Notes: generated by a model not told the origin, from the letters alone. A stretch of 64,000 nucleotides of DNA from an uncultured virus (IMG/VR IMGVR_UViG_2850711898_000002) (IMGVR_UViG_2850711898_000002), one strand, 5' to 3'; counted from the stretch's first letter, positions 1-64,000 are shown. Made by a program: numbers and translations.

Positions 1-1407
1 TTAATAATCATCTCGATATTCACGTTGTTCAGCGAGATTGTCGAAGCGTGAAAATTGTCCATTAAATTTTAACCGCACTCGACCAATTGGACCGTTACGC
101 TGCTTACCAATAATAATTTCTGCAACACCTTTATCTTCCGAGTTATCGTTATAGACTTCATCTCGGTAAATAAACATAATTAAGTCAGCATCTTGTTCAA
201 TGGAGCCTGATTCACGTAAATCTGAGTTTACAGGGCGTTTGTCCGCGCGTTGTTCTAAAGTACGATTTAACTGAGAAAGGGCGACTACTGGCACTTGTAA
301 TTCTTTGGCGAGTGCTTTGAGGGAGCGAGAAATTTCTGCGATTTCTAGTGTTCGGTTATCTGAAAATGCGGGTGCGCGCATTAATTGTAAGTAATCCACC
401 ATAATCATACTTAATCCACCATTTTCACGATAAACTCGGCGTGCGCGCGAACGAACGTCGGTAGGGGTTAAACCTGAAGAATCATCGATAAAAAGATTAT
501 TTTTTTGTTTGAACATTCCCACTACGCTGGCAATTTTGTTCCATTCAATTTCATCTAAATTTTGACCTGTGCGGATTTTGGTTTGATCAACGCGAGCAAG
601 GGAAGCGATCATACGCATCATAATTTGTTCTGCGGGCATTTCTAAACTAAATACTAAAACAGGTTTTTCACTTGCCATTGCAGCATTTTCGCAAAGGTTC
701 ATTGCGAAAGTGGTTTTACCCATTGATGGACGTGCCGCAACGATAATTAAGTCAGAAGGCTGTAAACCTGCCGTTTTTTTATCAAGATCAGTAAAGCCAG
801 TTGTAACACCAGTCACACCCGAATGATTTTCAAGCTTGCTTAAAATATCGATTTTTTCAATAGTACTTTCCAATACATTGATCACATTCTGCGGGCCTTC
901 GCTAGAAGTTGTCCGTTTTTCTGCAATCGCAAACACTTCACGTTCCGCTTCATCAAGAATTAATTTGATGTCTTGCCCTTTGGGAGAATAACTATTTTCA
1001 GCAATACGATTTCCTACCGAAATAAGTTCTCGTAATATGGCTTTCTCTCTCACAATATCCGCATAAGCCAAAATATTAATTGCGTTCGGGGTATTATTGG
1101 AAAGCTCTGCAAGATAGGCAAACCCCCCCACTTCATCGCTTACACCACGGCTTCTTAAGGCTTGATCTAGCGTAATTAAATCAATAGGCGATTGATTACG
1201 CATTAGATGTTCCATTTCTGTAAAAATCAGACGGTGTTGAAAAGTATAAAAATCGTCAGCAATAACACGTTCAGCAATGCTATCCCAATGTTGATTACTC
1301 AGCAGAATGCCACCCAATACAGCTTGTTCAGCTTCAATTGAGTGCGGGGGAATACTTACTTGTGCCGTTTTTTTGTCAGAAGATTTGATTTGAGGTTGTG
1401 ATGCCAT
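1..1407 (-). CDS. dnaB: replicative DNA helicase
   Basis: PPHSIEAEQAVLG N-terminus, ARPSMGKT Walker A, DLRESGSIEQDAD; likely start MASQPQ at 1407 (ORF track extends to 1449). Confidence 0.98.
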   Translation of the reverse strand: MASQPQIKSSDKKTAQVSIPPHSIEAEQAVLGGILLSNQHWDSIAERVIADDFYTFQHRLIFTEMEHLMRNQSPIDLITLDQALRSRGVSDEVGGFAYLAELSNNTPNAINILAYADIVREKAILRELISVGNRIAENSYSPKGQDIKLILDEAEREVFAIAEKRTTSSEGPQNVINVLESTIEKIDILSKLENHSGVTGVTTGFTDLDKKTAGLQPSDLIIVAARPSMGKTTFAMNLCENAAMASEKPVLVFSLEMPAEQIMMRMIASLARVDQTKIRTGQNLDEIEWNKIASVVGMFKQKNNLFIDDSSGLTPTDVRSRARRVYRENGGLSMIMVDYLQLMRAPAFSDNRTLEIAEISRSLKALAKELQVPVVALSQLNRTLEQRADKRPVNSDLRESGSIEQDADLIMFIYRDEVYNDNSEDKGVAEIIIGKQRNGPIGRVRLKFNGQFSRFDNLAEQREYRDDY

Positions 1408-1545
1408 AGGACTTATTTCGATACTAGAATGTCGCCTATAATACCGCAAATATCTATTGGGTTTAAGTGAAAAGTGCGGTAAAAAAAGGAAATAAAAAAC
1501 GGTGGAAAATCCACCGCTCTTTATTTAAAGTATTCAGATTATTGA

Positions 1546-2982
1546 TTATTCAACAATTAATGTGCGACAAACGTTAGTTTCTGTCGCACCTTGTCCACCC
1601 TGCGTTAGAAGCACTAAATCGCCTACAGATAAATAACCTTTTTCTTTTAATGATTGTAGTGCAGCTTTTGCACCAGCTTCAGTACGGCTATCTTCACCAT
1701 AGAAAACAGGGGTTACACCGCGGTATAGTGCACAAAGGTTCAAAGTTTCTTGATGACGAGATAATGCAAAGATTGGTAAACCAGAACTAATACGAGACAT
1801 TAATAAAGGTGTACGGCCTGAGCTTGTTAATGTAACGATAGCAGCAACACCTTTCATATGGTTTGCTGCATACATTGCAGACATAGCAACAGATTCTTCA
1901 ATGGCTTCAAATTCTTTATCCATACGGTGACGAGAAACATTAATGCTTGGCATTTTTTCTGCCCCTAAACATACGCCCGCCATTGCCACTACTGTTTCAG
2001 AAGGATACTGACCTGCTGCTGTTTCAGCAGAAAGCATAACCGCATCAGTACCATCTAATACTGCGTTTGCAACGTCCATCACTTCAGCACGAGTTGGCAT
2101 TGGGTTGCTAATCATTGATTCCATCATTTGAGTTGCTGTAATTACTGCACGATTTAATTGACGTGAACGACGGATTAATTTTTTCTGCACGCCAACTAAT
2201 TCGGGATCGCCAATTTCCACACCTAAATCACCACGAGCAACCATAATTACATCAGATGCTAAAATAATATCGTCCATTGCCTCATCATTAGCAACAGTTT
2301 CTGCACGTTCAACTTTAGCAACGATTTTTGCATTTAAACCAGCTTGTTGAGCAAGTTCACGCGCATAATTTAGGTCAGCACTTGAACGAGGGAAAGAAAC
2401 AGCTAAGAAATCAACGCCAATGCGTGCAGCGGTAATAATGTCTGCTTTATCTTTTTCTGTTAATGCATCTGCAGATAAACCGCCACCTAATTTGTTGATA
2501 CCTTTATTATTTGATAATGGACCGCCAACAGTGACTTCGGTGAAAACTTTTGCACCATCAGTTGATAATACTTTTAATTGAACACGGCCATCATCTAATA
2601 AAAGAATATCGCCTGGCACAACATCTTGTGGAAGCGTTTTATAGTCTAAACCAACAGATTCTTGTGTACCTTCGCCTTTTGGCAATTCCGCATCAAGAAT
2701 GAATTTATTACCAACGCTTAAGAAAATTTTACCGTCTTTAAAGGTAGAAACACGAATTTTAGGACCTTGTAAATCACCTAAGATTGCCACGGTTTTACCT
2801 AATTTTTTCGCAATAGAACGTACACGTTCTGCTCGTTCGATATGATCTTCAGGTGTACCGTGAGAGAAGTTCATACGAACTACGTTAGCACCCGCTGCGA
2901 TAATTTTTTCAAGATTGTTATCACGGTCAGTTGATGGGCCCATAGTACATACAATCTTCGTTCTTCTTAGTCTTCTAGACAT
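1546..2982 (-). CDS. pykA: pyruvate kinase II
   Basis: [36 protein letters not shown] motifs. Confidence 0.97.
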
Positions 2983-3210
2983 TATTTACTCCGTCAATAA
3001 TTACAAAATTTTAAAGGTATTATTTTATTTCGCTACATCTTAGCCAGATAAAAAATCGGTGCGCATTATACGCTTAAAAATTTGGGAAATCAAAAACAGC
3101 CCTGTTAGTTAAGGCAAGACTGTTTACTTTTTTGCCAGTTATATCGAGTTTTAAGAAAAATACTTGTTTTCAGATTAAAAATATCTATAATTCCAAACAC
3201 TTTATACAGT

Positions 3211-3287
3211 GCGACTATAGCTCAGTTGGTTAGAGCACCACCTTGACATGGTGGGGGTCACTGGTTCGAGTCCAGCTAGTCGCACCA
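3211..3287 (+). tRNA. tRNA-Val(GAC)
   Basis: 77-nt cloverleaf GCGACTA...TAGTCGC-ACCA, anticodon loop TTGACAT, T-loop GGTTCGAGTCC. Confidence 0.97.
3274..3287 (+). repeat. attL core AGCTAGTCGCACCA
   Basis: Identical 14-mer at 36792-36805. Confidence 0.9.
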
Positions 3288-3459
3288 TCTCTATTTTTCT
3301 CTATTCCCCAATTCTCAGAGAAAAATAGATAAAATATAAGTAAAAACAATAACTTATATAATTTCACACACTAAAACGCACCTTCTTTTTTATATCAAAA
3401 TCGCCTAAAAGGTAGTATTTTCATACCGATTGGGATCGATTTCGATCTGTTCTATACTC

Positions 3460-3500
3460 CATTGCACACATTTTTGCACACGTGCATTGCACACATTTTT
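3460..3500 (+). repeat. putative integrase arm-type sites (CATTGCACACATTTTT x2)
   Basis: Direct repeats at 3460-3475 and 3485-3500; related ATTGCACAGATTT near the other att at ~36743. Confidence 0.6.
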
Positions 3501-3512
3501 ATGGAGTAAACA

Positions 3513-4514
3513 ATGGCGACAATTATCAAGAATGGCAAGCGTTGGCGCGCACAAGTGCGCAAGTTTGGCGTGAGCAAATCAGCCACTTTTTTGACTCAAG
3601 CAGACGCAAAAAAATGGGCAGAAATGCTCGAAAAACAGCTCGAATCAGGAAAGTATAATGAAATCCCTGATATTACATTGGATGAACTGATTGATAAGTA
3701 TCTAAAAGAAGTCACTGTAACCAAGCGCGGGAAACGTGAAGAGCGGATAAGATTATTGCGTCTTTCTCGCACTCCGCTTGCAGCAATATCCTTACAAGAA
3801 ATAGGAAAAGCACATTTCCGTGAGTGGCAAAATCAACGATTAAAAGAAGTCTCTCCAGCAACAGTTTTGCGTGAACGTAGTTCGCTTTCAGCTCTGATGG
3901 CCAAAGCGATTGAATGGGATTTTATAACAGAAAACCCCCTAAAATATCTTGAGAAACCAAAAGCGCCAGCACCTAGAACTCGTCGATATGATGAACACGA
4001 AATTGAGCGTCTGATTTTTGTGTCAGGTTATGATGTCGAACATATTGAACCGCCAAAAACCTTACAAAATCGCACTGGCGCGGCATTTCTTTTTGCGATA
4101 GAAACAGCAATGAGAGCAGGGGAAATAGCAAGTTTAACTTGGAATAATATCAATTTTGAAAAGCGCACTGCCTTTTTGCCAATTACTAAAAATGGACATT
4201 CACGCACGGTGCCTCTTTCGGTAAAAGCAATAGAGATTTTACAACATCTTACTTCGGTAAAAACAGAAAGTGACCCGCGAGTATTCCAAATGGAAGCACG
4301 CCAACTGGATCACAACTTCCGCAAGCTCAAAAAGATGGCAGGACTTGAAAATGCCAATTTACATTTTCACGACACCCGCCGTGAAGCCTTAACCAGATTG
4401 GCAGAAAAAGTGGATGTAATGGTATTAGCCAAAATATCGGGCCATAGAGATCTCAGTATTCTGCAAAATACCTATTACGCACCTGATATGGCAGAAATTG
4501 CTCAACGGCTATAA
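3513..4514 (+). CDS. int: tyrosine integrase of prophage 1
   Basis: R(AMRAGE)-K(TKNG)-HxxR(HDTR)-H(GH)-Y catalytic set intact. Confidence 0.95.
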   Translation: MATIIKNGKRWRAQVRKFGVSKSATFLTQADAKKWAEMLEKQLESGKYNEIPDITLDELIDKYLKEVTVTKRGKREERIRLLRLSRTPLAAISLQEIGKAHFREWQNQRLKEVSPATVLRERSSLSALMAKAIEWDFITENPLKYLEKPKAPAPRTRRYDEHEIERLIFVSGYDVEHIEPPKTLQNRTGAAFLFAIETAMRAGEIASLTWNNINFEKRTAFLPITKNGHSRTVPLSVKAIEILQHLTSVKTESDPRVFQMEARQLDHNFRKLKKMAGLENANLHFHDTRREALTRLAEKVDVMVLAKISGHRDLSILQNTYYAPDMAEIAQRL

Positions 4515-4517
4515 AAC

Positions 4518-4546
4518 AAAGGCGGGGTTTAATCCCCGCCTTTTTC
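4518..4546. terminator. bidirectional intrinsic terminator between int and xis-like gene
   Basis: AAAGGCGGGG-ttta-atCCCCGCCTTTTT hairpin. Confidence 0.8.
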
Positions 4547-4832
4547 AAATTCTTGCTTTTCGCTTTTTATGTTTCAAACAGAATGAAACAACCTCACCTG
4601 ATACATATAAATCTTTGCTTTTCCCACCTGTCCGCCCAGAAATTGCCACAGCAGCGGGGAAGAAAGGACTAGCGATAACATTTCTGCGAGTATGATCCAT
4701 ACTAAATCCGAAATATTTGGCGACATCATCAATAGTCCATAATTCACGGCTATGTTCATTGATAATAGGTTTTTGCAATAAAGCCTCGATTGAAGCGAGT
4801 TTCTCCATCATTTGTTCATTCGTTATCATCAC
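4545..4832 (-). CDS. excisionase-like HTH protein
   Basis: LWTIDDVAKYFGFS winged-HTH pattern, convergent with int. Confidence 0.65.
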   Translation of the reverse strand: MMITNEQMMEKLASIEALLQKPIINEHSRELWTIDDVAKYFGFSMDHTRRNVIASPFFPAAVAISGRTGGKSKDLYVSGEVVSFCLKHKKRKARI

Positions 4833-5350
4833 AAATCCCCCTCTTTCACAAACACGCCATCAATCATACGTCCCTTGCGGTCTTTGATTTCATTCCAAGC
4901 TGCTTGCACACAATCTGTTAGCATTAAATTATATTTTCTGCTAATTAATTTAAGTGATAAGCAAGGACACCCAAATATAGCATCAACTTTTGTCGGTATT
5001 TCTAGGTTTTGACCCATTAATTCACTTGCTAGCATACCAAGGCTAACGACTGTTTCTGCGATAATTTCTTCAACGTCTAATTTAAAAACAGGTTGAAATG
5101 AATCTAGATTACTAATTGTTTCTAAGACGCTATCAATATGATTTTGCTTAGCCAAAATCACCATCACCACAAAACAATCCCCAATGCTATCCTTAATTAC
5201 ATCAGGTTTATTTTTTGCTACGCCACTACATAGCTCACCAAATTCTTCCATCAATTTAATAAATTGTGTCTGCGGTGTAGAACCCTCAATCAAATTGCGA
5301 TCTTCTGCCCATTGTTCGATGTTTTTAATAAGTTGTTGTAAACCTGCCAT
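4829..5350 (-). CDS. MazG-like nucleotide pyrophosphohydrolase
   Basis: KLMEEFGEL...DSIGD and AWNEIKDRKG motifs. Confidence 0.85.
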   Translation of the reverse strand: MAGLQQLIKNIEQWAEDRNLIEGSTPQTQFIKLMEEFGELCSGVAKNKPDVIKDSIGDCFVVMVILAKQNHIDSVLETISNLDSFQPVFKLDVEEIIAETVVSLGMLASELMGQNLEIPTKVDAIFGCPCLSLKLISRKYNLMLTDCVQAAWNEIKDRKGRMIDGVFVKEGDL

Positions 5351-5362
5351 TTTTCTTTCCTT

Positions 5363-5572
5363 TCAATCTCTACGTTTAATCACATTAGGTACTTCCACAA
5401 TTAGGACTCGCTCAGGTGGAATTTTTAAATATTTTCTGTAATGGTCTGCGATTTCTTCTGCTTCGCTATAAGTCACGGTTGTTCGACTTTCTCTCCCAAC
5501 TTGCCATTCTCTAGCAAATTCACACTCCAGCACCACGTATCGCTTACTATCAATTAACTGAATATTGGTCAT
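5363..5572 (-). CDS. phage hypothetical protein
   Basis: ORF in early operon, AAGGA RBS before MTNIQ. Confidence 0.55.
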
Positions 5573-5582
5573 GGTATTTTCC

Positions 5583-5774
5583 TTAATCCTGCGGAACATT
5601 TTCAATCTTTACCCATTTAGGTTCATTTCTATGAGAACCAACAACATTTAACCATCTACTCCATAATGTTCCGTCATTACACAGTGCAACAATTGTTTCT
5701 GACGTCTCTAAATCATCACGGTCATTGTCATAAGCCATACATTCAGCCACTGCAATTTGAACAATTTTTCTCAT
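5583..5774 (-). CDS. phage hypothetical protein
   Basis: IVQIA...ALCNDGTLW pattern common in small phage proteins. Confidence 0.6.
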
Positions 5775-5792
5775 TTTTAATCTCACTTTTAA

Positions 5793-7982
5793 TTAATTTA
5801 CTCTAAAACCCCCCAAGCTCTTGCCCCAACCAAAGGCTTGAGCCAACGGAATTTTTTCTTCTTTTATGAAAACTTCATCGTTTTCACAACAAATCCACCG
5901 ATAGTCATTAAGCCGTAACCGTCCATGGCGCATTAAAAGGTCAATTTGTGACGGTTTTAATGGCGAACCGATAGGCAACATCAATAAATTAACTTGCTGT
6001 TCAATTTTTGAGCGGTTACAGTTATTGACACAAGTCCAAGCGGCGCGATGCGCCTTGTTTGTTTCGGTGGACTCCGAATTAAGTGCGGTGGAACCCAACG
6101 CACTTTTCGCTGATTTAATTACCCAGTTTTTTAATTTGGTGATGATTTTCTTTTCTGTGAATCTGTTTTTTACCCCCACAATTTTCTTACGAATCTCCCC
6201 GTATTTATTCGGTTCGCATTCCTCATACTCAATACAAATCGGCTGATCACAACGTTTTGTCATTGCGCCACCTTGCACTTTTAAATAACTACCAAAACAA
6301 CTCACATCTGCCACCGTACGACCAATATCCAATACTTCATCGTCCGCAGTTGCTGCCATGGCATCATCAATTTTGCGAAGTTCACGCCACGTCGAAATTG
6401 ACGGTGTGCCGTAAAACTGGAATTGACGAATGCCCCAAAGATTTGCCCACGCACTCACACGTTGCACATTTTCAAGTAATGTCAGATTTTCTACTTCATC
6501 GGACATTTCTTTACCTTGTTTACCTGCATAGATATTTTTGGCGATGTATTTCGCCACATAGCCAATGGCAGAACCTTTGGTTGGATCAATTTCTTCTACG
6601 TTGAAACGGTATTTTTTCGCTCCGAATTCATCGCCATCTAATTCCAATGCTTTCTTGCGGAATAGATGAATAACGTCATCTTTATGTTCAGGTTTTACAT
6701 ACATCAGCAAGTGCCAATGCGGTGTGCCATCGTGATGGGGTTCAACGCCACGAAAGCCAAAAAAACCGATTCCACGTTTGGCAAACTGTGCACGCAACTG
6801 TGCCCACACTTTATTTAAGTAACGTTGCGTATCACGAGGGCTTGCACCTTGCCATTTTTTATTGTTTTTGCCTGTTTCATGCGTTGCGTGAAAAGAGGAT
6901 GGGGCAGTCAGCGTAAAAAAGAGTGACACAAATGAATTTTCTATCGCCCATTCATCAATACCACGCAAGCGGTTCATGGTTTCCTGGAAACGGATAGCAG
7001 GATTTGCCACCGATTTTTTCCACATTTCAATCAACGGCATTTGTTCGGTGCTATCGTCTAAATTTTCCAACACCATTTGTTGCAGATATTCGAGGTTATC
7101 TGCACGTTGTGCACGGTAGTCATTAAATGCGGTTTGCGACACATAAGGGCTCACTTTTGCCGATACTGCACCACAGCCGATCTCCACATGTTCTTTCAAC
7201 CGTCTTTGTGCCGTAGTGAGTTGGCGTTTCCAATGTGTTGGGCAAACTGATTTATTGAGATCAACCTCAATGTCATTCGCATCTAAGAAACGGTTATCTT
7301 GATAAGCGAACCAATGTTTTAAGGGAAAACCAATATCCGCACACACTTCGCCCACTAAGCGATAAAGGTCACGAGAAAGTGCGGTAAAATCATCAAAAGA
7401 TATTTCCCCACGTTCTTTCCGCTCCGCTTGTTCAGTGACAAAATCAGACTGTAATTTCGTAAACAACAGGGCTAATTTGTCTGCCATTTCTTTTAGCTGA
7501 TGTTCGCTTAACAAATAAAACGGAAAGTTAGCCGCCTTTTTGCCTTTTGAGAGGGCGATCACTTGTGAATATGTATCACGGTCAATCAACCAATCAAGGC
7601 TAACGTGATAATGTTGAAAAACGGCTTTCAAGCGATTAGTGAGGATTTCACGCAAATAGGTATTCGCATACGCTGCCTGTTTATTGCCGAATTTAAACCC
7701 GATAGAGCCATCATCTTTCAAGCCGTTGAACGCACGCAACCACACATGGCGAAAATGCTCACGTTGGCGTTTGCGAGGGAGCGCAGAAAGCAGTTTTTCA
7801 ACATAATCGAACTGGTGGGGCGCAACAGAAAACAATTCCATTTGCGCCGATGTCGCTTGAGCAGCATCTAAAGTGCGGTCAACATTCACCGCACTTTGCA
7901 TCATCACTGCACGTGCTTCTGCCATCGCTTGCTCACGTTTAGCAAGATTGGCATTGCACTCAAGTTCCCAGTTCATCATCAA
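5793..7982 (-). CDS. P2 gpA-like rolling-circle replication endonuclease
   Basis: TLTAPSSFH, EPHHDGTPHWH (HUH), YVAKYIAKNI, WGIRQFQF. Confidence 0.95.
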   Translation of the reverse strand: MMMNWELECNANLAKREQAMAEARAVMMQSAVNVDRTLDAAQATSAQMELFSVAPHQFDYVEKLLSALPRKRQREHFRHVWLRAFNGLKDDGSIGFKFGNKQAAYANTYLREILTNRLKAVFQHYHVSLDWLIDRDTYSQVIALSKGKKAANFPFYLLSEHQLKEMADKLALLFTKLQSDFVTEQAERKERGEISFDDFTALSRDLYRLVGEVCADIGFPLKHWFAYQDNRFLDANDIEVDLNKSVCPTHWKRQLTTAQRRLKEHVEIGCGAVSAKVSPYVSQTAFNDYRAQRADNLEYLQQMVLENLDDSTEQMPLIEMWKKSVANPAIRFQETMNRLRGIDEWAIENSFVSLFFTLTAPSSFHATHETGKNNKKWQGASPRDTQRYLNKVWAQLRAQFAKRGIGFFGFRGVEPHHDGTPHWHLLMYVKPEHKDDVIHLFRKKALELDGDEFGAKKYRFNVEEIDPTKGSAIGYVAKYIAKNIYAGKQGKEMSDEVENLTLLENVQRVSAWANLWGIRQFQFYGTPSISTWRELRKIDDAMAATADDEVLDIGRTVADVSCFGSYLKVQGGAMTKRCDQPICIEYEECEPNKYGEIRKKIVGVKNRFTEKKIITKLKNWVIKSAKSALGSTALNSESTETNKAHRAAWTCVNNCNRSKIEQQVNLLMLPIGSPLKPSQIDLLMRHGRLRLNDYRWICCENDEVFIKEEKIPLAQAFGWGKSLGGFRVN

Positions 7983-7988
7983 GAATCC

Positions 7989-8297
7989 TTACATTGCCGT
8001 ATTGGCTAAATATTCACTGTGATATTCAAAATATTCTTTGATTTTGTTGTTGGTCGAACTCACTGCACTGAGTAATTCTTCCAAACTCAACATTTCATAT
8101 TGGGCTAAGTCATAACGGCGTACTTCTTCGATTGCACCCCAAATTGTGTTGTGTAAATTGCCCACCGTTCTTGTTTTTTGTTTGCCATACCAACTATCTT
8201 GATCGCCAATTACTTCAACCACTTGAAAGCGAGTGCCGATGGGTAAAATTTCTAGCGTTGCGCCGCAATCTAGGGCGATACAAATATTGTTTTCCAT
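7989..8297 (-). CDS. phage hypothetical protein
   Basis: ORF with GGAG RBS in early operon. Confidence 0.6.
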   Translation of the reverse strand: MENNICIALDCGATLEILPIGTRFQVVEVIGDQDSWYGKQKTRTVGNLHNTIWGAIEEVRRYDLAQYEMLSLEELLSAVSSTNNKIKEYFEYHSEYLANTAM

Positions 8298-8422
8298 TAT
8301 TCTTCTTCTCCTTTACCAACGGCTATCTAGCACGTCCGTAATAAACTCAATTAATCCCATTACCGTCACAGCCACGCCAAGAACGGCAAACAGCACCACG
8401 AAAAACATCACTAAACAACTTG

Positions 8423-8665
8423 TCATTTTCTTTTCTCTCTCCAGTCCGCCCATTCGGCGTGTTTTTTCATTAATTCTCGTTTCGCTTGAATTGCAATATC
8501 GCCCAAACGGATATATTCACTAAATGCCGTATTCGCTGATTGTTCATCGCCCTTATCTAAGTGGTAGAAATAAGCGAACAATTGTTCTTGCGCATTATCT
8601 AGCTTGTGATAAACATCTTTTGCACAAAAAGACAAAGCACCACGGCTTAAAATTATTGCTGCCAT
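8423..8665 (-). CDS. phage hypothetical protein
   Basis: Tightly packed early-operon ORF. Confidence 0.6.
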   Translation of the reverse strand: MAAIILSRGALSFCAKDVYHKLDNAQEQLFAYFYHLDKGDEQSANTAFSEYIRLGDIAIQAKRELMKKHAEWADWREKRK

Positions 8666-8668
8666 TTG

Positions 8669-9052
8669 TTATTCCCCCATCGTCTTATCAATTTGAGTAA
8701 ATTCCCGCTCTGTTACGCCTTGTGAAAACATTCCCGAAAGTAACCGCACTTTACGTAGTGCACGGGCTATTTTGCGTTGTCCTTGTTCTGTGTAGTGATG
8801 GAGCTTAGTGCCTGTTAAATGCCCTGCACGTAAATCTGAAAAATCTAAATCGGCTAATTCCAACAGCATTTCTCGAAAGCCTTGTTGTAAACCGTCAAAC
8901 TCTCGTTCTACACGGAATTGGCTTTTGCTTAACGAGTGCAGCACATCATCAAAACTTCGGATTTCAGGCACCTTTACTTGATTAACACGGCACCATTTTT
9001 CAGCGGCAGATTCCGTTTCATCGTCAAAGCAATAAGGCATTAAGGCCATCAC
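8669..9052 (-). CDS. phage hypothetical protein
   Basis: Tightly packed early-operon ORF. Confidence 0.6.
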   Translation of the reverse strand: MMALMPYCFDDETESAAEKWCRVNQVKVPEIRSFDDVLHSLSKSQFRVEREFDGLQQGFREMLLELADLDFSDLRAGHLTGTKLHHYTEQGQRKIARALRKVRLLSGMFSQGVTEREFTQIDKTMGE

Positions 9053-9066
9053 TCACCCCCATTCAT

Positions 9067-9327
9067 TTATTTACGGAACCACCGTGCAAAGCGTTGGAAA
9101 ATACTTTGTTCACGTGCCCACTGTTCTTCTTCAAGTAACGCAATGCGATCACTGAGTGATTCATTCAGCAATACTTGCTGTGCATTCACGTTTGCCTGGT
9201 GAGAAATTGCTCGTTGCAACAGTTGAATGTTGCGAGCCTGTTCTTGCACGGTTTTGTTTAACTGCCACACATTCACACGGTTATGGCGTTTTTTACCGTT
9301 GTCATACACATAATTACTGCTTGCCAT
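9067..9327 (-). CDS. phage coiled-coil hypothetical protein
   Basis: AGGAG RBS, heptad-rich sequence. Confidence 0.6.
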   Translation of the reverse strand: MASSNYVYDNGKKRHNRVNVWQLNKTVQEQARNIQLLQRAISHQANVNAQQVLLNESLSDRIALLEEEQWAREQSIFQRFARWFRK

Positions 9328-9419
9328 TTGCTCAAACTCCTAAATTTTGGTTGCAAAAAATCCTGTCGAATGAATTTCTTCAAACGACCATGTTTAAATT
9401 ACGGTTGGAAAATTAAGAA

Positions 9420-9710
9420 CTAATCCGTAGGGATTTCGATTTGCCGTTCGTCTATTGCAGGTAGCTTACCTTGCTTACGCATTTGACGTTCTTTTGCCCA
9501 CTGTTCGGCTGTTTTGAAATTCTGAATTAATGCCGGTGTAAATGTACCGATACTAATATTGCGAATTTCTGTCCAGAGTTCGAAATGAACTCGACCACAG
9601 CTTTTGCAATAGCATTCAGAAACAATGGTATTTTCTGCCTTTCTAGAGGTTCTCGTCCCAATCTGATCGCTACCACATCCTGGACATAATGCATCGACTT
9701 TTGCTGCCAT
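9420..9710 (-). CDS. Ogr/Delta-like zinc-finger late transcription activator
   Basis: CPGCG...TRTSR...YCKSCG C4 finger; start MAAKVD after GAAGG. Confidence 0.75.
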   Translation of the reverse strand: MAAKVDALCPGCGSDQIGTRTSRKAENTIVSECYCKSCGRVHFELWTEIRNISIGTFTPALIQNFKTAEQWAKERQMRKQGKLPAIDERQIEIPTD

Positions 9711-9836
9711 ATCACACACCTTCTTCTGTCCTATACTCTCCACATTCCCCAATATGGATTGCACGGTTATTAAAATTAAAAGATAATCAACACCATAAAC
9801 CACGACACCATTGAAAATAACGCCACGAGGTATGCC

Positions 9837-10079
9837 ATGCTGACTCGATTTTTACGATTTCTCATATTTATCCTTAACTGGTCTATTGTTGCCGGAATCG
9901 TTTGGATTAATGTCATCTTACTGAGTGACTCACCATTTGTTACCGTATTTAATTACACGTTTAATCAACACCAACTCCGCTTTTTCAATTTCTTACTTTT
10001 TGTTTTCTTTACTTACAAAGAACGCCACTGCATAAAACAAGAAATCATTCGTTTCGTTCGTTGGTTTAAAAATCTTTAA
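9837..10079 (+). CDS. small membrane protein, antisense to early operon
   Basis: GAGG RBS, two hydrophobic segments. Confidence 0.55.
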   Translation: MLTRFLRFLIFILNWSIVAGIVWINVILLSDSPFVTVFNYTFNQHQLRFFNFLLFVFFTYKERHCIKQEIIRFVRWFKNL

Positions 10080-10315
10080 TTCCCTTCAAACACCTGTTTC
10101 AAACTTTCGTAAATTGTTGGCCAATCTACATCGGGTCTTAGTTCGGTTGGGTTTACTTCAAATTTTGTGGCTTGGATGATGGATGGTATGTATTTCACAT
10201 CCATCTTTGAGCCATTTAGCCAAAGATTTACAGCTTGCTGTGAAACTTTGCACATACTTGCCAATTTAACTTGTGTTCCGCAAATAAAAATAGCTTTTTC
10301 AATAGAATTATTCAT
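10076..10315 (-). CDS. cro: Cro-like (YdaS-type) repressor
   Basis: QVKLASMCKVSQQAVNLW HTH, ELRPD motif, divergent from cI. Confidence 0.85.
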   Translation of the reverse strand: MNNSIEKAIFICGTQVKLASMCKVSQQAVNLWLNGSKMDVKYIPSIIQATKFEVNPTELRPDVDWPTIYESLKQVFEGN

Positions 10316-10319
10316 TATT

Positions 10320-10420
10320 AATAACAAGTAAACTTACCTTTTACATAAATAATACTACTTTACTTGTTTAAATTCAACAAGTTTTTTTACCTTGAATTCT
10401 ACAAGTTTAATTGTAGAATT
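10320..10420. promoter_or_regulatory. cI/cro operator region of prophage 1
   Basis: Repeated ACAAG/CTTGT half-sites, best TACAAGTTTAATTGTA at 10400-10415. Confidence 0.65.
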
Positions 10421-10450
10421 GAAGATAATTTAATCTAAGTAGGGGATGGT

Positions 10451-11158
10451 ATGAAATTTGATACGCTAGCAGAAAGACTCAGATATATGATGGATTTTAA
10501 TGCATTATCTCAACAGTCATTAGCTGATAAAGTCGGAGTTTCTCAACAAGCAATAGGGCAAATTCTGAAAGGAGAGATCAGTAACCCTAAAAAAATACTT
10601 GAAATATCAACCGCACTTGGTGTTAATCCGCATTGGTTAAAAACTGGGCGTGGACCAATTGAACCAACTGCACAAGGAGCATCTATTCAGTCTTTAGTAA
10701 GTACAGACAGCGACGAACATCATCGTTTTCGTGTTGATTATCTTGATGTGCAAGCGGCAGCAGGGCATTCAGGGATTGAAAATGCAGACTATCCCGAAGT
10801 GATTCAGTCTATTTATTTTTCCAAGGAAGGATTATTAGAAATCGTGGGTAAAAGTACCAATGATGGTATCAGCCTCATTAATGTGCCGACTGATAGTATG
10901 GTGCCAACCATCAATAAAGGCGACATTGTTTTTGTTGATACCAAAGTCAATTATTACACTGGCGAGGGCGTGTATTTCTTTTTGCTCAACGGCGGTGCTT
11001 ACATTAAACGTTTGATGAAATTACCCACTGGGGTTTACCGAGCCATATCCGATAACAGTGTTTATCCTGATTTTGATATATCAGACGAGTTATTTGATTC
11101 CGCTGTAATTATCGGTAAATTTATTAAAGTGCTACCGATTAATCCGAAGGATTTATAG
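10451..11158 (+). CDS. cI: CI-like repressor (HTH + S24 peptidase)
   Basis: XRE HTH, AAAG cleavage site, DSM serine and IKRL lysine. Confidence 0.92.
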   Translation: MKFDTLAERLRYMMDFNALSQQSLADKVGVSQQAIGQILKGEISNPKKILEISTALGVNPHWLKTGRGPIEPTAQGASIQSLVSTDSDEHHRFRVDYLDVQAAAGHSGIENADYPEVIQSIYFSKEGLLEIVGKSTNDGISLINVPTDSMVPTINKGDIVFVDTKVNYYTGEGVYFFLLNGGAYIKRLMKLPTGVYRAISDNSVYPDFDISDELFDSAVIIGKFIKVLPINPKDL

Positions 11159-11166
11159 GGGGGAAT

Positions 11167-11673
11167 ATGCGGCATTTTGTCTATATTAACTGGCACAAGG
11201 AAGTGAATGCCTATACCTTGGAAAATCATAAAGAAAATGAAGATTATTTCATTGGTTATGTTTCTCAGAAAAAACGCGTCATTACTTTTCGCAAAGATAG
11301 AATTATTAAAGAATTTGTAAATTTTGATGATGCTCAACATTATGCTGAAAATTTGCCTGAAGAAATCTTTACTCAATTCGATCAGAAACTCAATGCTATT
11401 AAGCGTATCCCATCTAAACCTATTCAACATCCTCTCACTTTTTGCTTTACTGGTTTTAGCAAAGCTCAGAAACAAGCATTAATAGATTTAACAACACAAG
11501 TTGGCTTGCGTGCAATTCAGGATGTTACATCAAAATGTGATTATCTTGTGATGTGCGAGAACTCTAAAACAATCGGCCCATCAAAACGCGCAAAAGCTGA
11601 ATCGCTAGGCGTGAAATTAATTTTTGAGAACCAATTTTTTCATTTGATTGAAACTGGGGAGATACCGCAATGA
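11167..11673 (+). CDS. WYL-like + BRCT domain protein
   Basis: N-terminal Y...TFRKDRI (WYL-like); C-terminal FCFTGF...DVTSKCDYLV...GPSKRAKA..LGV (BRCT). Confidence 0.75.
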   Translation: MRHFVYINWHKEVNAYTLENHKENEDYFIGYVSQKKRVITFRKDRIIKEFVNFDDAQHYAENLPEEIFTQFDQKLNAIKRIPSKPIQHPLTFCFTGFSKAQKQALIDLTTQVGLRAIQDVTSKCDYLVMCENSKTIGPSKRAKAESLGVKLIFENQFFHLIETGEIPQ

Positions 11674-11909
11674 AAAAATTGCTCTTAATTCTAACCGCAC
11701 TTTCCCTTGCTGTATCACCTGCAGTATTTGCTAAGGCACACAAAAAATCAAATTCTGAATCAGAACAGCAATTCAGTTGTAATGATGGAAAGCGAATATG
11801 TGGAGATATGGAAAGTTGCGATGATGCAATGTTTCATCTTAAACAATGTGGTATGAAAAAGCTTGATCGCGATCGTGATGGCGTGCCTTGTGAGAGTATT
11901 TGTGGATAG
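11670..11909 (+). CDS. secreted Excalibur calcium-binding domain protein
   Basis: Signal peptide and LDRDRDGVPCE motif. Confidence 0.85.
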   Translation: MKKLLLILTALSLAVSPAVFAKAHKKSNSESEQQFSCNDGKRICGDMESCDDAMFHLKQCGMKKLDRDRDGVPCESICG

Positions 11910-11934
11910 GGTTTAAAGCGGTCAATCGACTGCT

Positions 11935-13128
11935 TTATTTTTTCTCTTTTTTCACTTCCACTTCATCATCTTCCACTTTCAGTTCACATTCAATTTGACT
12001 GGTAAAGCCAGCGTCTGAAAGATTGTGCGTTACTCTAGTGATAAGCCAATTCGTTGCATCAATTTCTGCTTTAAAGCCTGAAAACTCAATGGGCGTTTCG
12101 GGGATTAAATCGGGTTCGCCAAAGGCAAGATTTAGGTTAAATGTTGCCACGCCTCGTTTGAGTTTATCAAAGGCGGATTTGGCAGCAGTGATAGCTCTCG
12201 CTTCTGAAGGATAAGTAACACGAAGATTTTTAATTTTATCGTTGTCACTTTCCACAGGGGCTTTTTGTTCAATGGTGTTATATCTTCTTTTCGTTAATCG
12301 TCTGCCCTTTACTGTACCATCTACTAGCGTTCTACCTTTCGTCATTCGCTGTTTTTTTACAATCTTAGTATTTTTATCTACGATAATTTCGCCACGTTTG
12401 CCTGTGTCCGTATCGTGCCAATACACCCGCACGGCTTTATAGTTTTCACTTTCGGCAATGGAGAAAGTGTAGCTGTCACCACTTTTGCGAGTGATTTTTC
12501 GTAGTGGAATCGGCTTGCCTGAGGCTGTTTTGCCTTGTCCTAGTGGCATAAATAATAGCGTGCCATTTTTAACGGTGCACATCGCCCCGTGTTCTTCTGC
12601 CAGTCGGCTTAATAGATTAATGTCGCTTTCGTTGGTTTGGTCAATGTGTGCGATAAACGTATTTGCTAGTTTTTTCTCACACTGGCTTTTGAGTTGGTTT
12701 TCTTTGGCGATAGTATCAATAATTTCGCCCAACGTTTTTTTATCAAATGACCGCTCTTTTTGTTCGGAAAATGAGCCTTTTAAATCTGCAGCTCTTGCCC
12801 GAATGGTGAGCTTATCAGCAGAAGAGCCCCCGCCTGAAAACTGTACTTCATCGACAGAATATTGCCCTTTGTCAATTAGCGGCTTGCCTTTCCAACCAAG
12901 TGCAAGGCTGATTGTAGCATTGCGTGGCGGTAAGGCGAGTTTGCCGTCATGATCGGATAATTCTAAGTCGAGTGTGTCCGCTTCCAATCCGCGATTATCG
13001 GTCAAAGACAGGTTGACGAATCGGCTTGATACCACTTGTGTGATGTCTTGCTGTTTTTTGTCTTTCGTGGTGATCTGCACTTTAAAAGCGGGCGTGCGGT
13101 GATTGTCGTTAAGATTTAAATCAAACAT
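11935..13128 (-). CDS. P2 gpD-like tail/baseplate hub protein
   Basis: LTDNRGLEADTLDLELSD, HIDQTNESD. Confidence 0.92.
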   Translation of the reverse strand: MFDLNLNDNHRTPAFKVQITTKDKKQQDITQVVSSRFVNLSLTDNRGLEADTLDLELSDHDGKLALPPRNATISLALGWKGKPLIDKGQYSVDEVQFSGGGSSADKLTIRARAADLKGSFSEQKERSFDKKTLGEIIDTIAKENQLKSQCEKKLANTFIAHIDQTNESDINLLSRLAEEHGAMCTVKNGTLLFMPLGQGKTASGKPIPLRKITRKSGDSYTFSIAESENYKAVRVYWHDTDTGKRGEIIVDKNTKIVKKQRMTKGRTLVDGTVKGRRLTKRRYNTIEQKAPVESDNDKIKNLRVTYPSEARAITAAKSAFDKLKRGVATFNLNLAFGEPDLIPETPIEFSGFKAEIDATNWLITRVTHNLSDAGFTSQIECELKVEDDEVEVKKEKK

Positions 13129-13565
13129 TAAAGGCTACTCATTAAACTCTCTGCAATGGCGATTAACATTGGGTCATCAGTGCGTTTTAAGCTCATACTG
13201 AAATCAATCGCACGAGGTGCACCATCGCCAAAAAACTCTGTTCGGGTTTCTTGTACGCTTTCGATTACAAAAAAACCGATAATTTCAAAGGTTGCTCCAT
13301 CAATTAGCGGAAATGCACCGCCACTGTCTGCCATTAATTCCAGGGCTTTAATAGAAAACCTACCGCCAGTGATTTCTGGGATTAATCTACCACTAATTGT
13401 CACGGTTTCGCTTTCTTTACCGGTAAATTGTGTTTTTGGCATTGCCCCGACAATGGTATTGGTTGGATGTCGCCAATTTGATGTGCGGTCTAAACTTTGA
13501 AAAGGTATGGTTTGCCGAGTGAACACAAACGTGCCCAATGTGGCAAGTGCGAAGCTTTGGAACAT
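13128..13565 (-). CDS. P2 gpU-like tail protein
   Basis: LGTFVF, WRHPTN, FFGDGAPRAIDF. Confidence 0.9.
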   Translation of the reverse strand: MFQSFALATLGTFVFTRQTIPFQSLDRTSNWRHPTNTIVGAMPKTQFTGKESETVTISGRLIPEITGGRFSIKALELMADSGGAFPLIDGATFEIIGFFVIESVQETRTEFFGDGAPRAIDFSMSLKRTDDPMLIAIAESLMSSL

Positions 13566-13726
13566 TATTTTTCTTCCTTAATTTTGACTGTCATTAATGC
13601 CAATAAAACATCAATAAAAATAATCCAACCCCACCCGTTAATGTTGTGGTACATCAAAAATGTGGCATAACCCGTTACAGTAATGATTGACAAAAAATAT
13701 AAAAAGAAGATTAGAATTGATTTCAT
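13565..13726 (-). CDS. 53-aa membrane protein (not in ORF track)
   Basis: MKSILIFFLYFLSIITVTGYATFLMYHNINGWGWIIFIDVLLALMTVKIKEEK; AGGA RBS; TAATG overlap with gpU. Confidence 0.65.
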   Translation of the reverse strand: MKSILIFFLYFLSIITVTGYATFLMYHNINGWGWIIFIDVLLALMTVKIKEEK

Positions 13727-13741
13727 GTTCTATCCTAAAGA

Positions 13742-13781
13742 AAAGTGCGGTCAAAAAATCTCGTGATTTATGACCGCACTT
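13742..13781. repeat. inverted pair of DNA uptake sequences (hairpin)
   Basis: AAGTGCGGTCA ... TGACCGCACTT. Confidence 0.8.
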
Positions 13782-13787
13782 GATGAA

Positions 13788-13913
13788 TTAGCGAAAGAGA
13801 AATGCAATGCCGAAAATCACAAGCAACCAAAAGGTGATGGAAAGAATAAAGATTCCACGCCATACAATATGCCGTGGCATATTTAATAAATAATCAATCA
13901 GTTTCTGTTTCAT
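13788..13913 (-). CDS. 41-aa membrane protein (not in ORF track)
   Basis: MKQKLIDYLLNMPRHIVWRGIFILSITFWLLVIFGIAFLFR, overlaps end of E'. Confidence 0.55.
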   Translation of the reverse strand: MKQKLIDYLLNMPRHIVWRGIFILSITFWLLVIFGIAFLFR

Positions 13914-14339
13914 TTCGTTCTCTTGCTTTTTCTCGCCATTGCATTAATTCGGAAAATGTCATTTGCTCAAAGGCTTGTGGTTGCCAGTGGAAGATGATGG
14001 CAATGTCTGCCATGGCATCTTCCACTGTTGCGGCAATCATTACTCGGTCGCTTCGGTTTCCACTTCCGAGTTCTTCCCTAAAAAACCGACAGCCGCCGCA
14101 GCAAGCTCGGTAAAATCAGCAACTTCCATTGTGACAAAATCAGATTTATGCAAAACAGGGGTAGTCACACGTACAAGTAAAACTTGTAATGCGTCCACAT
14201 CCATTTGCAACACATCAAACATTTTTAAACCTTTTAATGCGGGCACAGTCGGTTTATTGACGGTGATTTCCGTGATTTGGTTTTCGCCACGAGTAATAGG
14301 GTTGGTTAAGCTAATGATTTTGGTGTTTTCTGTTTTCAT
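13894..14339 (-). CDS. tail assembly chaperone gpE (14040-14339) and -1 frameshift extension E+E'
   Basis: Slippery GGTTTTTTA at ~14079-14087; -1 frame reads ...VEDAMADIAIIFHWQPQAFEQMTFSELMQWREKA, stop at 13894. Confidence 0.85.
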
Positions 14340-14422
14340 TTTATGTTTCCTTTAAAATCCCTCTTTTTTGTAAAGCGGGGGAAATTTAATAAAAGCCCCT
14401 TTCGGGGCAAGGTGTGTGTGAA

Positions 14423-14929
14423 TTAAATGCCGATTGATGCGCGATGCTCTGCGAGACGATCAACCCCGCCGACAATGAAAACGGAATTGATTAAGTCAAT
14501 TTCCACGAGGTCTTTGCCGTTTTCGATGATTTTGTAGTAGGTTAATGGCACGGTGTAGCTTTGTTCGGTGTCATCGCCTGATTTACTGGTGCCGTTGTCA
14601 ATCTCACCGAAACGACCGCGCATGACCAGTTCGATTGAAACCACTTCTTCGGTGTCGTCTTGTTGATAGGCTCCCGCAAAACGTAATGCTGTGCCGTCAA
14701 TTTTTCCGCCAAATTCTTTGATAAGTTCGGTCATATAACCGCCCATCTTGAATTGTGCTTCCAAGCCTTCTACACCTAAATTCACTTTTACTGGACCAAA
14801 CATGCCGCCTGCACGGTATTCTTCCAGTTTCAAGGCTAATTTAGGTTGGGTGATTTCGGTGACTTGACCACGGTAAGAATTACCGTCAGCCAAAAAATTC
14901 ATTAATTTGAGTTTACGAGGTAATGCCAT
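14423..14929 (-). CDS. tail tube protein (FII)
   Basis: MALPRKLK...EEYRAGGM. Confidence 0.95.
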   Translation of the reverse strand: MALPRKLKLMNFLADGNSYRGQVTEITQPKLALKLEEYRAGGMFGPVKVNLGVEGLEAQFKMGGYMTELIKEFGGKIDGTALRFAGAYQQDDTEEVVSIELVMRGRFGEIDNGTSKSGDDTEQSYTVPLTYYKIIENGKDLVEIDLINSVFIVGGVDRLAEHRASIGI

Positions 14930-14932
14930 TTT

Positions 14933-16117
14933 TTACGCTCCTACTTTTGCAATGTTTGCGGCAAATTCCACAAGGTATTCATCGCTGATGTATTGGTTGA
15001 AACCAAGTTGTTCTAACGGTGGAACAGGGCAGTAATCATAAGACACAAGCAATTTTGCATCTTTTAAGGTTGCGGCAGTATTAAGGTTGGCATTGATAAA
15101 TGCTTTACCGCCGATTAAATAACCTTGCGCCACATATTCACGCCATTTTGCGTTGATTGCTTCCACGATTTCTTTCACAAGATTCACGGAGATGTCTTTA
15201 TCCATCGCCCAGTCAAAGGATTGTGCAATGGTGTCTTTCAAGACTTGTGCCGTGCGAGTGTAGTTTTCGTAGATAAATAATTTATCTGCCGAACGAGTGC
15301 GTAATCCCCAGAACTTAAAGCCATTGTGGTTTACACAACAAGTAATGCCCTGTTCGTTGAGATAGTTCACGTCGGTTGCACTGTCGTTAATATCGAAAGA
15401 AAGCGGCTTAGTGACGCCAGTCACGCCAGTTAAACCTTTGTTTGAAATTGAAGTATGCCAGCCGTATTCTTTGTCTTGATATGCACGCATTGCAGCTGCA
15501 CGAACAACGGCATAATCCACTTCGGTTTGCTTGGTGTTTGGGTTAAACGACAAGAAATCACCGAAAATCAGCATTAATTCACGTTGTGAGAAATTGCGAC
15601 CGTATGTCACTGCTTCTTCTTTGGTTTTTGCTGTTCCGCAAGAGGCATACACAAAGCCATTGAGTTTTTTCGCTACGCTTAAAAGCTCGGTGGTCACATC
15701 TTGGCTGTCATATTTCGGGATACAGAAAATACGAGGTTTGACACCACAAACTGCAGCAGACACGAGGAACGCTTTTAAGCCAGTGTAATTGCCTTCGTTA
15801 TCGACTGAACCGATCACATTGGCTTTCATGGTGCTTTCATCATCGTTTTCTTCTACACGAATGACGACAACTTTACAATTCACAATGTCCGCAATGCCAT
15901 CTAGCGCACGAGATAGCGTGCCTTTTTTACCTGCTTTGGCTTGCATTTCGGCTGTGATGCCAGTTAAAAGAGTGGGTTTGTTGAGTGGGAAAACCGATGC
16001 ATCTGCATCTGGTGCGGTTGCCACTAAACCGATAACTGCAGTGGATGATGTAGTGAGTGTTCGTAAGGCTTCGGAAATTTCCGTTACCTTGACCCCATGG
16101 AGATATTCATCTGTCAT
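14933..16117 (-). CDS. tail sheath protein (FI)
   Basis: YLHGVKV...STAVIGLV, GFKFWG.RT, YDYCPVPPLE. Confidence 0.95.
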   Translation of the reverse strand: MTDEYLHGVKVTEISEALRTLTTSSTAVIGLVATAPDADASVFPLNKPTLLTGITAEMQAKAGKKGTLSRALDGIADIVNCKVVVIRVEENDDESTMKANVIGSVDNEGNYTGLKAFLVSAAVCGVKPRIFCIPKYDSQDVTTELLSVAKKLNGFVYASCGTAKTKEEAVTYGRNFSQRELMLIFGDFLSFNPNTKQTEVDYAVVRAAAMRAYQDKEYGWHTSISNKGLTGVTGVTKPLSFDINDSATDVNYLNEQGITCCVNHNGFKFWGLRTRSADKLFIYENYTRTAQVLKDTIAQSFDWAMDKDISVNLVKEIVEAINAKWREYVAQGYLIGGKAFINANLNTAATLKDAKLLVSYDYCPVPPLEQLGFNQYISDEYLVEFAANIAKVGA

Positions 16118-16186
16118 AATGTTAGCCCTGTTGTTGAGATAGGGCTATTTTGTAAGGATTTAAAAGCTAGTGGTAGCGACTGGCGT

Positions 16187-16205
16187 TGTAGTATTTAAAC
16201 TAACA
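16187..16205. promoter_or_regulatory. late promoter activator site (pF) TGT-N13-ACA
   Basis: Same dyad and spacing at 24389-24407 and 33491-33509. Confidence 0.65.
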
Positions 16206-16274
16206 AAGGGCAGTTAGGTAGAGTTGGACGGATAAAAACGGCAGAATTATCCGCCGTTTTAATTTGAAAAACAA

Positions 16275-16431
16275 TTACTGTATTTTTGATAACTTATTAA
16301 ATCGTGCATCGTGCTGTTTGCCTAAAACCTCACTTTCATAAGCTGTTTTGCAGTGATTGCGGTCAAAGAAAATGCCGTTGATTAAACGATATAACACTCG
16401 CCAGCGTTTTTTCGGGTTTTCCGCTAATATT
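16275..16431 (-). pseudogene. 5'-truncated phage gene fragment
   Basis: Open frame ILAENPKKRWRVLYRLINGIFFDRNHCKTAYESEVLGKQHDARFNKLSKIQ* with no start codon; breaks at the repeat block beginning 16432. Confidence 0.55.
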
Positions 16432-16513
16432 TATAAGTTCGCAAAACTTTTTGCATAAAGTTGGGATTTATTTTGCATAAGCGTTTTAGTATTATGCAAA
16501 ATAAATCACAGAT
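16432..16513. repeat. three 22-bp-spaced repeats (two direct, one inverted), Mu-end-like
   Basis: 16437-16458 and 16459-16480 both end TTTTGCATAA; GATTTATTTTGCATAA (16465-16480) is perfectly inverted at 16492-16507. Confidence 0.6.
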
Positions 16514-16798
16514 TAAACCTAGACAAAAAACGCCCTTTAAATCATCATTAAAGGGCGTTTAAATTTTACACTTTAGATAAACCCGCACAACATAACCGTT
16601 CCTAAAAAAGCAAGATAATTTCCTTTTCTTGTTTTTTCATTTAATGAAATGGCATTACATATCTGCACTTATTTAGCCGTCCATACATCCCCAGTCTAAT
16701 TCGACCGCAGTCAGTCGTTTTGCCGCAATGATGACTTGCTATGCCTGCCGAAGAGAGTAATCCTGTGACCAACTTAAACAAGCATAGGAAACCACAAA

Positions 16799-17062
16799 AT
16801 GACAAACTTTAGAATGAGAACCGAGCAAGAAATGATGATGGAATTAGCCCTTGTTGCCGTGAAAGAACACGACGGTTTTATTGCGGACGGTTCGCAATAT
16901 TCACTGCCTAACGAATGCGGGCAAACTTTTGTCTATAACACGGCATTTTTAGATGTGCGTTTTGTGGAAGACGGACGCAAAGATTGCGTGGTGAGATTTA
17001 CGTCCACGCTCGCCCCTTTCGCCCCACCGTTTTATTGTTTGCTTTCCGAATTAGAAGACTAA
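16799..17062 (+). CDS. hypothetical protein (moron-like)
   Basis: AGGA RBS, followed by terminator. Confidence 0.6.
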   Translation: MTNFRMRTEQEMMMELALVAVKEHDGFIADGSQYSLPNECGQTFVYNTAFLDVRFVEDGRKDCVVRFTSTLAPFAPPFYCLLSELED

Positions 17063-17065
17063 AAC

Positions 17066-17095
17066 AAAGGCTTCGTGATCACGCGAAGCCTTTTT
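17066..17095. terminator. bidirectional intrinsic terminator
   Basis: AAAGGCTTCG...CGAAGCCTTTTT. Confidence 0.8.
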
Positions 17096-17100
17096 CATAG

Positions 17101-17946
17101 CTAAAATTTATAGACTAAATTGTCCTCGTACGCCACTTGGTAGTTCAGCTTGGCATTGACCGTAATCCGCTCGGCATTCTCAAATGCCTGCCAATTATCC
17201 ACCTTATCTTCCAGCATATAATTCACAAAGCGAATAAACTCCGACTTCGTCGAGCTAAAGAACACATACGGTGGTCGCGTAATATTGACCAGTCGCAAGA
17301 AATCAATCAAATCAAAATAGGTGGCTTGTTTGTAGCTTTCCTGCTTGGTGCAAAGGTAAGGCGGATCTAACACAAATAACGCTTTCGGATCATTGCTAAA
17401 CTTAGGCAAAAGCGTGTGGAATGATTCTTTCACAATCTCTACGCCATCCAAATACCCCTCTGCACCAGGGTAATCGCTTAACCGCACACAATGCCAGAAA
17501 TCTTTTCGGTAGAGTTCTTCCAATGAGCCGACTTGCTGACCGCTGAACAGCAACCAACTCGCCAAACAATTTAAGTCTTTATAACCTTGAAATTCATCAA
17601 TGATTTGGATGATTTCTGCCTTTAACGACTTTGGTAAACGCTTATTTTTCGGCGTAGTGTTACCAATTTTTGCAAAGATTTGTGCACGTAAGGCATTGGT
17701 GTCATCAATATGCACTAACCTTTCCGCATAGCCATCAAAATCATTGTAAATCACATGTGCTTTGGGTTTCATTACTTTGGCTGCGTGGCTTAATAAGCCC
17801 GAGCCGCCGAATGTATCAATAATCGTCCAGCCTTCGCCATCACCTTTAATATTCTCATTTAAAACTGTTTCAAAATGTTTAAGAAACATTCGTTTTTGTC
17901 CGATAAACGGCAATGGGGCTTGTTTAAAGGTATTTTGATTTGCCAT
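17101..17946 (-). CDS. Hia5/Hin1523-like DNA adenine methyltransferase (probably sequence non-specific)
   Basis: DTFGGSG SAM motif, DPPY catalytic motif; N- and C-termini match my recollection of Hia5. Confidence 0.85.
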   Translation of the reverse strand: MANQNTFKQAPLPFIGQKRMFLKHFETVLNENIKGDGEGWTIIDTFGGSGLLSHAAKVMKPKAHVIYNDFDGYAERLVHIDDTNALRAQIFAKIGNTTPKNKRLPKSLKAEIIQIIDEFQGYKDLNCLASWLLFSGQQVGSLEELYRKDFWHCVRLSDYPGAEGYLDGVEIVKESFHTLLPKFSNDPKALFVLDPPYLCTKQESYKQATYFDLIDFLRLVNITRPPYVFFSSTKSEFIRFVNYMLEDKVDNWQAFENAERITVNAKLNYQVAYEDNLVYKF

Positions 17947-17975
17947 AGTTTTTCCTTTCTATTCTATGGCGTTCC

Positions 17976-17991
17976 GATGCTCAAGGCATTC
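17976..17991 (-). promoter_or_regulatory. putative Com-binding RNA hairpin GAAUGCCUUGAGCAUC
   Basis: AUGC/GCAU stem 30 nt upstream of the MTase start; resembles recalled Mu site GAAUGCCUGCGAGCAUCCC. Confidence 0.65.
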
Positions 17992-18007
17992 TGACACTCA
18001 AATCAAA

Positions 18008-18127
18008 TTAACGTGTAGTATTAACGGTTTTGCAACGAGGGCATTTGATTTCTAAATAACCAACTATCCCCACTTTTGCCAATAATTTGTTACAAAATGT
18101 GCAACGGATTGCTTTAATTGACTGCAT
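18008..18127 (-). CDS. com: Mu Com-like zinc-finger translational activator (39 aa, not in ORF track)
   Basis: MQSIKAIRCTFCNKLLAKVGIVGYLEIKCPRCKTVNTTR; AGGAG RBS. Confidence 0.88.
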   Translation of the reverse strand: MQSIKAIRCTFCNKLLAKVGIVGYLEIKCPRCKTVNTTR

Positions 18128-18302
18128 ATATTTCTCCTAATCAAAAGATTTGTTACAATCCGCCCGCCTTGCGCAAGGTAGGCGGCGTATGGCTATATGC
18201 AGGCTCGTTCTGCGTAGCTGGTAACAACGAGCATTCCCAGTGCCGTTGTTATCGCCGTCTTTTCTTTATTGAATTAAACTTTGTGCAGGGTAAACGCTCC
18301 TT

Positions 18303-18791
18303 TTAACTTTTCTCTTTATTAAATATAGCCGCTAGTTGATTTGGACTAAACCGCCAACCGCTCTCTCCACCGAGAATCGCATTAAAACACCATTCGCTAC
18401 AAAAATACTTAGAGCGTTTTTGTTTGATGCCAAGCACGATTCCTAGCGCGCCCCACCAGTCGTATTTACATCCCAAAGTGCGGCTAAAATAGGCTTTGAT
18501 TTGTTCCTCAGTAACATCGTTGAGTGGGATTAAATCCCATTTTTCTCTATCATAAACATCAATTTGCTTGCAACGTACACCGCCGTCTTGCACTGATGAT
18601 GAGTAACAATCCCATACGGTGTGATGTTCGTAATGATGCCCATTGGTAAACTCAATGCGTTGCACGGCAATTTCGCAGTGTGAATAACCGCCTTTCGTGA
18701 AAAATCGAGTAATGCGGTCGGCGATTGCTTTAACTGGCTCTTTGCACCAGTCTCGTTTGTGCTTGTACATCGCCAAATAAACCTTAGCCAT
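18303..18791 (-). CDS. permuted papain-like (NlpC/P60-type) protein
   Basis: YSHCE histidine precedes YFCSEW cysteine, KYDW motif. Confidence 0.65.
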   Translation of the reverse strand: MAKVYLAMYKHKRDWCKEPVKAIADRITRFFTKGGYSHCEIAVQRIEFTNGHHYEHHTVWDCYSSSVQDGGVRCKQIDVYDREKWDLIPLNDVTEEQIKAYFSRTLGCKYDWWGALGIVLGIKQKRSKYFCSEWCFNAILGGESGWRFSPNQLAAIFNKEKS

Positions 18792-19392
18792 TTTGGTATG
18801 CATCCATCAAGTTATCCATTTGTTTGATAATGTCATCATGGATTGATTGCATTTGCTCAATCGTGAGATTAGGAGCTTTGAGCTCATACTTGCGCATACG
18901 TTGGTTGGCAAGCTCCATTTGTAGTTTTTTCAAGCCTGCCGCCTGCGTCAAAATCAGGTTTGTGGCGGTCTTATTATCCAGTCTTGCGTGTTGCGCGAAA
19001 TCTGAGATATAACGACTGCACTCGCCTTCATAATTTGCGGCTTTAAAGGCTTCTGCGGCAGCTTCTCGCTCCTTATACTCTTCGGCAAACCTTGTCCATC
19101 TTGCACTAATGTTAGCCGCTGTATCATCAATGCTATCAACTAAATTTTTAATGAGTTTACGCTTAATTTCAGTTTTCTTTTTTTCATCAATAACCCAAGT
19201 GATTCCGTTCCATTTGTGTAATTCTGTTGGTTGTCTATCAACTATAATGTATTGACTTTTAAAATAAATAAGTTGTTTAGTCTCAAGCTCTGATTCGTTT
19301 TCTACTTCCATTTCCACAAAATCATTTAAGTTTTGCGGAATAGGGAAAATTTGATAACTATTCAAATTTTCTTTTAAAAAATAGACTTTCAT
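18784..19392 (-). CDS. tail fibre assembly-like protein
   Basis: Directly downstream of fibre; HKWNGITWVID motif. Confidence 0.6.
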   Translation of the reverse strand: MKVYFLKENLNSYQIFPIPQNLNDFVEMEVENESELETKQLIYFKSQYIIVDRQPTELHKWNGITWVIDEKKKTEIKRKLIKNLVDSIDDTAANISARWTRFAEEYKEREAAAEAFKAANYEGECSRYISDFAQHARLDNKTATNLILTQAAGLKKLQMELANQRMRKYELKAPNLTIEQMQSIHDDIIKQMDNLMDAYQNG

Positions 19393-19403
19393 TTAACGCT
19401 CCT

Positions 19404-21941
19404 TTATCGGATATCGATACGTTTTACAAAATAATTAGAAAGGTCTTCAATCTCTATTGTTGTACCGTCTCTACCAACATACACTGCGAATTTCTTGACC
19501 CCTACACCATATAAACGACTTCCACCAGAATAGTGTGGAGTTACGTCATGAGTAGCAGACAAATAAACTCCACCGCCACTTTTACCTTCAATCTCTGCCC
19601 CTACTTCAAAACTGACAAGTTCAATATTGTTATTATCATCAAGACTGTGGTCTGATGATGACTGAAGATACAAAATAAGTGTTTTACCAAAACACTTTTC
19701 TGAAATATTAATACTCCCAGAACTTACATTACCTTGCCACACTGTTTTTAATGTACTAATTTGAGATAAACTCTCTTTCGCCTGCAAAAATTGCTCATTT
19801 ATATCAGATTTTGCATTGTTTATTTCTCGTAAAGTATATTGTTTATTTTCTTCTATTTTTTGTTCAACACTCTCAGATAACGCTTGCATATTTTGCGCAA
19901 GTGTACCCGCATCTAAAGCCCCAACATTTTCAACAACACCGAATGCCTTCACCCAAAATTGCACGTCATCAAATGTGTTTTTTGCTTTTATACAAAGTTT
20001 GAGAATAAGCGATTTAGGGCGAGTTTCATCTCCACCTGTTGCCATCGGGGTATCTAAAAGCGGATGCATAAATCCATTATCACTGAGATTATCATCGGTT
20101 GTAGTTGCAGTGCGTAATCGTGAATCTATAACAGTTTTCGTTTTGTCATAAAAAATACTACTATCAGATGAATCAGCCCAGTGTGTTCTCACTCTGTGAA
20201 CGTGCTTTTTAATCTCGTCACTTTGTGTCTGACCGATATTTAACCCATTCCCTGTATTTCTAATAAATCGGTCTTCCGCAAGTGGTACATTTGAAATAGA
20301 ACCATATTTACCGACTAAGTGACGATATAGCTCTGGGTAATTTTGCTGTGTAACGGTTGTTCTGATTGAATCAAAGGCAATCCAGCCTGCAGGGATATTA
20401 TCCACGGCAAAATAAGCCGTCATGCCCACATCACTACGAGTTAAATCAGGAAGTTGGTTGCTGTCGCCCAAAGTGCGGTATAAATCGGGGAAGGTTTGTT
20501 GGTTAAATGTTGAGCCATCTGCTTTTAAAAAACCAACTGGATTGGTTACCGCACGAGGAAATGACACTACCGCACCTAAAGGCAAGCCTTTTTTCGCGGC
20601 TTCGCCCACCGCATATTCGGAGGCAAATTTATTTTTGTCTGTTCCATCGGTTTTGTGAGATATAGGGAGGATGCCTGCAACACTTTCGGTGGCTGATTTT
20701 GCTGTCCATTTTGTATTGGCAAGCTCTTCGGCTGCAATGGCTTTATCATAAGCGGTTTTGGCTGCTTTACTTGTAGCAACATTATCTTCGCTTTCGCTAT
20801 TTACTGCAGAGGATTTTTTGCTGTTTGGGATTTTGTCTAGACTATCTATTTTGACCCAAGCCGACCAACTATCTGTCTGATAACTTGTCTGATGCCGCTC
20901 GTACATATCTGTGCTGTACGCCACATAAGCCAATTGGCGACACCAAGAGCCATCACCGCCAGCAATCACTTGGATGTGACAACTCGTTGATACGGGTAGA
21001 TTTTGCGAGCGGCTTGCTTGCGTAATCGCATAAACACCATCGGTTTTTAAGGTGTTTAAATTGCCAACAAAAGGCTCAATTTTAAAGTTCCCAATGCCAT
21101 AGCCTGCTAAGGTTGTGGCTGGGGATTGTTTGCTATTTGCGGTGCGTTGGGCATTATCTGCGGCAGTTTTGGCTTCCACCGCTTTATCATAAGCGGTTTT
21201 GGCTGCTTTACTTGTAGCAACATTATCTTCGCTTTCGCTATTTACTGCAGAGGATTTTTTGCTGTTTTGGATGTAATTTTGCGAGACATTTAACTGTAAT
21301 TGTGCAGTTTGTTGAGCAAGTTTTTTCCCCGCTTTTGCGGTGAGCGCAAGAGATTCACTTTCAAGCCCTGTATCGTTAGTAAGTTGGACTATGCCTTGTT
21401 GCGTGATACTGGCTTTAGCGATTTCGTGGGTGTGACCACTTTCATCAAATCCATTTTGCGTTGTGGCAGTAATGGTTTTTGGTGCCATTTGTTGGCGAGT
21501 CACAAAAATCACACTGTGATCGATGGATAAGGTTACTGCGCTAGAGGATTCTACTTTTAAGATCATCCGCAATACTTGGACTTTACCACTGCCGCTATTT
21601 TCTGCAGGTTTAAAACTTTCAGGGCAGTTTGCATAGGCAATGAGTTTGTTTTGTGCGTCAAATACGCCCATTTCTCGGATATAAAAACCGCCGATATTTT
21701 CAGGAATGGTTAATTCCACAATCACTTGTTTATTATTGCGAGGGTCCAGAGAAACTGCACTTACAGGCGCGATGTGCGTTTGATGCACAAGTGCTGTGGC
21801 ACTTGCTGTTGGTGTAACAGCTTGTCCATTGCCATCGCCCACAGCAAATTGAGTAAGTTGTAATGGCTGCCCTTGGCTTAATGCCTGAGCAAAAGCCCGT
21901 GTTCCGTAGTCGGTTAAGATTGCAAAATATTGTGATGCCAT
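19404..21941 (-). CDS. tail fibre protein (gpH-like, tail-collar domains)
   Basis: MASQYFAILT..AVGDGNG P2-type N-terminus, GIVQL repeat, PLGAVVSF / PAGWIAFD collar motifs. Confidence 0.92.
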   Translation of the reverse strand: MASQYFAILTDYGTRAFAQALSQGQPLQLTQFAVGDGNGQAVTPTASATALVHQTHIAPVSAVSLDPRNNKQVIVELTIPENIGGFYIREMGVFDAQNKLIAYANCPESFKPAENSGSGKVQVLRMILKVESSSAVTLSIDHSVIFVTRQQMAPKTITATTQNGFDESGHTHEIAKASITQQGIVQLTNDTGLESESLALTAKAGKKLAQQTAQLQLNVSQNYIQNSKKSSAVNSESEDNVATSKAAKTAYDKAVEAKTAADNAQRTANSKQSPATTLAGYGIGNFKIEPFVGNLNTLKTDGVYAITQASRSQNLPVSTSCHIQVIAGGDGSWCRQLAYVAYSTDMYERHQTSYQTDSWSAWVKIDSLDKIPNSKKSSAVNSESEDNVATSKAAKTAYDKAIAAEELANTKWTAKSATESVAGILPISHKTDGTDKNKFASEYAVGEAAKKGLPLGAVVSFPRAVTNPVGFLKADGSTFNQQTFPDLYRTLGDSNQLPDLTRSDVGMTAYFAVDNIPAGWIAFDSIRTTVTQQNYPELYRHLVGKYGSISNVPLAEDRFIRNTGNGLNIGQTQSDEIKKHVHRVRTHWADSSDSSIFYDKTKTVIDSRLRTATTTDDNLSDNGFMHPLLDTPMATGGDETRPKSLILKLCIKAKNTFDDVQFWVKAFGVVENVGALDAGTLAQNMQALSESVEQKIEENKQYTLREINNAKSDINEQFLQAKESLSQISTLKTVWQGNVSSGSINISEKCFGKTLILYLQSSSDHSLDDNNNIELVSFEVGAEIEGKSGGGVYLSATHDVTPHYSGGSRLYGVGVKKFAVYVGRDGTTIEIEDLSNYFVKRIDIR
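20740..21267. repeat. identical 87-bp direct repeat within tail fibre
   Basis: 20740-20826 equals 21181-21267; offset 441 bp (147 codons). Confidence 0.9.
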
Positions 21942-21949
21942 AAATATTC

Positions 21950-22489
21950 CTATTGTGGATATACCGTGATGATTTCGCCCCATTGCTGACCAACAAAGGC
22001 ACTAAGTGACCCTGTTGGGGAGATGGCGATAGCGAGCTGATTGAGATGTCTTGAGACGGGTTTAACATCGTTAATAAGTCGCACGAGTTCGTTATAGGTT
22101 TGTTCATTTAAACCACTTTCAGACACTTCTACGGTTAAGCTAAATGTTCCTGGCGTGCCTTGTGGGGTGGTTTGAAACCATTCTTTCAGTTCAATAAGAT
22201 AGCCTATTGGCTCAACCACACGTTTTACTGCGCCAATCGTGCCTTTGTGTTTGTGCACAAAATAAGATTGTTTAATCGCAATGCGTTTAACTTCTTCCGT
22301 CCAGTTTTCATCCCATTTATCCACCGAAAATGCCCAAGCTAAATAAGGCAGTAATTCAGCGGGACAACGTTCAGGATTGATTAAATCTGCAATAATAATA
22401 GGATTTTCTACCGCACTTTTTAGAATTTCAGCCGCACGTTTTTCTAATGGGGTTGAACCTATCGGCAGTAAATGCTTAGTAATCATCAC
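21950..22489 (-). CDS. baseplate protein I
   Basis: LLPYLAWAFSVDKWD, HKHKGT. Confidence 0.92.
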   Translation of the reverse strand: MMITKHLLPIGSTPLEKRAAEILKSAVENPIIIADLINPERCPAELLPYLAWAFSVDKWDENWTEEVKRIAIKQSYFVHKHKGTIGAVKRVVEPIGYLIELKEWFQTTPQGTPGTFSLTVEVSESGLNEQTYNELVRLINDVKPVSRHLNQLAIAISPTGSLSAFVGQQWGEIITVYPQ

Positions 22490-23390
22490 TTGTCACGATC
22501 TCCAAATTAATTGCCGTGCAGTAGGCTGATTTTGAGCTTGGTAACACAATGTCGGCGGTAGGCGAGATAAGCTCTACTCGTTGTACCCCTTCTAAATGTA
22601 AGGCGGCATAAATACCCGATAGGCTAATGTCTCGCCCTAAACGGTGTTTTTCTTCGGTGTAAGCCGTCAATTTTTTTAGAGCAGCCGCTTTGATTGGCTC
22701 GTATTCTGGGCCACGATATAGATGTAATTTGGCACGGATTTCATAAGATTGGATTACCGCACTTTGGACAATAACGCGGTCGCCAATAGGGCGGATGTCA
22801 TCATCATTAAGTTTTGCCCGAACCACATTTAAAAGACTTTCCTCTGCCTCGCCTTGTCCATTGCGACTTAAAATTGTCACGGTAACATTGGCGGGCTGAG
22901 GGGAAATCACCGACACATCTGCAACATCAGGGTGTGCAGAGAGTGCGTGGAAGATATAAGCAGAACGAGGCCCAGCCACAGAAAGCCCCTCAAAGGCTAA
23001 TTGCGTACGCAATCTCAATGAGGTGTCATCTTCTAAAATTTCGGGGATTTTAGGCGTAACATTATTATTCGCCTCTTGAATGACTTGTCTTTTTACATTG
23101 TAATTGGCAGCAATCACATCTAAATCTGAACCGCTTGCATAGGCTAACATTGTGGCTTTTGCCGCATTGTTGATGCGGTTTCTTTCCATCAACTGTAAGT
23201 AAACCACTTCTTGTAATAATTTTGTGATAGGTTCACTTTCTAAACTTAGTCGTGCTTGCCAAAATGCCCTTTCATTTTGTGGGAAAAGCGCGATAAATTC
23301 CGCTTTTCTGTCTGCGAGCAAACTTTCAAAATCTAAATCTTCCAGCACTTTCGGTGCATCTAGTTTTGATAAATCGACTAATTCGCTCAT
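22476..23390 (-). CDS. baseplate protein J
   Basis: LESEPITKLL, SVAGPRSAY. Confidence 0.93.
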   Translation of the reverse strand: MSELVDLSKLDAPKVLEDLDFESLLADRKAEFIALFPQNERAFWQARLSLESEPITKLLQEVVYLQLMERNRINNAAKATMLAYASGSDLDVIAANYNVKRQVIQEANNNVTPKIPEILEDDTSLRLRTQLAFEGLSVAGPRSAYIFHALSAHPDVADVSVISPQPANVTVTILSRNGQGEAEESLLNVVRAKLNDDDIRPIGDRVIVQSAVIQSYEIRAKLHLYRGPEYEPIKAAALKKLTAYTEEKHRLGRDISLSGIYAALHLEGVQRVELISPTADIVLPSSKSAYCTAINLEIVTSDDY

Positions 23391-23725
23391 TGTTTATGTC
23401 CTAAAAATAGTTTTTCGTTGTGCATTTCTTGGTTATCTTTACGACTGCGTGCGACATAACTTGCCACAATGCCACCTTCAACCAACTCTGGTTTAAATTG
23501 TGTGATCTGTACACGTGGTTCCCAACGATTAATTGCGGTGACGGCGCAAGCTGCCAGTTGTAATAACAATGTGTGGCTAATTGGGCGGTCTATTAGCATT
23601 GGAATTAAACTGCCATATTCACGCCGCTGAATACGTGAGCCAACTGGTGTTAGCAAAATATCGGCAATAGATTGTTTAATGTGGTCGCTTTCTTTTTTTA
23701 ATGTTTCGCCAGTGTATCGATTCAT
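23387..23725 (-). CDS. baseplate protein W (gp25-like)
   Basis: HIKQSIADILLTPVGSR, RWEPR. Confidence 0.92.
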   Translation of the reverse strand: MNRYTGETLKKESDHIKQSIADILLTPVGSRIQRREYGSLIPMLIDRPISHTLLLQLAACAVTAINRWEPRVQITQFKPELVEGGIVASYVARSRKDNQEMHNEKLFLGHKQ

Positions 23726-23726
23726 G

Positions 23727-24320
23727 CTATACCTTTGCGTTAGAGGTTCGTTGGCCATCGCCTTGTTCAACGTGAACGTGGTTTTGTAAACTAATCTCTC
23801 CGCCTTTAATATCGCCACTTGCGGTCACACTGCCTTGTGTGCTGATATTGCCTTTTGTGGTGCTTGTGCCTGTGGTTGATAAAGAGCCGTCAATATTTAC
23901 ATCGCCTTTGATATTGATAGTGGGGCAGTCAATATCAATTTGATTAGCGGCAGTAATACTGGCTGTTTTGATACCTGTCACAACCAATGCGCCACTTGAT
24001 TGGTTGTAGGTAATTTTGGCACCGTCAGCAAATTCAATAACGTGTTCGTCGGCTGAATGGCTAGGGCTGTTTTGTGTGTAAAGCCCAACTAATATGCAGG
24101 CAGTGGTAAATTCGCCACTAACGGATAACATCACACATTGTTCACCCACCGTCGGTGGTGACCATGTTTTGGTTGTACCAGCTCGAAATGTAATAAATGG
24201 TAAAAACTCTGTGAGAATATCACCGCTCTTTACACGAGCACGTGCGGTGGCGTGATTCACTTCAGCGATCACTCCAAAGCGGATAATGTTGTCTAGTTTT
24301 CGTTGTAATTCAGCAGACAT
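23727..24320 (-). CDS. baseplate spike protein V
   Basis: WSPPTVGEQ, C-terminal SLQNHVH. Confidence 0.93.
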   Translation of the reverse strand: MSAELQRKLDNIIRFGVIAEVNHATARARVKSGDILTEFLPFITFRAGTTKTWSPPTVGEQCVMLSVSGEFTTACILVGLYTQNSPSHSADEHVIEFADGAKITYNQSSGALVVTGIKTASITAANQIDIDCPTINIKGDVNIDGSLSTTGTSTTKGNISTQGSVTASGDIKGGEISLQNHVHVEQGDGQRTSNAKV

Positions 24321-24388
24321 AGGCATTCACAGTTAAAGAATATGCCTTATTGTTGGCAATATTGTGTGGTGTGGCGAGTGGGGGAGTG

Positions 24389-24407
24389 TGTGGAATAGTA
24401 GGTAACA
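24389..24407. promoter_or_regulatory. late promoter activator site (pV) TGT-N13-ACA
   Basis: Dyad 40 bp from a -10-like element; terminator hairpin adjacent at 24407-24426. Confidence 0.65.
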
Positions 24408-24428
24408 AAAAAGGGCTTTCGCCCTTGA

Positions 24429-27167
24429 TTATGCTCTATCCCACATTGAACTTCTTGCTCTTGCTTGGCGTTGGTTTTCGATGCGTTGTATTTCTTTTGC
24501 TACTTGTTGTGCGATGGCTCGTTCGTCCATACCTTTGGCGGCATGGATAGTGATATTTACGCTCATTGGTTGGCTAGTTTGCGTCATCATTGGACGAGCA
24601 GAAATGGGTGCACGAGTATCAACTTGCACAGGGGCAGCTGTTGCAACGCTGATACCCAAACCGCCCGCAATCAGTGCTTGTTTGCCGTAATTAAGGGCGT
24701 TGAGTGTATTTACACCAAGGCGTGATGTGGCTTCTTTGGTCATTACGTATTCGCCACCGTGGACAATGCCAGCTGGTTCGTATTTGCCGCCGTTGCCAGT
24801 GTAGCCGCCTGAAGAATACATATTCGAATCAGAAAGTGCATCGAGTGTTCTTTCAGTTATACTTCCTGATTTGATAACCTTATTTGTTTCTTCATTTCTT
24901 GATTGTTTGGCATTTTCAACAATTTTTGCTCCCGCTTGAATACCTGGCATATTATTGATTACCCATTTAATGCCATCCATTAGTAGCTGTAATGGTTTGA
25001 GAGCTAAATCAATACCTGCGGCTATCCATTCGCCAAATTTTTTACCTGCACTGGCTGCAGCATCTAAATCTTCTTTGGTGCTTTGTACTGGAGACAATAA
25101 ATCAGTAAACCATTTTACCGCTTTTTCAATCCAGCCAACGACCACACCAAATGCAGTGCCTAACGGTTGGAATTTTTCAAGGACTGGGGCGAGACCTGAT
25201 TTTAAGCCATCCCAAAAACCACCGAAAAAGGCTTTGATTGGTTGCCAGAATTTATAGATTAAGAGTCCCGCACCAATAAAAGCTGCGCCGCTAAGTGACA
25301 GAATATAAGGCAGAAGTTTTAGAGGGGAAAGTAATCCTCTTAATATTAGCCGCCCTGCAGATGATAAATATCCTGAAAATTTAGGAAGAATTACATTTAG
25401 TTTGGATAAGCCTAAAAATAGCCGTGCAGCTGGATAGAGTATAAAACTTAAAGCAAGGCTTAATGCACCTAATAGACTTAAACTTCCCCCGATTGCAGCT
25501 GCAGTTTTTGCTATAGTAGAGGTCAATTTAGGATGTTTATCAATCCACGTCTGGATTTTATCAAGCAAATAGCCAACTCCGTCCATTAAGCTAGTCATCG
25601 TATCTTTTAAACTGGCTCCTACAGAACTATTTACATTGAATAAACGATTTTTAAATAATTGCCATTTTGCTGATAAAGTAGTCATTCGGGTTTGGAATTC
25701 CCTAGCCATACTATTTTTAGCTTCTTCACTATTTGCCAGTTCAATTTGTCTGCGCCATTCTTCGGTATTGGCAACAAGCCCTGCTAATTGGGTATTATAA
25801 TTTCCGCCTGCAATATCGCTAATTACGCCAGCCTGTAAATGTTTAGGCAATTTTTTTATTTTTTCAACAATCATCATTAACGTACCTTGAGCATCTTTTA
25901 CCATTGCTTTTTGAATCGCTTTTGGATCTAAACCTAACGCTTTTAGTCCGTTATTAACGGGTTTCATTCTAGTGGCTTTACTTAGACGGTTGAACGTACT
26001 TTCGATTGCTTTGGCTGATGTACTGGCTTCGTTTCCTGCCGTTAATAAAGTTGAACCAAGTGCAGCAAGATTCTTTTCACTAATTTTGACTAAATTACCA
26101 ATTCCTGATGTGTTATTTAGGAAATTAATAATATCTGTCCCCTTTGAAATGGCATTATCATCTAAATAGTTAATAGTATCGGCTAGCTCTTTGGCATCTT
26201 TGGTGGTTAATTTAAAGTTTTTCTGTACTTTACCAAATAACTCTACTAATTCATCGGGGTTTTCTGCATCAAATGCTGTCGCCATTTGGGTATTTAAGCG
26301 AATAAAATCTTCCAATTCATTTTCCTGAATATCCATTCTCGCTGCAGCAGTAACCATGTTACCAATTTGATTTGTGGTAAGAGGTAATTCAGTTGAAAGC
26401 TGTTTAATCTTATTTTTCCATTCATCGTATTTAGGGGTAAATTGCCCAAATTTGTCTTTTAGCCCTGGAACTTGGCGAGCAACCCCCGCCATAACATCTT
26501 CAAACGACATAAAATCTCGAATGGAATTGACAATTGGTGCAGTGATCGTTGTACCCGCAGCAGAGACTTGAGTGCCAATAATTTGTGCTTTTCCACTAAT
26601 ACTTTTGAGAGTTTCAACTTGCCCACGATATTGATTATAAGCAGCCTGCTTAGCGTTGAGTTTTTTCAATGCGGCTTCTTGATTTTTAATTTGATCCGTT
26701 GCACTTTTGGTATTTTTCTGCAGTTCTCTTTGCTTTTGCGCGAGTTTTTCTGCAGAAATGCCTGATTTTGCTAATTCTTGGCGTGCTTGCTGTAATTTAT
26801 TTGCTGCATCAATTTGTTCTTGCTTGAGTTTTTTTACCGCACTTTTCGCTTTCTCTACTTCCTTTTGAAGTCCTGCAGTAGGATGTTGAGCATTCTTCAT
26901 ATATTGAGCATAAGATGCGGCTTTTTGTTTGGCTTGCTCTAATTCTTGATTTAGTGAATCTAATTTTGATTTCAATGGGTTGATAGTAGAAGCATATTGT
27001 TTCATTGCTGCTTGATGCTGTTTATTTTGCTGATTTAGTTGTCGATGAATCGATTTGCTTTCTTTTAGTTTTGCCGATAGCTCATTAACGCTTTTAGATG
27101 CACTGCGAACTGGAGCAGAAATTTTATCAATGGCATTTAATAAAACGGTAAGTTGTAAATTATTCAT
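24429..27167 (-). CDS. tail tape measure protein
   Basis: 912 aa helical, LADTINYLDDN TP901-type core, GGYTGNGGKYEPAGIVHGGEYV C-terminus. Confidence 0.93.
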   Translation of the reverse strand: MNNLQLTVLLNAIDKISAPVRSASKSVNELSAKLKESKSIHRQLNQQNKQHQAAMKQYASTINPLKSKLDSLNQELEQAKQKAASYAQYMKNAQHPTAGLQKEVEKAKSAVKKLKQEQIDAANKLQQARQELAKSGISAEKLAQKQRELQKNTKSATDQIKNQEAALKKLNAKQAAYNQYRGQVETLKSISGKAQIIGTQVSAAGTTITAPIVNSIRDFMSFEDVMAGVARQVPGLKDKFGQFTPKYDEWKNKIKQLSTELPLTTNQIGNMVTAAARMDIQENELEDFIRLNTQMATAFDAENPDELVELFGKVQKNFKLTTKDAKELADTINYLDDNAISKGTDIINFLNNTSGIGNLVKISEKNLAALGSTLLTAGNEASTSAKAIESTFNRLSKATRMKPVNNGLKALGLDPKAIQKAMVKDAQGTLMMIVEKIKKLPKHLQAGVISDIAGGNYNTQLAGLVANTEEWRRQIELANSEEAKNSMAREFQTRMTTLSAKWQLFKNRLFNVNSSVGASLKDTMTSLMDGVGYLLDKIQTWIDKHPKLTSTIAKTAAAIGGSLSLLGALSLALSFILYPAARLFLGLSKLNVILPKFSGYLSSAGRLILRGLLSPLKLLPYILSLSGAAFIGAGLLIYKFWQPIKAFFGGFWDGLKSGLAPVLEKFQPLGTAFGVVVGWIEKAVKWFTDLLSPVQSTKEDLDAAASAGKKFGEWIAAGIDLALKPLQLLMDGIKWVINNMPGIQAGAKIVENAKQSRNEETNKVIKSGSITERTLDALSDSNMYSSGGYTGNGGKYEPAGIVHGGEYVMTKEATSRLGVNTLNALNYGKQALIAGGLGISVATAAPVQVDTRAPISARPMMTQTSQPMSVNITIHAAKGMDERAIAQQVAKEIQRIENQRQARARSSMWDRA

Positions 27168-27237
27168 TTTTTATTCACTTTTCTATTGACAAGATTAATT
27201 ATTTAGCTCAATAATCGAGTAAGCAAAAGGGGGAAAT

Positions 27238-27510
27238 ATGATTGCAATACTTTCATTATTTATTCTGTTTGTTGGCTTACTTGGGCTTGCAATTGGTTTT
27301 GGTGTAATTGCATTGCCTTGGTTAGTTTCTGGCATTATTGCCGCGCCTGTTCTGTTTCTTTATATGTTGATGATGGGGTCGGTGCTTTGGCTTGCTGAAA
27401 TCAACTTTTTCCTTGGTGTTGCAGCACTTGCAGTGTATTGCTATTGGATTCACATTATTCGCAAGCACATCAAATTAAAATCACAATCTAAAGACTTAAT
27501 TGCTCAATAA
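27238..27510 (+). CDS. membrane protein, moron-like
   Basis: Own TTGACA box at 27186, GGGGG RBS, highly hydrophobic, opposite to late operon. Confidence 0.65.
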   Translation: MIAILSLFILFVGLLGLAIGFGVIALPWLVSGIIAAPVLFLYMLMMGSVLWLAEINFFLGVAALAVYCYWIHIIRKHIKLKSQSKDLIAQ

Positions 27511-27946
27511 TTAAGTTTTCAATCAACTCCACATCACTTTCCGAAAAGCCCAGTAATTCACGCTGGGCATATTGCACTTTGAAATCTTTATTTTTAGATG
27601 GGCTAGAATGTAAGCCGTATTGATGCACTGCAGCAATGGCAGCACTTGAGCCATTAAACCCCACTGAAACTTCGTTTCCATTTGACCGCACTTTTAAATG
27701 TCGGGCGGTACGAAGTTTGGCGAACATGGCTTTGCGTTTGATTCGCCCTTTCTTTTTTCCAAATTCTTTACGTGGTTTTCTCGGTTCAAAGGCTGAACCA
27801 TCGGGATTTTGTTGGCGTGCAATTCGGTTCGATTGGCTTTTTCGTAAGGCTTGCCCGATTTTTCGCCCAAGCTGTCTGCGTGCTTGTGGAGAAAGATTGG
27901 CAATAAGTGCGGTCAATTTTGCCTGAACTTCTTCTACTGTTGCCAT
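27488..27946 (-). CDS. tail completion protein S
   Basis: RIARQQNPDGS, IAAVHQYG, RELLGFS. Confidence 0.92.
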   Translation of the reverse strand: MATVEEVQAKLTALIANLSPQARRQLGRKIGQALRKSQSNRIARQQNPDGSAFEPRKPRKEFGKKKGRIKRKAMFAKLRTARHLKVRSNGNEVSVGFNGSSAAIAAVHQYGLHSSPSKNKDFKVQYAQRELLGFSESDVELIENLIIEQLSL

Positions 27947-28416
27947 TAGACGATATCACCCTCAAAAATTGGCGAATGCCAGTTTTCCAAATAGACTTTT
28001 ACGTGAGTTGGTTCGTCCCATACGGGTTCTTTTGCATAATGGATCTGCACGTTATTCCCGTCTTTTTTCGACACGACACGTTCAGTGAGTTGGATTTCGA
28101 AACTAATATCTGCGGTGTTGTTATTGTTGTAATCCACCTGGAATTTAAATGCGTTCTCTCGAATTTGTGGATTTTCGAATATTTCAGGTTGATTTGTGCG
28201 GAGATAAGCCAGCATTGGCACAATCAAGGTGGCAATATCGCCTGCATAATCAGTCACTACAACATTGAGTGTATAACGATATTCAAAACTAAATGATGCG
28301 GCACCCGTTGCGATGATTTGCCCACCGTCCACATAAAGTTGTAGATGGTCGGGATTTTTTACAAAATCGGGATGGCTTTGTTCAAGGATTTTGCGTAGTT
28401 GGTTGGGCTTTTTCAT
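27946..28416 (-). CDS. tail completion protein R
   Basis: MKKPNQLR, SFEYRYTLN, LTERV. Confidence 0.9.
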   Translation of the reverse strand: MKKPNQLRKILEQSHPDFVKNPDHLQLYVDGGQIIATGAASFSFEYRYTLNVVVTDYAGDIATLIVPMLAYLRTNQPEIFENPQIRENAFKFQVDYNNNNTADISFEIQLTERVVSKKDGNNVQIHYAKEPVWDEPTHVKVYLENWHSPIFEGDIV

Positions 28417-28628
28417 TTGCGAAAATTCCGTTGTTGCATTTCGAATCTTTGTTGGCAAGTCACGCAACGTGTTACGCCCTGAATCATTTGTCTGCGTTTT
28501 TCTGGGATAGGGGCATCACAATCTTCACAATAAAGGCGACTTACTGCTTTAAAAGTGCGGTGTTTTTTAAGGGCGATTTCACGTTGCATTTCTTCAAGCT
28601 GTTGTGCTCGGTCGAATTGATCTGTCAT
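28413..28628 (-). CDS. TraR/DksA C4 zinc-finger protein
   Basis: CEDCDAPIPEKRR...RCVTCQ. Confidence 0.9.
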   Translation of the reverse strand: MTDQFDRAQQLEEMQREIALKKHRTFKAVSRLYCEDCDAPIPEKRRQMIQGVTRCVTCQQRFEMQQRNFRK

Positions 28629-28888
28629 GGCTGTTCCTTTTTATTAAATTCATCCATGCATTTTTTTAAACTTGAGTTCTCGATAATGCACAAATCAAGG
28701 TGGTGCTGTGTCTGTAAATAGGCTTCGGCTAATTCGCGATTGGTGCGAATTGGTGGTGAATACGCACTGCACTCTGTGGTTTGCGGACAAAGAATCGGCG
28801 ATTTAATGATTTCCTGCTGAGTTGAACAGGCGTTTAACATCATCAGGCAAAGGGCTATCAGCCCAATCTTGATTTGATTTAAGTACAT
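28625..28888 (-). CDS. o-spanin (LysC/Rz1-like lipoprotein)
   Basis: LNAC lipobox, overlaps upstream spanin; exact start uncertain. Confidence 0.75.
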   Translation of the reverse strand: MYLNQIKIGLIALCLMMLNACSTQQEIIKSPILCPQTTECSAYSPPIRTNRELAEAYLQTQHHLDLCIIENSSLKKCMDEFNKKEQP

Positions 28889-29153
28889 TTTTTAAATCCT
28901 GTGTTTGTTGATTTTGCTTTGCTTTGAGGTTGTTTACGGCTTGGATAAGCTGTGCTTGCTGTTCGGCAAAATTTTGAACGCTATGATTTAACTCAATGTA
29001 AGCGTTTTGCCATTTCAGTTTTAGCAGTTCTTCTTTGAGCATTTCTTTTCGCCAATAATTAGTCTCAAATCCCAGAAACATAATCAAGAGTACAAGCAAT
29101 ATTGGCCCGATAAGTAAAATGCTTCTTTCTTTGGCGGTTAAGAAATTAAACAT
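28803..29153 (-). CDS. i-spanin (LysB/Rz-like)
   Basis: N-terminal TM, coiled coil, WADSPLPDDV. Confidence 0.8.
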   Translation of the reverse strand: MFNFLTAKERSILLIGPILLVLLIMFLGFETNYWRKEMLKEELLKLKWQNAYIELNHSVQNFAEQQAQLIQAVNNLKAKQNQQTQDLKNVLKSNQDWADSPLPDDVKRLFNSAGNH

Positions 29154-29656
29154 AGGGCTTTCTCCTTTTGTCGGCGTTCAATTAAGCCTTTTAGCGGTTT
29201 TCCTGCAGCATAAATCCAACGCTCAAACTGACCGCACATGGCTTTGCTGTAGCCTTGGCGTGCCATTTTAAAAAGTGAGCTATTTTTTAATTTGCCACAT
29301 CCTACGTTAAAGGTAATGGACACTAAGGCATCAAATGCACCTTGTGGCATGGTTTGACCGTTGGCATATTGATTAACGCATTTTTCTGATTGTTTAATGC
29401 CTTTTACGTATAACTCGGCAATTTCTTGTAAGCTGTAAATTTTATTGCGGTCAATTTTTTCAACGGCATCGGTTATGCCTATGCCGACTGTTAAAACATC
29501 GGCAGGGCATTGATAGGGCTTTTTCATACAACCTTCTGCATTACCAATCAGTAACAAGCCTTTTTCTGATGTTTGAATTTCATTTCCATAAGTGGCAATC
29601 ACAAGTCCAACAACGGCGGATATGGCACAGATATATTTAGCAGAACGTTTAATCAT
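29138..29656 (-). CDS. SAR-type endolysin (GH24 lysozyme)
   Basis: AEGC...YQCPADVLTVGIG, GLIERR. Confidence 0.92.
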   Translation of the reverse strand: MIKRSAKYICAISAVVGLVIATYGNEIQTSEKGLLLIGNAEGCMKKPYQCPADVLTVGIGITDAVEKIDRNKIYSLQEIAELYVKGIKQSEKCVNQYANGQTMPQGAFDALVSITFNVGCGKLKNSSLFKMARQGYSKAMCGQFERWIYAAGKPLKGLIERRQKEKALCLIS

Positions 29657-29870
29657 GATGATGGATCCGTTGTTTAAGTTCTTTTTCTTTTAATTCAAAG
29701 TCTTTTTTCTTGTAATACCAATTCACAAGAAAGGTGGCGACACCAATCACAATACCTGTAATCGATGCGACATCAGCCCAATTTACATTTGAGAACATAT
29801 CGGCAATGCGTCCAATTAAGAAGGCGAATATTCCTGATGTGTAAGACGCTCTTGATGGTGTGTCGTGCAT
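29649..29870 (-). CDS. holin
   Basis: Two hydrophobic segments, TFLVNWYYKKK, precedes endolysin. Confidence 0.85.
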   Translation of the reverse strand: MHDTPSRASYTSGIFAFLIGRIADMFSNVNWADVASITGIVIGVATFLVNWYYKKKDFELKEKELKQRIHHHD

Positions 29871-29871
29871 A

Positions 29872-30081
29872 TCAGCTCCAAAGTTGAATCGTGTCATTTG
29901 CTACACTGATTTTTTCTGTATCGGCATCTGGCAAATTGACTACCGTACCAATGGGAATAATGGGTTTATTCATTAAATGCGGATTGAGTTCACAGGTTAT
30001 TTCGAGCAAGCCTTCACTTCGTCCAAAATGGCGATAAAGGATGGCATCTAAATTGTCATTTTGTTGTGCGTAAACTTGCAT
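29872..30081 (-). CDS. tail protein X
   Basis: AQQNDNLDAI, NPHL, IQLW. Confidence 0.9.
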   Translation of the reverse strand: MQVYAQQNDNLDAILYRHFGRSEGLLEITCELNPHLMNKPIIPIGTVVNLPDADTEKISVANDTIQLWS

Positions 30082-30587
30082 TAGATTAACTCCGCATCGA
30101 CGCGTTTTCTGCCCAATATGTCGCTAATCGCAAAGCGTGCATCACGGCGTAATTCATCAATGCTGTCTTTGAGTAGTGTCATTTTCTTTTCGCCATCGTT
30201 AGTGCTGTCGTAGCTTGCATAGCGTTCATAAAGGTTTGCCAGTGCCAAGCAACTTACCGCACGTTTATAACGATAAATCAGCACGCTTTCGCCATTGATT
30301 GATGGGGCAGTGATCTGTTCTAAACTGTCGCGTTTGCTTTGTGTTTTAAACGTGGAGAGTTCCGCATTGACGCTTGCCATGCCCTCAATCAAGGCATCTT
30401 GTAAGCGTTGTGTGGTAATAGTGCCGTCTGCACGGTATTGATTACGAAATTGAGCAAGTGACATATCGGGGAAGAAACCATCATTACTGATAATGTCATC
30501 TGACGTATCGTAATCATTTAACTGTTGCTGCACTTCGCCCATTTCATAATCAGGGGCAAGTTTGACTGATATTGCGCCGTCGCTCAT
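30081..30587 (-). CDS. head completion protein L
   Basis: NDGFFPD, RFAISDILG. Confidence 0.9.
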   Translation of the reverse strand: MSDGAISVKLAPDYEMGEVQQQLNDYDTSDDIISNDGFFPDMSLAQFRNQYRADGTITTQRLQDALIEGMASVNAELSTFKTQSKRDSLEQITAPSINGESVLIYRYKRAVSCLALANLYERYASYDSTNDGEKKMTLLKDSIDELRRDARFAISDILGRKRVDAELI

Positions 30588-30879
30588 TGATTTACCTTTA
30601 TAAAAAAGTCGGGTGAGGATTAAATTAAGCACGGCCAATAAATCCGTCAGAATTTGACCGCACTTTTAATCCGCCCGACGGCTGCGTGGTTTGCTCGGTT
30701 TATATTCTTTCTTGCTTGTGCAAGAAAGAACCAAAGAACACACCCCGATTAAATCGCTTTTCTGCCCTTTGTTGTCATTTTCTTAACGGAAAATTTTTAA
30801 CTCGCTACGCTCAAACAAGAAAAATTTTCCTAAAAATGCCAAGTCGGTCAGGCGATTTAGACGGGGCATTAAAACAACA

Positions 30880-31542
30880 TCAACATTCAGTCGTTGATAA
30901 TTGTTTTTTTAGTTTCTTGATGTCGCCTTTTACGCCAATTTTTTGATCTAGACCCAAAGCACGTTCTAAATATGCCAGTGCTTGTTCAGGGTGCTTTTCA
31001 ACCAATAACAAGCCTAATTCACGCAATAATCGCGCACGGCTTTCATCTGGCATATCACAATCGGCAGTGATGCGTTGGACTTGCTCTAAGTAAGCCACTT
31101 CAAACGGTTTATTGGCGGCTTGTGCGGCTTTGGCTTGGTCGGCAAATTCTTCTGCTAACAAGGTGCCAAGTGTTCGTGTGAATGGCTCGGGCAAGCGTAA
31201 ATCATGAAATACGGCATAATCGGCAATCTGTAAGGCGAGATGATATTCGCCACAGTCAATCGCCCACACGCACCATGTCATCAAGACATTATCTTGTTTG
31301 CCACTTCCGACAGATAACGCCCCTTCAATCCATGGTAGATAGTCAGGCAATATTTGCTTTTTAAATGCGCCTTTGCGTTCCGTCGATTGGATGTTTTTCA
31401 AATCCTTTCGATGTCTCGCAAGAATACGGCACATTTTTTCATATTCCGTAAAATCGCTTAGATCTTCGGTTTCTGCCGCGTGAGCCACAGCAGCGGAAAT
31501 GGTACGAAGATGAATTTGTGCGGGTGAAAGGCGTTCAGTCAT
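30880..31542 (-). CDS. terminase endonuclease subunit M
   Basis: LKNIQSTERK, WAIDCG, GVKGDI. Confidence 0.92.
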   Translation of the reverse strand: MTERLSPAQIHLRTISAAVAHAAETEDLSDFTEYEKMCRILARHRKDLKNIQSTERKGAFKKQILPDYLPWIEGALSVGSGKQDNVLMTWCVWAIDCGEYHLALQIADYAVFHDLRLPEPFTRTLGTLLAEEFADQAKAAQAANKPFEVAYLEQVQRITADCDMPDESRARLLRELGLLLVEKHPEQALAYLERALGLDQKIGVKGDIKKLKKQLSTTEC

Positions 31543-32573
31543 TATTCTTTATCTTCAAACGTGATGTTTTCGATTAATGCCGCGCAACCGTATTCTTCGA
31601 CTTTGTAGTCGATGTTTTGCGATAAGTAATCTTCTACGCGGTTGCGTTTCGGGTTGTTCTTAATGAAACGACGCATTGAACCTTCCTGAATGTAGATGGA
31701 TAAGTTATCCAACCGGGTAATCAGGATTGAGTTTTTCGGGAAGAACGGCACGCGAATCGCTTTTAAACCACCAATTTGTTTTTGTGAGATGATCACCTGG
31801 CTTGCAAGGTCATCCGTCGGTTTTAAATCCGTGTTAACGATGTTGAAGTATTTATCGTTTAAGATTTCACGACCGCAGATAACCACCAATTCGGTGTCAT
31901 CGGCGTAAACTTCATCAATTAAGGTGTTGACTGCATCAAGCACTAAGGCATCAATGTTTTCATAGCCGTGGTTTTTGGCTTGACCTTTACCCACTTTGAT
32001 TTTGTTCTCAGTATTTGCACCGTTCATTACATGTGTTGGCATATCGTCACGTAATTGTTGTAGCCAACCTTTTTTCACGTCTTGCAGTTTCGGATTTGAA
32101 GACAAATCGGAGGTTTCACTGCGACTTGTGCCGTTTAGCCCCATCATAATGAGGTTTAAGGCGATGGTTTTTTGCGTTAAATTCGCCAATTTTTTCTGGA
32201 AGTCAGGTTGTTTCGCCCATTGGTCGAGTTTTGGCCATGGAATATGCGTGTCGAAATTGACTTGTTCGCATTTATATTTGCGACCGGTCATTTTGGAAAC
32301 GTCTTTGGTTTCGCGCTCTTTGGTGTTGGTGTCTGTGGTGCTTGCAATCGCGCAAGCCACTTCAAGACCGACTAATTCCGCTTCCATTAACGGATCACGA
32401 ACAACATTAATCCATTGTAAGAAGTTCGAACTTAACATCACTTTTTCAATCAGTTTTTGTTCTACGCTTGGGGTGACGGTAAATGTTTCTGCTACATCAT
32501 TACTTGTTACACCGTTTAATTCGGCGACACGTGCCACATAGGCATTAAATTTCTGTTTAGTTTCGTTGCGCAT
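31542..32573 (-). CDS. major capsid protein N
   Basis: FTVTPSVEQ, NPKLQDVKKGWLQ, ITRLDNLSIY. Confidence 0.95.
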   Translation of the reverse strand: MRNETKQKFNAYVARVAELNGVTSNDVAETFTVTPSVEQKLIEKVMLSSNFLQWINVVRDPLMEAELVGLEVACAIASTTDTNTKERETKDVSKMTGRKYKCEQVNFDTHIPWPKLDQWAKQPDFQKKLANLTQKTIALNLIMMGLNGTSRSETSDLSSNPKLQDVKKGWLQQLRDDMPTHVMNGANTENKIKVGKGQAKNHGYENIDALVLDAVNTLIDEVYADDTELVVICGREILNDKYFNIVNTDLKPTDDLASQVIISQKQIGGLKAIRVPFFPKNSILITRLDNLSIYIQEGSMRRFIKNNPKRNRVEDYLSQNIDYKVEEYGCAALIENITFEDKE

Positions 32574-32583
32574 GGTTGTTCCT

Positions 32584-33411
32584 TTAACAATCGGTTAAAA
32601 ATTCGGATTTACCTTCACCGGCAACGATTGGACGTTTGCCGAAGTCGGCTGACGGTGTTTTTTCAAGCGTGGTGAATTTGGCTTGAATGCTTTCATTGGT
32701 TGCTTTCACTTCTGTTAATTCGGTTTGCTGTTTTGCTAAATCGGCAGAAAGTGCGGTCAATTTTTCCAATGTTTCTTTGGTTTGTTCCGCTAAAAGCTCA
32801 ATGGCTTGCGTTTGGTTGGCAAAGCGTTCATTGTCGGTTTTTTCTTTGTCGGCAAATAATGCGCGGATTTTGGCAAAGACAGACAGCCCTTTTTCTTTCA
32901 CTTCTTCAAACTCTAATTCGGTTTCAATTGCGGCAGTGAAAAGGTTTTCGGCTTTTTCTTTGCGGTTGTTGAGAGGATTTGCGCTTGCACCGGCAGAAAA
33001 TACCAACATTTCTGTGCCAAGACTTGCAGGATTGTCCGTTACAGCCAAACCGACTAAATAGGCTTCACCTGTGTCGGCAAAATTCGGATCGCACTCAATA
33101 GAGGTGTAGATTTTTTGACGGTCTTTATTGAGTTTGATTAAATCGTCCGTTGGGTCGATTTGAGCCAGTAACTGCAATTTACCTTCAGCATTTTCTTCCG
33201 TTTTTAAACCAACCACATCACCATAGCATTTTGAGTGCGGATCATCGTTCCACATATAACGCCATTTAATGTGTTCAAGATTAACGCGTGCACCGTATTT
33301 TTTAGGGTCATAATTTGCCGCCATTTGTTCAATCCAAGTGCGATTGATTGTGCGACCGTCTGTAGTTGCCCCTTCCGTTGCGACTACAAACCATTTTGAA
33401 GTTTTTGCCAT
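32584..33411 (-). CDS. capsid scaffolding protein O
   Basis: EGATTDGR, YLVGLAVTDNPASLGTE. Confidence 0.95.
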   Translation of the reverse strand: MAKTSKWFVVATEGATTDGRTINRTWIEQMAANYDPKKYGARVNLEHIKWRYMWNDDPHSKCYGDVVGLKTEENAEGKLQLLAQIDPTDDLIKLNKDRQKIYTSIECDPNFADTGEAYLVGLAVTDNPASLGTEMLVFSAGASANPLNNRKEKAENLFTAAIETELEFEEVKEKGLSVFAKIRALFADKEKTDNERFANQTQAIELLAEQTKETLEKLTALSADLAKQQTELTEVKATNESIQAKFTTLEKTPSADFGKRPIVAGEGKSEFLTDC

Positions 33412-33490
33412 TGCTTATCCTTTGTTTGGTTTGATTCAAAGATTGCCATTATTCTGAAAGGTTTAATTTTGGTGGTCTATGAGTTGCTTT

Positions 33491-33509
33491 TGTTGTATGC
33501 CGATTCACA
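33491..33509. promoter_or_regulatory. shared activator site for divergent late promoters pO/pP, TGT-N13-ACA
   Basis: -10-like elements 40 bp away on both sides (33451 and 33549). Confidence 0.65.
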
Positions 33510-33575
33510 GAGCAAGCGGAAAGACTAACATTCGCCCCCTTTCTATTATGCGGTTGTAAATAGAAAGGATTAGGA

Positions 33576-35351
33576 ATGGACGAACAAGTTATTAATCAAC
33601 CTTCACTCGAAGTGACGGCGGAAATCAAACGTAAAGCACAGCAGATGTATTTTAGTGGTTATAAAATCGCTGAAATATCTCGTCAGCTTGATATTCCTGC
33701 ATCAACGATTGCGAGTTGGAAAGACAGAGAAAAGTGGGACGATATTGCGCCTGTTGGTCGGGTTGAATTAGCCCTTGAGACAAGATTGAATTTGCTGATT
33801 GCGAAAGAAGAAAAGAGCGGTTCCGATTACAAAGAAATTGATTTGCTTGGTCGCCAAATGGAACGGATGGCGAGAGTGAAAAAATATTCTTTTGGCGATG
33901 GCAATGAAGTGGATTTAAATCCGAAACTGGCAAACCGCAACAAGGGCGAACGCAAGAAAGCCGAACCCAATGCGATTAGCCAAGAGCAAGAAGAATTGCT
34001 GATTAATGGCTTTCTTGATGGGATGTTTAATTATCAACGCATTTGGCACAAGGCGAAAGAACACCGAATCAGAAATATTTTAAAAAGCCGACAAATTGGG
34101 GCAACTTACTATTTTGCCCACGAAGCCTTTGTTGATGCTTTGACGACGGGGCACAATCAAATTTTCTTATCTGCCAGTAAAAAACAAGCCTTACAGTTTC
34201 GCTCGTATATTGTGAATTACGCCAAGCAGACGGCAGATGTGGATTTAAAAGGCGAAACCATCAAACTGCCAAATGGGGCAGAATTAATTTTCCTTGGTAC
34301 GAACTCCGCCACGGCTCAATCGTATCACGGCAATTTATATTTTGATGAAGTGTTTTGGGTGCCTAAATTTGATGTGATGCGTAAAGTGGCATCAGGTATG
34401 GCGGCACAAAAGATGTATCGCCAAACGTATTTTTCAACACCGACCACGATTGCACATCCCGCTTATGCGTTTTTTTCTGGAAAAGCATTTAATAAAAATC
34501 GGGCCAAGGCGGACAAAGTTGAAATTGACATTTCTCACGAGAATTTAAGAATCGGAAAACTTTGTGCTGACCGCCAATGGAAGCAGATTGTTACCATTAA
34601 TGATGCGATGGAAGGTGGGTGCAACCTATTCAATATTGATGACCTGATTGCAGAAAACAGCAAAGAAGAATTTGAACAGTTGTTTTTATGCCAGTTTGCA
34701 GATGATAACACGTCGGCGTTTAAATTTGCCGACTTGCAACTTTGCCAAGTGGACAGCTTGGAAGAATGGCACGATTACAAGCCATTCTATCAACGCCCAT
34801 TTGGTAATCGTGAAGTGTGGTTAGGTTATGACCCCGCCTTTACTGGCGACCGTGCAGCATTGGCGATCATCGCTCCGCCTAAAGTGGAAGGCGGTGATTA
34901 TCGTGTTTTGCATTGGCAAACATTTCACGGCATGGATTATGAAGCACAAGCGAGCAGAATTAAAAGTTTCTGTGATGATTACAATGTCACCCGTATTGTG
35001 ATTGATAAAACGGGGATGGGTTCTGGCGTATTCCAAGAAGTTAAAAAATTCTATCCAATGGCAATCGGTCTTGATTACAACGCCGATTTAAAAAATGAGA
35101 TGGTATTAAAAACGCAAAACTTAATTCAGAAACGCCGCCTTAAATTTGATGGTAACGAAATCATCACCAGTTTTATGACAGTCAAAAAACGTATTACCGG
35201 AACAGGGAAGATTACTTATGTTTCTGACCGTTCAGAAGATGCAAGCCATGGCGACTTATCATGGGCAATTATGAACTGCATTTTAAATGTGCCTTATGGT
35301 TTAAACGGCGATGTATCAAGTAACCAATCAACCATTTTCACTTTTGAATAG
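33576..35351 (+). CDS. terminase ATPase subunit P
   Basis: LKSRQIGAT, LYFDE, GYDPA, HGDLSWA. Confidence 0.96.
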   Translation: MDEQVINQPSLEVTAEIKRKAQQMYFSGYKIAEISRQLDIPASTIASWKDREKWDDIAPVGRVELALETRLNLLIAKEEKSGSDYKEIDLLGRQMERMARVKKYSFGDGNEVDLNPKLANRNKGERKKAEPNAISQEQEELLINGFLDGMFNYQRIWHKAKEHRIRNILKSRQIGATYYFAHEAFVDALTTGHNQIFLSASKKQALQFRSYIVNYAKQTADVDLKGETIKLPNGAELIFLGTNSATAQSYHGNLYFDEVFWVPKFDVMRKVASGMAAQKMYRQTYFSTPTTIAHPAYAFFSGKAFNKNRAKADKVEIDISHENLRIGKLCADRQWKQIVTINDAMEGGCNLFNIDDLIAENSKEEFEQLFLCQFADDNTSAFKFADLQLCQVDSLEEWHDYKPFYQRPFGNREVWLGYDPAFTGDRAALAIIAPPKVEGGDYRVLHWQTFHGMDYEAQASRIKSFCDDYNVTRIVIDKTGMGSGVFQEVKKFYPMAIGLDYNADLKNEMVLKTQNLIQKRRLKFDGNEIITSFMTVKKRITGTGKITYVSDRSEDASHGDLSWAIMNCILNVPYGLNGDVSSNQSTIFTFE

Positions 35352-35360
35352 GATTACCAA

Positions 35361-36371
35361 ATGAGCAAAAAATCAAAAAAATCAACCGCACTTTCTACGG
35401 GGAATCAAGCACAGGCGTTCAGCTTTGGGGAACCTATTCCCGTGCTTGACCGTGCAGAAGTATTGAATTATTTCGAAAGCGTGTTGATGTATGAGAAATA
35501 TTACAACCCGCCAATTAATTTAAGTTATCTTGCCAAAGCCTTAAATGCATCTGCACATCATAACAGTGCGATCACGGTGAAGAAAAATATTTTGCTTTCT
35601 ACCTGTAAAACGACCGCACTTTTACCACGCACGCAGTTAGAAAAACTGGTGCAAGATTACTTAGTATTCGGTAATGCTTACCTTGAAAAAGTTGAAAACA
35701 TATTCGGGAAAGTGATTGCGTTAAAATCGCCCCTTGCAAAATATATCCGCGTTGGCGTGAAGAAAGGCATTTTTTATCAGATTGTGAATGGCTTTGACGA
35801 ATACGAATTCCCGAAAGATGCGGTGTTTAATCTGATCAACCCTGATGTAAATCAAGAGATTTATGGCGTGCCGGAATATCTCGCGGCTTTACAATCAGCT
35901 TTCTTGAATGAAAGTGCAACGTTATTTCGCCGCAAATATTATTTGAACGGCGCACATGCGGGTTCAATTATTTACATGACCGACCCGACACAAAACAAAG
36001 ACGACATTGAAGCGATCAAAACACAAATCAGACAAACAAAAGGCACTGGTAACTTTAAAAATTTATTTGTGTATATTCCAGACGGAAAGAAAGATGGGAT
36101 GCAAGTTATTCCATTGTCTGATGCTATCGCCAAAGATGATTTCTTAAACATTAAGAATACAAGCCGTGATGATGTGTTAGCCGCGCACCGTGTGCCACCG
36201 CAACTGATGGGAATTGTTCCTAACAATACAGGCGGCTTTGGTGACGTTGAAAAGGCAACGCGAGTGTTTTTTATCAATGAGATAATCCCATTGCAAGAAC
36301 GATTGAAAGAGATTAATAGTTGGGTAGGGGAAGAAGTGATCACGTTCTCCGATTACAAATTGCTAAATTAG
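35361..36371 (+). CDS. portal protein Q
   Basis: QEIYGVPEY, YYLNGAHAG, AAHRVPPQLMG. Confidence 0.96.
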   Translation: MSKKSKKSTALSTGNQAQAFSFGEPIPVLDRAEVLNYFESVLMYEKYYNPPINLSYLAKALNASAHHNSAITVKKNILLSTCKTTALLPRTQLEKLVQDYLVFGNAYLEKVENIFGKVIALKSPLAKYIRVGVKKGIFYQIVNGFDEYEFPKDAVFNLINPDVNQEIYGVPEYLAALQSAFLNESATLFRRKYYLNGAHAGSIIYMTDPTQNKDDIEAIKTQIRQTKGTGNFKNLFVYIPDGKKDGMQVIPLSDAIAKDDFLNIKNTSRDDVLAAHRVPPQLMGIVPNNTGGFGDVEKATRVFFINEIIPLQERLKEINSWVGEEVITFSDYKLLN

Positions 36372-36551
36372 ATCCTTTCAAAAATAAACAACCCGCAGAA
36401 ATGCGGGTTTTTTATTGCTAAAAGAGCTGTTTTTGTCCTGTATAGTATTAATACCACCCCAGTGTATTATATCAAATCAATCAATATGACAAATCTTAAA
36501 TCCTTATTTCAGCCCAATTTTTCGCCCAATTGTACGCATGAAAAATCGCAG

Positions 36552-36575
36552 TCAAACCTTCGCCACGCCCGCACA
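36552..36575 (-). other. putative P2-type cos region
   Basis: GGCGTGGCGAAGG on minus strand downstream of portal resembles P2/186 cohesive-end start; AGATCCTTT repeats nearby (36370, 36604, 36642). Confidence 0.45.
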
Positions 36576-36791
36576 CTAAAGATGTCGATTTCAACGCAAT
36601 TTTAGATCCTTTCCAAAGCCTTTTCAGTAATAGCGCCTTTCAGATCCTTTATTTCAGATCTTTTAACGCAAACAAACGCAGAAAAATGAAAAAATTTACC
36701 TATTTTTATTGATGTAAATCAAATAAACATCATATTTTTGAAATTGCACAGATTTGTGCTAATTATTTGATCTTTATAAGGATAAGAAACT

Positions 36792-36805
36792 AGCTAGTCG
36801 CACCA
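36792..36805 (+). repeat. attR core of prophage 1 / left junction of prophage 2
   Basis: Exact copy of tRNA-Val 3' 14 nt. Confidence 0.9.
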
Positions 36806-36924
36806 AATTTTCTTTTCAATCCCTCTCAATCCATATCAAATCAAATTAAATTTCCTAGTGAATCAAAGCGTTATCTGCTTTTATAAAGTCAATCTATATC
36901 AATCTATATTAATCTAACTCACTT

Positions 36925-37035
36925 TTTTGGTATTATATTTGGTAATATGATTTGGGTTTTTTAGGTATCGTAATACCAAAATCCATAAAAATACTAAAAA
37001 ATCACGCTTACCAAAATTATTTTCGTAATACCAAA
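36925..37035. repeat. putative integrase arm sites (TAATACCAAA / TTTGGTATTA)
   Basis: Several direct and inverted copies upstream of integrase 2. Confidence 0.6.
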
Positions 37036-37045
37036 TGGGGGGAGG

Positions 37046-38293
37046 ATGGCTGTATTAGTGAAACCATTAAGCATTACAGAAATCAATAATGCTAAAACTA
37101 AAGAGAAAGATTACTCACTGTCTGATGGTCAAGGTCTTTTCTTGCTCGTAAGAATGAATGGTTCGAAAATTTGGCGATTTCAATATTATAAACCAATTTC
37201 TAAAAAAAGAACTTTAATCAGTCTTGGTGTTTATCCTGAGATTTCATTGAAAGATGCTCGAGAGATTAGGGATTTATATCGTTCTTTGTTGGCGAAAAAT
37301 ATCGATCCGCAAGATTACCGTTTACAGCAAGAACAAAAAGCCATCCAAGAACGTCAATTTACCTTGACAGAAATGGGGAAGGAATGGCTATACCTAAAGA
37401 AAAATGAAGTTGATACTGGTCGATTAAAAGAAGTGACTTTTATTGATATTGGGAAACGGTTAGAACGTCACTTGTTTAAAGTGTTGGGGCATTATTCTAT
37501 TAGTGAGATTTCCGCTCCTCTTGCTATTGAGAAATTAAAGCCATTAGAACGAGCAGGAAAATTGGATACATTGCATCGTATTATTGGTTATTTAAACCAA
37601 ATAATGGTTTATTCGGTTAATAGAGGGGTAATTAATTATAATGCAACCGCAGATATAGGAAGGGTATTTATTCGACCAATAGCTGAAAATAACCCCACTA
37701 TTCGCCCAGAGCAATTACCTAAATTGTTTGAAGATTTGCAGAACAGTACCCTTGAAATTGAAACTCGTTGTGCATTAGAGCTACTACTGCTTACTGCGGG
37801 TCGGGCTGGGGCTATTACTCAATTAGAATGGGAAAATGTAGATTTCGAAAACAGCTTATTGAATATCCCTAAAGAAAAAATGAAGGGGCGACAGGGTAAA
37901 GTACAAGATTTTATCTTGCCATTATCCAAACAAGCTGTAACGATTTTGCGCTTGTTACAGAAATTGAATCGTTGCAATAGTAAGTTTGTTTTCCCTAGCA
38001 AAAAAAATCCAAGACAGCCTATATCGAAAGAGACACCAAACAAAGCTCTTGGACGGATCGGTTATAGGAATATTTTGACCGCACATGGTTTGCGATCTGT
38101 TTTTAGCACAGCTATGAATGAGGCCGAATTTAACAGTGAGATTATTGAGGTGTGCTTGGCACATTTTGAATATTCTTCCGTTCGTGGCACATACAATAAA
38201 GCAAAGTATATGTCACAACGGATCGAATATATGTAGTGGTGGGGGAATTTTGTAGAAGAGGCATCTGATGGGAAAGCATTAATGGGTTGCTAA
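37046..38293 (+). pseudogene. int: P4-type integrase with premature amber codon
   Basis: DGQGLFL arm domain, HGLR, LAH, Y; TAG at 38234-36 interrupts M*WWGNFV, frame continues to TAA 38293. Confidence 0.75.
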
Positions 38294-38490
38294 GATGAAT
38301 AGCAGCCTGATTCAATTTTTTCAATGTAGTCATTTATTTGTGCATCAGTCCAAAAATTATTCCCACCGACTCGATGGGGCTTTGGAAAATTGGGGTCGTT
38401 TTTTATCCTTCTGTAAATTGTGGGTGCACTCATATCTAATAAGCTCGAAACAGTTTTCAAATTATGTAATTTTCTTGTCGTAGATTCCAT
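38290..38490 (-). CDS. AlpA-like excisionase
   Basis: MSAPTIYRRIK..FPKP..VGG..FW. Confidence 0.85.
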   Translation of the reverse strand: MESTTRKLHNLKTVSSLLDMSAPTIYRRIKNDPNFPKPHRVGGNNFWTDAQINDYIEKIESGCYSS

Positions 38491-38616
38491 ATTTCCTCCA
38501 ATAAAAAACCGCCCGTAAAGGCGGTTATAACGATTTATTTTAGTTAGCCCACTTCATCTAACTTATTCATCTTTTTGTAAAGAGGATAGGGCGATTTAAT
38601 GGGCTGTAAATGGGTT

Positions 38617-38865
38617 TTAATAGTCGCGTGTTTTTTGCACATTAATAGTGATACTTCCTACTCCTATCAGATCATCATCTTTCCAACGAATCACATCTGC
38701 TAGAGTAATATTCAATCCAAGTTCTTTTAGCTTTTCGGCTTCGGCTCGAGCTTGTTTTTGAAAACGAAACCATTCTTTGAAATCTGCTAAGAATCGTTCA
38801 AATTGCGTTTCATTCAGCATTAAAATATCGGTTACTTCTTTAAACTCATAAACTTGATCAGACAT
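38617..38865 (-). CDS. phage hypothetical protein
   Basis: GGAGG RBS. Confidence 0.65.
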   Translation of the reverse strand: MSDQVYEFKEVTDILMLNETQFERFLADFKEWFRFQKQARAEAEKLKELGLNITLADVIRWKDDDLIGVGSITINVQKTRDY

Positions 38866-39073
38866 CTTTTCCTCCTATATCCCAAATTTCATTCTCATCA
38901 CAGGTAATCGCTCCGAACACTTAATCCATTCGCTCATATCACACCACCAATCGAATAATTTTCCACGCAACGCCAAGAAATAATCCTATTCCAGCTCCGG
39001 CCATTGCAATAACAAAAGCTCCAGCCAATACATAGACTAGCCAATCTATAAATTTATCCATTTCATCTCCCTA

Positions 39074-39265
39074 TTAAAATATATCCCTAAGAGTCTGCAA
39101 TGCACTTTCTGCATTATTGTATTTTTCAATGGCATCATCTTTAGAGCTTGTCATCATTTCTATTCTGCGACCAGGGATATTTAGATGCACTTCGTAATCA
39201 TCATTAAATTGCCATAATTCGAGGGTGATACTTTCAAATTTGCTAATTTGTAAACATCGGTTCAT
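39074..39265 (-). CDS. phage hypothetical protein
   Basis: GGAGG RBS. Confidence 0.6.
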   Translation of the reverse strand: MNRCLQISKFESITLELWQFNDDYEVHLNIPGRRIEMMTSSKDDAIEKYNNAESALQTLRDIF

Positions 39266-39438
39266 GATTCAATCCTCCATAAAAATATTTTCTTGGCGAC
39301 CTAGGATTTTTGTAACTAATCGCACTAAATGAAATCTAAACTTACTATCTGTTTGGTAAATTCTTGTAAGTCCGTAATTTGTTCTGTATGTAACGGCGTA
39401 TTTCTTTTCCAGTTTAATACTAACCATGTTTAGCACCT

Positions 39439-40267
39439 CTAAAACAAAAGGCGCTCACTTGGAACGCCTATTGGATTTGTTAAATATTGATTTACTGTCT
39501 TATAAATATCTACGATTAAATCTAATGGTATATTAGACCGCTCGTTATATGATTTTGAGAAATCCTGAAATCCCATAGTTGGAGGCAATTTATTGTTGCT
39601 CTTTAGTCTTAGGTTGATATTACTTTTAAAGCGGGTTGGTTTACGCAGTGGATAACCATAGCAATGGTAATGTGCCAGATTGTCAAACGGCATTGGAAAA
39701 TTCAAAATATCGTTAATATAATGCCAAATCTTACTGCTTGCTGGATTTTCTATTACGTAAACTTTCGGATTGTAACGTTTGATAATTTCTATTGTGTTAT
39801 AGATACAAAGCTCACCATTAATGCGGTTTAGGAAAGAGCGGTCATATTTAAATTGCACATGAGGTAAATCATAATCAGCTCGTCCTCGCACGGTAAATTT
39901 AGACAATTCACGATTCACTGCACCAGTTTCCTGTTTCCAACTTGCATTACCTCCCCACATCGCACTAGCTACTGACCAACTCTCACAAGATGGACTAGCT
40001 ATAATCAAATCAGGTTTTGGCAGTTTATCAAGCTCATCAAATAGCTTGTTATCGCCAAACATACGACCATAATCAGCCAGATTAAGATTGATAAAGTGAT
40101 TGTTTTTACACTCAATATCCATACCGATAGGGTATATTTTGACTGACTGACTGACTGACTGACTGACTGACTGACTGACTGACTGACTGACTGACTGACT
40201 GATTAAATAGCTCCGTACCTTGCGTATAGCAACCATTGCCACTATCAAATAAAGCCCATACAATCAT
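39439..40267 (-). CDS. phase-variable C5-cytosine DNA methyltransferase-like gene, out of frame (OFF)
   Basis: ATG 40267 gives MIVWALFDSGNG (motif I-like); PDLIIASPSC and VIENP lie in another frame beyond the repeat tract. Confidence 0.82.
40141..40200 (-). repeat. simple sequence repeat (AGTC)15
   Basis: 60 nt of perfect GACT units on + strand. Confidence 0.99.
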
Positions 40268-40623
40268 CTTTCCCTCTGTTTTAAGTCAATCACAGGCAAC
40301 ACAGGTACAAGTGGTTTTGCTGTTGTAACTGTTGTTGATGTGCTGCTGCGGCTTTCATTTATCCAGTCAAATAGTTCCTCCCACGAATCGTAGTCAAGTT
40401 TGAGGAATGGGTCATTTCGGTCACTTTCCCAGTGTTTCAGATGCTCATTAATATCGCGCGTAATTACCTCTCGAGTATTACTGCTTAACACGCTCCAGTA
40501 GGTTTTAACATCGTGAATAGTTTCGCTAACGATATAAGTATGTCGTGGCAAGCTGTATCGGACGTGACTAATTATTAAATCTTGGAGTTTATGCAGTGGG
40601 ATTTTGATGTTAATTTCATTCAT
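40264..40623 (-). CDS. phage hypothetical protein
   Basis: ATGA overlaps at both ends; VRYSLPRHTYIVSET pattern. Confidence 0.7.
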   Translation of the reverse strand: MNEINIKIPLHKLQDLIISHVRYSLPRHTYIVSETIHDVKTYWSVLSSNTREVITRDINEHLKHWESDRNDPFLKLDYDSWEELFDWINESRSSTSTTVTTAKPLVPVLPVIDLKQRER

Positions 40624-40856
40624 TTTCGTCCTCCTTTTTTCTTATGATGTTTAAAGTGCGGTCGATTTTCTCGGAGTTTTAAATTGTCCTGTCGGATTTG
40701 TTCTACTTTAATTCTTAGGCGGTCATTATCGCTTTCAAGCTCTTTAATGCGTCTTGATTTGGCAAGATTTTCATTGCCTAATTTTTCAAAATGATATTTA
40801 TTATTTTCGATTTCCTCTTTGAGGATTTTTCTAGCGAGAGATTTTAGTAGGTTCAT
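40620..40856 (-). CDS. coiled-coil hypothetical protein
   Basis: AGGA RBS, operon position. Confidence 0.65.
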   Translation of the reverse strand: MNLLKSLARKILKEEIENNKYHFEKLGNENLAKSRRIKELESDNDRLRIKVEQIRQDNLKLRENRPHFKHHKKKGGRK

Positions 40857-40951
40857 TGTTTTTCCTGATAATAAAAAAGCCCGCCTAAGCGAGCTGGGTT
40901 GAGGGCGATAAAAAAGCCACTGTAAAATACAATGGCTTTCTTAGATAATAC

Positions 40952-40980
40952 TTGATTTAATCGGTATACCGATTTATAAT
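40952..40980 (+). promoter_or_regulatory. sigma70 promoter with palindromic operator
   Basis: TTGATT-N17-TATAAT; perfect palindrome AATCGGTATACCGATT in spacer. Confidence 0.8.
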
Positions 40981-40983
40981 AAT

Positions 40984-41154
40984 CTCACTTTCAAGGGGAT
41001 GCTTGAAAGTGAGCGTGTGGCTTAATCCCACGTTACGAAGAAGGAAAATAAAATGTTAGTTCGCATTTTCCTTATCGTTGTCTTACTACTAATTAGCTTT
41101 CCTGCTTATTAATAGGTAACGATAATCTGGGGGAAGTACCAGTTCCCCCAGTTC
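40984..41154 (-). ncRNA. Sib-like antisense antitoxin RNA (ends approximate)
   Basis: Minus-strand TTGACA(41189-84)-N17-CATAAT(41166-61); hairpins at 41127-41151 and 40984-41013; spans toxin ORF. Confidence 0.65.
41053..41112 (+). CDS. ibs: Ibs-family type I toxin (19 aa, not in ORF track)
   Basis: MLVRIFLIVVLLLISFPAY, AAGGA RBS; matches Ibs LLLISFxAY C-terminus. Confidence 0.85.
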   Translation: MLVRIFLIVVLLLISFPAY

Positions 41155-41176
41155 TTCAAAATTATGGGCTATAAAG

Positions 41177-41356
41177 ATGAAATTGTCAATCAACGAAATT
41201 AAAGCGCGTTCAGATGAAAAACGCGGTGTAAAATCGAAATCTTACAAGTTGCCATTAGCAACCATCGCTGAAATTGAACAACTCAGTAAACAACACGACA
41301 TTCCACAAAACCAACTGATTATTCAGGCGGTTGAATTGTGGAAGCAATCTCGTTAA
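41177..41356 (+). CDS. 59-aa ribbon-helix-helix-like DNA-binding protein (not in ORF track)
   Basis: MKLSINEIKARSDEKRGVKSKSYKLPLATIAEIEQLSKQHDIPQNQLIIQAVELWKQSR. Confidence 0.65.
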   Translation: MKLSINEIKARSDEKRGVKSKSYKLPLATIAEIEQLSKQHDIPQNQLIIQAVELWKQSR

Positions 41357-41415
41357 ATGAAGCCTCTATTTACGGATTTGATTTTTTCAGGGGGTTATAC
41401 AAGCTATCTTTCCCT

Positions 41416-41850
41416 CTAAAACGGAATATCATCATTAAACCCATCTTGTTCTGCCGCTGCGCTTAATGGGTCGGGTTTTTCTTTGTCTTTGCTTGGCTGT
41501 TGTGTTTCACTGCTTGCCTTACTGTCTAGCATTTCAAAGGATTGTGTTGCTACTTTAAGTGCGGTGCGATTATTGCCGTTTTGGTCTTGCCAGCTTTCCT
41601 GTACTAGTTTTCCTGTTACACAGATTTTTGAGCCTTTTTGCAGATATTGTCTTGCTACATCAGCAGAATTGCCATGCACCACAATAGGTATCCAATGCGT
41701 ACGTTTAACTGTATTACCTTGTTTATCTCGGTAATCATCGCCGATAGCAAGATTAAATGTGGCAATTTGCCCGCCATTTTGGAATTGGCGGATTTCTGGG
41801 TCACTGCCTAAATAACCGACTAATATCACGGTGTTGGTATTACGTGCCAT
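41416..41850 (-). CDS. ssb: phage single-stranded DNA-binding protein
   Basis: NTVILVGYLGSDPE, DDIPF C-terminus. Confidence 0.95.
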   Translation of the reverse strand: MARNTNTVILVGYLGSDPEIRQFQNGGQIATFNLAIGDDYRDKQGNTVKRTHWIPIVVHGNSADVARQYLQKGSKICVTGKLVQESWQDQNGNNRTALKVATQSFEMLDSKASSETQQPSKDKEKPDPLSAAAEQDGFNDDIPF

Positions 41851-42494
41851 TAGCGCATCTCCTGTATAAGTTGTTGATAATATTCTTGAGCAATTTCTAC
41901 CCGCTCTTTGATTTTCTCAATGACTTTCTCATCACGTTTAATTGTGACCGTCGTGATACGTTTTTCTTGGGGGATTTGCTCAACCAAGTCAATGTATCTG
42001 TTTGGGTCGTCATAGCTTGATAATTGGTCATAAGGAGTGGGGAGGAGGACAAAATCAATTTGCGCCTCATCACAATCCCATAACCACATATAGCCTTGCA
42101 TTTGTGCGTCATACCCCGCTTTTTTGGCTTTTTCTTCTGCCTCATCAGCAAAAAAAGGGTGTGAGCCAATATCCCAAGAACATTTAGTGTCTATGATTAA
42201 TCTTCGGCTTGGCACATAAATATCGCACTCGCCTGTAATCCAATCGTTTTCACGTCTTTCCGTGTTCTTTTTAAGAGGTAAACCACGCTTGCGACCGCTT
42301 AACTTAATAGCTTGTTCTTCTAGTGCAATGCCTTTTGCGGTGTATTTATTCCCCTCAAAATCTTGATAGCCAAACAGGTCATATTTCACTATCTTTCTCA
42401 CCGCACTTTTTGCTGTAGCAGATATTCCATTACCGCTTTTAGGTTTTGCCATTAAATCAGCCAAGCCAGAGCATCTAGCTTTGAGTTGGTACAT
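41850..42494 (-). CDS. YqaJ/lambda-exonuclease-like nuclease
   Basis: GIALEEQAI, GECD, IDTKCSW, YDAQMQGYM. Confidence 0.8.
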   Translation of the reverse strand: MYQLKARCSGLADLMAKPKSGNGISATAKSAVRKIVKYDLFGYQDFEGNKYTAKGIALEEQAIKLSGRKRGLPLKKNTERRENDWITGECDIYVPSRRLIIDTKCSWDIGSHPFFADEAEEKAKKAGYDAQMQGYMWLWDCDEAQIDFVLLPTPYDQLSSYDDPNRYIDLVEQIPQEKRITTVTIKRDEKVIEKIKERVEIAQEYYQQLIQEMR

Positions 42495-42495
42495 T

Positions 42496-42624
42496 TTATT
42501 TTCCTTCTATGGTTGAAATTATTTCGGTGTGGCAGATTTTGCCGTCACAGTCTTGATTAAGATTTAGGGCGTGTGCCATATACACCACAAATGCACACAC
42601 GAGCGTAATGATTAATTTGTTCAT
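42496..42624 (-). CDS. 42-aa signal-peptide-bearing ORF
   Basis: MNKLIITLVCAFVVYMAHALNLNQDCDGKICHTEIISTIEGK, AAGGA RBS. Confidence 0.5.
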   Translation of the reverse strand: MNKLIITLVCAFVVYMAHALNLNQDCDGKICHTEIISTIEGK

Positions 42625-42702
42625 TTTCTGTTCCTTTTGTCGGATTTTAGGTGTGAGAATCCGCCGCAGGCTTAAAAAAGTGCGGTCGGATTTTGCGATG
42701 TT

Positions 42703-43323
42703 TTATTGGGCGATAAGGTTTTTCGCTCTTTCCCAGTTCATTCGATTAGATGCTTTAAATGGCTGAATTAAGCGTTGAATGGTTGGGAGCGTGTTTTTGT
42801 ATTGTCGGCGATATTCTTGGTGGTGGCTGATTACCATACCTGTGAAATAAGAACCGATAGTTTCTAGCGGCTTAATCATATCGCCAAGTAGGGTGTTCAT
42901 TTGCTTGTGTCCACACCAAAGCCAAACAAGTTGTTCAAGTTCGTACTCGGTAAATTCAAAGGTGTATTTTTTCTCAACAAGCAGTTGGATTGCTTTCGTT
43001 TTTTGCAAAACTTCACGGTCTAAAATATCGAGTACCCATTTGCGGAAGTCTTTGGCGACTTTGGTGCGGGCGAACATCGCAATCAGGTGTGCACCACGAA
43101 GCGAGAAGATACGCACTTTTTGAATACCGCCTGCGGTTGGCATTTCCACAAGTGCGGTCATTTCTGCGGTAAATTCGTCTGCGTTGCGGTCGTAGATTTT
43201 TAAAATCGCTTGCATTGGCATAGCGTATTCTAAAGCTAAACCAAGATCGTTCGCTGTAATAAAAGTTTGGTTGTGTTGATTGATAACTGAAAGGGTAGTG
43301 TTTTGAAAAGTTAATGTAGTCAT
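42703..43323 (-). CDS. Bro-N domain antirepressor-like protein
   Basis: IYDRNADEF, RIFSLRGAHLIAMFARTKVAKDFRKWVLD. Confidence 0.85.
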   Translation of the reverse strand: MTTLTFQNTTLSVINQHNQTFITANDLGLALEYAMPMQAILKIYDRNADEFTAEMTALVEMPTAGGIQKVRIFSLRGAHLIAMFARTKVAKDFRKWVLDILDREVLQKTKAIQLLVEKKYTFEFTEYELEQLVWLWCGHKQMNTLLGDMIKPLETIGSYFTGMVISHHQEYRRQYKNTLPTIQRLIQPFKASNRMNWERAKNLIAQ

Positions 43324-43523
43324 TTTGACTGTCCTCGTATAAGTTTTAAAAACTCATCGTCAGAATTGCAGTACTGGCGATGAACTGATTGAGGTCTGCA
43401 ATAACCGCATACGAGAAACGGCAGATCTTTCGATCTCCTCAACCAGTTCATCATTGACTACTTTTGAAAGGGTGTGTCAATTTGACACTACCTTTGAAAG
43501 GTTTAATTTACTGATTTTCAGCT

Positions 43524-43607
43524 ATAAAAAAGACGCATTGAGCGTCCGTCTTTTCTAACCGCTCGTATATTCGGAAAATTGCAGTATCCCGGCTTTCTGT
43601 TGAAAGC
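43524..43607 (-). ncRNA. c4-like antisense RNA 1
   Basis: Promoter TTGACA-N18-TATCAT, terminator; loops UACUGCAAUU and UAUACGAG complementary to downstream leader 43394-43415. Confidence 0.7.
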
Positions 43608-43685
43608 GGGGGTATGATAATCCGATGTGAGCGGGGTTGTCAAGGTTTAACCAAATAAAAAGCCCCGAATTTTCGGGGCGGGTTT

Positions 43686-43778
43686 TTATGATTGATTTTT
43701 TGCTTTTTGGTAAGCTAAACGTGAAGCAAGCATAGCTTGACGTTTAAGTTCTTTTGCACTGGGTTTAGTTTCTGCCAT
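43686..43778 (-). CDS. 30-aa basic peptide (not in ORF track)
   Basis: MAETKPSAKELKRQAMLASRLAYQKAKNQS, TAAGGAG RBS, followed by terminator 43657-43679. Confidence 0.6.
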   Translation of the reverse strand: MAETKPSAKELKRQAMLASRLAYQKAKNQS

Positions 43779-43781
43779 TGC

Positions 43782-44273
43782 TTACTCCTTATAGTTTGGG
43801 GTTTTGATAATAAAACAATCAGAGTTTTCGCCTAGTTGCCCGATTGGTTGAAAGTCTATCATAAGTGGATGGCGATTGTCGCACATTTTTTGATACATTC
43901 GGCTCAATGAGGGGCGTTCAGCGATGAAAAAATAACATTCAGGTTGGTAAATTAAATAGTGCTTATAGAGCAATGTTTCAAGTTGTTCTTTTAAGTGCTG
44001 AATATCGGTTTTCTTTATCTGATGATTGATTGGTGGAGCGTATAGATCGATATTTGGATCGGTGCTTTCGTAGTATTCTTTCACACCAAATTTGACACTG
44101 TATGTGCTACGATTTTTTAATAGCGGTTCTAAGCGTTCATCTAAAGAAAAGAGGCTTTCAATCACATCATTATCCGATGAGAAATCAATAATATACTCAA
44201 CATTTGCTACACGAAATTCAGCAAATTGATGAGGAATTGAATGATATTCAGATTCAATAAATAATTCTGCCAT
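43782..44273 (-). CDS. hypothetical protein (moron cassette)
   Basis: 163-aa ORF with own promoter at 44314-44358. Confidence 0.65.
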   Translation of the reverse strand: MAELFIESEYHSIPHQFAEFRVANVEYIIDFSSDNDVIESLFSLDERLEPLLKNRSTYSVKFGVKEYYESTDPNIDLYAPPINHQIKKTDIQHLKEQLETLLYKHYLIYQPECYFFIAERPSLSRMYQKMCDNRHPLMIDFQPIGQLGENSDCFIIKTPNYKE

Positions 44274-44412
44274 ATTCCACGCTTTGGGTATAAAAAAACC
44301 TCTAAAAGAGGTTGTTGAAAGTGGGGGTATCGTAATCCGATGTAAGCGGTGTTGTCAAATTTATTTTTCAGTGAGTTGTTGTAAGTGTTGAGATAATTGT
44401 AAAAAATTCAAC

Positions 44413-44544
44413 TCATTTGTCTGCTAACGCCTTAATTTCTTTACTATGTGTTTTAATTACACGCTTTGCAGCGGCTAATGCAATCCTTTTCCCCGCTTCG
44501 CCTTTAAGTTCTATTTTCACTGGTTTATTTTCTTTTAATAACAT
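44413..44544 (-). CDS. 43-aa basic peptide (not in ORF track)
   Basis: MLLKENKPVKIELKGEAGKRIALAAAKRVIKTHSKEIKALADK, AGGAG RBS. Confidence 0.6.
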   Translation of the reverse strand: MLLKENKPVKIELKGEAGKRIALAAAKRVIKTHSKEIKALADK

Positions 44545-44793
44545 TGCTTTCTCCTACAAAAAAAGCCGTTTAAAACGGCTTGAGTGCTGAAAGATATTAA
44601 TCTGAAGTAGGGATTGTGTCAAATATTTAAAAAAAACTTTCGAGCGGTCAGTGGAGTAGTGCAATCAGTCTATGCTGATTTTGTCTAGAATAGGGTGCCT
44701 TTCTTTATACTTGTAAGGCTCAAGCCCTCTTGTATGCGACTACAACGAGGAGTAGAATTCCATCTTGCGACTACATCTAAACAGGAGGAAATT

Positions 44794-45012
44794 ATGAATA
44801 AACCAAAAGCAGATACATTGGCATTGATGTTTGCCCGCGATATATTAACGACCGCAACACAAACCCAAGGCAATCAAATGAATATCGTTACCACATATAA
44901 CGCAAAAGAACTTGGTGAGTTTATTAGAACACTTTCAACTGAACTTGAATCGCTTGATGAAAACACTGATACTATTCGGATTTTGAATATGTATAAGCCT
45001 GAATTGAAGTAA
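44794..45012 (+). CDS. hypothetical protein, antisense to pL operon
   Basis: AGGAGG RBS before MNKPKAD. Confidence 0.6.
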   Translation: MNKPKADTLALMFARDILTTATQTQGNQMNIVTTYNAKELGEFIRTLSTELESLDENTDTIRILNMYKPELK

Positions 45013-45142
45013 ATGCCTCACATAACTGAGTAGCTACTTCATTTGGCTTAAGATTCGTGTTATTTGCCGCACTTTCTAAAACAGCCTGTTTGATTCTCTC
45101 TTTATCTCTTTCAGATAGGCTGCTTTCTTGTTTTTCTTCCAT
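44972..45142 (-). CDS. hypothetical protein
   Basis: GAGG RBS before MEEKQES. Confidence 0.5.
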   Translation of the reverse strand: MEEKQESSLSERDKERIKQAVLESAANNTNLKPNEVATQLCEAFTSIQAYTYSKSE

Positions 45143-45421
45143 TTTTAACCTCGTTTGTTTTATTGTTACCATTTTAAAACACACTTCATCTATCATTCGC
45201 AACGGTTTCACATGCCGTTGTGTCTCTGTACTAGCAAATGTGTTTTGAAATGTGATATTGCGTTTAGCTTTTCCCACCGACTGGCTTCGTTTCTCATTAC
45301 CGCAATATCTCACACTCATTGGTGTAGGGCTTTTAATCTGCAACTGGCGATTTTCACAAATGGCATTTCACGAGTGTGTTTTTTATCCAAATTGTCTAAA
45401 ATTGTGATGATTATCACTTAC

Positions 45422-45643
45422 TTAAGTGAATTTTTTGACTATACTAATAATTAACCTTGCAAGCCATGATTTTTCCTTAACCGGAATATAAATAGAATGA
45501 TGGATTACGCCATCTACGGTTGCTTGGGACATTGCTTTAACCTTTTCTTTCGCTTCTTCGAATGAATGAGCGTAAACTTCTGAGCTCCATTTGGAACCTT
45601 TAAAGTTATAAGAAATGGTATAGAGTTTCATTTCTTCTTGCAT
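45422..45643 (-). CDS. hypothetical protein
   Basis: YNFKGSKWS..VYAHSFEEA pattern of small phage proteins. Confidence 0.6.
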   Translation of the reverse strand: MQEEMKLYTISYNFKGSKWSSEVYAHSFEEAKEKVKAMSQATVDGVIHHSIYIPVKEKSWLARLIISIVKKFT

Positions 45644-45657
45644 AAGGAATTACCTAT

Positions 45658-45828
45658 ATGTATTTTCAAATATTTAAAGGTGTAAACAATCAGTGGTATT
45701 GGCGACTAAAAGCCGCTAATCACGAAATCATTGCCGTTAGTGAAGGTTATACAACCAAACAGAACTGCCTACATTGCATTCATCTTGTTATGGACACTAA
45801 TCGCAATACACCAATTTATGAATCTTAG
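45658..45828 (+). CDS. YegP/DUF1508-family protein (not in ORF track)
   Basis: MYFQIFKGVNNQWYWRLKAANHEIIAVSEGY; AAGGA RBS; terminator 45835-45859. Confidence 0.8.
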   Translation: MYFQIFKGVNNQWYWRLKAANHEIIAVSEGYTTKQNCLHCIHLVMDTNRNTPIYES

Positions 45829-45870
45829 TAACCTAGCCCTGTTTATCGGGGCTTTTTTTCATCACAATTT

Positions 45871-45880
45871 TTAAAGAGCG
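45871..45880 (-). promoter_or_regulatory. boxA antitermination element (nutL-like)
   Basis: CGCTCTTTAA on minus strand just downstream of pL-like region. Confidence 0.65.
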
Positions 45881-45919
45881 TTGAGATGTTGGTTATGTGT
45901 ATCTCGTTTTGATGTGTGT

Positions 45920-45965
45920 ATGATATAGCCAAAGTTTTATAATGTAGATAACTTTAGTTTTATTA
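45920..45965. promoter_or_regulatory. oL-like operators
   Basis: ATAGCCAAAGTTTT and ATAACTTTAGTTTT resemble AAAACTGTAGTTTT at 48114. Confidence 0.55.
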
Positions 45966-46281
45966 TTTCAAGATTCTTATATAGATATGGCTTTAAATGG
46001 TTGTTTTTAAAATAGATTTAGATCTAAAAAATTTACTGATTGCTTGTTTTTTGTACGACGAAATGGGCAAGCCAAAAAGTGCGGTGGAATTTTTGAGGTG
46101 TTTTTGTGGGCGTAAGAAAGTTTTAGTCTTAATTAAGCAAGGGGAGTGAGGCTAGATTTATCAAGGAAGAAATGATTTTGAAGGGATATAAGCAAGATTT
46201 GGCGAATTTAAGCAAGGTGGAAGGGGGAATAAAAAACCGCCAGTGAGGGAGGCGGCTTATTGTTTCTGTTTGCTCTTTAAT

Positions 46282-47190
46282 TTATTGAAGAGCCTCGATC
46301 AATTTAGTTGCGGTTTCTTTCCCTTGAGGTAATAACATTGTTTTCTTCAAAATATAATTCGGGAATTTTTCTTTTAAATAGGTGCCTTTAAACCATTTTC
46401 TAAATTCACCCAAACTGGAATCGGGGTATGCATTTATTTGTTGTGGATTTGAACCTGATTGTAGAAATTCTTCAGGATAAAAGTGAGAGCATTTTTGAAA
46501 TTTGCCGTATCGATTGGATAATTGGTTATCTTTCCAATATTTAGCCCACGCCAGCCCTACACTAATATCTGGCACGGTATGTTGGTTTACAATTAAACCT
46601 ACGTTAATAAGATCTACCATCATACCAGCAATCTCATTAAATACAATAAAATGACCATCAGGTACCGTTCCCATATTTTTCAATAATGAAACTCTATTGT
46701 GATAATGTCGCCACGGATCGTCAGGTTTGTAACCTGTGTAACGATATATATACTCTTTTAATCCATGTGCAGCTAATTCTCTATACGAGCGCTGAGCAAT
46801 GGTTTTATCTACTTTTGATGATTCAAACGCATAAAATTCAAGTATTGCCATACAGACAATATCAGGGTAAGCGTAGTGTATTTGCCCATTTTTTTCTACT
46901 TGAATATATAGTGATTCATCATTAAACCCTTTATTAAATAGATAAGAACTTAAAAATTTCATTCTATTTGTAGTAAATAAACCGCCTTGTATGGAAGATG
47001 ACCATTCCGCAGATAATTCTTGCAATGTGATACGAGAAATATCGCACACTTTAGCTAATCCGCTTTGGGTTAGGTAAGGGATCCCGTTTCCTAGAACCCC
47101 CATTCCGACACCATTAATTTCTGTCTCTTTTTCAATGGAAATATCTAGTACCCCTTGACGTAGGGACGTAGGTAAATTGTTATTATTCAT
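46282..47190 (-). CDS. BstA-like prophage defence protein
   Basis: ~300 aa, downstream of cI; GMGVLGNGIPYLTQSGLAKVC and VPDISVGLAW motifs recalled for BstA homologues. Confidence 0.7.
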   Translation of the reverse strand: MNNNNLPTSLRQGVLDISIEKETEINGVGMGVLGNGIPYLTQSGLAKVCDISRITLQELSAEWSSSIQGGLFTTNRMKFLSSYLFNKGFNDESLYIQVEKNGQIHYAYPDIVCMAILEFYAFESSKVDKTIAQRSYRELAAHGLKEYIYRYTGYKPDDPWRHYHNRVSLLKNMGTVPDGHFIVFNEIAGMMVDLINVGLIVNQHTVPDISVGLAWAKYWKDNQLSNRYGKFQKCSHFYPEEFLQSGSNPQQINAYPDSSLGEFRKWFKGTYLKEKFPNYILKKTMLLPQGKETATKLIEALQ

Positions 47191-47391
47191 ATGTAACTCT
47201 TTGTTTTTATTGATTTAACACCATGCAGGTATAGAAGTTATTTAAGCCCAATAATATCCAGTGTCAATTTCTTAATAGACATTTCAATTATAATGCTTCT
47301 ATACGCTCTCTTGCCACACCAATAATGCGGATTTCTCATCAAGGCTTTGTCTTGTTATGCCTGATTTCTGCGCTAATTTTTCATTTTCTAC

Positions 47392-48084
47392 CTACAAATT
47401 CATCACATCAATATGCACGGTGCGGATAAATTTACCGACAAATTGCGCACAGGCGTAGATTTCATCGCTAATGATTTCAGAAGGGTAGGCTTGATTGTCT
47501 GAAATCATCCGATAGCCGCCGCTCATCAGTTTTTGAATGCGTTTAATATAAAGTTCGCCATTAATTGAGAATGCGTAAATACCGTCGCCAATGTAGCAGT
47601 TTATCGTTGTATCAATAAACACAATGTCGCCTTTGCGAATGGTGGGTTCCATTGAATCAGTAGGGACGTTTACAATGGATACACCTTGTGATGAACGTTT
47701 GCCGACAAGGCGTGCCATTCCTTCATCGGAAAGAAAGAGGGTTGAGATGATTTCGGGATAATCTGAATTTTCAATGCCAGAAATCCCTACAGCAAGATAT
47801 ACATCAAGATAATCAATGCGGTGTCGGTGCTCGTTGTCCCGTTGCGTGGTTACTAAGTCGGTGGAAAGTGCGGTGTTTTTTTCGGGTGTTTTGCCCTCGC
47901 CGCTTTGTAGCCAAATAGGATCCACGCCTAAAACACTAGCTAAGGCTAATGTATATTTTGTTTCTCCTCCTGCTTCAATTTTTTGAATAGCATTTTGACT
48001 GACACCAACCAATTTACCTAATTGATCTTGAGTTAATCCTGCGGCTTTTCTTGCCATTTTCAAACGATTTGCTAATGAACTCAT
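47392..48084 (-). CDS. cI: CI-like repressor (HTH + S24)
   Basis: XRE HTH, DSMEPT, YIKRI. Confidence 0.92.
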   Translation of the reverse strand: MSSLANRLKMARKAAGLTQDQLGKLVGVSQNAIQKIEAGGETKYTLALASVLGVDPIWLQSGEGKTPEKNTALSTDLVTTQRDNEHRHRIDYLDVYLAVGISGIENSDYPEIISTLFLSDEGMARLVGKRSSQGVSIVNVPTDSMEPTIRKGDIVFIDTTINCYIGDGIYAFSINGELYIKRIQKLMSGGYRMISDNQAYPSEIISDEIYACAQFVGKFIRTVHIDVMNL

Positions 48085-48111
48085 CTTTTTCTCCTGTATT
48101 TCGGTCTAATT

Positions 48112-48200
48112 CTAAAACTGTAGTTTTATAACTACAAATAATTAAAGCTATATTTATTTCTTTACAATAAACAACCAAGGCTATAATATATGGTTATTTT
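48112..48200. promoter_or_regulatory. oR region with pR
   Basis: TAAAACTGTAGTTTTA dyad; TTTACA...TATAAT upstream of cro. Confidence 0.6.
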
Positions 48201-48225
48201 TATCTATTGTGAGAAATATAAAGCT

Positions 48226-48438
48226 ATGAATGAATTTGTACAGAAAGCGATTGATACGCTAGGTAAACAGCAAATATTGGCTGAAGCCTGTGGTGTAAGT
48301 CAAAACGCTGTAAGCAAGTGGCTAAACGGCGGTGCGATTTCTCTTGAAAATGCTTTGCGTATAGAGAAAGCAACTCAAGGCAAAGTTAAGGCTGAAGATA
48401 TTTCACCTAAATTTTCTCATTTGCTTTCTAGAACCTAA
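48226..48438 (+). CDS. cro: Cro-like repressor
   Basis: QQILAEACGVSQNAVSKWL HTH. Confidence 0.88.
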   Translation: MNEFVQKAIDTLGKQQILAEACGVSQNAVSKWLNGGAISLENALRIEKATQGKVKAEDISPKFSHLLSRT

Positions 48439-48458
48439 TTTACCAACAGGAATACGCA

Positions 48459-48755
48459 ATGGCACGCAATAAATTAACGCGATCCGCAAGAGTGCTTTTG
48501 GATCAGGTTATCGAAAAATATTACAAACAAAAGCAGTACGAAGTGGCAGAAGGTATGGAAACCACACCTAGCACACTGAGTCGCTTTATTAGTAATGAAG
48601 AGTTTACTCAGACATTTAACTTTATCGCCGCTTGTCAATTCGGTGTTTTTGATACGGATACGCACATTGCGATTGAGAAAAGTGAATTTGAAATGTTACT
48701 CCTTGCGTCACAAGGCTTTGATAAGCGGTTACGTGAGAAGTATTTGGGTAAATAA
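48459..48755 (+). CDS. CII-like regulator
   Basis: QYEVAEGMETTPSTLSRF HTH, position after cro. Confidence 0.7.
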   Translation: MARNKLTRSARVLLDQVIEKYYKQKQYEVAEGMETTPSTLSRFISNEEFTQTFNFIAACQFGVFDTDTHIAIEKSEFEMLLLASQGFDKRLREKYLGK

Positions 48756-48802
48756 AAAAGCCACGAGGAGATTTCGTGGCTAATTCATTAAGGAATATAC
48801 AG

Positions 48803-49471
48803 ATGAATCAATTATTAACGATTACGAAAGAAAACGCAAGTACTTTGACGATGAGTAGTCGGGAAATTGCGGAGATTACACATAAAGAACACAAAAATGT
48901 ATTACGTGTTATTCGTGATTTGATTGAACAAAATTTAGTCGCTCAAATTGAGCCACTAAAATTTGAGTATAGAAATCAATGGTTTGATTATTACGAGTTA
49001 AACAAGCGAGATACGTTTGTTGTTGTCGCTCGCTTATCGCCCGAATTTACCGCCGCTGTGGTCGATCGCTGGCAAGCGTTGGAAAATCAACAAAAACCAA
49101 CCGCACTTATTCCGCAATCTTTTTCTGAGGCGTTGATGTTAGCCGCTCAGTTGCAAGCAGAAAAAGAGCGTAATGCGCCTAAAGTCGCTTTTGTTGATCA
49201 CTATGTGGAAGTGGGGACGAGTAAATCATTTCGTGAGACGGCGAAGATTTTAAAAATGCCTGAGCGTGCATTGGTTAATCGCTTGGTGGAAGATAAATAT
49301 TTGTATCGTCAATCGGGCGTGCTTTTGCCTTATCAATCGGCACACACGAAAGATCTTTTTACGGTTAAAACAGGCACCGCTGAACACGGTCACAATTACA
49401 CACAGACGCGCGTAACAAGCAAAGGCATTGAATTTATCGCGTCACGTTATGCTTCGGAGTTGATGCTATGA
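48803..49471 (+). CDS. Rha + KilAC antirepressor-like protein
   Basis: MSSREIAEIT..HKNVLR, PKVAFVD, QTRVTSKG. Confidence 0.88.
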   Translation: MNQLLTITKENASTLTMSSREIAEITHKEHKNVLRVIRDLIEQNLVAQIEPLKFEYRNQWFDYYELNKRDTFVVVARLSPEFTAAVVDRWQALENQQKPTALIPQSFSEALMLAAQLQAEKERNAPKVAFVDHYVEVGTSKSFRETAKILKMPERALVNRLVEDKYLYRQSGVLLPYQSAHTKDLFTVKTGTAEHGHNYTQTRVTSKGIEFIASRYASELML

Positions 49472-50226
49472 GTATGCGATTAATGGTTCAAGCAATGAAT
49501 TGTAAGGTTGGTAATCCTGCTAGAAAACTTGTGCTTTTAAAACTCGCTGATAATGCCAATGATGATGGAATTTGTTTTCCAAGTTATCAATACATTGCCG
49601 ATAAATGCGAGATGACCCGACGTAGTGCAATCAATCACATTGAATATTTAATCAAAATGGGATTAGTAAGCAAAAAAGAACGTAAAAATAAAGATGGTTC
49701 CATCTCAAATTTATACTTTTTACACCTTGAACAAGGTAGTGAAAATTTTGCACTGGGTAGTGAAAATATTTCACTAGGTAGTGAAAATTTTGCACTAGGG
49801 GGTAGTGAAAATATTTCACCCAGAACCAGTCACTCTTTAGAACCAGTCAATGAACCTAAAAAAACTACGCAAAAAAGCGAATCCGAAATGTTGCTTGAGC
49901 AGTTCGGTATTACCGGACAACTGGCGAAAGATTTTATCGCACACCGCAAAGCCAAAAAGGGCGTAATTAATCAAACACAGCTAAACCGTCTGCAAAAACA
50001 GGCGGACAAAGCGGGGATTTCGATTTGTGAAGCGGTGGAGATTTGCATTGAACGCAACTGGCAGGGATTTAACGCATCGTGGGATTGGCGTGATGAGAAA
50101 CTGCGACCAAATTTACCGCACTTAGGGCAATCACACCCCAACAAACCCAAATTTGACGATACGCAGACAGGCTGGTCTGCAGGAATGAATTTCACAGTGG
50201 ACGGTACGCAATGGCAAATTCCATAA
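49468..50226 (+). CDS. replication initiator (O-like, HTH)
   Basis: KLVLLKLADNANDDG.CFPS, internal iterons. Confidence 0.88.
   Translation: MSMRLMVQAMNCKVGNPARKLVLLKLADNANDDGICFPSYQYIADKCEMTRRSAINHIEYLIKMGLVSKKERKNKDGSISNLYFLHLEQGSENFALGSENISLGSENFALGGSENISPRTSHSLEPVNEPKKTTQKSESEMLLEQFGITGQLAKDFIAHRKAKKGVINQTQLNRLQKQADKAGISICEAVEICIERNWQGFNASWDWRDEKLRPNLPHLGQSHPNKPKFDDTQTGWSAGMNFTVDGTQWQIP
49735..49820 (+). repeat. replication origin iterons, 4 x ~21 bp
   Basis: GGTAGTGAAAAT(T/A)TT(G/T)CAC at 49735, 49756, 49777, 49801. Confidence 0.9.
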
Positions 50227-50852
50227 CAGAAAACCAAATTAACACGCTCCCGCCAGAACGAGCACAGCGTGCGGAAGAGACGATTAACTGGCTCTTTAAC
50301 GAGCTTAAATCGATTTTTCCTGGTTGGCGTGCAGCCTTTGAAACCGAAACGGATTATCTCTCTGCTAAAAAAACTTGGTTGCGTGTGTTGGCACGAGAAA
50401 AAATTACGAGACCTCAGTTAGAGAACGGGCTTTGTGAAGCGGAAAAATCGCTTGATAAATTTTTACCTAGCGTAGGGTTGTTTGTTTATTGGTGCAAAGC
50501 CTACGACTATCACGCACTGGGTTTACCGAACGAAGCGGAATTATACCAACGTTATAACACTTTCTTAGGCTATGCCCGATTCAATCGGGATGAATTTCAA
50601 TATCGTTCAAAAGTGGAATTTTGGTTGCTTAAAAATCTGTACGAAAAGTGCAAGAAAAAATCGGAAGAGGACACGTTGAAAACTATTCCGAAATTACTCA
50701 CAGAAGCGGTAGAAAAAGTGCGGTCGAATACTCCTTTTGAGGATGTTCCGAAAATGATTCCTGAAAAGCCAAGTTTTTACGATAAAGCGAAGGCTGATAA
50801 GGCACGCGATAGCTTGATGGCAATGATGAAAGGGAAGAGAGCATTGCAATGA
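50211..50852 (+). CDS. replication protein P-like helicase loader
   Basis: LKSIFPGW, FLPSVGLFVYWC. Confidence 0.82.
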   Translation: MANSITENQINTLPPERAQRAEETINWLFNELKSIFPGWRAAFETETDYLSAKKTWLRVLAREKITRPQLENGLCEAEKSLDKFLPSVGLFVYWCKAYDYHALGLPNEAELYQRYNTFLGYARFNRDEFQYRSKVEFWLLKNLYEKCKKKSEEDTLKTIPKLLTEAVEKVRSNTPFEDVPKMIPEKPSFYDKAKADKARDSLMAMMKGKRALQ

Positions 50853-51430
50853 CAGAACAACAATTTGATAAAGATACATGGCAAACACCGTGCTATGTAT
50901 TTGAATGGCTATCTCAACGTTTCGGCTGGTTCGATCTTGATGGTTGCGCTACAGCCAACAACGCCTTGACATGGCGATATATCGGCGAGCCTAACTCAGA
51001 TAATGATGAGCATCAATCAATCGCAGATGACTTTCTAATGCCGATTGAGCAAATGTTAGATGTATTGTTGGATGAAGTCGCAGAACGTTGTTCGGCTCCG
51101 TTAAGAATCTATGTGAATCCACCTTATTCCAACGTTACACCATATCTACAACGCACAAAAGAATTATGTGATGCCGGTTATTTGGTCGTGATGTTACTCA
51201 ACAATGATAAATCTACTCAATGGTATCAAAACCATATTCAAGGCGTGGCGAATGAAGTGATTGATATTACAGGTGGTCGAATTGCATTTATCAACCCTGT
51301 AACAGGAAAGGAAATCAAGGGGAATAGCAAAGGGCAAATGGTCGTAGTATTTGATCCAACAATGGAAGACTTTGTCACACGTTCAGTAAGTCTTGATTTT
51401 ATTAAAAAGTTCGGTGGATATGGAATTTAA
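50849..51430 (+). CDS. phage N6-adenine methyltransferase (Dam-type)
   Basis: DTWQTP, FDLD, NPPYS, GRIAF. Confidence 0.9.
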   Translation: MTEQQFDKDTWQTPCYVFEWLSQRFGWFDLDGCATANNALTWRYIGEPNSDNDEHQSIADDFLMPIEQMLDVLLDEVAERCSAPLRIYVNPPYSNVTPYLQRTKELCDAGYLVVMLLNNDKSTQWYQNHIQGVANEVIDITGGRIAFINPVTGKEIKGNSKGQMVVVFDPTMEDFVTRSVSLDFIKKFGGYGI

Positions 51431-51836
51431 AAAACAATTCTTCCTTCGCTCAAACCAAGTGCGGTTGAATTGCGTTGAGTTTATCAAAGAACTGTCAACA
51501 GACGATAAAAAGCCGTTGGTAGTCAAAATCCAACCAATAACACGCTCACTTGAGCAGAACTCAAAACTTCACGCACTACTAAGCGATATTAGCAAACAGT
51601 GCGAATTTAACGGTAAAAAGCGAGACATCGACACTTGGAAGATGATTATGGTATCGGCTCATAAAATCGCAACAGGCGGTCAGGCTGAAATGGTAATCGG
51701 GCTTGAGGGGGAAGTTATCAATCTACGAGAAAGCACTGCTCAAATGAGCGTAAAACGACTAGCAAGCCTAATAGAGTACATTACCAGCTGGGGCGTGCAA
51801 AATGGCGTGAGGTTTAACGATAGATGGGGGCTTTAA
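51420..51836 (+). CDS. ninB: NinB recombination protein
   Basis: RSLEQNSKLHALL, STAQMS. Confidence 0.88.
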   Translation: MEFKKQFFLRSNQVRLNCVEFIKELSTDDKKPLVVKIQPITRSLEQNSKLHALLSDISKQCEFNGKKRDIDTWKMIMVSAHKIATGGQAEMVIGLEGEVINLRESTAQMSVKRLASLIEYITSWGVQNGVRFNDRWGL

Positions 51837-51928
51837 ATGAAACGCTTAAATGATGACGAGATTCTAGAGTTAAAAATCGTACTTTTTATTGTGGCTGTTT
51901 GGGTAATTTTTCAGATGGTGTTTGGCTA

Positions 51929-52477
51929 ATGGCTAAAGAGTATAAATGCAAAGTTTGTGCCCAACCGTTTGTAAAAACCTTTAGCTCAACTCAAAAAGTC
52001 TGCTCTCCTAAATGTGCGCTTGATTTAACCCGTCAAAACGCACAGAAAGCACAGGAACGAGCAGAGAAGAAAAAGCAAAGGGAACGTAAGGCTAAATTAA
52101 AAAGCTGTTCAGAATGGCTGAAAGAGGCGCAAGCGGTATTTAATAAATTTATCCGTTTACGAGATAAAAATGAACCCTGTATCAGTTGTGGTCGGTATCA
52201 TCAAGGCAAATATGACGCTGGGCATTATCGGAGCGTTGGGGCGTGTCCTGAATTAAGATTTTGCGAAATTAACTGTTTTAAGCAGTGCGTACCATGTAAT
52301 CAGCATAAAAGCGGTAATGTCATTGAGTATCGAATTAACCTTGTGAAGCGTATCGGTGCAGAGAAGGTAGCTTGGTTAGAACGGCAAGATCACGAACCAA
52401 AGAAATACACCATTGAAGATTGTAAGGCGATTATTAAGTATTACAAGGCAAAAATTAAAGAGCTGGAAGGAGAGTAG
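51929..52477 (+). CDS. ninG: NinG endonuclease
   Basis: FIRLRD..CISCG, DAGHYRS, QCVPCN. Confidence 0.9.
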   Translation: MAKEYKCKVCAQPFVKTFSSTQKVCSPKCALDLTRQNAQKAQERAEKKKQRERKAKLKSCSEWLKEAQAVFNKFIRLRDKNEPCISCGRYHQGKYDAGHYRSVGACPELRFCEINCFKQCVPCNQHKSGNVIEYRINLVKRIGAEKVAWLERQDHEPKKYTIEDCKAIIKYYKAKIKELEGE

Positions 52478-52478
52478 A

Positions 52479-52847
52479 ATGTCGTATAGCGTTGAGAGAG
52501 TGTTGGAAAAGTGGGGTAATTGCTGGGGTAGAGACAGAATTGGCACAGAATACCCAAGCACCACAATTTCTATTCCTGTTTTACCTACCGTGCGCAAGGC
52601 TCACATTCGATTCTTAACGGATGACGAATGCTTAAAAATTGAGGAGCAGATAATGAATCTTCGCGAGGATAGTTTGCTGCAATACCAAATCTTAATGGCA
52701 CTATACGTTCAACAAGCGAAAGAGCGAGATATTTGTACCGCACTTCATATTTCCCCTGCGCATATGTATCGTGAGCGTGCTAGGGGTGTAAGATTCCTAA
52801 AAGGTGCATTTACTGGGGCGAAGATTAAATTTATGTTTTTGGGATAA
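52479..52847 (+). CDS. late antiterminator Q
   Basis: VLEKWGNC, LTDDE, position after ninG. Confidence 0.8.
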   Translation: MSYSVERVLEKWGNCWGRDRIGTEYPSTTISIPVLPTVRKAHIRFLTDDECLKIEEQIMNLREDSLLQYQILMALYVQQAKERDICTALHISPAHMYRERARGVRFLKGAFTGAKIKFMFLG

Positions 52848-53012
52848 ATAAATCTAAATCAGATCTATATAGATTTTTTATTTGAGAATTTGATAGGGCA
52901 TCCTGAATTTGAGATGTAGATCACAAAATTAGAAAAAACTTTGATTAAAAACTTAAAGAATTATTTTTTATTCCATAGAATGAATGCAAAATTTATTCTA
53001 GAGGAAATAAAA

Positions 53013-54160
53013 ATGAGCGATCAAATTTTCAAAGAAAAAATATTATCTCACTCTCAACATGTAATTAGAGTAGGGCAACACTGTTCAACTGAAGAAACAA
53101 CAAAGCAAGCTTTAATTCTTCCATTTCTTGATATTTTAGGCTTTTCGGCTTATGACCCTACTAAAGTAAAAGCTGAGTACGCTGCCGATTTTGCTGGAGC
53201 AAAGAATGGTGAACGGGTAGATTATGCCTTATTTTGTCATGATGTTCCCGTTATGTTTATTGAGGCTAAATCTTACAATGAAGATCTCTCAAACCATTCT
53301 CCACAATTAGCACGCTATTTCAATGCAACTCCAGAAGTTGCAGTTGCAGCAATTAGTAATGGTCGTGAATGGCGATTTTTCACAGATCTAAAAGATAAAA
53401 ATATTATGGATGATGTGCCATTTTTGCGCATTAATTTTGAATCGCTTGACGAAACCAAAATATTCCAATTATCTCAATTTTGTCATGATAAATTTCAGCC
53501 TGAAGCGTTACGAACATTGGCTGAAGAAAGTATCTATCAACATTTACAAAAACAATATCTTCGTCATTAAAAGAGGTTGATTGTGAGTTTGTCCGTTATA
53601 TAGCTAGCCGTTCCAATATTGGAAGACAGTTGAATCAGCGGTTTATTGAATCTATAACACCAATAGTAAGACAAGCAGTTGAAAAGGCTGTTAGTGATAT
53701 GGTTGTTTCTGGATTATCAAAAAAACCTATTGATATAGAACCTGTTGAGGTTACTGAGGTGGAATATAATGATGAAAAAGCAGACGTTGTAGATCCTGAT
53801 AACTGTAAAATTGTCACCACATATACCGAAAGACAAGTTTTAGAGTATGTCACAATGATTATTGGTAGCGATACAGATTTAGTTGCCAAAGATACCGAGA
53901 GTTATTTTGGTATTTTATATCAAGGAAAATCTAATAGATGGATTTTACGTTACTATGATAATAAGCAACGCCCTTCAATCGTTATCCCTATTGACTTAAC
54001 TCCTGAGCATCAAAAAGAAATTATTAGAGCTGGGTTAGAGATTTCAGGCAACCAAATTATTATTGATTACCCAGAGAATATTTTAAGATTAAGTGGCATT
54101 ATTCGTGATTGTTTCGAGTATTGCATTAATGACGAAAATTTTAGAAAAAAATCGCAATAA
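53013..54160 (+). pseudogene. HsdR_N-like PD-(D/E)xK nuclease-domain gene, frameshifted at ~53535
   Basis: EETTKQALILPF, VDYA, IEAK, SNGREWRFF; second half continues in -1 frame. Confidence 0.75.
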
Positions 54161-54210
54161 AGCTCTCAAAAGCCTGTTTACAAAGCAGGCTTTTTTCATT
54201 ATTATTTTCA

Positions 54211-54271
54211 TCAAGGCTCGTAACCTTAAAACAAAGCGGAAGTCCGCACCCGATAGCATAGCGGTTTTTTA
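54211..54271 (+). ncRNA. c4-like antisense RNA 2
   Basis: TTTACA-N17-TATTAT promoter, terminator; TCGTAA and AAAACAAAG complementary to 54395-54412. Confidence 0.7.
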
Positions 54272-54469
54272 TGCGTGAAATTTAGCAACCTTGTTTGTTT
54301 ATTGCCATTAAACATTCATTACGCATAACCACATCTTATCTATGCCGAGAGGGCGGAGAATAAAATACCCGAAAGGGGAATAATCCCGGCCGTTCTTTGT
54401 TTCGGTTTACGAACCTCTTGGCGACCCTATTAGGTCAAATCTTCGTAAAATAAAACAAAGGAGTCAGAA

Positions 54470-55333
54470 ATGGCTAATCAAATCTCAACTCAAACAGTAT
54501 CTTTTAACAATCAATCCTTGATTACCATTGAACAAAATGGCGTACATTATGTTGCAATGAAGCCTATTTGTGAAAATATCGGCATTCAATGGGAATCGCA
54601 ATACAATCGAATTAGACGTGACGATGTGCTAAATTCAGTTATATTCATCATGAATATGACTGGAAGCGATAGTAAGAATTATCAAATGATCTGCTTACCA
54701 ATCGAATATTTAAACGGTTGGTTATTTGGTATTGATATTAATCGTTGTAAACCTGAAATTCGTGACACATTAATCAAATACAAAAAAGAGTGTTATCAAG
54801 CGTTACATGATTATTGGTTTAATGGCAAAGCAGAACGAAAAACCACGGTAGATGATCGCACAGGCCTGCGCAATGCCGTGAATATGCTCGTGAGCAAAAA
54901 GGGATTAATTTATTCTGAGGCTTATCATTTAATCCATCAACGCTTTAATGTGGAATCAATCGAAGATTTAACCCTTGAACAACTCCCTGAAGCAGTAGAG
55001 TATGTTCACAAAATAATTTTAGAAGGGGAATTAATCACTGAGGCTGAATTGCCTAGCCGTGAAAAGAAATTCAGTTTTGAATTTACTGAGTACGAACTCG
55101 AACAACTTGTTTGGCTTTGGTGTGGACACAAGCAGATGAACACCTTACTTGGCGATATGATCAAACCGTTAGAAACTATCGGCTCTTATTTCACTGGAAT
55201 GGTGATCAGCCATCACCAAGAATATCGCCGACAATATAAAAACACGCTCCCAACCATTCAACGCTTAATTCAGCCATTTAAAGCGTCTAATCGAATGAAC
55301 TGGGAAAGAGCGAAAAACCTCATCGCCCAATAA
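54470..55333 (+). CDS. P22 Ant-like antirepressor
   Basis: [33 protein letters not shown]. Confidence 0.9.
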
Positions 55334-55358
55334 AACATCACAAAATTTATAAAAACAC

Positions 55359-55470
55359 TTGATTACTTGCAAGTGGAAGTGTACTATATTCGGTAAGTTG
55401 TGGTTTTAGTGCATAGCAAATGCACAAAAGAATTTTACAGCCCTGATCGGAAACGGTCGGGGCTTTTTGT
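55359..55470 (+). promoter_or_regulatory. late promoter pR' and terminator tR'
   Basis: TTGATT-N17-TACTAT followed by GCCCTGATCG...CGGTCGGGGCTTTTT. Confidence 0.65.
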
Positions 55471-55600
55471 TTACAGTAATAGCTCCTTACCTTGTTAGAC
55501 TTTATTGCGCGAGAAATCGCACGGGGTAAGGCCATCTATCACAAGCTCACGTTAATGCGTGGGCTTTTTTATCAGCCCTGTAAATGGGTGGAGTGTAAAA

Positions 55601-55852
55601 ATGTTAAAAGATGCAGGAAGCCAAAGTATTTTTTGGTCTGGCTTTGGTGCGTTCTGGGCAATGTATTCATTTCAAGAATGGCTGGCTATTATGGGGCTTG
55701 TTATAGGTTTAATAAGTGGTCTCGTGAATATGTATGCTAAATGCCAAGAAGGGAAAGTTAGAAAAAATGAAGAACGGCGTGCAGAAGAAATACACCGTGT
55801 GAAAATGAAACGATTGTCTTTAGGATTTGATGATGATTTTGACAAAAACTAG
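55601..55852 (+). CDS. holin
   Basis: TM segment then basic tail, precedes lysozyme. Confidence 0.8.
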   Translation: MLKDAGSQSIFWSGFGAFWAMYSFQEWLAIMGLVIGLISGLVNMYAKCQEGKVRKNEERRAEEIHRVKMKRLSLGFDDDFDKN

Positions 55853-56375
55853 GAAAGCTCTTGGTGTTTGCTCTGTGATTACGGTAATGGGATTAATGTA
55901 TGCTCAGTTCGGTAGCGAGCTAAGATTAAGTCCTGTAGGTGCTGAAATTATTGGGAATGCCGAGGGTTGCAGACGTGATCCGTATCAATGCCCTGCGGAT
56001 GTTTTGACCGTTGGAATTGGTTCAACTGAATATGGTGGTAAGAAAATCAATCCAAAACATCGTTACACAGATTTGGAAATTGCCGAACGTTGGAAGAATG
56101 ATATTGTGATTGCTGAACGATGTGTGAACAAATATGGTAATGGCGAGATGTTACCGCAATCGGTATTTGATTCTGCGGTGTCAATCACTTTTAATGTGGG
56201 TTGTGGGGCAGTAAGCAAATCTACGATGTTTAAATATCTTCGAGCAAAACAATATGAAAAGGCTTGTGGCGAATTTCCTAGATGGGTGTATGCCAGTGGT
56301 AAAAAATTAGCAGGTTTGGTGGTTCGCCGAGAAAAAGAGAAAGCATTATGTTTAGCCGATTTGAAACTGCCATAA
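55833..56375 (+). CDS. SAR-type endolysin (GH24 lysozyme)
   Basis: AEGCRRDPYQCPADVLTVGIGST. Confidence 0.92.
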   Translation: MILTKTRKALGVCSVITVMGLMYAQFGSELRLSPVGAEIIGNAEGCRRDPYQCPADVLTVGIGSTEYGGKKINPKHRYTDLEIAERWKNDIVIAERCVNKYGNGEMLPQSVFDSAVSITFNVGCGAVSKSTMFKYLRAKQYEKACGEFPRWVYASGKKLAGLVVRREKEKALCLADLKLP

Positions 56376-56683
56376 AATTGACCGCACTTTGTTTGATTTT
56401 GGGCTTGTGTGGTTGGACTTGGTTTCAATCTCAGAAGATAAGTAGTTTAAAAGCCGAGAACCAAGCTCAAGCCCAAACTATTCAGCAACAAGAAGATGCT
56501 AACAAATCATTAAGCCTTGCATTACAACAAGAACGCAATGCAGTTATTGAGCAACAACGGCGTAATGATGAAATAGAAAGGGTAGCAACAGAAAATGTTG
56601 AATCAGTTAACACAATCATTAAGACACAGCCTTGTGCCAACACTCGTCTGCCTCAGTCTGTTCTTGACCGCTTGTACAAATAA
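56348..56683 (+). CDS. i-spanin (Rz-like)
   Basis: N-terminal TM, coiled coil, CANTRLP. Confidence 0.8.
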
Positions 56684-56876
56684 AGTCACGACTAAAGCAG
56701 AATATATTTATCCGCCTCAAGCCTATACCGCACCTTGTGTTAAAACAGCATTTACTGGTGAGACATACGGTGATGTAGTCATACAGCTTGTTAAGGTAAC
56801 AGCAGAGCGAGATAAGTGCGCAAGCCAGGTAGATAATCTCAATAAGTGGATTAACCAAACCAAGACCGCCAATTAA
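56595..56876 (+). CDS. o-spanin (Rz1-like lipoprotein)
   Basis: LTAC lipobox, YPPQAY..PC, overlaps Rz. Confidence 0.8.
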
Positions 56877-57146
56877 AGTGCGGTCTTTTTTTATTGGTAT
56901 ATACAGGCACATACATTAGGACTGACCTTGACTATCTGATGATAGCTCGATGGTAGTCCTAAGCTATGTTTTATGGATAAAACAAAAATATATCGAGTGA
57001 TTTTTATAAAGAATCGTGACGGCAAAAGGTACTCCTGAGGGGATACCCCTTTCCACGGGGTTTCGGGCGCGCGGTTTTCGACAGTTTTTTGACATCTTAG
57101 GCATCATCATCTTTTCCCTTTTTTGGGCATTTTAACGGTCTCGGCT

Positions 57147-57620
57147 ATGGATAATTTATACGACTTAAAACTCAATATAAATCAGATCGCCGAACTGGTC
57201 GGAATGCATCGGCAAACCGTGTCACAAAGGCTTGCAGGACTAACGCCAGCTATTGGCAGTAATTCCAAATTAAAGCTCTATGCACTATCTGATTTAATCA
57301 AAATCGGGCTTGCCGAAAAAATGACGGCTAATGTTGATAGCTTGTCACCTGTTGAGAGACGAGCATTTTGGCAAGCGGAAAACGAAAGACTAAAATACGA
57401 GCGAGATACAGGCGAACTGGTGCCATCATTTGAAGTTGCTCAAGAGATGGGATTTTTGGCTAAAGCTGTTGTGCAATCACTTGATACATTGCCAGATATT
57501 TTAGAGCGTGATTGTGCGTTAACTCCAACACAATTAACTCGTGTAATACAGGTGATTGATGACGTTAAATCGCAAATGTCATTACATATACAGGCTGGCG
57601 ATAATAAATCAGAGGAGTAG
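57147..57620 (+). CDS. terminase small subunit
   Basis: LNINQIAELVGMHRQTV HTH, LDTLPDILERD. Confidence 0.85.
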   Translation: MDNLYDLKLNINQIAELVGMHRQTVSQRLAGLTPAIGSNSKLKLYALSDLIKIGLAEKMTANVDSLSPVERRAFWQAENERLKYERDTGELVPSFEVAQEMGFLAKAVVQSLDTLPDILERDCALTPTQLTRVIQVIDDVKSQMSLHIQAGDNKSEE

Positions 57621-57622
57621 TC

Positions 57623-59743
57623 ATGTTTGCATCAGCTAAAGATATTAGGCGAGATATTGCAAATCTACTTAAACCGCCTCGCCGAATGAAAGTATCGGAA
57701 GCCGTAGCGGAATATATGCGCGTGCCAGTTGGTGGGGGTAACTCTGTTAAATGGGATAAAGATACTGCTGCATATATGTTAGATCCGATGGACTGCCTAA
57801 ACTCTCGTGAGTATGACGCAGTTATTTTTGTTGGGCCAGCTCGTACTGGTAAAACAATCGGATTGATTGATGGCTGGATAACCTATGCGATTATTTGCGA
57901 TCCGTCAGATTTCCTCTTGGTGCAACTTACACAAGAGAAAGCCAGTGAGCATAGTCGTAAACGTTTAGACCGCACTTTTAGATGCTCGCCTGAGATTGCA
58001 AAAAGATTAAGCCCGCGTAAAAACGATAACAATGTCCACGATAAATATTTTAGGGCAGGTAATTTATTAAAAATTGGCTGGCCGTCTATTAATGTGCTGT
58101 CATCATCCGATTACAAGTACGTTGCATTAACCGATTACGACCGCTGGCCCGATGATGTGGACGGCGAGGGTGACGGATTTAGTTTAGCGTCCAAACGGAC
58201 GACTACATTTATGAGTGCCGGTATGACACTTGTAGAGAGTTCGCCAGGAAAGGATATTGTTGATATAAAACATCATCCAAAAACTACTCACGAGGCACCG
58301 CCAACAACAGGTATTTTGTCACTATATAACCGTGGCGATAGACGCAGATTCTATTGGCAATGTCCACATTGTAAAGAATGGTTTGAGCCATCAATGGCAA
58401 ATATGGTCGGCTATCGAGATGATACTGATTATGTTAAGGCAAGCGAAAACGCTCGTTTACAATGCCCGCATTGTCAATCTCTCGTAGATCCTGACAAGAA
58501 ACGCGCATTAAACATTGGCGGCAAATGGCTAAAAGAAGGGCAAACGATAGATAAAGACGGTGTAATCCATGGCGAGGGAAGAAACTCTCGTATTGCATCA
58601 TTTTGGCTGGAAGGCCCTGCCGCCGCTTATCAAACATGGGCGCAATTAACTTATAAATTACTCACTGCTGAACATGAATTTGAAATGACTGGCAGTGAAG
58701 AAACGCTAAAGGCAGTAACAAATACAGACTGGGGATTGCCTTATTTGCCACGCTCCGCACTTGAGCAACGCCGAAGTGATGAATTAATGGAGCGGCGAGA
58801 AGATACAGAAAAAAGAACGGTACCTTATGGGTGCCGTTTTTTATTGGCTGCAGTTGATGTACAGGGTGGGCGGAATCGCCGTTTTGTCGTCCAAATTGTT
58901 GGATATGGTGAAAACAGCGAACGGTGGCTCATTGATAGATACAACATTAAATCATCAATGCGGAGCAATTCCGATGGAGAAAGTCTCCCGATTGATCCGT
59001 CCGCCTACCCTGAGGATTGGGATTTACTCATTAGTGATGTACTCAATAAGCAATATTGTATTGAGGGATTAGACGGCGGATTCATGCCAATCCTTGCAAT
59101 GGCGGTGGATAGTGGCGGTGAGGACGGTGTAACAGATAACGCCTATAAGTTTTGGCGCAGATGTAAGCGTGATGGCATATCAAAACGAGTGTATCTCGTT
59201 AAAGGTGATAGTACCAAACGCCAAAAACTGATTTCTCGAACTTATCCTGATAACACCTCACGGTCAGATCGTCATGCTAAAGCACGAGGTGATGTGCCGC
59301 TATACCTACTTCAAACAGACCAACTCAAAGATCGCATTAGTAACGCACTAAGCCGTGAGACTATCGGGGCTAACTATATCCATTTTCCGTCGTGGCTTGG
59401 CGAATGGTTTTTTGATGAATTGACCTATGAGGAGCGAGGACAAGACGGTAAGTGGCGCAAACCAGGCAAAGGTAACAATGAAGCATTTGACTTATTTTGC
59501 TATGCCCATGCGATCGCTATTTTGCGTGGTTATGAGCGTATTAAGTGGGGCGATGAGGACAATGTCCCATACTGGGCGAAATTGCCAAGTGTAAACCCTA
59601 ACGTGATCCGCAAAGAATCATCCGCACCAGAAGAAGCTGAAAGTGCGGTAGAAATTGAACAAGTAAAACCGCAACCGAAACCCAAACCAAAAAGTAATTG
59701 GTTAAACGGTGGCGCAAGCAAGAAAAAAGGTGGGTGGCTGTGA
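57623..59743 (+). CDS. terminase large subunit (lambda gpA family)
   Basis: GPARTGKT, CPHC zinc motifs, AVDVQ, NEAFDL. Confidence 0.95.
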   Translation: MFASAKDIRRDIANLLKPPRRMKVSEAVAEYMRVPVGGGNSVKWDKDTAAYMLDPMDCLNSREYDAVIFVGPARTGKTIGLIDGWITYAIICDPSDFLLVQLTQEKASEHSRKRLDRTFRCSPEIAKRLSPRKNDNNVHDKYFRAGNLLKIGWPSINVLSSSDYKYVALTDYDRWPDDVDGEGDGFSLASKRTTTFMSAGMTLVESSPGKDIVDIKHHPKTTHEAPPTTGILSLYNRGDRRRFYWQCPHCKEWFEPSMANMVGYRDDTDYVKASENARLQCPHCQSLVDPDKKRALNIGGKWLKEGQTIDKDGVIHGEGRNSRIASFWLEGPAAAYQTWAQLTYKLLTAEHEFEMTGSEETLKAVTNTDWGLPYLPRSALEQRRSDELMERREDTEKRTVPYGCRFLLAAVDVQGGRNRRFVVQIVGYGENSERWLIDRYNIKSSMRSNSDGESLPIDPSAYPEDWDLLISDVLNKQYCIEGLDGGFMPILAMAVDSGGEDGVTDNAYKFWRRCKRDGISKRVYLVKGDSTKRQKLISRTYPDNTSRSDRHAKARGDVPLYLLQTDQLKDRISNALSRETIGANYIHFPSWLGEWFFDELTYEERGQDGKWRKPGKGNNEAFDLFCYAHAIAILRGYERIKWGDEDNVPYWAKLPSVNPNVIRKESSAPEEAESAVEIEQVKPQPKPKPKSNWLNGGASKKKGGWL

Positions 59744-59958
59744 TTTACGACAAAGACGAGCTTGAAGAAAAAATCCGAGCTCTTGATGAAAAGATCGAAA
59801 ACGCCCAAAGCCAAGTTAGTTTTAATGGGCGATCGGTATCTTACCAAGTGTCCGAATGGACAAAACAACGTGACCGCTATCAACAAATGCTTAATGAGTT
59901 ATTAGCGGAAACAAGACAGCGCGTTAAACGCCACAGAATCAAATATGCGAGATTTTAA
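59740..59958 (+). CDS. head-tail joining protein (gpW-like)
   Basis: QVSFNGRSVSY, GTGA overlap with terL. Confidence 0.7.
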   Translation: MIYDKDELEEKIRALDEKIENAQSQVSFNGRSVSYQVSEWTKQRDRYQQMLNELLAETRQRVKRHRIKYARF

Positions 59959-59961
59959 ACG

Positions 59962-61485
59962 ATGGGAATATTAGATAAAACAATTGCCGCAATCTCGCCT
60001 AAATGGGGCGCACAGCGAGCAAAAAGCCGATATGTGATGAATGCATACGAGGCAGCAATGCCAAGCCGTACACATAAGGCAAAACGCGAAAGCCAAGGCG
60101 CTAACGTATCAACCAAACAAAGTGCGGTCAGTTTGCGAGAACAGGCTCGGGCATTAGATCAAAATCACGATATTGTGATCGGGATTTTGGACAAGATGGA
60201 AGAACGTGTTATTGGCTCACGAGGTATCCACATTGAGCCACAGCCGATGAATTTAAACGGTGATGTGAATGAAACCTTAGCTGAACAGATTCGCAAAAAA
60301 TGGGCAGAATGGTCTATTCGTCCTGAAGTGACAGGGCAGTTTACTCGCCCTGAACTTGAGCGGATGTTGTTACGCACGTGGCTCCGTGATGGGGAAGTTT
60401 TTATCCAACTTGTGCGAGGCAGTGTAGCAGGTCTCAATCACAGCACCAAAATCGCATTTAGCCTTGAGGCATTAGAGCCTGATTTTGTGCCGATGAATAC
60501 CCTTGATACGGCAAATTTAATTCAATGGGTAGAGCTTGACGCATGGCGCCGTCCTGTGTCTTACCGTGTTTACATGGACAACCCCCAAGAAAACAATCGC
60601 ACTTACGGGCGAGTTAAATCGGTGCCGGCAGAAAATATGTTGCACCTTGCGTTTAAAAAACGCTTGCACCAGTTGCGTGGCGTATCGATGTTGCACGGTG
60701 TAATTATCCGACTTGCTGACCTTAAAGATTATGAGGAAAGCGAGCGTGTGGCCGCACGAATTGCCGCCGCCTTTACGATGTACATCAAAAAAGGTGATGC
60801 CGCAATCTACGGAGATAATGAGGATTACAGCGCAGACAGTCCGGAGCGAGATTTTGAGATTGCTCCCGGTGCAATCATTGATGATTTAAAACCCGGTGAG
60901 GACATCGGGTTAATCAATTCTAATCGCCCAAATGTGAACTTAGAAACCTTTAGAAACGGACAATTAAGAGCAACGGCGGCGGGGACTCGTTCAAGTTACT
61001 CAAGCATTGCTCGTGACTATAACGGGACTTACTCAAGCCAGCGCCAAGAGTTGGTGGAGAGCTTTGAGGGTTACTCCGTTTTACAAGATACCTTTGTTGC
61101 GCACATCTCACGCCCGATATACAGAGAATGGCTAAAAATGGCGATTGTCAGCGGTGAAATTGATGTGCCAGTCGATATTGATCCTGCATCACTTTATAAC
61201 GCTGTTTATAGTGGCCCAGTGATGCCGTGGATAGACCCGACAAAAGAGGCGCAAGCGTGGAAAGAGCGCATCAAAGGTGGATTAGCGACCGAAAGCCAAG
61301 CAGTACGAGCAAGCGGCAGCAACCCGGCAGAAGTTAAACGCAGACGTAGAGTTGAGGTTGAGGAAAACCGCAAATTTGGTCTCAAGTTTGACACTGATTT
61401 AACTAACACAGGTACGACAAATGACAAAACAAAAAATGATTCTGTCGCCGGTGGCGATGGCAACGAGCGCAACAAAGACGAATAA
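59962..61485 (+). CDS. portal protein, lambda family
   Basis: LREQARAL, QLRGVS, YSSQRQ, WIDPTKEA. Confidence 0.95.
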   Translation: MGILDKTIAAISPKWGAQRAKSRYVMNAYEAAMPSRTHKAKRESQGANVSTKQSAVSLREQARALDQNHDIVIGILDKMEERVIGSRGIHIEPQPMNLNGDVNETLAEQIRKKWAEWSIRPEVTGQFTRPELERMLLRTWLRDGEVFIQLVRGSVAGLNHSTKIAFSLEALEPDFVPMNTLDTANLIQWVELDAWRRPVSYRVYMDNPQENNRTYGRVKSVPAENMLHLAFKKRLHQLRGVSMLHGVIIRLADLKDYEESERVAARIAAAFTMYIKKGDAAIYGDNEDYSADSPERDFEIAPGAIIDDLKPGEDIGLINSNRPNVNLETFRNGQLRATAAGTRSSYSSIARDYNGTYSSQRQELVESFEGYSVLQDTFVAHISRPIYREWLKMAIVSGEIDVPVDIDPASLYNAVYSGPVMPWIDPTKEAQAWKERIKGGLATESQAVRASGSNPAEVKRRRRVEVEENRKFGLKFDTDLTNTGTTNDKTKNDSVAGGDGNERNKDE

Positions 61486-63463
61486 CCAGTCTTGGTACTC
61501 AATCAAAGCCAAAGCCAACGATACGGCAGAGATCTCAATTTACGATGAGATCGGATTTTGGGGCGTATCTGCTGCGAGCTTTGCGCAGGATTTAAAAGAC
61601 TGCGGAAACAACATTAAGCAGATTAACCTACACATCCACTCACCAGGTGGTGATGTTTTTGATGGGATTGCGATTTACAACTTGCTAAAAAATCACCCTG
61701 CAAAGGTGACAGTTTACATTGACGGCTTGGCGGCAAGTATGGCGAGCGTTATTGCGATGGCGGGCAATGAGGTAATCATGCCGGAAAATGCAATGATGAT
61801 GATCCACAAGCCTTGGGGCATCCAAGGTGGCGATGCTGAGGATATGCGCAAATATGCCGACTTATTAGACAAGGTCGAAAATACGCTAATCCCAGCTTAT
61901 GCAAGCAAAACAGGAAAAACACCTGAAGAATTAGCAGAAATGCTATCAGCAGAAACTTGGCTCAACGGAAAAGAATGTGTTGAACAAGGATTTGCAGACA
62001 AACTAGCCGAACCACTTGTGGCGATGGCGTCTATTAAATCAAGAAAATTAGAGGACTTTGAAAATATGCCAAAAGCAATGAAAGACATGTTGTTTAAGCC
62101 ACAAGGCAACGCTGGCGCATCCGCACCACAAGCAACACCAACTCCTGCACAACCAGCACCAACTGAACCGGTAAATCAAGCGCCGACAGCTCCGGTAGAT
62201 AACACCGCACAAGTGCAGGCTGAATTAAATAAACGTAACGCCGACATTAAAGCGGTATTTGCACCGTTTGGTACTACGCACAATGATTTGTTAGTGGAGT
62301 GTTTAGGTGATTTATCAATTACCGCAGATCAAGCCAAAGACAAATTATTAGCAAAACTTGGTGCAGGCACAACCCCAAGTGCAGCAGTAACGCCTTATGC
62401 CGATAACGGTAACATTGTTGGTGATAGCGTGAAACAATCCTTATTGGCTCGTGCAGGTATCGACAAAGACAAAGTAAATGCTAAAGACAACGCCTACAAT
62501 GCGATGACATTGCGTGAGCTTGCTCGTGCATCATTGGTTGATCGAGGTATTAGTGTATCGGGTCAAAATGCAATGAGCATGGTTGGTTTGGCATTTACTC
62601 ACTCAAGCTCTGACTTTGGTCAGATCTTAATTGATGTAGCGCACAAATCCTTGCTTAAAGGTTGGGAAACCGCAGCGGAAAACTTTGATCAGTTTACATC
62701 TCGTGGCACATTAACCGACTTCCGCGCGGCGAAACGTGTTGGATTAGGTGACTTTGGTTACTTACCGCAAGTTGGTGAGGGTGAGGAGTACACCTACGGC
62801 ACAATCGGCGATGAGGGCGCTAGCGTTGCATTAGCGACTTACGGGCAATTATTTAGTATTACCCGTCAAGCAATCATCAATGACGATATGCACTTGTTGA
62901 CAAAAATTCCTGAAAAAATGGGACAAGCGGCACGTGCAACCATCGCTAAATTAGTGTTTGCGTTATTAACTGGTAACGCGATTGCACAAGATGGCAAAAA
63001 ATTATTTGATGGCTCGCACAAAAACTCATTTGATAATGCTGCATTAGATGTGGCCAATATTGATAAAGCAATTCAAATGATGAATGGCTTTGTCAATACT
63101 CGTGGTGAACCATTAGCGATTGAGCCTGATTTTATGTTGTTACCAACCTCACTTTATACTCGTGCTAAACAAGTTCTAGGTTCAGCAAGTGTGGAGGGGG
63201 CTGATATCAATTCTGGCATTATCAATCCAATCCGCGACATTGTGCCGACAGTTAAATCCGCACGTTTACAAGTCGCCAATCCAAAATCTTGGTACTTAAT
63301 CAACAAAGAGGCTATTGAAGTTTCTTACCTTGACGGCATTGATACGCCATACATGGAGCAACAACAAGGCTTCACTGTTGATGGTGTATCTACTAAGGTG
63401 CGCATTGATGCAGGTGTTAACGTGATTGATTACCGAGGCGTTGTAAAAGTTACCAATAAGTAA
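61421..63463 (+). CDS. ClpP-like protease / major capsid fusion
   Basis: IHSPGGDVFDG, GLAASMAS, MMIHKP; capsid FTHSSSDF, TYGQLFSITRQAIINDD. Confidence 0.95.
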   Translation: MTKQKMILSPVAMATSATKTNNQSWYSIKAKANDTAEISIYDEIGFWGVSAASFAQDLKDCGNNIKQINLHIHSPGGDVFDGIAIYNLLKNHPAKVTVYIDGLAASMASVIAMAGNEVIMPENAMMMIHKPWGIQGGDAEDMRKYADLLDKVENTLIPAYASKTGKTPEELAEMLSAETWLNGKECVEQGFADKLAEPLVAMASIKSRKLEDFENMPKAMKDMLFKPQGNAGASAPQATPTPAQPAPTEPVNQAPTAPVDNTAQVQAELNKRNADIKAVFAPFGTTHNDLLVECLGDLSITADQAKDKLLAKLGAGTTPSAAVTPYADNGNIVGDSVKQSLLARAGIDKDKVNAKDNAYNAMTLRELARASLVDRGISVSGQNAMSMVGLAFTHSSSDFGQILIDVAHKSLLKGWETAAENFDQFTSRGTLTDFRAAKRVGLGDFGYLPQVGEGEEYTYGTIGDEGASVALATYGQLFSITRQAIINDDMHLLTKIPEKMGQAARATIAKLVFALLTGNAIAQDGKKLFDGSHKNSFDNAALDVANIDKAIQMMNGFVNTRGEPLAIEPDFMLLPTSLYTRAKQVLGSASVEGADINSGIINPIRDIVPTVKSARLQVANPKSWYLINKEAIEVSYLDGIDTPYMEQQQGFTVDGVSTKVRIDAGVNVIDYRGVVKVTNK

Positions 63464-63484
63464 CTTAACATCCCATAAATAACG

Positions 63485-63515
63485 ACCGCACTTTTAATCG
63501 AAGTGCGGTTTTTTA
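63485..63515 (+). terminator. terminator formed by inverted uptake sequences
   Basis: ACCGCACTT...AAGTGCGGT-TTTT. Confidence 0.8.
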
Positions 63516-63541
63516 TTATCACAATTAAAGGATCATTAAAT

Positions 63542-63865
63542 ATGTCTAAAAATTACTTACAAGACGGAAACACCGTGCGTTTCACTTCTACTGCGGCAGT
63601 AAAAAGTGGCGATGTGGTGATGTTAGAAAATCTTGCTGTAATCGCAGTATCTCACGTTGCACAAAATGAAACAGGCGTTGGCTTAACCACTGGTGTTTTC
63701 ACGGTGAAAGCAAAAGCGGAAGATGACATTAAACAAGGTGCAATTGTTTACTGGTCAGCAACCGATGGTGCAACCATTACCGCAGGTAGTAACAAGCGTT
63801 TAGGTATTGCTTGGCATGCTAGTGGCGTATCGATGGGCACTGTAGATGTCAAGATCAACACTTAG
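63542..63865 (+). CDS. DUF2190-type capsid-associated protein
   Basis: MSKNYLQDG, VKSGDVV, GVFTV. Confidence 0.8.
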   Translation: MSKNYLQDGNTVRFTSTAAVKSGDVVMLENLAVIAVSHVAQNETGVGLTTGVFTVKAKAEDDIKQGAIVYWSATDGATITAGSNKRLGIAWHASGVSMGTVDVKINT

Positions 63866-64000
63866 TCCGTTTGATGACGCACTCGCACAGGCGGACAAAG
63901 TCATATCAGATGTGATGATGTCCGTCTATGTTATCAACGGCAAAAAATACAAAGCTGTGCTTGATGAAAGCCCAAAACTAATGAGTGGCAATTACACCGA
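63846..64000 (+). CDS. head-tail adaptor-like protein (partial)
   Basis: MSRSTLSPFDDALAQADKVISDVMM open to window end. Confidence 0.55.
   Translation, partial: MSRSTLSPFDDALAQADKVISDVMMSVYVINGKKYKAVLDESPKLMSGNYT

Follow-up and report, generated by a model that had tools for sequence, protein, structure and literature searches.

Phase-variable methylases are studied as chromosomal regulators and as defence genes of host-adapted pathogens. Temperate phages have a classic 'mobile contingency locus' of their own in neuO of the Escherichia coli K1 prophage CUS-3, which carries heptanucleotide units and encodes a capsule O-acetyltransferase that acts on the host surface and not on DNA. The locus described here, a methylase gene of a Haemophilus prophage interrupted by an AGTC tract, is like neuO in that a temperate phage would carry an ON/OFF switch built from a simple repeat in the 5' part of an ORF.

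The modA methylases share the host species with this locus, as well as an AGTC/TGAC unit (found in mod of strain Rd; PMC2651432), the position of the tract in the 5' coding region and the translational frameshift. They differ in being chromosomal N6-adenine enzymes of type III with a res partner, expressed in growing cells, whereas the gene under study is an orphan of the C5 type, encodes about 260 aa and belongs to a prophage early operon with no nuclease partner. A survey of 16 H. influenzae genomes records, in its accessible portions, AGTC/TGAC tracts for mod and for a glycosyltransferase gene near lpt3 only, and the 28 tetranucleotide loci tabulated there do not include a prophage C5 methylase (PMC2651432). 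Enzyme class links the locus to hpyAVIBM of Helicobacter pylori, likewise an orphan C5 enzyme with a simple repeat in the ORF that changes the frame; according to the accessible text, substitutions shorten the repeat and stabilise the gene, and these resemble the degenerate relics of the prophage alleles (PMC3411764). In the same text hpyAVIBM is, however, chromosomal rather than phage-borne and has only 4-5 AG dinucleotide units. The nearest precedent is M.Btr192IV of Bibersteinia trehalosi prophages, a Hia5-like promiscuous m6A methylase whose gene holds 12 CAAG units from 63 bp past the start; the available portions of the source state that it is not expressed in the native host, and its authors call the significance of the repeat unclear (PMC4996451). 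Both genes encode orphan methylases of Pasteurellaceae prophages, and in both a tetranucleotide tract begins some 63-67 nt from the start of the ORF, but M.Btr192IV is an N6-adenine methylase of another enzyme family, and those portions report neither an allele series nor recurrence at one site. An earlier sequence-only reading of our locus had presented the known phase-variable methylases as chromosomal type III adenine enzymes, which is too narrow in view of hpyAVIBM (PMC3411764) and of the Bibersteinia prophage methylase (PMC4996451).

The principle is thus already known, from modA, hpyAVIBM and the Bibersteinia prophage (CAAG)12. New here are the minimal C5 enzyme family, the H. influenzae host-phage setting, the four kinds of repeat at one loop and the series of slippery and locked alleles. 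The accessible part of a 2026 review names the prophage methylase PamA and mentions no phase-variable phage methylase (PMC13076061), and the terms repeat, tetranucleotide, phase, frameshift and slippage are absent from the paper on Hia5/Hin1523 (PMC3299994). A literature search confined to the main texts of freely accessible papers returned no description of a repeat-switched prophage C5 methylase, and no methylome data for family members were found in the literature search. We consider it likely that the locus is a slipped-strand ON/OFF switch in the ORF of an orphan, small C5-type methylase gene, situated in the early-left arm of a lambdoid prophage.

The window, by which we mean the whole stretch of 64,000 nucleotides that was analysed, holds the gene on its minus strand with the following features:

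39439..40267, minus strand: whole methyltransferase gene, 829 nt from ATG through stop; the frame is broken at the tract (strand reading and ORF list)
40271..40276, minus strand: GAGGGA ribosome-binding site ahead of the methylase ATG (sequence reading)
40201..40267, minus strand: 5' segment of start codon plus 22 codons, encoding motif I (FDSGNG, the SAM-binding loop)
40141..40200, minus strand: uninterrupted (AGTC)15 tetranucleotide tract with no stop codon in any frame of this strand
40112..40114, minus strand: stop codon reached by the ATG frame at 15 units (ORF 40112..40267, 51 aa)
40120..40122, minus strand: internal ATG, start of an annotated 227-aa product without motif I
39439..40140, minus strand: post-tract frame of 233 codons plus stop, with motif IV (SPSC), motif VI (IENP) and a C-terminal SNIP block

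Strand reading and the ORF list agree in every detail with what had been read from the sequence at first, namely the overlap of ATG and upstream stop, the GAGGGA, the 22 codons followed by 15 units, the stop at 40112 and the division of the gene over two frames. The methylase ATG (40267-40265) shares bases with the TGA (40266-40264) of a 119-aa ORF, as ATGA. The peptide opened by the ATG at 40267 begins with MIVWALFDSGNGCYTQGTELFN, enters the tract and ends at the stop at 40114-40112, and PDLIIASPSC and VIENP are encoded in the frame of the ORF 39439..40263 and not in the ATG frame. Tandem Repeats Finder reports 40140-40202 with period 4, 15.8 copies and 100% matches; a regular-expression count gives 15 perfect AGTC units at 40141-40200. 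This tract is the sole perfect repeat of at least 5 units (period 2-8) within the 64-kb window, which also contains no homopolymer of at least 10 A/T or at least 8 G/C. Because the distance from ATG to stop is 829 nt, the gene with the flanks of the window is whole whenever the unit number is 2 mod 3 (8, 11, 14, 17). A TTG at 40263 was considered as the start of a functional 274-aa isoform at 15 units and was rejected, as it replaces motif I by unrelated residues.

The two frames together correspond to one enzyme. The 51-aa N-terminal peptide matches positions 4-27 (E 4e-5) of phrog_2882, a phage 'DNA methyltransferase' profile of 262 positions, and the 233 aa that follow the tract match positions 29-251 (E 6e-98), which makes the tract an insertion between profile positions 27 and 29. 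Motif I (FDSGNG) lies in the ATG frame, and its residues D8, S9, G10, N11 and G12 are invariant in 25/25 aligned relatives. In the profile of the 25 relatives, motif IV (LPKPDLIIASPPCESWS) aligns to PPCQSWS of M.HaeIII; the IENP of motif VI aligns to AENV of the same enzyme, with E160, N161 and P162 invariant in the aligned relatives. In a search with PF00145, the intact relatives P0002 (26.8 bits) and P0185 (26.6 bits) exceed the cut-off of 22, whereas the fragments of the window fall below it with 20.5 and 19.9 bits, only some 36 residues around motif IV being covered.

Structural modelling points in the same direction. An AlphaFold model of a 262-aa relative with 91% identity (pLDDT 75.2, pTM 0.78) is predicted to contain the catalytic-domain fold of a C5-cytosine DNA methyltransferase (Dnmt type). 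Foldseek with this model gave 33 matches at E<=1e-3, and all those listed are C5-cytosine methyltransferases; about 186 residues of the model align across M.HhaI 12-326, and the C5-carboxymethyltransferase 8yf3 is likewise a close structural match. The assignment to the C5 type, first made on sequence motifs, is backed by the motif alignment to M.HaeIII, by Foldseek and by PF00145 on the intact relatives. Family members measure 255-263 aa as compared to 324-330 aa for M.HaeIII and M.HhaI, and no separate target-recognition domain between motifs VIII and IX was recognised in family sequences or models, which instead show a 45-aa low-confidence insert after motif IV. Since the family is short and without a recognisable target-recognition domain, we call the enzyme minimal, and as judged from sequence and models the gene product is a putative C5-methyltransferase-type enzyme of unusual build. 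By comparison, the canonical prophage C5 methyltransferases (relatives G002 with 388 aa and G001 with 424 aa, and the CP-933R enzyme 3g7u) are about 130-160 aa longer and possess a target-recognition domain and the motifs GTPCQAFS and ENVPG; the two that were examined have no repeat tract. The models place the AGTC tract in the loop between the SAM-binding helix, which follows motif I, and strand beta-2. When the protein of a 14-unit ON allele is modelled, the repeat-coded residues 23-41 are predicted to form a helix extension and a low-confidence coil, and strand beta-2 and the remaining fold appear unaltered, with the same pLDDT of 75.2 and pTM of 0.78 as the 262-aa form.

The chromosomal genes in the window are of the Haemophilus influenzae/haemolyticus type, e.g. 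a pyruvate kinase identical to named entries, and a lambdoid prophage extends from 37046 rightwards with its integrase first. Five features of this prophage bear on the methylase:

37046..38236, plus strand: integrase of the lambdoid prophage (phrog_1, E 9e-55)
39449..39469, minus strand: terminator-like hairpin with T run across the methylase 3' end; also a mosaic boundary
40264..40623, minus strand: upstream 119-aa ORF (phrog_11947), its stop overlapping the methylase ATG
40878..40895, minus strand: terminator-like hairpin just upstream of the 78-aa/119-aa/methylase gene group
50849..51430, plus strand: second orphan methylase of the prophage, a Dam-type N6-adenine enzyme without repeat tract (PF05869, E 1e-32)

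The integrase is followed, on the minus strand, by an excisionase-like ORF, small ORFs, the methylase, the 119-aa ORF, a 78-aa ORF and SSB, and beyond SSB by an exonuclease, an anti-repressor, a BstA-type abortive-infection gene and the cI repressor. The rightward genes after cI are cII-like, O, P, the Dam-type methylase, NinB, NinG, lysis, terminase and portal. That the gene is prophage-borne, as had been claimed, follows from the integrase, cI, O/P and terminase in the window; that it is solitary agrees with the scan of the neighbouring ORFs, which matched no nuclease or restriction-system family and thereby defines the methylase as an orphan. In G001 and G002, the two nearest relatives in the genome collection, a canonical C5 methylase (GTPCQAFS, ENVPG) stands behind the same 119-aa ORF instead. 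The raw reads of run X22, which holds another cassette in this position, match its borders only (39441-39487 and 40287-40660), and those of run X21 are without the gene. The swap in G001 and G002 and the border-only match of X22 together indicate an exchangeable 'methylase slot'. Repeat-bearing loci elsewhere are likewise flanked by prophage early or integration genes (SSB, Sak, MazG, integrase, second methylase). Within INPHARED no Haemophilus phage carries the methylase gene; the matches comprise 87 records (Streptococcus, Enterococcus and two enterobacterial phages) with 60-80% identity over part of the gene. An exact 31-nt search of genome contigs with the 5' segment gave no match.

The exchange of the cassette between prophages as a module also suits a different explanation, namely a mobile phasevarion. 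The methylase would then be expressed in the lysogen from its own promoter, in the manner of a moron, and its switching would alter the host methylome and gene expression. Terminator-like hairpins do lie on either side of the 78-aa/119-aa/methylase group (at 40895-40878 upstream of it and at 39469-39449 where it ends), such sites being enriched in the region (11 vs 2.0 +/- 1.5 in shuffles), and a near-consensus promoter-like site (TTGACA-17-CATAAT, 11/12) lies on the same strand at 41189-41161. The prophage methylase PamA of S. aureus alters host traits, as stated in the accessible part of a review (PMC13076061). However, promoter-like sites are no commoner here than in shuffled sequence (14 vs 12.2 +/- 4.1), three terminator-like hairpins separate the site at 41189-41161 from the first gene, and the methylase is translationally coupled to an early-left phage ORF; the Bibersteinia prophage methylases, for their part, were judged inactive in their native host in the available portions of that study (PMC4996451). 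Phasevarion methylases belong to type III or type I restriction-modification systems; the enzyme in the window is of the C5 type, and none of the neighbouring ORFs scanned belongs to a nuclease or restriction family. We regard a mobile phasevarion as unlikely and retain the switch in a phage early-left gene as the preferred reading; if the gene were also expressed in lysogeny, the locus would become a horizontally mobile phasevarion.

Evidence for switching comes from a comparison of alleles. The best 80 of 104 relatives in species genomes and the best 80 of at least 300 from viral contigs were compared, and the first 900 nt of each of these 160 loci were scanned for perfect repeats. Perfect repeats are present in 9/160 loci, all of Pasteurellaceae type and all 50-72 nt past the start codon; the same 160 loci hold no perfect repeat elsewhere in the gene, and none occurs in the Streptococcus-type loci. 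A pattern search with four AGTC units and the 3' flank added nine further records, and among 236 Pasteurellaceae species genomes a profile search detected the gene in 20, spread over 17/50 genera, and provided three more informative loci. The AGTC alleles are listed below; unit counts from short-read assemblies are possibly collapsed, 8 units (32 nt) being what collapse at k=31 gives, and the counts of 14 and 15 come from single-contig genomes.

15 AGTC units: OFF, 51-aa peptide (the window)
14 AGTC units: ON, 274 aa, PPC intact (L178, in the complete genome G016 of the same genus)
13 AGTC units: OFF, stop after 46 aa (L098=L167, L170)
8 AGTC units: ON, 266 aa (L169, L173, L175)
8 AGTC units: frame ON at the tract, ORF broken further on (L172)
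6 AGTC units: ON; the 5' flank differs (L096=L168)
At least 13 and at least 7 AGTC units: cut by contig ends (L171, L174)

The relatives obey the 2 mod 3 rule, alleles of 8 and 14 units being open and those of 13 and 15 not. Tract length had been expected to vary from strain to strain, and perfect AGTC tracts of 6, 8, 13, 14 and 15 units in related alleles demonstrate that it does. The assertion that the window allele is OFF at present and that 14 units restore the ORF has a natural counterpart in the 14-unit, 274-aa allele L178, whose post-tract DNA is 95.9% identical to that of the window. Hence the locus displays three features of a contingency locus: a long, perfect, non-triplet repeat in the ORF, a unit number that toggles this ORF, and polymorphism between strains.

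Perfect repeats can be collapsed or mis-sized by short-read assemblers, and the Logan contigs of run X1, from which the window probably derives, break at the tract, as do the contigs of run X2 (a different study; both at k=31). It could be argued on these grounds that the tract or its length is an assembly error and that the gene is actually intact. This is hardly credible, as the window stems from a 2.04-Mb single-contig genome and independent records have tracts at the same place; a possible error of one unit would change the present state only and not the nature of the locus.

AGTC is not the sole repeat that occupies the loop. Three further kinds were found at the same site:

(TCAA)15: OFF (L009)
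(TGCAA)3-7: one ON, five OFF (L007, L097, L100, L101, L104, L105)
8-nt units, (AATCAGTC)x4 and (TCGGTCAG)x5: both ON (L176 and L177)

Many close alleles (L087-L095) contain degenerate tract relics that are in frame, for instance AGTC-GATC-AGTC-GGTC-AGTC in L091, and in the 274-aa relative P0185 the relic is exactly as long as 14 units. In a tree of 28 post-loop proteins, from which the rows L009, L014, L024, L069 and L102 were dropped, every AGTC-site allele falls inside one supported clade of 16 rows, with perfect tracts interspersed among relics. The sister clade to this AGTC clade is formed by 4/6 TGCAA alleles.

One substitution outside the tract deserves attention:

39988..39990, minus strand: TCT (Ser) codon at the Pro position of the catalytic Pro-Cys, CCT -> TCT as compared to relatives

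Motif IV of the window thus reads SPSC, so that the Cys is kept and the catalytic Pro-Cys pair is lost by the change of Pro to Ser. Pro-Pro-Cys is invariant in 25/25 aligned relatives. A scan of motif IV covered 161 sequences (160 loci plus the window), of which 8 loci did not match the search pattern; the 153 readable sequences comprise 151 with PPC, one with PLC and one with PSC, the latter being the window. The doubt that the sequence-only reading had cast on SPSC therefore concerns a change that is real and unusual. Run X2, from another study and a second isolate, has the same base in this codon and differs from the window at only one base elsewhere in the gene, which identifies the codon as a lineage allele and not a sequencing error. 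Even if ON, the window allele may be weakened by this Ser.

An OFF allele with Ser at a near-invariant catalytic Pro is also what gene decay would leave behind: the methylase would be a pseudogene here, and the tract a neutral microsatellite expansion in dead DNA. Both features are counted as common to the second isolate. Stops or frameshifts occur elsewhere in the gene in other relatives (L010, L086, L102, L115, L172), and such breaks away from the tract mean that plain decay also takes place in the family; in addition, the sole product in the NCBI-type annotation of the window genome is a truncated one of 227 aa that starts at the internal Met (P0196). Set against this, the 232-codon post-tract frame is open in 11/11 compared alleles, the OFF ones included, and dN/dS relative to the window is 0.05-0.12 for 10 alleles, ratios that are rough since dS is >1 in 7/10 comparisons. 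Rough as they are, these values indicate purifying selection on the downstream frame. The near-identical 14-unit allele is ON with PPC intact, the four kinds of repeat all occupy one loop and are absent from the rest of the gene, and the relics are in frame without exception. We therefore consider decay distinctly unlikely as an account of this gene; the comparative results, drawn from sequences, fit a maintained, reversible frame switch better.

For such a frame switch we envisage the following course. Replication slippage would add or remove 4-nt units and thereby decide whether the start codon and the catalytic part share a frame. Motif I would be joined to the catalytic part at unit numbers of 2 mod 3 alone, and other numbers would yield a peptide of 46-51 aa; at most, re-initiation at an internal Met could give a product without the SAM loop, which is presumably inactive. 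Since the prophage replicates with its host, a population of lysogens would come to hold both ON and OFF prophages. We propose that, as cI would keep the early-left operon silent in lysogens, the phase would drift free of cost and be revealed on induction. To judge from gene order and translational coupling only, synthesis of the enzyme most likely coincides with expression of the early-left operon upon induction. An enzyme in the ON state would at that point modify cytosines of phage (and host) DNA by methylation, and the bursts of different cells would differ in modification. This might serve as a bet-hedge, in which the protection from restriction that methylation affords is weighed against the costs or defences that it triggers. 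OFF phages could benefit by escape from methyl-dependent nucleases, or by avoiding what widespread C5 methylation costs through mutation or toxicity. Among 20 species genomes of the genus, McrBC (PF10117) occurs in 0/20 and the Mrr catalytic domain (PF04471) in 4/20, counts that neither support nor exclude methyl-dependent restriction as the selective force.

A broader idea seems conceivable to us, although we would sooner doubt than assert it. Temperate phages of the Pasteurellaceae may repeatedly have evolved contingency switches in the style of their hosts (AGTC, TCAA, TGCAA and 8-nt units) in one surface loop of a minimal C5 methyltransferase, with alleles that pass back and forth between slippery tracts and relics locked ON by point mutation. 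The switch would then diversify the epigenetic mark on phage DNA across lysogens, as a bet-hedge on the side of the phage.

A repeat switch on a phage-carried orphan C5-type methylase would extend the logic of phase-variable methylases to the phage side of the arms race, and the phase-variable genes of H. influenzae would gain a mobile member that has so far gone uncatalogued. The natural series of slippery ON, slippery OFF and locked ON alleles offers a test of the target of a C5 enzyme poor in target-recognition domain, as well as of whether mixed modification of phage bursts pays off.

A last observation concerns annotation. P0195, a 227-aa call from an internal Met that recurs in 35 H. influenzae contigs, has exactly the sequence of the last 227 residues of the ON protein that 14 units yield. 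From this identity we infer that P0195 is the same allele, annotated in its OFF phase elsewhere; annotators would accordingly read the 227-aa products that many H. influenzae genomes list as 'DNA methyltransferase' as probable OFF-phase fragments of the switched gene.

Some alleles of the methylase gene (locus L115; proteins P0022 and P0024) carry a frameshift directly 3' of motif IV, the catalytic Pro-Cys motif, and give 182-aa protein calls beginning MRVGRLQVRCGGGNASW; one of these calls, P0024, is present on 11 contigs. The site just past motif IV may represent a second recurrent break point of the gene. A repeat-free homologue occurs in five identical copies within one genome of Avibacterium paragallinarum (G054; L054-type loci L192, L196 and L198-L200, equivalent to L057-L061), which presumably sit in five related prophages.

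The methylase also resembles genes of phages from Gram-positive hosts. Its DNA at 39928-40142 (query positions 559-773) shares 76-80% identity with genes labelled 'C5 methylase' in phages of Streptococcus and Enterococcus; at the protein level, identity is about 60% across the whole length. These levels of identity hint at a fairly recent exchange linking the phages of Pasteurellaceae with those of Gram-positive bacteria, two groups of hosts that both occur in the upper airway and mouth.

Immediately left of the integrase of the lambdoid prophage lies a second prophage, P2/HP1-like and complete, so that the two stand in tandem:

3211-36371, complete P2/HP1-like prophage
3211-3287, tRNA-Val at its left start
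3513-4514, its integrase

The integrase is followed by MazG, an origin-nicking replication protein and a cI-like repressor; further genes encode tail proteins, sheath, tape measure, capsid, terminase and portal.

Several other features belong to the lambdoid prophage:

46282-47190, BstA-type abortive-infection gene (phrog_6287, E 2e-111)
49735-49819, a 21-bp unit repeated four times in tandem within the O-like replication gene
52941-53570, ORF matching the N-terminal half of a family of phage endonucleases (phrog_4225, profile positions 3-180)
53630-54160, ORF matching the C-terminal half of the same family (profile positions 203-357)

The BstA-type gene adjoins the cI repressor gene and thereby occupies the place equivalent to that of rexAB in lambda. 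The 21-bp repeats are likely origin iterons. As the two phrog_4225 halves fall on adjacent ORFs (span 52941-54160), the endonuclease gene is split or broken; no repeat was seen at the junction.

The leftward operon is interrupted by a gap, which also contains three terminator-like hairpins:

40857-41415, gap
41189-41161, minus strand, near-consensus promoter-like site
41177-41356, opposite strand, 59-aa ORF without a family match

This gap may constitute a small independent unit.
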